A stretch of 32,630 bases of DNA from the NCBI RefSeq assembly GCF_004010195.1, contig NC_057718.1, positions 94,364,617 through 94,397,246 on the forward strand. Reading direction: 5' to 3'. Position 1 is the first letter of the stretch. Each line of letters starts with the position of its first letter. Below are positions 1 through 32,630 of this stretch, one piece after another. The stretch is from Chiloscyllium plagiosum (taxonomy: Eukaryota). The position numbers and the translations under genes are program-made. The notes beneath the pieces are model-generated. The model made no database searches, was not told the origin of the DNA, and saw only the letters and a program-made list of their open reading frames with translations.

Positions 1-1238
1 ATGATTTTGTTTAAACCAGCATTTGTTAGATTGGGTGTGATGATGGGAGTTTTTTCTGAATTTAGAAAGTTTTACAAACAGACACAGTAAAGATTGGGGA
101 GCTTGCTTTTTGCTTAGATGAATCAGTACTATTTTTGGTGTAGAGGTAAAGCCCAGAATTTAGAAAGCTTTTGTTTGTCAGTTCCCAGATGTCCTAGTTG
201 AAGTTAGATACACAAATAAGTTTCTCCTGGAGAAAGGAGAGCATTCAGAAGAAGTTCTGAAATAGATAATCTTTTAGTTTATAAGTTCCAGACCAGAATT
301 GCTTAGTTAGAATTCTGCTAGAGTTTTTGAAACTGAAAAAGTCTAAGATCTGTGTATCAAGGAAAAGGCTATTAAACTCTCAAGACTGGAAATGGAAAAC
401 ATCAAATATGTTAAACCTATAGATGCAATGGGGAAGCAAATTCCCTCTAATATTTGAGTATTATAAAGTGATGGTGTTGAGATTATGGAATTGCATTTTT
501 ATGGTGTTTTGAAATCTTTGAAGTTGTTATATGTACAAGCTTTTTTTCCCTTTATTTTATCTCTGTTCTTTTGTATAACAACCTTTTGTTTCATTGCTAA
601 AATCAATCTGCAGCTTTGCGTGCTTATGTTTCAGTGAAAGACTGCCTCAATAAATACAAGAAACTTGATGTATCAATCTAAATTTCGCTTGGGATTTGAC
701 TTGTCTATTGATAATGTGAGCTGCAACCATAACAATTGAGTTGCAAGAGCTAGATAAAGAGTGGGGGATCTGGGCAATGCCTTCTCCATCTCGGTCTCTA
801 AATTGTTTTAATCAATGGCTTCACTTGCTATCTTTACCCCCTATTGTTAATGCTCTGAACCTCCCAATAAATGTCCTATGTAAACACCCTCGCTGATATG
901 CTCCAATGTCTCGTAATAAAATACAAACAATATAATAAAACAATTATTGTTGCTTTTAACAAGACCACAGCATTTATTGGATTCCGTCATGATTTTGCAG
1001 AACGGTTAGTTTTACAAAGGGATGTTCTGATCTTCAAGGTTAAGCTGCACATAAACATGCTGTTCGCATTCTGGAAAGAAGGCCAAGCCAGCTGTGTGGC
1101 TCACGTATGTCTCATACCTTCACATCTTAAAGACAGATGAATCATTTTAAAGGGGAGCTCCACTCATTGTATAGATGTTGCTGCAGACTTGACGGGAAGA
1201 TTTGGAGTGAAGCAAAAATGCATAAAGTGGAACAACTG

Positions 1239-1264
<26 letters not shown>
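1239..1264. repeat. (GA)13 microsatellite
   Basis: Perfect GA dinucleotide run. Confidence 0.95.
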
Positions 1265-1271
<7 letters not shown>

Positions 1272-1477
1272 AACACTCCCAGGTTTTCTGATGTGGCACT
1301 GCTCTTGTTATTGAATGTAATCAGTAAAAACATTTAGAAAATGCAACATTACAGAACTGGACCAAACAGAACATATGAAAATATGAGAGGTATCACTAAA
1401 CATAAATCATCTAACCTGGAACTTTCAAATCACACATTCTTAAATTTAGAAAAATAACAAGCTGTTTGAAAAATAAC

Positions 1478-1645
1478 TGCTGAAAATGTGTTGCTGGAAA
1501 AGCGCAGCAGGTCAGGCAGCATCCAAGGAACAGGAGAATGCACAGGCCTCATTCCTGATGAAGGGCTTATGCTCGAAAAGTCGATTCTCCTGCTCCTTGG
1601 ATGCTGCCTGACCTGCTGTGCTTTTCCAGCACCGCAATCTTCGTC
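1478..1645. mobile_element. Penelope-like pLTR fold-back (inverted arms) with hammerhead motif
   Basis: TGCTGGAAAAGCGCAGCAGGTCAGGCAGCATCCAAGG..CAGGAGAAT (1492-1539) is inverted-complementary to ~1585-1631. The sequence is the same as the terminus of the GIY-YIG-bearing element at 2658-3256. Confidence 0.8.
1551..1586 (+). ncRNA. Minimal hammerhead ribozyme motif (stem III mutated); mirror copy at 2717-2752 (-)
   Basis: AUUC-CUGAUGA-A-GGGC-UUAU-GCUC-GAAAA-GUC-GAUU. Confidence 0.5.
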
Positions 1646-1756
1646 TCTTATTTCTTACATCCTGTTCAGGATGGTTTCCTCCTACTGGGGAATACACTCA
1701 AAATGCATATTTTAGTTTAGTGACATTTAATGACACAGGTCTCTTGTTCCTATTTC

Positions 1757-2170
1757 TTACATTTATATAGCACCTTTCACAGCCTCAGAATTTCTCAAAG
1801 TGCTCCAGGCAATTGCACACTTTTGGATTTCGGTCACTGTTCTGCTGTCGGAATGTGACAGCCAAACTGCAATCTGATAATGACCAACTAATCCGTTTTA
1901 ATCTAATGTCAACTTGAGGGGTAAAAATTGGGGAAATAAAGAAGGAGAACCCTCCTGCTTATCTTCTAAAAAAATGCTGAGAGCTTTTGCACTCACTGGA
2001 GAAAACAAATGGGAGCTTGGGTTAAAGTCTTAACCAAAAGTTAGCCCCTCTGCCAGTGCAGCACTCTCTTGGTATTGGGTAGAGGTGGAGTGTCAGTCTT
2101 GCTGTTAGTGCCCAAATCACTGGATTGAACCCATAACCTGCAGAGACGATAACATTACCTACAGAACAAC
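1757..2170 (-). mobile_element. Old Deu-domain SINE (SacSINE1-like), degenerate
   Basis: Reverse-oriented tail CATTTATATAGCACCTTTCAC...CAAAGTGCT, central CAGTGCAGCACTC motif and B-box-like TTGAACCC. Confidence 0.5.
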
Positions 2171-2367
2171 AATTAACTAAACACTTCTTAAGGTGAAACA
2201 CCATTCTTATTTGTTTAATTTAGTCTTAATCCATGATAAAAGTATTTCTGTTAAACATGCAGAATACTTTGCCTTTATCTGGTCTGCATCATAGCTGCTT
2301 ACATCTATCTTGAAGCAAGAGGTTAAGTCTCACCGTCAGCCTCCCAGGAAAGATATAACTGCAAATA

Positions 2368-2530
2368 GACCATGAGACCCTAAGAAATAGGAACAGGAGT
2401 AGGCTGTTTGGCTTCTCGGGTCTGCTCTGCCATTCAATAGGATCATGGCTGACCCAACGTTCCTCTCATCCACTTTACCCCTAACCCTTGATTCCCCTCC
2501 TGATCAAGAATCTATTTATCTCAGCCGTAT
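2368..2530 (-). mobile_element. CR1 LINE 3' end fragment
   Basis: TAAGAAATAGGAACAGGAGTAGGC...CCATTCAATAGGATCATGGCTGA resembles the CR1 3' ends at 16201 and 29931. Confidence 0.65.
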
Positions 2531-2657
2531 ATATATAAGACCACAAGAAATAGGAACAAGAGACCTGTGTCATTAAATGTCACTAAACTAAAATATGCAT
2601 TTTGAGTGTATTCCCCAGTAGGAGGAAACCATCCTGAACAGGATGTAAGAAATAAGA

Positions 2658-3256
2658 GTCGAAGATTGCGGTGCTGGAAAAGCACAGCAGGTCAGGCAGC
2701 ATCCAAGGAGCAGGAGAATCGACTTTTCGAGCATAAGCCCTTCATCAGGAATGAGGCCTGTGGGCCAAGAGGCTGAAAGATAAATGGTGAGGAGGGGCTG
2801 GCACTGGGGGGAAAGTAATTGGGAATGTGATAGGTAGATGAAGGTGGGGGTGAAGGTGATAGGTCAGAGTGGAGGGTTGGGCGGATAGATGGGAAGGAAG
2901 ATGGACATGTAGGACAGTACAAGAGGGTGGTGCCAAGTTGGAAGGTTAGATGTGGGATAAGGTGGGGGGAGAGGAAATGTGGAAATTGATGAAATCCACA
3001 TTGTTCCCATGTGGTTGGAGGGTCCCAAGGCAGAAAATGAGGCATTCCTCCTCCAGGTTTTGGGTGGTTAGGGTTTGGTGGTGGAGGAGGCCCAGGACCT
3101 GCATGTCCTTGGGGAGTCAGAGGGGGAGTTAAAGTGTTCAGCTACCAGACGGTGGGGTTGTTTGGTTCGCGTGTTCTAGAGATGTTCTCTGAAGCGTTCC
3201 ACAAGTTGGCATCCTGTCTCCGCAATGTAAAGGAGACCATATCAGGAGCAACAGAG
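2658..3256 (-). mobile_element. 5'-truncated Penelope-like retroelement: GIY-YIG endonuclease remnant + pLTR
   Basis: Minus-strand translation of ~3256-3180 gives CCS*YGLLYIAETGCQLVERFREHL (YIGET..R..EH motif), and ~3050-2990 gives EECLIFCLGTLQPHGNNVDF (PLE GIY-YIG C-terminus). A pyrimidine-rich 3' region and a hammerhead-containing pLTR follow. Confidence 0.85.
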
Positions 3257-3380
3257 AAATAAGAGAAAGGAGATGCAATTTGATCCCAATTTGACCCCTC
3301 AAGCCTGACACCTTCAAGAGAAAGAAATCCTATGCATCTCAGTTTTCAGTCCCGTTTGTGTGAAACAATGGGGGATGCAG

Positions 3381-3880
3381 GGCTTACTGGTTAGCCCAGT
3401 GCTGTGATAGTAATTAGGTTAGCCGGCTGGACCTCATAGAATATGAGATCCTGATTGGAGCTGTTAATCTGGTTGAATTAGGGAGCCCTGGCTGACAGGT
3501 TAAAAGAAAGTGTGAGATACTGACACTCTAGTACCTGACTCTGAATGAGGCAGCAATATTGTCAAGGACTATGCATGTGTAAATAAAGGGCAATATGGTG
3601 ATGGGATACCAGCCTCTCTGGAGATATTTCACGCAGTTGGTTGGACAGCTGGCTTACAATGCAAAGTGATACCATAGAGATGTAAAACATGGAAACTGAC
3701 CCTTCGGACATCAACCGGGTTCAATTCTTGCACGGGCTGAAGTTACCATGAAGGACCCGCCTTCTCAACCTCACCTGGCATTTGAGGCGTGGTGACCCTC
3801 ACATTAGACCACCACCAGTCTCTCTTTTTCTTGTGGGAGTGCAGCCCTATGCTCCTCTCAGACCTTGGTGATATTACTAT
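3381..3880 (+). mobile_element. tRNA-derived SINE interrupted by a solo LTR (related copies at ~4075-4150 -, ~9225-9350 +, ~9560-10130 -)
   Basis: A-box GGTTAGCCCAG|TTGG is split by the insertion; B-box GGGTTCAATTC at ~3717. The body GTGGTGACCCTCA...CCACCACCAGTC is shared in reverse with 9600-9690. Confidence 0.6.
3400..3631 (+). mobile_element. Solo LTR (Gypsy-like)
   Basis: TG...CA termini, AATAAA at 3582, 5-bp target duplication CCCAG / CGCAG; interrupts a SINE A-box. Confidence 0.65.
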
Positions 3881-4731
3881 TCTGTAACAATGTCCTCTTG
3901 TTGGAGCATCCTCCATTAGTGGAAACATAAAGTGCCCTAATGGATATGTAACTTGTCCAGGCTTTGCCCAAAGGAAGTGGCAGAAGAGTATTATCAGCTC
4001 CTAAGTCAGCTGGTAGGGCTCCTACCACCAGCATTTGATGCACCAGAGGCAAAATCACCACAGTCCCAGAAGACCAACACTATGGGAATTGAACCCATAG
4101 TGTTGACATCACTCTGCGTTACAAACCAGCCATCCAACCAACTTAGCTCACCAACTCCCTATGCTATCCACTATCCACAGCAATACACTTGATTTGGTGG
4201 AACATCAAAATAGTTTGAAAGTTCAACAAAGAAAACTAGATGCTTGGATAAGATTGCTATCTCCAGAAGCAGAATGATGCAAAATCTCAGCCTGTCCTCT
4301 CTGCTAAAAGTAATAGATCCCTCATAGTTCTTATCCTTTAAAAAGAGGTGGGGACTCCCCCCGCTCAATCTTTCTGACTGTGTTGAGAAGCTTTGCATGG
4401 TTTTCTTGGGAATAAAACAAGAGGTTCTGCTGAAGAGGTGTGAGCAGCTGGAGGCTAAATTAAAAAACAAGCAACAAAAGTTCTCAAATCTCTGGATTTC
4501 TGCCTGAGCCACGTGCAAATTGGCATGGAGTAATTAAAAGCAGAGAATTTAACGTGTGGCTGGAAGAGTCAAGTGGGACAGATGTGGGGCAAACAGCCAA
4601 GTGGTCATGACCAGAAAATCTGTTTCCATAATGTCGGCTGAAGGATAAATATTGGTCAGGACATTGGGAATAACTTGCTCGCTATTTGTCAAAATAGTGC
4701 CATGAGATGTTTTACATCCGCCTCAGACACA

Positions 4732-5016
4732 GGGCAGCACAATGCGCAGTGATTAGCATTGCAGCCTCACAGCATCAGGGACTTGTGTTTGACTCCAGCC
4801 TCGGGTGACTGTCTGTGTGGAGTTTGCACATTGTCCCCGTGTCTGTGTGGGTTTCCTCCAGGTGCTCCGGTTTCCTCTCACAGTCCAAAGATGTGCAGGT
4901 TAGGTGGACTGGCCATGAGAAATGCAGGGTTATAGCGATGGGCTAGGTCTGCTCTTCAGAGGGTTAATGTGGACTTGATGGGCTGAATGGTCTGCTTCCA
5001 CACTGTAGGGATTCTT
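4732..5016 (+). mobile_element. HE1-type V-SINE
   Basis: tRNA-like head, V-domain GTCTGTGTGGAGTTTGCACATT...GTGGGTTTCCTCC.GGTGCTCCGGTTTCCTC, and CR1-like tail TTCCACACTGTAGGGATTCT. Confidence 0.85.
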
Positions 5017-5954
5017 TGACCAAACATGCCTCAGTTTTACTTTGGAGTAAGACAGACAACTTTATGGAAAGGAACTTGCTTTCTATGACTATAATGAGCC
5101 AATAAATATACATGAAGATCGCCAATGCCATAATTGCAACATGGTGATTGTTGGACCACCTTTCAGAAGGGTCAAGTATCTAACAAAAGGGAAGATTCTT
5201 CTTTGTACTGGTGCAATTATACAAGACCTAGCAGCAAAGTTGCTTTCTGTGAAAATGTGCAAATTTCTCTTGAAACACAATAACAATTCGGCAAACAAAT
5301 TTCATTGTTGCATCAATAACGAGTCCATATTAGATTTCATCAGGCACTGCAAAGGTTTACTTTATGATAATTGTTTATAGAAATTCTAATCCCAACTCCA
5401 CTACCGGAAAGGAAATGTCTCTTCTTTGCTTGTTGAAACTCCTGTCAAAGGCAAATACAGTGAGACTCTTGTGCAGTGATCCCATTCAATATTCCACAAT
5501 AGAACTAAATTCTGTAATGACCAACTGAGGAAAAACAGGTTTGTAAACCATGGCGCTGGTCTCACAGGTTTATATAAAGGAATTTGCAATCACTTAATAT
5601 AAACCATAGCTGGGATTCTTTTGCCTAAGACAGAGAGGACTCACAGAGTGTGATTTATTACAAAGGTGTGAAGACAACAAACAGGGGAGACCAGCTGGTC
5701 CATCAAGCCCCTCCTGTATGGACACAATAACCAGTTGAGCATTATGGGTTCCAACATGAGCCACCTTAACTCCATAATCTTTAAGCAATGGGGAAACAGA
5801 GGTCAACGTGTGTGAAACAGGAGTCAGGAAATCCCTCTGTGATCTCTAAAGATGAGCAAAATGAGCTCCAGAAACCACAATGACAATGGGACACAAGATT
5901 CATTGCCCCATTTATGTGCAGCACTGTACTGTGTATCCCTTCTCAGCACTGTTT

Positions 5955-6741
5955 TTCTGAATTCACCCATGGGATATGAGTATTGCTGGCTCGGCCAGCA
6001 TTTACTGCCTATCCCTAGTTGTCCTTGAGAAGGTGGTGGTGAGCTGCCTTCTTGAACCAATGCAGTCCATGAACCACTGCAGGTACCCACCCACAATGCT
6101 GTTACAGAGGAAATTCCCAGATTGTAACCCAGCAACAGTGAAAGATCAGCAATATATTTCCAAGTTAGGGTGTGTGTGGCTTGGAGGGGAGCTTGCAGGT
6201 GGTGGTGTTCCCATGTATCTGCTGCCACTGTCCTTCTAGATGCAACAGGTCATGGGTTTGGAAGGTGCTTTCTCTGGAGCCTTGGTGAATTTCTGCAGTG
6301 TTCCTTCTAGGTTGTACACACTGCTGTGAATGAACATTGGTAGTTAAGGATGCTGCGGATGTGGTGCCAATCAAGCAGGCTGCTCTGTTCTGGATGGTAT
6401 CAAGCTTCTTGAGTATTGTTAGAGCTGCACTGATCCAGACAATTGGGGAATACTCTATCACACTCCTGACTTGTGACTTGTAGATGGTGGACAGGCTTTG
6501 GGGAGTCAGGAGATGAGTGACTCATTGCAGTATTCCTAGCCTCTGACTTGCTTTTCTAGCCACTGTATTTATACGGCAAGTCCAGTTTAGATTTTTGTTG
6601 ATGTTGATGATGGGGAAATTCAGTGACGTTAACACCATCGAATGACAAGGGGTGATGGTTAGATTGCCTCTTATTGGAGACAGACATTGCTTGGCATTTG
6701 TGAAGCATGAATGTTACTTGCCACTTGTCAGCCCAAGTCCA
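5955..6741 (-). mobile_element. LINE (CR1/L2 group) 3' fragment; shorter relatives at ~21118-21390 and ~22553-22800
   Basis: ORF remnant MIEYSPIVWISAALTILKKLDTIQNRAACLIG (post-RT region of CR1/L2-group ORF2). The 3' region GTGGTGAGCTGCCTTCTTGAACC recurs at ~21185 and ~22620. Confidence 0.7.
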
Positions 6742-7819
6742 TTAAGACACTTGCATTGAAGTCCCACTCACTGTGATTACTGGTAACTTGTTTCAAGGCT
6801 TTATGACTCTCTGCAGAAAGGAAAACCTTTTGACATCAAATTTACTTGGAGATTTAGAATATTTTATCTGTATATTGTGTATTTTAGTAGCCTCTCAATT
6901 CAAATATTGTATTTGCTTGACCCTCATTATATCATTATTCAACAGATACTTCTTAATAATGCTTAGTCTTATATTTATCTTCTAGGATAACACTATTTTT
7001 TTCCTCTGTACCAATGACAGACATACATTCAGTTGCCTTAGCCCTCAACTTTAGGATTCTATCTCAGAATCTCTCCACGTGCATTTCTAAACCCTCATTT
7101 GAAATGTTCCTTTAAATTTACTTCTTCAATCATCTGATTCAGTGAGTTTACTTTGTTACATTCATATTAAACATCTTAGGAAATGTCACTATTTTAAAGG
7201 TGTCGAGCATCATTGTTGAGTAACAGTGCTTTAAATCCAACAGGTGGGATGTGACTAAGACTCGTGAATCTTGGAGAGACTACCAAGCTAATCGATCATC
7301 TGCAATCCTTGAATAGGGATAACTGAAGCTAAGGGTCTGGAAGCATTCTGAAGAAGGGTCGCTTTACCCAAAATGTTAACTGCATTCTCTCCACAGTTGC
7401 TGTTAAACCTACTGAGTTTATTCCAGCAATCTCTGATTTTGATAACTGAAGTTACCAATCTAAATGCCATCCTTGCTACAGGAACAAGAAGTTCACAAGA
7501 ATTATTTAGTTAGTGCAGGAGCATGTTTTTGGCGTGCCATCTTGCATGCATTTAGATAGTGAGCAGCCATAGTCAGAATAACTTAATCTTTAACCAATGG
7601 CATCTCAATCTAAAGAGCATCATTGACTGTATACATCTAACTGTCCGTGTGCTCATGAGCAAGCACAGTTAGATAGAAAGCAAGAGCAGGAAGAACGATT
7701 TTCACATTGATGTCTTGAAAGTAATACATGTTATTAAACTTCCTTTGGCATTTGCAAAAGTAAACCATTAACACTCTTTGTTATGGCTTTATTTCTTTAG
7801 ATGAATTTCCTCGCAAGAG

Positions 7820-8105
7820 GATGTTTCCCCTGGAATTGGACATAGTGTAAAAATAATTAGCCTCTCATTTAGGATGAAGTTAAGAAGGAATTTCTTCTCT
7901 CAGAGTCTTTAACATATGGAATTCTCCTCCAGAGAGGAAGTTGGTGTTTGGGGGTCATTAAGGCCAAGTTAGGCAGGTTTTTATTGACAAGGGAGTCAAG
8001 AGTAAAGGCAGGCAAGAAAATGGAGTGAAGGCAGCAATCAGATCAGCCATGACATTAGGAATGAGGCAGCATAGGCTTGAGAGGATGAATGGTCTACTTC
8101 TAGTC
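7820..8105 (+). mobile_element. Degenerate CR1 3' fragment
   Basis: AGGAATTTCTTCTCTCAGAG...GGAATTCTC...AGATCAGCCATGA...GAATGGTCTACTTCT pattern. Confidence 0.6.
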
Positions 8106-9704
8106 TTTTACTTTTTTTATTTAAGTTGCACACAGCAGTTCATCCACGAACAGTGATGCAATAACAACAGATAATGATCAAGTTGCCCAGTGATGATACT
8201 GATACAAAACCTCCGTATGTCCACAATGTACATTTGGGAGTGAGGACCCTTGTGTAATAGATAATCTGGCTCTTTCATGTTTTCAGACTGATTGGAACTC
8301 AGGGTGGGACCTAATATTCTGCTCCAAACATAGAATTGTGAATTAGAAAACTACAGGGCATGCTGTACAATATCAACATAGCAAGAAATCTGAGCAAAGC
8401 AGATGTGGCCAGTCATATCTACAATCACAAATGTGTATGTACCTCACTTGTTCTTTTTGTTACTGTAGAAATATGCATTGTTTTCAGCTAAAATTACTTC
8501 TGCACGTGTTATTCTATTCTGTGCAATGAAAAGATTATTGACTGTGCAAAATGGAAGGATAGAATGAATTGCATTGCTTCTTTTCTTGCACATTCTATGT
8601 ATTTTGCAGGTGAAATGATCTCTTGTTTCCTGTGGGATCCCGCAGTAATACACTCCTCCAGCCACAAAACTAATAGTGATAGATGCTTCCTTAGATAACC
8701 GCCGGGAAGTAGGGCAACAACAGTGATGTCAGAAACAATTATTGTTAGACTTGTGTCATTTCCAGGCTGATGCAAAAGCACAATATTACAGATGGTGGAA
8801 CTTTGAAATAGAAACAGAAAATGCAGCCAATAAGTAATAGGTCTAGTAGTATCTGCTGGAGAGGGAAAGAGTTAATAATTCAAGTTCTAAAATAAGCTCG
8901 CATTCTCTCTTTCCACGGATACTGTCAGACTTGCTGAAAATTTACGGCACTTTCTGTTTTTATTTCATTCCCAGACTTTCCTGTGTTGGGGTTACCATGT
9001 GGGCCCATTGCTACCCATGACACCAATTGTCTCTTGTTCAGATCTAGGCAATGGCAAAACTCAATGATGAAAGATCATCAACCTCAAATGTTAAATTGCT
9101 GCTTCATTTTCCAGACGTTGTCTGACTTTCCTGGTTTTCCCAGCTCTCTGAGTTCATAATGCAGATTTCCAGCATCATGCATCAGCATTTACAAAAACTA
9201 ACTCTTACCATGGTGCGGGGAAAGTGTCATTTCACTCAGACAGCTGGCCAGCTGGTTTGTGGTATACAGCACTTCCAATAATGTGGTTTCAATTCCTCCA
9301 TAATCTCTCCAATGAGAGGGGAACCCTATGGTCCTCTGGGACAACAGTCAAATTATGTTAGCCTTGTTAACTCAGGCCTGCTGCAGTGTCTCAATGCAGC
9401 CCAATGCAAGGGCTTTAATTTCCACTTTGGCACTTTACAGTCCTCTGGACTCAACATTACTAATGACAAATCCTGTCCTCCCTTTAGATTTCAATCATTC
9501 CCAATGTCTGTTCTTCACAGATTTGTTTCCAGCAGACCTAACATTTATTATTTAGGTAAAATCACCATATTCCAATCTCATTAGAGAGTGAGAGAAAAAG
9601 AAAGATGATCGATGGCGAATTAACCTGAGGGCCACCAGACCTCAAAAGAGGGAAGAGGCTGGGAAGGAAAGTGCCACATGACAAGCTCAGGTAATGCAAG
9701 TCAT

Positions 9705-10050
9705 GGGGAGGCATAGCGGCTCAGTGGTTAGCGCTGCTGCCTCACAGCGCCAGGGACCTGAATTTGATTCCCACCTGGGGTGACTATCTGTGTGGAGTTT
9801 GCACATTCCCCCTGTGTTTGTGTGGGTTTCCTCTGGGTCCTCCAGTTTCCTACCACAATCTGTGCACGTTAGGTGAATTGGCTGTGCTAAATTTTCCATA
9901 GTATTCAGGGATGTGTAGGTTAGGTGCATTAGTGAGGGGTAAATATAGGATAATAGGGTAGGGGGAATGGGTCTGGGTGGGTTTCTCTTTGGAGGGTCGG
10001 TGTAGACTCGTTGGGCCAAAGGGCCTGTTTCCACACTGTAGAGATTCTAA
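9705..10050 (+). mobile_element. HE1-type V-SINE, near full length, nested in an older SINE
   Basis: GGCTCAGTGGTTAGCGCTGCTGCCTCACAGCGCCAGGGACC head, V-domain, tail GGGCCTGTTTCCACACTGTAGAGATTCTA. The flanks (9560-9700, 10070-10130) are two halves of a minus-strand SINE. Confidence 0.9.
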
Positions 10051-10898
10051 CTCTAATTCATAATTCTAATTCACACTGTTGGGAACACTCTACATTGCAA
10101 ACCAGCCATCCAGCCAACTGAGCTAACCAACACCCCCTTTTTAATTGACCCTGGACCCTTGTTTTGTAAATTCACTGCAGCCATTAACATTCCTTTTGCC
10201 TTTCGTTCTGTGACATTGTGATCTCTAATCTCCCTCACCTCTAACCACTCCCAGACCTAGCCTTCTGTTTTAATTGCTCCTCTCAACCTTTCTCAACAGC
10301 ACAAAAGGCTTCACTTTTCCCCTCTCTTCAGTTGTGAAAGAGTCATTGGATTTGAAACTCTGTTCCTCTCTCCACTTGTGACCTGAATTGCTGAGTTTCT
10401 CTGGTACTTCCCATTTTTATTTCCAATCTGCAGCGTCTGACACATTCTGAATTTGTTCCAACATTGTTTGTCTTACATAGTAGCTCACAACCATGCCATC
10501 TGCCACCTACTTCAACATGATTGGAAATCAGAAGCAAGTTTGATTCAGATACATCTTTCAAAATTCTTTGATGCCACATAAAACAAACAATATTAAATCT
10601 AATTTCTCACAACTTCATTAGATGCCACTCAATTCATTAGATTCTATTTAATACTCTCCTGCAGTTTCCACTCACAACAAGAATCAAAGACATGGCTCGA
10701 TTGCTCTGTACCTCAGATGGCAAGGTAATTAAATTGAACTGTGTGACATCTTAAGCATTTAGATGTGAGGAAATGCCGATTAAGAATAATGGCTACAAAA
10801 CTGGGCTCCGTAATTCATTTGATGCTTTGCTACCGTAGCATGAAGAGGTTAAAATTGGTAACCACACCCAGGTCTGGATTGACAATAGTGTGGGGAAA

Positions 10899-11404
10899 GA
10901 GGAAGTGAGGACTGCAGATGCTGGAGAGTCAGAGTCAAAAGTGTGGCGCTGGAAAAGCACAGCAGGTCAGGCAGGATCCCAGGAGCAGGAGAGTCAATGT
11001 TTCAGGCATAAGCTCTCCATCAGGAATGTAGGGAGGGCCCAAGGGGGCTGAAAGATTAATGGAAGGGGACAAGCCTGGTGGGAAGGTAGCTAGGAATGCA
11101 ATAGGTGGATGAAGGTGGGGGTGATATTGATAGTTTAGAGAGGAGGATGGAGCGGATAGGTGGGAACGAAGATGGACAGGCATCGCCCTCTTGAACTGTC
11201 CTACCTATCCATCTTGTTTCCCACCTATCTGCTCCACCCTCCATTCCGACCTATCACCATCACGCCATTCATCTACCTATCTCATTCCTAGCTACCTTGT
11301 CCCCAGCCCCAACCCCTCCCATTTATCTCTCAGCTCCCTTGGGCTCAAACCCCTACATTGCTGATGAATAGCTTATGCTCAAAACGTCGATTCTCCTGCT
11401 CCTC
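10899..11404. mobile_element. Inverted pair of Penelope-like pLTR/3' segments
   Basis: 10899-11180 resembles 2658-2910. 11181-11404 is its diverged reverse complement, ending in a decayed hammerhead (CTGATGAATAGCTTATGCTCAAAACGTC, 11361-11388). Confidence 0.8.
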
Positions 11405-12174
11405 AAATAGTGTGGGGAAATCTAGGAAGCTTCCAGAATTCATGCTATTGCAAATGTAGTGGATTACTGAGCATTGTGTTTTTGGAGGAGCTCTCAGAAG
11501 CTGTTGTTGTCCAAAGGGAGTGGGATTGGGCTCTTGCAGGGAGTTCAAAGGATGCAGAGCAGAAAGCAGAAAGGCAGGAGAGAGGAGGGGTTGTGCACAG
11601 AGGGAAGAAGAAATATCTGTCAATAGAAGGCCATATCCATGCAGGGTCTTCAGGGACCACTTATGTCACCATCTCAGCCCTGACCTGTGTCTCAAGAAGC
11701 TATGATTTGCAAAAGAAGTGATTGTTCAACTGTGCCATCTTCTCCACGAGGACCAGCAGCCAGAGAACTGGGCACACACGGCACTGCCACGAGTAATCAA
11801 TGCCCTGACTTTCTCAACTTGTGGATCCTTCCAAGGCCGGAGCTGAGAAAATTGCCAAGACATCACAGTTCACTACATGTAGCTCCATTAGGGCAATCAA
11901 AGAGCAGGGAACTTCATAATCTTTCCTTGAAGTTGAGAGATGTATGAGTGAGTGAGTGACCTTGTGAGGGTAGCTGCACAGCCAGTAGCGTTGGAACCCA
12001 TTGTCTGCACACATGCATCATTCTACAAATAAATATTCCACAAATAAAAGCTGATTTGCTAAACTATATTAGACAACACTTTCAATAATACATACATAAA
12101 TAATAATCAATAAACTGAATTATTACAAATTCCTTAATTGTTATGCTCTGGGTGCCTTTGCCTGACCTAGCGCT

Positions 12175-12267
12175 CATTCCTGATAAAGGGCTTATGCCCA
12201 AAATGTTGATTCTCCTGCTACTCGGATGCTGCCTGACCTGCTGTGCTTTTCCAGCACCACACTCTCA
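12175..12267 (+). mobile_element. Penelope-like pLTR fragment with decayed hammerhead
   Basis: CATTCCTGATAAAGGGCTTATGCCCAAAATGTTGATTCTCCTGCT...GATGCTGCCTGACCTGCTGTGCTTTTCCAGCACC. Confidence 0.8.
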
Positions 12268-13702
12268 AACCCCACTATCTCCCAATAAACAATAATAAAA
12301 CTCTGCAGAGTATCAGATTTTAAAACATGGCTAAGAAACTATTAAAGTCAGGAAAGAACATATCTCACTAACTGTCTCGATGTTTTTCTCCAATATCCCC
12401 ACAGTAGCTGCTGGTATTTGAGTTTCTTACTGCTGCATTTACTCTGTAATTGTAACTAGGCTGATTCTCTGGAGACAGTGAGGTTGGTTTGGAATTCTCC
12501 CTCAAGAACTTTCAGTTGGCAGTAGAGTTCTAGAAGAGTTCTCTTGAACCTTCAAACCAACAGTTCAGCTATGAATATGATGTTTCAAAGACAGAAAGAG
12601 AGGGATAAGACTCTTTACCTTCTGTACCGTGGCATTGCCATGGCAGTGTTACTCTCTACGAATCCAAAATCCAGTGGGGGTTTTTTCTGTATTTTTGATT
12701 ATGAACTATTTTCAGGCCAATTATGATTGAAGGTTTGCTGCACTTTTAAAAGCAATTTACTGGACACTCATTGTAAGCGATGTTTACACAGCTTCTTACT
12801 CAAAAATTTGGGAAAGTCTCTTTACAGATGAATTGGGGCTAAGCTCTGGTAATTTGACTAGCAAAAGGCAACTGGTTGGTCTGTGGTATGGTGACCAGTA
12901 CTAATGACAAAACCCTCTTATGTGATTGACTCCGAAGAAGATGAGCAGCTTGTTGGTGTGAATGTTGGGAGAGAAGCCATTAGAAACAAGAGCTCTCTCT
13001 TTCTGTACGGTATAACACACCTCAAACCTGAAGAAAGCCAGTTAATTTTTCCTTTATCAGTTGCTATAAGCTGCGTTTTTTTTAAATCAGTAAATCAGAG
13101 ACTTCATAAGTGTAAACCAGTCACCCTCTGCCTCCTGCAAGCAAGTGAAAGTATCTGGAGAAGGAAGAAGCAGTGTATTGACAAGCCCAAAGGATCATCT
13201 CAGCAAACTCCAATCTTTTCCTCCATTCATAACACCAATGTTTCTTCATGTGTTTGCACAGGGGGTGTTTGTAAAGGGATTAGAGATTTTACTGATGGAG
13301 CTATACTTGGAAGGTTCATAATTGTTTACTTGCACCTAGAATCCATCTATTTGTAATAAACAGTAATCATTATTAAGGACAGAAATCTAGTCTGAGCTGC
13401 CCGTAAACCTGGGTCATAAGGACAGGAAAGTCAGGTAACTTTTCAGAGTTTTACAAAATCGTTACCTTTTGTGAACACTCCAGGAACACTGGGGCTTTGT
13501 TTCCAGCATGCTATCCCTCCAGTGAGGTACAACAATACCTTCATATGGGCCATGTGAATATCATCAAAATCTTACTTGAGCAGCTTGCTTTCTTCACAAA
13601 TGCAACATTTTTGCAGCTGAAGCAACTTTGAAGTGAGTTCTTGTCAAAGGCAAATGGGACTGGACTCATTTAGGATACTGGTCGGCATGGACGAGTTGGA
13701 CT

Positions 13703-14316
13703 GAATTGAATTGAATTTATTGTTGTGTACCGAGGCACAGTGAAAGGCTTTATCTTGCGAGCAACACAGGCAGATCACAGAGTTAAATAGCATAGATAAG
13801 TAAATAATAGGTAAACAGCGGCAAAACAAAAACACAGGTACAGGCGAATGTTCAGAGTTTGAGAGTCCATTCAGTATTCTAACAACAGTAGGGTAGAAAC
13901 CTTTACGAAACCGGCTGGTGCGTGTGTTTAGGCTTCTGTACCTTCTCCCCGATGGTAGACGTTGTAGGAAAACATTGCCAGGGTGGGATGGATCTTTGAG
14001 AATGCTGGCGGCCTTTCCTTGACAGGTAGATGGATTCTATAGATGGCAGGTTGGCCTTTGTGATTGTCTGGGCCGAGTTCACCACTTTCTGTAACCATCT
14101 CCGATCTTGAAGGTACAGTTGCATACCAGGTAGTGATACATCCAGACAAGAATGATCTCGTTGGCACACCTATAAAATTTGGCAAGGGTATTTGCCGTCA
14201 TGCCAAATTTCCTCAGCTGCCTGAGGAAGAAGAGACTTTGTTGGGCCTTTGTAACCAGTGCGTCCACATGAGGAGTCCAAGAAAGCTTGTTATGGATAAC
14301 CATTCCCAGGAGTTTG
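13703..14316 (-). mobile_element. Rex1/Babar-type LINE 3' fragment inserted in a CR1 3' tail
   Basis: KLLGMVIHNKLSWTPHVDALVTKAQQSLFFLRQLRKFG...FYRC and LSGCITTWY motifs; (TTCAA)n tail at ~13703-13716. Flanks GGCATGGACGAGTTGGACT and AGGGCCTGTTTCCGTACTGTA rejoin into a CR1 tail. Confidence 0.8.
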
Positions 14317-15184
14317 AGGGCCTGTTTCCGTACTGTACATCTCAATGACTCTGTGACTGTAAATAGATATCCAGCAATGAAGAACTGATGACATTATAAA
14401 TTAATATTCTAGACAACACAAAAGTGAGCTGATCAGCCTTTTCCTGTATACTGTCCCATCAATGTCAGCCTTACCTTCTGGCCTGGTTGCAATCCACTTC
14501 TGCCAAGTGACTCACTTTGTGCTGGCCAAGTTTCTAACAGCCTCTGAACTCTGTGCAGTGCCCATATCTGAGCCAGTGGTTAAGTATCAGAATTTCTTCT
14601 TGTCTACTCATGCTCATAGCTTTCACTGTGAGTACGTTTTTAGGTGCTGGGAAGCACAAATGTCGAAAGGGACGGTTGGGATGAGAAACAGGAAATCAAT
14701 GATCAGGTTCACAATATCCACCAGTGTCCCCATTCCTTGAGTCTTATTTGTACCTTGGTGGCTGTATTCTAAGCATAACAAATTCATTTTCTGCTTTTCA
14801 CTCCTATCATTTACATCTATTTTATACCTCAATTGCTCCTTTGCCACCATTATCACTGCCATTGTCTTTTGCTCATCATCTGTTTCACCCATTGCTTCTC
14901 CCTGTCTGTCAACATCACAAATCCACCATTTTTCAGTTCCTTGCATTCTGAACAGGAATCATATTGGATTCAAAACACTAACTTGGTTTCTCTCTCCACA
15001 GATGTTCCCAGTCTTGCTGTGTTTCTTCAGCATTTTTGTTTTTAAGTGCACCACCATTGGCATTGCCATGTTATCCTTTATGCCACCTTTCACAATGAAA
15101 ATGAAACGGATTTCAGAAGGTGTATAAAGCAAGAACAAAAGGTATTTAGCATATTTGCCTTCATTGCTCCATTCTTTGATTATG

Positions 15185-16040
15185 GGAGTTGGGGCATCAT
15201 GTTGAGGTGAGGCCTCTTCTGGAGTACTGTGTGCAGTTCTGGTCACCCTGTTACAGGATGGATATTATTAAGCTGGAGAGGGTTTAGAAGAGATTTACCA
15301 GGATGTTGCTGGGTATGGAAGGTTTTGATTTATAAAGAAAAGCTGGATAGGCTGGGACTTTTTTCACAGCAGCATAGGAGGTTGAGAGGTGACTTTATAG
15401 AGGTTTATAAAACCATGAGGAGTATAGACAGGTTAACAGTAGGTATCTTTTCTCCAGGCTGCAGGACATCAAGACGAGGGTGCCTATTTTTAAGGTGAGA
15501 GGAGAGAGATTTTAAAAAGTCATGAGATCATAGAATTCCTACAGTGTGGAAACTGGCTATTTGGCCCAACAAGACCACACCGATCCTCCGAAGAGTATCC
15601 CACCCAGACCCATTCCTTTACATTTACGTCTAGCTTTTGCATCTAACCTACACATGCTTGAACACGATGGCCAATTCACCTAACCTGCACATCTTTTGGA
15701 TTGTGGGAGGAAACCCAAGCAGACCTAGAGAGAATGTGCAAACTCCACACAGACTGTCACTTGAGGCTGGAATCGAACCCAGGTCCCTGGCGCTGTGAAG
15801 CAGCAGTGCTAATTGTGCCATCCTCAAGGCAAATGTTTTACACAGAGGGTAGCTCACGAGTGGAATGAACTTCCTGAGGAAGTGGTGGATGGGGGCGCAG
15901 TTACTTTAAAAAAATAAATACAAGAATAGGAAAGGTTTAGAGGGCTATGGGTCAGGAGCAGGCAGGTGGGACTAGTTTGGGATTATGTTTGGCATGGACT
16001 GTTTGGACTGGAGGGTCTGTTTCCATGCTGTATGACTCTA
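15185..16040 (+). mobile_element. CR1 LINE 3' fragment interrupted by an HE1 SINE
   Basis: RPLLEYCVQFWSP and YKEKLDRLGLFS..RRLRGDFIEVYK motifs. The element resumes after 15823 with FYTEG..WNELPEEVV and a tail. Confidence 0.85.
15527..15823 (-). mobile_element. HE1-type V-SINE
   Basis: Reverse complement of the 9705 element (AATGTGCAAACTCCACACAGAC; GGAATCGAACCCAGGTCCCTGGCGCTGTGA). Confidence 0.85.
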
Positions 16041-16200
16041 AGTGTTGCACAGCCTCAGTCAACACTGCACCCAGACCTTGCATCAATTCTTCAAGGGACA
16101 AAGGTGATGTGGGCAGGCATGTCATCCATCTGAACCCCTTGTCTTTCTTCTGTTAAAAGTGACTTTGTCCTGCAAATGAGAAGAATCAGCGAGTGCGTTT

Positions 16201-18943
16201 TAAGACCATAAGACCATAAGACATAGGAGTGGAAGTAAGGCCATTCGGCCCATCGAGTCCACTCCACCATTCAATCATGGCTGATGGGCATTTCAACTCC
16301 ACTTACCCGCATTCTCCCCGTAGCCCTTACTTCCTCGTGACATCAAGAATTTATCAATCTCTGCCTTGAAGACATTTAGTGTCCCGGCCTCCACTGCACC
16401 CTGCGGCAATGAATTCCACAGGCCCACTACTCTCTGGCTGAAGAAATGTCTCCGCATTTCTATTCTGAATTTACCCCCTCTAATTCTAAGGCTGTGCCCA
16501 CGGGTCCTAGTCTCCTCGCCTCACGGAAACAATTTCCTAGCGCCACCCTTTCCAAGCCATGTATTATCTTGTAAGTTTCTATTAGATCTCCCCTTAATCT
16601 TCTAAACTCCAATGAATACAATCCCAGGATCCTCAGCCGTTCCTCATATGTTAGACCTACCATTCCAGAGATCATCCGTGTGAATCTCCGCTGGACACGC
16701 TCCAGTATCAGTATGTCCTTCCTGAGGTGTGGGGACCAAAATTAGACACAATTATGGGGCCTAACCAGAGCTTTATAAAGTCTCAGTAGCACAACAGTGC
16801 TTTTATATTCCAACCCTCTTGAGATAAATGAAAACATTGCATTCGCTTTCTTAATCACGGACTCAACCTGCATGTTTACCTTTAGAGAATCCTCGACTAT
16901 CACTCACAGATCGCTTTGTACTTTGGCTTTATGAATTTTCTCACCGTTTAGAAAGTAGTCCATGCTTGTATTCTTTTTTCCAAAGTGCAAGACCTCGCAT
17001 TTGCTCACATTGAATTCCATCAGCCATTTCCTGGACCACTCTCCCAAACTGTCTAGATCCTTCTGCAGCCTCCCCACTTCCTCAGTACTACCTGCCTGTC
17101 CACCTAACTTCATACTATCGGCAAACTTCGCTAGAATGCCCCCAGTCCCTTCATCCAGATCATTAATATATAATGTGAACAGCTGCGGCCCCAACACTGA
17201 GCCCTGTGGGACACTGCCTGTCACCGGCTGCCATTCCGAAAAAGAATCTTTTATTCCAACTCTCTGCCTTCTGTCAGACAGCCAATCCTTAATCCATTCC
17301 AGTAGCTCACCTCGAACACCATGGGCCCTCACCTTGCTCAGCAGCCTCTCGTGTGGCACCTTATCAAAGGCCTTTTGGAAGTCTAGATAGACCACATCCA
17401 CTGGGTTTCCCTGGTCTAATCTACTTGTCACCTCTTCAAAGAATTCCAACAGGTTTGTCAGGCACGACCACCCCTTGCACTTTCTCTTTTGTAATGGCAA
17501 CCACACTCAACTCAGCCCTCTGATTCCCTTTAATTGTTGGGATATTACTCATGTCTTCCACTGTGAAAACTGACGCAAAGTACTTGTTAAGTTCTCCTGC
17601 TATTTCCTTATCTCCCATCGCTAGGCTTCCAGCATCAGTTTGAAGTGGCCCAATGTCTACTTTTGCCTGTCGTTTGTTTCTTATGTATTGGAATAAACTT
17701 TTACTATCATTTCTAATATTACTGGCTAGCCTACCTTCATATTTGATTCTCTCCTTCCTTATTTCTCTCTTTGTTATCCTCTGTTTGTTTTTGTAGCCCT
17801 CCCAATCTTCTGATTTCCCAATGCTCTTGGCCACTTTATAGGATTTCTCTTTTTCTTTAATACATTTCCTGACTTCCTTTGTCAGCCATGGCTGTCTAAT
17901 CCCTCCCCGGATAATCTTTCTCTTCTTGGGGATGAACCTCTGTACAGTGTCCTCAATTTTACCCACAAACACCTGCCATTTTTGCTCTACTGTCTTTCCC
18001 GCTAGGCTCTGCTTCCAGTCTATTTTTGTCGGTTCCTCTCTCATGCCCTCATAATTACCTTTATTTAACTGTAACACCATTACAACCGATTTTGCCTTCT
18101 CTCTTTCAAACTGCAGACTGAAGTCTATCATATTATGATCGCTGCTTCCTAAGTGTTCCCTTTCTTTAAGATTTTTTATAAAGTCTGGCTCATTACAAAG
18201 CACTAGGTCCAGAATAGCCTGCTCCCTTGTGGGCTCCATGACAAGCTGTTCCAAAAAGACATCCTGTAAGCATTCCCTTTCTTTGGATCCACTGGCAACA
18301 TTATTTACCCAGTCCACCTGCATATTGAAGTCTCCCATGATCACCGTGACCTTGCCTTTCTGACATGCCTTCTCTATTTCCCGGTACATGTTGCGCCCCT
18401 GGTCCTGACCACTGTTAGGAGGTCTGTAAATAACTCCCATTATGGTTTTTTTGCCTTTGTGGTTCCTCAATTCATTATGGTTTTTTTGCCTTTGTGGTTC
18501 CTCAATTCCACCCACACAGACTCCACATCATTCAGTTGCATAGATTTAATTTTGTTCTTAACTAACAAGGCAACCCTGCCCCCTCTGCCCGCCTCCCTGT
18601 CTTTTCGATAAGTTGAAAATCCTTGGATGTTTAACTGCCAGTCCTGACCCCCCTGTAACCACGTCACTGTGATGCCTACCACATCATAATCATTCACGAT
18701 GATCTGTGCCATTAGTTCATCTGCTTTGTTACGAATGCTACAAGCATTCTGGTAAAGTGCCTTAATGCTAACTTTCTTATCATTAAAAATATTGGAAGTC
18801 ATAAGATGTCCTAAATTATCCTTCCTTTTTGCTGCATTCCCAGTCTGCCTCAAGTTTAAATCCGCCTGCATACATGCTATCCTGCTGCTTATCTTTCCAT
18901 TTAACTCCATACTCCCTGTCGCATTCACTTTCCCTTTCCCCCA
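16201..18943 (-). mobile_element. Decayed CR1 LINE ORF2 (APE endonuclease + RT) with internal deletions
   Basis: APE motifs (LYQNACSIRNK, GITVTWL, YRPP, GDFN, LDLVL, SDH) and RT motifs (YLDFQKAFDKVPH, VPQGSVLGP, FADS for FADD). C-terminal RRLRGDLIETYK and a (TCTTATGG)n tail at 16201. Deletion junctions near 17470 and 16540; 35-bp duplication at 18438-18507. Confidence 0.95.
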
Positions 18944-19109
18944 TGTGTTTTGGTGATGTGCCAACCAGAGCAAAGTGCATGTGGAAGCTTTGAGTGAATG
19001 TGAGGCTTGTGCAAAGTGCAAAGGCGTGCATGACACCTAAGTGTTAGTGGTTGCTGATGGGGATGTGGTGCATTGAGTGGCACGTGAGGCAAGTCTGAGA
19101 TGGCATTTA

Positions 19110-19353
19110 AAGATGCATTCACTGACCTTTACCATTCATTTGAGGCCATTAAAATGTTTATGGTACACAGCCAGTCCTTCGCACTAAACTATTTGAATTA
19201 GTTACCTACTCACATTTCTGTCAGAGTGTATGTGAGTCTCACATGTCTCTCTGCAGAAAATAATAGTCTCTCCCCTCCACTGATTCCTGAACTAATGCCT
19301 CTTAGTGTTCAATTAGCGAAGGTGGGAGGCCTCTCTCTCACTTGCTGCTCCAT
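19110..19353 (-). pseudogene. Degenerate Myb/SANT-like DNA-binding ORF remnant (Harbinger/PIF-type accessory gene)
   Basis: Manual minus-strand translation across stops and frameshifts: MEQQVRERPPTFAN..ALVQE.VEGRD...NSNSLVRRT...FNGL..MVK, followed by GTCAGT. This resembles the recalled R.PRFS...LE.LV..V...W..VA..VN.....RT..QC.KKFNDL pattern. Confidence 0.45.
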
Positions 19354-21489
19354 TGATACATTATATTCCCTTTAAAGAAAACACTGGAAAGAGCTCCAAG
19401 CCCTGCTGTAGCCAGAAAATGTCTCTCCTTTAAGAAGTACAGACTACCTCGTACTCATACTAACCTCTCAAGCACTTCGGCTACCCACTGAGCTCACGGT
19501 CTCGCATACATCTAGTACTGGGCTGTATATCACAATAACGAACAGGCAGTATGATGCTCACATGCTGTGTGTTTCACCTGCAAAGTGACCCTATCAAATC
19601 TTTAGCCCAGCGTCTTTGACAATTCACACACAGGACCATAATGTCAAATTTCTGAAGTAAATAACATTTGACTGCCAACCTTCTGTGAATAGTAAGACAT
19701 GGAATGTCTTACCATGACAAAACAGACAAACCCTTTATGCATCACAGTAACTAATTTGCATTTTATGCCACTGTTTTGCACATCAGCTTTCTCATCAGCA
19801 TTAAGAGTTGTAAGAAGTGCAACAGAAGGATCATCTGGTACATTGCAATACCTTCTCTTAATCATGGCAATGTATAATGTTGTTTGTATTAAACATTATT
19901 TGCATTTATAATACCTTTCACTTCCTTTTAAAAAGTTTTCATATCAGAGTTTTGTTAGATATGAAGTTTTTTGAATATAATTACAATTGTGGTGCAATAC
20001 CTAGTATTTTAAAATTAGCTATAATTCTAAGTTCAAGACAAACTGGTTTCTCCTGGAAGGCTTAGATGTAGTTTACTGTAAAAATACACGTCATTGTATA
20101 AAAATCAATAAAATGTTTACACACTAAAATCACACACATTAGTTAATACCTTCAGTCAAAATTATGAATAAAATAATTTCAAATAAAACATTTGTGTTTA
20201 TCCATTATTAACTCCAATGTCATCTTATTTTTTAAGATGATTGCTTTTTTCAACCTCCCAAAAGAGATTTATATTCTTCTACTAGAAATGAAAATTATTA
20301 TATTCAGCAAGTATGACAGTGTTATGTGCTGTTATCGGGTGCCTTCAGTCTGGAGTTTACGATTTAACTAACCCTTATTATGATTAATGTCATCACTGAC
20401 ATTTCCCCATGCATGTTGACTGCTCAAACACAGATAGTGTACACTCACTCTGCGAACAAAGACCCTTCAACCTCCTGTGCATAAATAAGTAGCTCTCTAA
20501 GATATTCAGCATAATCTGACATCATGACTCACTCAAAATCTTCAATGATACACAACACACAAGCAGATTATAATAAAACCCCAAACCTGGAAATCCAATG
20601 TTTAAATGTAACAGGGATTACAGACATTGTATATATACCACAGAAATGAGTCATTCTGATCAACAAGCCCATGATGATAATTAAGCTCCCATGTTTCCTC
20701 ATCTGAATCCATCATTCTCCCTCAAACACTTGCCTCATTTCCCCTTAATTGTATCAAGATCATTCATTTCAACCATTCCCTGTGTAGTGACTTCTCAGCT
20801 AATCACCACTTCTTTAGCAAAAGGATGTTCTCCTGAATTCTCCAGTTCTGCGCTTTTTCTGGATGCACTCTCTCAAAACCTTCCGTTGTTTTACATACCT
20901 CTATTAGGTCACTCACACAGCCTTCTTATTTATGTTCAACTCTGGTATATTCACAACTGCAGGGTAGAAATGGTGAATGATAGCCAATTAATGTACAACT
21001 AGATTAAATAACCAGAATCGGTATTGGAGAAAATATTTTTCCATTTAACAATTAGCTACACTCAGACAGCTTATTTGGCGTAGCCCCTTGGAACAACATC
21101 CGGTCTTAGTGTCCTTTTTTATTCATTCACAGTATGTGAGCATTGTGGGTTGTGCCAACATTGATTGCTGTGGTGGTTGCCATGAGTGGTGTTCTTGAAC
21201 CGCCATAGTCCATTTGATGTAGATTCACTCAACACCCACTGGGAGGGCGTTCCATGAATTTGACCGAGTGGCCCTGAAGGAACGATGATATATTTCCATG
21301 TCAGGATACTGAATGATTTGGAGGGAAAGTTGCAGGTGACGTTTTCCTGTACATCTGCTGCCCTTGTCCTTTGAATGTGGGAGGCTGTTGCACTGCAACT
21401 ACCATAGATTTCTGGCTGACCAGGAAACTCTCCCACTCAAACCACCTGCCAGGGATGCACTGGAAGCGTTTACGGGTCAATAGGCAACA

Positions 21490-21665
21490 TAGAAGCAAAA
21501 CACTGAGGATGCTGGAAATCTGAAACAAAAGCAGATTATGCTGGAGAAACCTAGCAAGTCTGACAGCATCTGTGGAGAGAAATAGAGTTAACATTTTGAG
21601 TGTGGTATGACTCTTCTTCAGAACTGCTGCCAGATCTGCTGACTTTCACCAGCATTCCCTGTGTT
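21490..21665 (-). mobile_element. Older Penelope-like pLTR remnant (relatives at ~7345-7440, 8790-8965, 9062-9180, 10320-10440, 14940-15045, 27683-27870)
   Basis: GATGCTGGAAATCTGAAAC...GCTGGAGAAAC..AGCA.GTCTG.CAGCATCTGTGGAGAGA...TCTTCTTCAGAA (minus strand CTGAAGA hammerhead-like box), with a short inverted arm at 21625-21660. Confidence 0.55.
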
Positions 21666-22816
21666 CAGTAATTAACATACTTGGGTGCGTTATTACACAC
21701 CTTCTGCATTGATTCAATTGCTGAGGGGGGGATTTGAAATATCTGACCTAGAAGCAGTGACACTATCACTGCACCACAAAACCTCCACTTGTCATTTAAG
21801 GAAAATGAAACATTTTTAAATAGATGCATTTTGGAAGCATGTCGATAATGTGTTTGTGGGTAAATAAGTGTTGCAATCTAAATGTGACCCTTACAAATGC
21901 TCATATGTTAGCAACCAAGGGTGCTCAAGAAATGTAGCTGGAATAACTTACTTACCACTAACCGATACATTGACCGAACCCAACTCCTAATTATATTCTT
22001 CTTTCCCATTATTACTCTTTTACTAATCTGGTCCACAGTAAAACATTTACTGTGAAAAATAACCTGATAATTACCAAGTCACGTGGTGATTGGCATTTAA
22101 TTCTTTGCTGTAATTAACTGTAATTAACTGATCCATTTTCAGTGAATTCACCATTCTCACAATTTCTTTTAGTTAAGGTTTATGATTAGTGTGAAACATT
22201 CGATCTCACTTGAACTTGCCAGTTTTTTTCTTAAAGACAAAAAGAAATTGAGGCCAATGTTTCTGTTAACTCATTGGTTAAATGGTTTGTGTGATATCTT
22301 GATCTTATAAGCAAGCTGAATATTTTTAATCCAAGACTAGGTCTTGACCCTTGATAGCACATATAGAGGTATCAATGATGGGATCTTGGGGAATCAGAAG
22401 ATGATTAGGTTTGTCACTATGTTAGATGGCAGTTGAACTAGCTATAAGTAAACCATTCCAGCGTTTCTATACATTTGAGTCTCTCTCCTACTACTTCCCA
22501 TTAACATAACCCTTAAGTTTGTACAAACAGAACCCAAAAGCTTATCTTTTTGAATTCATTCATGGAATGTGTGGCTCAGCTAGCATTTGTTAACCAACCC
22601 CACCAGGCCTTGAGGGGGTAGTGAGCTGCCTCCTTGAACTGTTACAGTACATCTGATTTGATACACCCAGGGAATCGTTTGGGGAGGCAGTTCAAAAAGG
22701 GTTAGCTAAGTGACAGTGAAGGTTATAATCACATTGACAAATCACCAGGAGGTGGGTTTGCAGGTGGTAGTGGCCACGTACATCTGCTTTACCTGCTTTT
22801 GGGGGAGAGAGAAAGG

Positions 22817-23358
22817 TTGTGGTGTGTGCATGTGTGTGTATGTGTGCCGTGTGTGTGCATGCGTATGTGCATGTGTGCTATGTGTGTGTTCCTGTGTGTG
22901 TCTGTATGTGTGCCGTGTGTGTGTGCCGTGTGTGGCTGTGTGTGTCTGTATGTGTGTCATGTGTGTGCGTGTGTGCCATGTGTATGTATGTGTGCCGGGT
23001 GTGTGTGTGCCTTGTGTGTNNNNNNNNNNNNNNNNNNNNNNNNNNNNNNNNNNNNNNNNNNNNNNNNNNNNNNNNNNNNNNNNNNNNNNNNNNNNTTTGT
23101 GTGCGTGCAGTATGTGTATGCCTTGTATGTGTATGGGTGCCGTGCATGTGTGTATGTGTGCCTTGTGTGTGTATGTGTGCCATGTGTATATGTGTGCCGA
23201 GTGTGTGTGTATGTGTGCCGTATGTGTGTATGTATGCCGTGTGTGTGTATGTGTGCCGTGTGTGCATCTGTATATGTGCCATGCGTGTGTGTATGTGTGA
23301 TGTGTGTGTATGTGTACAGTGTGTGTGTGTGTATGTGAGCCGTGTGTGCGTCTGTGTA
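22817..23358. repeat. Compound (TG)n microsatellite with GCC/TA interruptions, containing an assembly gap
   Basis: Continuous TGTG/TATG/TGCC units on both sides of the N run. Confidence 0.95.
23020..23095. other. Assembly gap (76 N)
   Basis: Run of n characters. Confidence 1.
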
Positions 23359-23847
23359 TAAGGAGTGTGAAAGAATAGAGATGAAGGTTTGAAAGGTGTT
23401 GTCTATGGCTTTGTCCACCACATTGGAAACCCCTCGCACATTTGGAATGTTCCAGTCGCAGGTGGAGGGTACAGTGAAAGCCAGCTGGCAGGAACCTCAG
23501 TCAGAACATCTTCAGCCTGCCACCTCAGCCAAACTCGGGCAAATCTCTTGGAGAATCTCAAAATGGAACCCAGGTGCACTTCATGATCCATCTGTCTATT
23601 GTCTGGGATTGGGGGGCAATGGGGGTCACCCCAGGATGGTTAGCTGTGATGAGGGGAAAGGTTTGAAAACAGCAAAGAAACCTTTGTTTGAGTTTCACCA
23701 TCCCACACTGGAACTGAATGCGTACAATCGAGAATCGCACCAGGTAAAGCACAGCTGGTTCTCACTGAAGTTCTCTTGATGGAAATTTCTGTGAACAAGA
23801 TCCCTTGATTTTCAGTGCAAAGTTTCCCAACTCCTCAAAGGAGGGAG

Positions 23848-24058
23848 GTGGTGGCACAGTGGTCCAGAACCCCAGGCTTATAGTTGGGGCTTGAATCCCA
23901 TCACAGAAGATGGTAGAATTTGAACTCAATACAAATCTGGAATTCAGAGTCTAATGATGATTATTAATCTATTGCCAATGATTGGAAAAATCCACCCGCT
24001 TCACTAATGTCCTTCAGGAAGCTGGCATCCTTACCTGGTCTGGCCTGTATGTGACGCA
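23848..24058 (+). mobile_element. Degenerate tRNA-derived SINE
   Basis: GGTGGCACAGTGG A-box, TTGAATCCCA B-box, body TTCACTAATGTCCTTCAGG...CCTTACCTGGTCTGGCCT. Confidence 0.55.
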
Positions 24059-24274
24059 GTTGACTATTAACTCAAAAGGCCAATCAATATCCACATCTCA
24101 TGACTGGAAATAAATGTTAACTGCCGGGCTTTCAGTGGCAAAAAATATTTAGCTGCTGAAAAGTGCAACTTGAAGTCAGGATGACTGTTTCTGAAGAAGT
24201 AAATCTCAAATAAGAATGACCTCAGGTTAAATGGGATGGGGTGGGAGGAATAATGTGAGGGTGAAGGGGACAGA

Positions 24275-24807
24275 AATCGGCGGGACTGCTGCGCGTCCAC
24301 TGAGGATTCGCAGATGGTGGCACGCACTGGAAGGGCCGAGCGGCCGCTCACTGACGGCGGGAACAACGCGGTGCCGGGACAAAATCTGACCTCCGGGGTC
24401 CCCCAACACCAGCCCGGTCTGCCGTCAATGCCCGTCGGTTGGACTGGAGTAGGTTTGAATTAAAATATAGTGGAGAGGGAGGAACTGGGAACAGGTAAAT
24501 CCGCGTGAAAGCTGAACATTTGCAAAATTTTGGACCTGGAGATACTCATTGTTGGTTTGAGGGTGCGTGCGGGTTCGGGTTTAAACAGAAGAAAAAAAAA
24601 ATCTGTGCCAACAGCTTTAAAACCTTGTGTTAGAAGGCGGTGCAGTGTTGAAAGCATCACGCAGGGCTGTAGGTAAGTCGCTGACAATTATTTACCCCCT
24701 AGCTCCTGATATTTAAGGGGAAGCGAGAGGGAGAGAGCATAGGAGGTGCAGTATACATAGAGAGAGAAAGACCCAGACATAGACAGGCACACAGTATTAC
24801 TGTGAGT
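24275..24807 (+). promoter_or_regulatory. Candidate promoter / non-coding first exon of the receptor gene
   Basis: CpG-rich patch at 24275-24445, strong donor AG|GTAAGT (GT at 24673), TATA-like TATTTAA at 24710-24716 and a second donor GTGAGT at 24802. Matching acceptor-like TTTCTTTGGACAG| ends at 25565 and 25663. Confidence 0.4.
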
Positions 24808-25516
24808 GCTGCCTCTCTACTCAGTCTGGCTGGACCAAGGAGGGGAGGGAGGACTGACAAGTGTAAAGTTGGGTTGTGCGGGGAGGGGACAAGGAGAGAG
24901 AGGACAGACAGAAACAGAAAGCGACGAGGGATACAGGTAGACAGAAAGACGGAGCGGGGGCATAAACAGAGAGAAAAGAAAAATGCGGAACTGACAAAAA
25001 AAGGGAGAGGCGGACTGGGCGAAATAGGCTAATTGACAAGAGAAAGCAAAGCCGGGGTGGGGGATTGACAGAAGGAAAGGGGTAGACAGAAAATAAAGAA
25101 GGGAAGGGGAAGCGAAAGGTCAAGTGATAGACAGGAGAGATAGACAGATAGAGGGAGGATAGAGAGACAGGAAAGATAGAGGAGGGAATAGATAGAGAGA
25201 TAGGAGAGATAGATAGAGGGGGGATAGATAGAGAGACATGATAGATAGACAGAGGAGATAGACAAAGAAGGCAGGAGGGACAGATAGAGAGAGGGAGACC
25301 GAGAAGAGACGGCAGGAATAGCCAGATAGAGAGTTCGACAGCGAAGAAACAGGAAGGATAGACAGAAACAGACAGAGAAGAGAGAGGAAGAATTAGACGA
25401 GGAAGAGAGGGCGACGGTCATAAGGAAAAGAGAGGGATAGTCAGAAAGACGGGGATGGACAGAATAGATCGAGGCGAGTTAGAAAAAGAGACCGGGATAG
25501 TCAGAGAAGAGAGGAG
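24717..25516 (+). repeat. Purine-rich low-complexity tract (GA/GATA/GACA-type degenerate microsatellite)
   Basis: About 800 bp strongly A/G-biased on +, most extreme at 25130-25400 (GATAGAGAGA, GACAGA units). Confidence 0.85.
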
Positions 25517-25714
25517 ATACTTGTGAAGTTTTTTTTTCGATAAAGAGCAGCATTTCTTTGGACAGGGATGAACCTGCAGCTACCTGCCGAGCCCGAGCGG
25601 GCCTCCGCCGGGGAACATACTTGTGAAGTTTTTTTCGATAAAGAGCAGCATTTCTTTGGACAGGGATGAACCTGCAGCTACCTGCCGCGCCCGAGCGGGC
25701 CTCCTCCGGGGAAC
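25517..25714 (+). repeat. Tandem duplication (100 bp + 98 bp) spanning the putative splice acceptor and the receptor start codon
   Basis: ATACTTGTGAAG(T)nCGATAAAGAGCAGCATTTCTTTGGACAGGGATGAACCTGCAGCTACC...GGGGAAC at 25517-25616 and 25617-25714. The copies differ by T9 vs T7 and two substitutions. Confidence 0.95.
25568..25669 (+). other. Upstream ORF (33 aa) whose TGA overlaps the receptor ATG (ATGA)
   Basis: Manual translation from the duplicated ATG at 25568 gives [36 protein letters not shown] is at 25667-25669 and the main ATG at 25666-25668. Confidence 0.6.
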
Positions 25715-26310
25715 ACTCGGGGAATGAGTCGGGCGCCTGGGCTCCGACGGGTCGTCCGTCCAACTGGAGCGGCGGAGGTTGGCCGGAGGGGGCGGCGGAC
25801 GAGGACGTGAGGATGGTGGTGATCCAGTTCGTGTACGCGCTGGTGTGCCTGGTGGGGCTGGCGGGCAACGCCATGGTCATCTTTGTCATCCTGAGGTACG
25901 CCAAGATGAAGACGGCGACCAACATCTACCTGCTCAACCTGGCGCTGGCCGACGAGCTCTTCATGCTCAGCGTCCCGTTCGTGGCGGCGGCGGCGGCCCT
26001 CGACCGCTGGCCCTTCGGCCCGCTCATGTGCCGGGCGGTGCTGAGCGTGGACGGACTCAACCAGTTCACCAGCGTCTTCGGCTTGACCGTGCTCAGCGCC
26101 GACCGCTACGTGGCCGTGGTGCACCCCATCAAGGCGGCCCGTTACCGGCGCCCCAGCGTCGCCCGGCTCGTGAACCTGGGCGTCTGGCTGCTCTCGCTGC
26201 TGGTCATCCTGCCCATCGTGGTGTTCGCCGGCACCGCGCCCGTCGGTGGCGGCAGCGATTCCGCCGTCAATCCCGGCGTCAACCTGGCCCCTGGTTCCGC
26301 CGGGGGCTCC
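25580..26310. promoter_or_regulatory. CpG island over the 5' half of the receptor CDS
   Basis: Very high GC and CpG density compared with the CpG-poor, AT-rich remainder of the window. Confidence 0.75.
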
Positions 26311-27441
26311 GCTCTAAAGGTGGGCATCAGTTCCGGTGTAGGCTTCAGTGTAAGTCCCGGCGTAAATATGGGCGCTAATTCCAGTGTAATTCCTGCTGTA
26401 AGTTTGGGCATCAATTCCAGAGTAGGATCCAGTGTAAATCCCAGTGTAAGTGTGAATGGAGGATCCAGTGTAAATCCCAGTGTAAGTGTGGGTGTAGGTT
26501 CCAGTGTAAATCCCAGTGTAAGTGTGGGTGTAGGTTCCAGTGTAATTCCCAGTGTAAGTGTGAATGGAGGATCCAGTGTAAATCCCAGTGTAAGTGTGGG
26601 TGTAGGTTCCAGTGTAAATCCCAGTGTAAGTGTGAATGGAGGATCCAGTGTAAATCCCAGTGTAAGTGTGGGTAAAGGATCCAGTGTAAATCCCAGTGTA
26701 AGTGTAGGTGTAGGTTCCAGTGTAAATCCCAGTGTAAGTGTGAATGGAGGATCCAGTGTAAATCCCAGTGTAAGTGTGAGTGTAGGTTCCAGTGTAAATC
26801 CCAGTGTAAGTGTGGGTAAAAGATCCAGTGTAAATCCCAGTGTAAGTGTGGGTGTAGATCCCAGTGTTGATTCCAACGGCAAGGTGATGTGCGCGTTTCT
26901 CTGGCCGCAGCCAGCCTGGTCAGTGGCATTTGTCGTCTACACCTTCCTGCTGGGCTTCCTGTTGCCTGTGCTGGCCATCAGCCTATGCTACCTGCTCATC
27001 ATTCTGCAGACCCGGGCGGTGGCCCTCAAAGCCGGCTGGCAGCAGCGCCGGCGCTCCGAGCGCAAGCTCACCCGCCTGGTGCTGACAGTGGTCGCTGTCT
27101 TCGTGGTCTGCTGGCTGCCTTTCTACGCCGTGCACCTGGCTGGTGTCTTCCTGGCCCAGCGCAACACCACTGTTAACCACCTCTGTGTGATCCTCAGCTA
27201 CGCCAACAGCTGTGCCAACCCCATCCTCTACGGCTTCCTGTCCGACAACTTCAGGCGCTCCTTTCAGCGGATCCTGTGCTTCCGTTGGCTGGAGAATGAC
27301 ACCGAGGAGCCGGTTGACTATTGCTCCACTGCTCTCAAGAGCAAAGTGGGCAGCCCATTGGAGTTCCAGCCTGCTGAGGACATTGCCTCTGAGTCTGTTT
27401 ATAGAAATGGTACTTGCACATCAAGAACAACCACCTTGTGA
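25666..27441 (+). CDS. SSTR4: Somatostatin receptor type 4-like class A GPCR (SSTR1/4/6 clade), uninterrupted ORF, with ~209-aa repeat insertion in ECL2
   Basis: 591-aa ORF with 7 TM helices and motifs GN(TM1), NLALAD(TM2), C3.25, D3.32, DRY, CWLP, NPILY. SSTR-specific strings: [33 protein letters not shown]-terminal TTTL. Diagnostic segments ([66 protein letters not shown]) match recalled SSTR4 better than SSTR1, although the C-tail (RNGTCTSR) is SSTR1-like. Confidence 0.88.
26425..26856 (+). repeat. Coding minisatellite: 12 x 36 bp ([12 protein letters not shown]), with degenerate units upstream from ~26257
   Basis: Unit GGWTCCAGTGTAAATCCCAGTGTAAGTGTG(AATGGA/GGTGTA/GGTAAA). Unit 1 starts at 26425 and unit 12 at 26821, giving an exact 36-nt period with no indels. 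Confidence 0.97.
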
Positions 27442-28579
27442 ATTCAGACACAAGGACCTCTTGACAGTTTTCCAGGTCAAATCTATTTTACTAAAGGTTA
27501 TTCGCTTTTGATGATGTTGTCAGTTCGACCATTTGTTATAAGCCAGTTTCATGAGGGATTTATGATGGTGAGTGTCCATTAGACACAAATGTGTGCCCTT
27601 GTAACTTACCTGGTGAATCTCTCTCTCTCTCTCTTTACTGTGTGTCCCCATCCCTCGCTATTCACTGAGAGGAGCTGGGGTAAAAGAGAAAGAGCAGAAA
27701 GTGCTGGAGAAATTCAGCAGTGTTCTGACAGTATGTATGAGAGGAGAAAAACAGAGGGAGGTTTGGCCTTAATGACATTTAACTCGGCTCAGATGCTGAC
27801 AGCTTGCGGAGGTTCTCCAGCATATTATGTATTGTTTTTAAAAATAATTTCAGACATCCAGTATGCATGGTCTTTTTAAATATATGCTTTTATATTAACA
27901 TGGGCTGCATTGACAACCTCTGTTTTTCCACCTGTAAGGGAATTTGCCCAGGGTGGTCCATCCATCAAACTTTACAGAGGTCTGAAGGTCCATTCTGTAA
28001 CCTGATTTTTAGACCGTGTCAAATAAGTAGCTGGGATCACACTATTTGGCCCAGCACCCAATATTTATTATAGCACTAATCCTTTGCTCAAGGTGTGGGG
28101 GAAATGACAGAATGCATTGTACTATTTTAGCAGAAAACCCAGAATATAAACTCCCACACAAGATCAGAATAGTAATTGTTGCAACAACAGTTTGTTGGGT
28201 TGTGTTAAGAAAGTGACTGCCAATGTTTGAACTATATCCATATCAACATTTGCTTAAAAGGCAGGGGATGCTATCCAAATGTGTAATTGCTCCCCCAACC
28301 ACATTCACAGTCTGTATTATTTTCCCAATCATGTCTTTGCAAGTATAATGCTGCTAGGTATTCAAAGATTGTGGGCTATAAATTTCAATTAGTCTCACCT
28401 TTAAAATGGTAACTACAGACTGCACAGTCACTGTGTGTCAGTGATATTCTGATATTCAATTTACAGAGTTGAGTGGGCAATGCTGCGGGCTGACAGCTTT
28501 ATAACATTAAAGTGTCTCCACTCAAATAGAACAAAAAAAGATGCAAGGTCATAAAGTATAGCCATGTCTCAAAGGCTTA

Positions 28580-28820
28580 TTTTTCACACTTGTGGGATGG
28601 TCAATCTTTGGAATTCTTTACTCCAGAGGGCTGTTGAACCTCAGTCATTGAGTATATTACAGATGGAGATCGATACATGTCTCGAGATTAAAAGCATTAA
28701 GAGATATAGGAAGTGTGGAAAAATGGTATTGAGACAGAAGGTCAGTCCTGACCCAATTGAATGGTGGAGCAGGCTTGATGGGCCAAATGACCTACTTCTG
28801 CTCCTCTGTTCCTATGGATT
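28580..28820 (+). mobile_element. Degenerate CR1 3' fragment
   Basis: MVNLWNSLLQRAVE motif and tail GAATGGTGGAGCAGGCTTGATGGGCCAAATGACCTACTTCTGCTCCT. Confidence 0.75.
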
Positions 28821-29930
28821 AGATTAAAGATGTGTACAGGTACATAGTTTAGAAATTGTGCTATTCAAGTTGATAGTTAAAATAAGGTTAATATGGAGCT
28901 AATGAACTAAGGTAACATCTGATATGAACACACATCAGGTAAGAAAGAATGGAAACATTAATTCTTTCACTCAGACCTGTAAAGATAATTCTCTCATCCA
29001 CAAAATGAACTGTGGAAAGAAAAATGCACTATTCAGCTTAAAAGCACACTTGTAGCTACCAAAAATAGAATCTTAATATTCAACTTATTGCTAATCATAA
29101 AGAGAATCATTGTACCCCCTTAAACAAAGTTACATTTAAAAATGAAGATTCAGATTATATCTTCAGTGGCACACTGAACTGCTTTTCTTTTAATGCTGTT
29201 GTAGAAGCAGCTAATTTATCCATATTCAGAAGACCTTCAGCACATCACAAAATGCTTTATAACCAAGAAAGAGCTTTGAAAAATATAGTCTCTGTTGCAG
29301 GGAACTGCAACAATTACATCATTAAATAAATGACAGGTGATCTGACTTTAGGTGTTGTTTGACAGGTACATATTGGAGAGACACCTCCAGATTTTCTTCA
29401 AAAAGCTTAATGGGAAATGAACACTCACTAGAGAGAACAAACTACATCTTTGTTCAGCCATTCAGCGTATTTCTGCTGTGCTCACAGAAGTGTCAGCCTT
29501 AAATATCTTGCAAATCAAAAGGGTCTTGAACTTCTGACCTTTTAATGTGGATGTGAGAACACTGGGCTAAGGCTGAACCTGAGCTTGGCTTTTTCTTTAC
29601 CACCACCAAATCGTTGATGTTACCAATTCAAAGATCAATTTGCAAACACAGCCCACCGGGGCAGTGCAACAACAACAAAAGTGAGGGCACGACAGGGAGA
29701 GAAAGAGAAAGAAGGGACTAAATTAAAAGAAGGCACTTCATCCTCCACTGTGTCCATCTCTCTTTAAAGGCTTTGAGGGTGTTGATAGACACCAAGGCCC
29801 CGTCTTCAAGGATAGCTGGGTGTGAAGATAGCCATGGAAGAGCGGCAGACAGTTGGAGTTGGCCTATTTAATGAAAGAATTAGTTATTCAATAATAAAAT
29901 TGAACTTTCTGGACCCTTAAGATATTTAAA

Positions 29931-30225
29931 CAATAGACAATAGGTGCAGAGTAGGCCATTTGGCCCTTCAAACCAGCACCACCATTCATTATGATCATGG
30001 CTGATCATCCACAAACAGTATCCTGTTCCTGCCTTATCCCCATAACCCTTGATTCCACTATCTTTAAGAGCTCTATCCATCTCTTTCTTGAAAGTATCCA
30101 GAGACTTGGCCTCCACTGCCTTCTGGGGCAGAGCATTCCATACACCCACCACTCTCTGGGTGAAGACGTTTCTCCTCATCTCTGTTCCAAATGGCCTACC
30201 CCTTATTTTTAAACTGTGTCCTTTC
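29931..30225 (-). mobile_element. CR1 3' fragment
   Basis: MRRNVFTQRVVGVWNALPQKAVEAKSLDTFKKEMD and tail CAATAGACAATAG. Confidence 0.85.
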
Positions 30226-30469
30226 TTAAGGATGTGAGTGTACAGTCTTAGAATATAAATTCGGAGGAGAGAGTTCTAAATTTTTCTTCCATTTTCTAGA
30301 AGATTAAGAGAGACATGCAGATTAGTTGGGTAACAGAAGTAAATAGATTTTTAAGTATGCTTGACAATATCCATTATTTTAAGCTGCCTGATTCACCAAA
30401 TAGGGAATTAATTAGTTGTGTTTATATAATGCAACACTTCACCAGCTGGTGAGTATTAATTGGCATAGA

Positions 30470-30875
30470 TGCCTCAGTGGGTAGGATATTCACCTTTCAG
30501 TCAGACAGTGTGGGCTCAAGTTCCACTACAGAGGTTTGAGTGTAAAAGTCTGTGCTGCTGCTCTGGTCCAGTACATAAAAAGTGGTGGAGATATTCTTTT
30601 TCAGATAAATTAAGGCCCAGGTGCACATAAAAGCTTAAAGAAGAGGAAAGGAGGTATCCCTGACATTCTAGGTAATGTTTATCCTTCAGTCATCAGCAAC
30701 AAAACAGATTGTCTGGCCACTATCTCTTGTCTTTTTATCTGACCTAGCTGTGTGCAAATTGATTGCCATATTTCCTACATATAAAAGCCACCATACTTCA
30801 AAAGTACTGAACTGATCATAAAGCACTTTGGGATGTTTATGGTTACGAAGGTTAATATATAAATGAAAGTCTTTA
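30470..30875 (+). mobile_element. Deu-domain SINE (SacSINE1-like); decayed relative at ~29200-29580 (-)
   Basis: GCCTCAGTGGGTAG/GGGCTCAAGT boxes, GCTGTGTGCAAATTG.TTGCC motif and tail AAAGCACTTTGGGATG...TATATAAATGAAAG. Confidence 0.6.
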
Positions 30876-31644
30876 TGTATTGACTTGTTACACATAGGTT
30901 CCATTAGTTTGTATATTTTTCTCAAAACACTCACCTTTGTTAACCAACAGAGCTAAACTGCAAATTTGCACGTTCTAAAGTTGTGCCTTTGAGCATATGT
31001 TAAGTTGTGTCTGTTTCTAACTCAGTGGTTACTTTGTTTGATCATTTTCCTGTTGTATTTGGAAACATGAGATAATAATTATTTGAATGTGTTAAGATTG
31101 TGACTCTGATTTCAGTATTTGTATTTAAATATGACACAATTGTTGCATTTATATGGGAAAGTGGCATTACTTGCGTTCTTGATGTTTATGTCATACTGTT
31201 CATACTGTGTATGTGCCTCAAGTAAATGTATTAGTAAATCTTGATTAATTTAAAAGTTACTTTGAAAATAAATGCAGCCATTCTTTCTAAATTCCTCTGT
31301 GCTCCCTCATTTCATAAGATTCAATAAAACTTAAACATTATTTATTTTGGAATCTGTCTTGTAAAAGATCCTGAAGGACAATATGTCCTGCAGATTATTC
31401 ATCTATATAATGTATTCTGTTTGACAATCATCAAACAAAATAAAAGATGGCTGCAGGAACTGTCTTAATTTCTCTTTCCTTTCTGACTATGGTCTATTTG
31501 GTATTCAACAACAAAAAATAACATCGAAGAATAATAGGGAAAATTCATATACTCTTTAAAAAGGCACTAACTATGAGATCAGAGTCAAGATTAGAATGGT
31601 GCTAGAAAAGCACAGCAAGTCAGGCAGCATTCGAGGAGCAGGAA

Positions 31645-31680
31645 AATTGACGTTTCAGGCAAAAGCCCTTCATCAGGAAT
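31645..31680 (-). ncRNA. Minimal type I hammerhead ribozyme motif (PLE-associated), best-preserved core
   Basis: Minus strand reads AUUC-CUGAUGA-A-GGGC-UUUU-GCCU-GAAAC-GUC-AAUU: both conserved boxes, a stem II hairpin and a palindromic ACGU stem III. The stem I first pair is mismatched. Confidence 0.65.
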
Positions 31681-31714
31681 CATGATGAAGGGCTTTTGCC
31701 CGAAACGTCGATTT
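31677..31714 (+). ncRNA. Minimal hammerhead ribozyme motif (C3>A core change)
   Basis: GAAUC-AUGAUGA-A-GGGC-UUUU-GCCC-GAAAC-GUC-GAUUU, with stem I AAUC/GAUU and a perfect stem II. Confidence 0.55.
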
Positions 31715-32098
31715 TCCTGCTCCTCGGATGCTGCCTGACCTGCTGTGCTTTTCCAGCACCACTCTAATCTTGACTCTGATCTGCAGCATCAGCAATCCTC
31801 ACTTTCGACTAACTATGAGATCGACAATCTAGCCATCTCCCAACAGGTTCCTTATGTTCTGTCAAAAGTATGAAAATGAAGATGCTCTGTTGCTGTCTGT
31901 ACTTCTAATACTGTATGGTATAATCTTAATGAGTGGAGTTGCAATTTTTCAGAATGTTGGTTGACACACTTAGAATCAGTCTCTTCTATATTAAAAGGTT
32001 GTGAATGCGACACTCCACCAGTGATTGGAAGATATACCAAACTGACACTTTTGTGCAGTACCAAGAAACACTGCATTATCAGAGGGACTGTATTGTTG

Positions 32099-32630
32099 AA
32101 GAGGAGAGTATGAAACGGACTGGTAAGCTAGAGGAGATACTTGTTAGGAAGGAAGATGTGTTGGGCATTTTGAAAAACCTGAGGATAGACAAGTCCCCCG
32201 GACCTGACGGGATATATCGTCGGATTATGTGGGAAGCAAGAGGAGAGTATGAAACGGACTGGTAAGCTAGAGGAGATACTTGTTAGGAAGGAAGATGTGT
32301 TGGGCATTTTGAAAAACCTGAGGATAGACAAGTCCCCCGGACCTGACGGGATATATCGTCGGATTATGTGGGAAGCAAGAGAAGAAATTGCAGAGCCGTT
32401 GGCAATGATCTTTTTGTCTTCACTGTCAACGGGGGTGGTACCAGGGGACTGGAGAGTGGCGAATGTTGTGCCCCTGTTCAAAAAAGGGAATAGGGATAAC
32501 CCTGGGAATTACAGGCCAGTTAGTCTTACTTCGGTGGCAGGCAAAGTAATGGAAAGGGTACTGAGGGATAGGATTTATGAGTATCTGGAAAGAAACTGCT
32601 TGATTAGGGACAGCCAGCACAGATTTGTGA
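32099..32630 (+). mobile_element. CR1 LINE RT N-terminal fragment (runs off window) with 139-bp tandem duplication
   Basis: DKSPGPDGIY, VPGDWRVANVVPLFKKG.R..PGNYRPVSLTS motifs; 32099-32237 is repeated at 32238-32376. Confidence 0.9.

Follow-up and report, generated by a model that had tools for sequence, protein, structure and literature searches.

The coding sequence of a somatostatin receptor of the bamboo shark Chiloscyllium plagiosum is interrupted, in the part that encodes the second extracellular loop (ECL2), by a tandem array of 36-nt units that stays in frame with the receptor throughout. The gene lies in a stretch of 32,630 nucleotides (contig NC_057718.1, positions 94,364,617 to 94,397,246, forward strand), which we refer to as the window. 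We give about even weight to the view that the array would be a translated, tolerated and weakly constrained coding minisatellite. The case is a natural experiment on the amount of foreign sequence that a class A peptide receptor, with a core under strong purifying selection, can bear at its ligand entrance. It shows the persistence and concerted evolution of coding minisatellites over tens of millions of years, and it bears on whether repeat DNA can yield a folded domain. The array is undescribed in the literature that we searched on Chiloscyllium or cartilaginous-fish somatostatin receptors and on minisatellites in the ECL2 of GPCRs.

The receptor and its second extracellular loop

By homology and phylogeny the gene is an SSTR4 orthologue. 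The Pfam family 7tm_1 matches it with 218.5 bits (cut-off 30.5, E 1.4e-64) in two stretches that flank the insert, and its top PDB matches in phmmer are SSTR1 (E 3.1e-145) and SSTR4 (E 1.5e-133). An earlier note on this DNA had named it a somatostatin receptor, SSTR4, and this is upheld by a tree of 32 rows rooted on SSTR2/3/5-type paralogues, with the masked row L017 left out: the chondrichthyan clade and bony-vertebrate SSTR4 form a group without SSTR1 and without an SSTR6-like clade (SH-aLRT 95). An unrooted tree of 44 rows agrees with the SSTR4 placement.

Residues 8-191 correspond to residues 15-199 of human SSTR1 and residues 401-591 to its residues 200-391. Because the two flanks align to contiguous human residues, the 209-residue insertion is clean, with no receptor residue lost, and the receptor without it measures 382-383 amino acids. 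D146-R147-Y148, C482-W483-L-P485 and N518-P519-I-L-Y522, the DRY, CWxP and NPxxY motifs of class A, are present in the translation, as are the disulfide cysteines C122 and C409, the Cys3.25-CysECL2 pair; all these columns are invariant across 92 aligned sequences.

Human SSTR4 and SSTR1 (PDB 7xms, 9ik8) have in common with the shark receptor the 7TM core, the ECL2 hairpin, the Cys3.25-CysECL2 disulfide (PMC9343605) and the end of the C-tail, but only the shark protein has the 209-aa insertion. In somatostatin receptors ECL2 consists of a short hairpin, which touches the peptide and contributes to subtype selectivity (PMC9343605), and the array is inserted in this loop, 8-9 residues N-terminal to the conserved cysteine. 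The ligand-contact residues D129 (D3.32), F486 (F6.51) and Y487 (Y6.52) are as in human SSTR4. Two further positions, whose equivalents in human SSTR4 are ligand contacts (PMC9343605), are occupied by A410 (Cys+1) and H490 (6.55); in all orectolobiform rows the ECL2 asparagine at Cys+1 is replaced by Ala, Val or Met, and Q6.55 by His.

Table 1. Features of the receptor gene and its repeat array (positions within the window).
Feature	Position	Strand	Basis and remarks
98-nt tandem duplication across the start codon	25517..25715	+	TRF period 98, 2.0 copies, 96% matches
33-codon uORF from the upstream duplicate copy; its TGA overlaps the main ATG	25568-25669	+	translation
Complete intronless SSTR4-orthologous somatostatin receptor CDS, 591 codons plus stop	25666..27441	+	ORF, Pfam, phmmer, tree
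N-terminus to end of TM4 (residues 1-192, ...VVFAGTAP)	25666..26241	+	phmmer vs human SSTR1; GC3 0.94
Cys122 codon (Cys3.25), TM3 half of the ECL2 disulfide	26029..26031	+	invariant column, 92 sequences; role per PMC9343605
Five old degenerate 36-nt units	26242..26421	+	in register; 9-19/36 match to the regular consensus; GC3 declines over the stretch (0.75 to 0.33)
Twelve regular 36-nt units, consensus GTAGGATCCAGTGTAAATCCCAGTGTAAGTGTGGGT, each of three 12-nt sub-units	26422..26853	+	TRF, unit table; GC3 0.17-0.25
Terminal partial unit (VDPSV), junction of array and native ECL2 hairpin	26854..26868	+	unit table
Native ECL2 hairpin (DSNGKVMC, Cys409 at 26890-26892), TM5-TM7, helix 8 and C-tail	26869..27441	+	phmmer vs human SSTR1; C409 invariant
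Antisense ORF, 172 aa from ATG; by-product of the repeat, not a gene	26411..26929	-	

Anatomy of the array

The insert (26242-26868) comprises 627 in-frame nucleotides, that is 17 units of 36 nt plus 15 nt in a single register. TRF reports a period of 36 at 26422-26867 (12.4 copies, 89% matches, no indels, score 701) and a further degenerate 36-nt stretch at 26346-26424. The twelve regular units encode (V/G/K)(G/R)SSV(N/I)PSVSV(N/G/S). Each agrees with the consensus at 32-35 of its 36 bases, and of the eight variable sites two are synonymous and six non-synonymous. The insert has the make-up of a coding minisatellite or VNTR: its 36-nt units follow head to tail, fall in the range of 10-100 nt, are divisible by three and keep the reading frame of the receptor. 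Serine accounts for 30% of its residues, valine for 25%, proline for 8% and threonine for 0%, and a scan for N-glycosylation sites returned 11 NP[ST] triplets and one true sequon (NSS). Much of the earlier description thus stands: the 627 in-frame nucleotides with 12 regular 12-aa units are recovered by the ORF, TRF and the unit table, the minisatellite by its register, and the position within ECL2 by the distance to the cysteine; phmmer and the translation agree that excision leaves 382 aa with the motifs and both disulfide cysteines intact, and the N-P-S triplets are indeed Pro-blocked.

How much does the open frame say about translation? Stops over the 627 nt number 0, 43 and 3 in the forward frames and 1, 0 and 6 in the reverse frames. 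Across the regular units five of the six frames are open, including all three reverse frames (stop-to-stop ORFs of 264, 201 and 188 aa), and just 16 of the 1881 possible single-base changes in the insert would create a stop, versus 100 of 3438 in the core. Because so many frames are open and so few mutations in the insert give stops, the open frame is weak evidence of coding, and the earlier caveat that the repeat is stop-free in several frames was well placed. The codons of the regular units also differ from those of the core (GTA 31/42 vs 0/42; AGT 37/49 vs 0/26), as does GC3 (0.17-0.25 vs 0.86); such codon usage looks like that of non-coding DNA, which counts against a translated array.

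Distribution and evolution among carpet sharks

The insertion is neither recent nor confined to one species. Homologous arrays occupy the identical site in C. plagiosum (208-209 aa), C. punctatum (252 aa), H. ocellatum (256 aa) and S. tigrinum (216 aa); regular units number 12, 15 and 16 between species, and the array ends in ...G(V/I)DPS in all four full-length species. The core is 383 aa long in all four, and that of C. plagiosum is identical to those of C. punctatum, H. ocellatum and S. tigrinum at 377, 375 and 354 of 383 residues, respectively (92-98%). The whale-shark fragment P0121 contains the start of the array: 143 of its 147 aligned residues match the NCBI whale-shark model, and the four mismatches all lie past ...FAGTA, i.e. 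where the array starts. A date after the whale-shark split, suggested by the array-less model P0008, is ruled out by P0121 and P0128. The insertion is common to at least three carpet-shark families (Hemiscylliidae, Stegostomatidae and Rhincodontidae). Orectolobiform families split before the K-Pg boundary (PMC8529718), and the array has therefore been kept for more than 66 Myr. It is absent from the annotated proteins of 11 non-orectolobiform chondrichthyans, a provisional absence because gene models can hide an array, and none of the four nearest paralogues in the C. plagiosum genome (L011, L014-L016) is split at the array site.

The unit sequence differs by lineage: bamboo sharks have one type, and the zebra-shark unit is G(A/V)GSS(V/I)NPSVNM. 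Evolution of the array is rapid and, within each lineage, concerted. In its 5' part the two Chiloscyllium species differ at about 9 of 60 residues and by an 8-aa indel (manual count on the alignment). Constraint on the insert at the sequence level is weak, which argues against a finely tuned gate.

We propose that a coding minisatellite arose in the ECL2 part of an intronless SSTR4 on the carpet-shark stem. The array would most likely be retained in the mRNA and translated, and the receptor would then bear a Ser/Val/Gly/Asn/Pro-rich appendage of 208-256 residues between TM4 and the ECL2 β-hairpin. Slippage and unequal exchange would alter the copy number with the frame preserved, since the lengths of unit and sub-unit are multiples of three, while frameshift and stop alleles would be purged by selection on the downstream TM5-TM7. 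The array would evolve in concert in each lineage under little constraint on its own sequence, and the core, under strong purifying selection, presumably still signals as a somatostatin receptor. We infer that the array is translated and that the receptor tolerates it, much like the largely dispensable ECL2 of C3aR; any effect would at most be a modulation of ligand access. The presence of a 208-256-aa array in every lineage for more than 66 Myr, never collapsed, fits some benefit better than pure tolerance.

Probable retention in the transcript and integrity of the gene

The array might be wholly or mostly removed from the mRNA as a gained intron or “exitron”, in which case the working receptor would have a normal short ECL2. 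Two gene models do skip it (C. punctatum GCC25813.1 and whale shark XP_048457422.1; P0007, P0008), and the non-coding-like codon usage and GC3 of the regular units point the same way. The insert contains 14 GTAAGT donor-like hexamers, all in phase 0, an in-frame GT-AG pair spans 26242..26883 (642 nt), and a GT-AG placement is possible for each of the C. plagiosum isoforms X2-X4, which lack only 72, 108 or 144 nt (2-4 units). Moreover, the delta-opioid receptor gene of the same genome, a member of the sister family, has a canonical ECL2 intron (AAAG/GTAAGC) a few residues from the position homologous to the array. We nevertheless consider removal quite unlikely. With a crude splice matrix no acceptor scoring 0 or more was found between 26242 and 26883, and the sole decent acceptor downstream (26910) would delete the invariant ECL2 cysteine. 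The intron that would skip the array exactly (26242-26883), as the old C. punctatum model implies, has very poor sites, CCC/GTCGGT and ggcaAG/G, with scores of -4.5 and -3.8. The GT-AG sites of X2-X4 (TAG/GTTCCA ... GTGTAG/) are very weak and excise exactly 2, 3 or 4 units, and these isoforms look more like gapped alignments of reads from shorter alleles than like splicing, which would be an indirect hint of copy-number variation within the species. NCBI annotates the array as coding in its models for C. punctatum, H. ocellatum and S. tigrinum, and an insert-less isoform occurs in none of the four NCBI annotations (these three and C. plagiosum). A search of short protein fragments for an insert-less transcript matched seven proteins, among them a whale-shark array fragment and none of them an insert-less bamboo-shark form. 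In four species the array reads through in frame with no stop, even across its 5' part, which is not homogenised and has several indels. Finally, SSTR coding regions are not known to contain introns, and intron gain in vertebrates is rare. Because the two models hide the array as an “intron”, shark receptor catalogues are inconsistent at SSTR4.

We judge it very unlikely that this copy of the gene is decaying or has no function, its array merely marking relaxed constraint. A long branch leads to orectolobiform SSTR4 (0.6-0.71 changes per column vs 0.03-0.1 in other sharks), all four orectolobiform rows depart at 10 of 168 columns with a conservation of at least 90% elsewhere (most rows of other chondrichthyans do so at 0-2, but three at 6-9), and the C. 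plagiosum gene has a uORF upstream of its start codon. After the stem, however, the core evolved slowly, its length the same and its identity still 92-98% after more than 66 Myr. Neither stops nor frameshifts occur in the four species, D3.32, F6.51, Y6.52, DRY, CWxP, NPxxY and both cysteines are intact, and the stem changes are mostly conservative (I>V, K>R, M>L, S>A). An assembly artefact, which the earlier note had named as a possible refutation, is hardly credible. Mis-assembly is common in tandem repeats, and any one assembly may misstate the copy number. Four chromosome-scale assemblies of other species, however, contain a homologous array; in three other species it stands at the corresponding site on contigs of 99-117 Mb, and the 5' junction is present in an older assembly of the whale shark.

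Could the array fold?

A translated array might form a rigid β-solenoid rod of hexapeptide-like half-units, [V-N-P-S-V-S][V-x-x-G-S-S], selected for an effect on ligand access and co-evolved with the ligand-contact changes. The β-solenoid of the earlier note is indeed returned by AlphaFold2: in the full-length model residues ~250-390 have a pLDDT of 79-88 and a strict 12-residue strand pattern (7TM core 65-75), and on the insert alone pLDDT reaches 77-83. The best structural matches are two-sheet β-helices (SufB/SufD type, Z 17.4-18.1, rmsd 4.5-5.0 Å; curli CsgA, Z 15.6). In phmmer against the PDB the insert finds left-handed β-helix enzymes, namely perosamine N-acetyltransferase (PerB, E 5.3e-5), GlmU (E 0.0089) and, more weakly, PglD/LpxA. 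The closest small matches in a library of 1.84 billion proteins are bacterial secreted proteins with 12-aa repeats GSGASVKPDYQV, one of which (P0133, E 2.3e-29) passes Pfam Hexapep with 36.1 bits (cut-off 27). The zebra-shark unit has Met for Val at the second “i” position, where it is hydrophobic still; array length stays within 208-256 aa in four species; the 60-residue 5' part, of low confidence (pLDDT below 50), could serve as a return linker for a rod in a loop; and both N(Cys+1) and Q6.55 are replaced in all orectolobiform rows.

We regard this reading as unlikely all the same, since AlphaFold2 is known to over-predict β-solenoids for perfect repeats (PMC11795689), so that the model falls into a class known to be unreliable. 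Mean pLDDT is just 54-58 in four of the five insert-only models, and none of 211 Foldseek matches in the PDB reaches E <= 0.001. The model does not look like a left-handed β-helix (NeuO and OatWY superpose at Z ~10 with an rmsd of ~10 Å), and the sequence lead and the predicted fold therefore disagree. The Pfam Hexapep cut-off of 27 bits is not reached by the relatives P0002 (7.9 bits) and P0003 (14.3 bits), Pfam finds no family at E <= 10 in the C. plagiosum insert alone, and the ESM Atlas gave no usable match for residues 253-400. An arginine stands at a presumed core position in three zebra-shark units, the H. ocellatum array includes a unit of 10 aa and a gap of 4 aa, and six of the eight variable sites among regular units are non-synonymous. 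The full proposition is that a minisatellite became a folded β-solenoid rod because its 12-residue unit chances to read as two hexapeptide repeats, and that the rod was kept for more than 66 Myr in carpet sharks as an ectodomain that alters SSTR4 ligand access or selectivity and co-evolved with the N(Cys+1) and Q6.55H changes; we hold this to be rather improbable. If it were true, repeat DNA would be documented to have given rise to a structured domain within a GPCR.

Comparison with known systems

By analogy, the array is best classed as a variant of kinds already known, the DRD4 repeat and the long ECL2 of C3aR. The 48-bp VNTR in exon 3 of DRD4 is likewise an in-frame minisatellite in a loop of a class A GPCR, its unit length divisible by three and its copy number variable (PMC3164202); it lies in the third intracellular loop, whereas the shark array is in ECL2 and adjoins the ligand entrance. 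Unlike the DRD4 VNTR, the shark array has 12-16 regular units of 12 aa and has been fixed for more than 66 Myr across several shark families. C3aR is likewise a peptide receptor of class A; its ECL2 exceeds 150 residues, is mostly flexible, unresolved in cryo-EM and dispensable, and keeps a short β-hairpin (bioRxiv 10.1101/2023.02.09.527835). The C3aR loop has no tandem repeat, and the long part follows the hairpin (Tyr174), from Lys175 to Pro330 at TM5, whereas the shark array precedes the hairpin and is a near-perfect repeat.

The 12-aa shark unit can be read as two hexapeptides of the kind found in left-handed β-helix proteins (PF00132; PerB, GlmU, LpxA, PglD). The consensus of the hexapeptide repeat is [LIV]-[GAEDN]-x-x-[STAV]-x. 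The shark insert, however, does not reach the Pfam threshold, and its AlphaFold2 model superposes poorly on these enzymes. The three-sided helix of PF00132 has 18 residues per turn; the insert model shows a 12-residue strand pattern, though its reliability is doubtful. Common descent is excluded because the shark array originated from a vertebrate minisatellite. Closer in period are the bacterial secreted proteins, whose repeats follow DUF5666 (P0133, P0151) and have the pattern G-x-G-x-S-V-x-P-x-h-x-V like that of the shark; they are 44-47% identical to the array over ~120-130 residues (P0133 as above; P0151, E 4.9e-14). They are unrelated to it, and the likeness is convergent.

Mucin VNTR domains (e.g. 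MUC1) are extracellular Ser-rich tandem repeats that derive from minisatellites. The shark array is likewise a Ser-rich repeat encoded by a minisatellite, but differs from MUC1-type VNTRs in its lack of Thr and its content of Val and Pro; composition is the one observation that might suggest the mucin-like brush proposed earlier. AlphaFold2 solenoid predictions for mucins are discussed in PMC11795689.

A foreign or intragenomic source of the array was sought and rejected: its own genome holds no close copy, and the best other arrays, GT-rich minisatellites on four other contigs, are 64-68% identical. By their motifs they are of the same class as the shark array but not its source. One of them has a 12-nt motif, AGTTACACTGGG, which is the reverse complement of CCCAGTGTAACT and resembles the shark sub-unit.

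The insert and the identity of the gene

The single long ORF of the window (591 codons) matches Pfam 7tm_1 with an E-value of 1.4e-64, split into two pieces, and its top PDB matches according to phmmer are somatostatin receptors, namely SSTR1 (E 3.1e-145) and SSTR4 (E 1.5e-133). In the phmmer alignment to human SSTR1, ORF residues 8-191 correspond to residues 15-199 and ORF residues 401-591 to residues 200-391. Because the residues flanking the insert are contiguous on the human receptor, the segment of 209 residues is a clean insertion that displaces nothing. Translation of the ORF and analysis of the insert confirmed the earlier note in its coordinates for a tandem-repeat insertion in extracellular loop 2 (ECL2), its count of regular units, its residual length of 382 aa and its intact GPCR motifs and disulfide cysteines. 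The NPS triplets that it had described as proline-blocked sequons are also present, together with one true N-glycosylation sequon. The insert consists of 30% Ser, 25% Val, 17% Gly, 10% Asn and 8% Pro, with no Thr.

Tandem Repeats Finder reports a period of 36 nt with 12.4 copies, 89% matches and 0 indels (score 701). Cut in 36-nt rows from its first nucleotide, the 627-nt array gives 17 units plus 15 nt in one register throughout; the 12 regular units match their consensus at 32-35 of 36 positions and the five 5' units at 9-19. The 36-nt unit is made of three 12-nt sub-units, TCCAGTGTAAAT, CCCAGTGTAAGT and GTGGGTGTAGGA, the first two of which are alike at 10 of 12 nt.

In a maximum-likelihood tree built from 44 proteins of the SSTR1/4/6 type, those from chondrichthyans that NCBI calls “SSTR1-like” form their own clade, apart from true SSTR1 and from the SSTR6-like clade. 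When the root is set by three SSTR2/3/5-type paralogues, obtained by translation from the genome to which the window belongs, a tree of 32 rows (one masked row left out) joins this clade to bony-vertebrate SSTR4 with an SH-aLRT of 95. The array-bearing gene is the SSTR4 orthologue, which upholds the earlier assignment.

Features of the window and their positions
Feature	Position (nt)	Description
Three overlapping ORFs	16904-19036 (-)	200, 363 and 189 aa
Compound TG-rich micro-/minisatellites	22818-23357	periods 2, 17, 19, 33, 44; around an N run (X in translations)
Purine-rich stretch	24900-25500	~600 nt adjoining the gene upstream; strongly purine-rich (+); GC skew 0.4-0.76, AT skew 0.3-0.7
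AG-rich repeat	25129-25298	36-nt period; inside the purine-rich stretch
98-nt tandem duplication	25517-25715	2.0 copies, 96% matches; across the start codon
uORF	25568-25669	33 codons; opens in the upstream 98-nt copy; MNLQLPAEPERASAGEH...
Receptor ORF (protein P0001)	25666-27441 (+)	
Array (insert)	26242-26868	in-frame
Five 5' units	26242-26421	degenerate
Intron implied by old C. punctatum model	26242-26883	642 nt
12 regular units	26422-26853	near-identical
Tandem Repeats Finder match	26422-26867	
P0001 residue 410	26893-26895	Cys+1, otherwise invariant Asn; replaced in orectolobiform SSTR4
Nearest acceptor	26910	
P0001 residue 490	27133-27135	Gln6.55 to His; replaced in orectolobiform SSTR4
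139-nt tandem duplication	32099-32385	2.1 copies, 99% matches

Distribution and age of the array

Homologous arrays occupy the same site in Chiloscyllium plagiosum (protein 591 aa, insert 208 aa), C. punctatum (635 and 252 aa), Hemiscyllium ocellatum (639 and 256 aa) and Stegostoma tigrinum (599 and 216 aa), and each of these full-length proteins has a core of exactly 383 aa. The occurrence of the array in the other species all but rules out an assembly artefact. Absence from the whale shark, as suggested by a 333-aa NCBI model (P0008, R. typus XP_048457422.1), was overturned by P0121, a 220-aa fragment of an older whale-shark protein. Aligned over 147 residues, this fragment and the NCBI model agree at 143; all four mismatches come after ...FAGTA, where P0121 continues into PAGGGVDFSVNPGVNMDINPGVVSSVNPS. 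Since P0121 reads into the array, the NCBI model must have skipped it; the 49 N-terminal residues are missing from that model too. An older 377-aa C. punctatum model (P0007, GCC25813.1) likewise bridges the array as though it were an intron, and shark SSTR4 entries therefore disagree between annotations. The annotated proteins of 11 other chondrichthyans have the normal short loop, an absence that is provisional because gene models can hide the array. PMC8529718 places the divergence of the orectolobiform families before the K-Pg boundary, and on that dating the array is at least ~66 Myr old.

Evolution of the array and of the receptor core

We consider it about an even chance that the array is a translated, tolerated and weakly constrained coding minisatellite, which would lengthen ECL2 ahead of its native β-hairpin. 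The array evolves in concert, and its sequence is weakly constrained: the zebra-shark unit, G(A/V)GSS(V/I)NPSVNM, differs from the bamboo-shark unit, and in H. ocellatum one unit has 10 aa and the array shows a gap of 4 aa. The 12 regular units vary at eight sites, of which seven fall in the 12 nt coding for the x-x-G linker and only two are synonymous. In the non-homogenised 5' part, C. plagiosum and C. punctatum differ at ~9 of 60 residues and by an 8-aa indel (alignment counted by hand), compared to 6 of 383 residues in their cores. The core has a GC3 of 0.86 and contains neither GTA nor AGT codons, while the regular units have a GC3 of 0.17-0.25, and there GTA encodes 31 of the 42 Val and AGT 37 of the 49 Ser residues; across the five 5' units GC3 falls from 0.75 to 0.33. 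The 5' units are probably old, and an AT-rich variant that arose later probably spread to give the regular units. The open frame is little proof of selection, as the earlier note had cautioned, because the regular units can be read without a stop in five of the six frames, few single-base changes create stops (16 of 1881 in the insert vs. 100 of 3438 in the core), and slippage in a 12-/36-nt lattice preserves the frame automatically.

Could the array belong to a decaying gene? The branch to orectolobiform SSTR4 is long in the trees (0.6-0.71 changes per column). Of 168 columns with at least 90% conservation across 88 other sequences, 10 are changed in each of the four orectolobiform rows; the corresponding number is 0-2 for most other chondrichthyans and 6-9 for three rows. 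These ten include Gln6.55 to His and the replacement of the Asn that follows the ECL2 cysteine by Ala, Val or Met, and both arose on the long stem branch on which the array arose; in human SSTR4, PMC9343605 lists Asn-199 of ECL2 and Gln-279 (6.55) as ligand contacts. After this burst the cores are 92-98% identical among the four species, which points to purifying selection renewed on a receptor that already bore the array, and decay is very improbable.

Removal of the array by splicing, which we regard as improbable, would fit the non-coding-like codon usage of the regular units and the two gene models that skip the array; moreover, a canonical ECL2 intron (AAAG/GTAAGC) interrupts this genome's delta-opioid receptor gene within a few residues of the homologous site. 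By a crude splice-site matrix, the insert contains 14 GTAAGT hexamers, all in phase 0, and no acceptor-like site scoring at least 0 was found between 26242 and 26883. Use of the nearest acceptor would remove the invariant ECL2 cysteine, and the sites of the intron that the old C. punctatum model would require score -4.5 and -3.8. In four NCBI annotations the array is part of the CDS, and no insert-less isoform is listed among them. The NCBI C. plagiosum isoforms X2-X4 are deletions of 72, 108 and 144 nt (2, 3 and 4 units), each with a GT-AG placement at very weak sites (TAG/GTTCCA ... GTGTAG/); they are more likely gapped alignments of shorter-allele reads than real introns, in which case repeat-bearing transcripts would exist.

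The delta-opioid receptor exon (TM2-TM4; locus L023, G000:C27:19226700-19227400, positions 194-538) ends in ...MAVTKPGDK/GTAAGC, and this sister receptor family thus has its intron close to the position of the SSTR4 array. Three more partial matches in the same genome stop at query residues 188-191.

Predicted structure of the repeat peptide

Full-length AlphaFold2 prediction from a 92-row alignment gave a pLDDT of 79-88 for residues ~250-390, with a strict EE--EEEE---- pattern, below 50 for the first 50 residues of the insert and 65-75 for the 7TM core. For the insert alone the best model reached 77-83, and the remaining four averaged 54-58. Foldseek returned no match to the model at E <= 0.001; VIA-align ranked two-sheet β-helices highest, those of SufB/SufD type with Z 17.4-18.1 and r.m.s.d. 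4.5-5.0 Å, followed by curli CsgA with Z 15.6. The unit can be read as two hexapeptides, and phmmer matched the insert to left-handed β-helix enzymes (PerB, E 5.3e-5); sub-threshold matches to Hexapep, LbH_EIF2B and GMPPB_C occur among relatives of the window protein. The model does not superpose on left-handed β-helix enzymes (Z ~10, r.m.s.d. ~10 Å), and Pratt et al. (PMC11795689) showed that, of 78 random perfect repeats, AlphaFold2 modelled 32 as β-solenoids, in many cases confidently. For these two reasons the predicted β-solenoid is a lead rather than a finding. A folded solenoid ectodomain kept by selection is rather unlikely.

In a search of 1.84 billion proteins, the nearest small ones were secreted proteins of bacteria that contain GSGASVKPDYQV repeats. 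Two of these bacterial-looking proteins, P0133 and P0151, have ~14-15 copies of a 12-aa tandem repeat, GSGASVKPDYQV or GTGASVRPDHVV, preceded by an N-terminal domain, which in P0151 matches Pfam DUF5666; P0133 is above the Pfam Hexapep cut-off, and the pattern of these repeats converges on that of the shark unit.

Known parallels and other features of the genome

The closest known cases are the 48-bp VNTR in intracellular loop 3 of DRD4 (PMC3164202) and the largely dispensable ECL2 of C3aR, with >150 residues (bioRxiv 10.1101/2023.02.09.527835). No description of the array was found in the literature on Chiloscyllium or cartilaginous somatostatin receptors or on ECL2 minisatellites in GPCRs. 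The array is of real interest to the study of GPCR evolution and to the question of how repeats turn into protein.

A GT-rich motif class is common to the array and other long minisatellites of the same genome (L003, L004, L006 and L007). The base unit of L003 (G000:C30:46755667-46759062, positions 1165-2107) is 12 nt long, AGTTACACTGGG, with CCCAGTGTAACT as its reverse complement, and L003 also shows higher-order periods of 36, 72 and 132 nt. The first 17 residues of the uORF are those with which the C. punctatum protein begins, and the TGA of the uORF overlaps the main ATG (ATGA); the duplication with its uORF might be a damper of translation or an assembly duplication. The three overlapping minus-strand ORFs resemble an endonuclease and reverse transcriptase of LINE type, judged by eye from motifs such as ...YLDFQKAFDKVPH....
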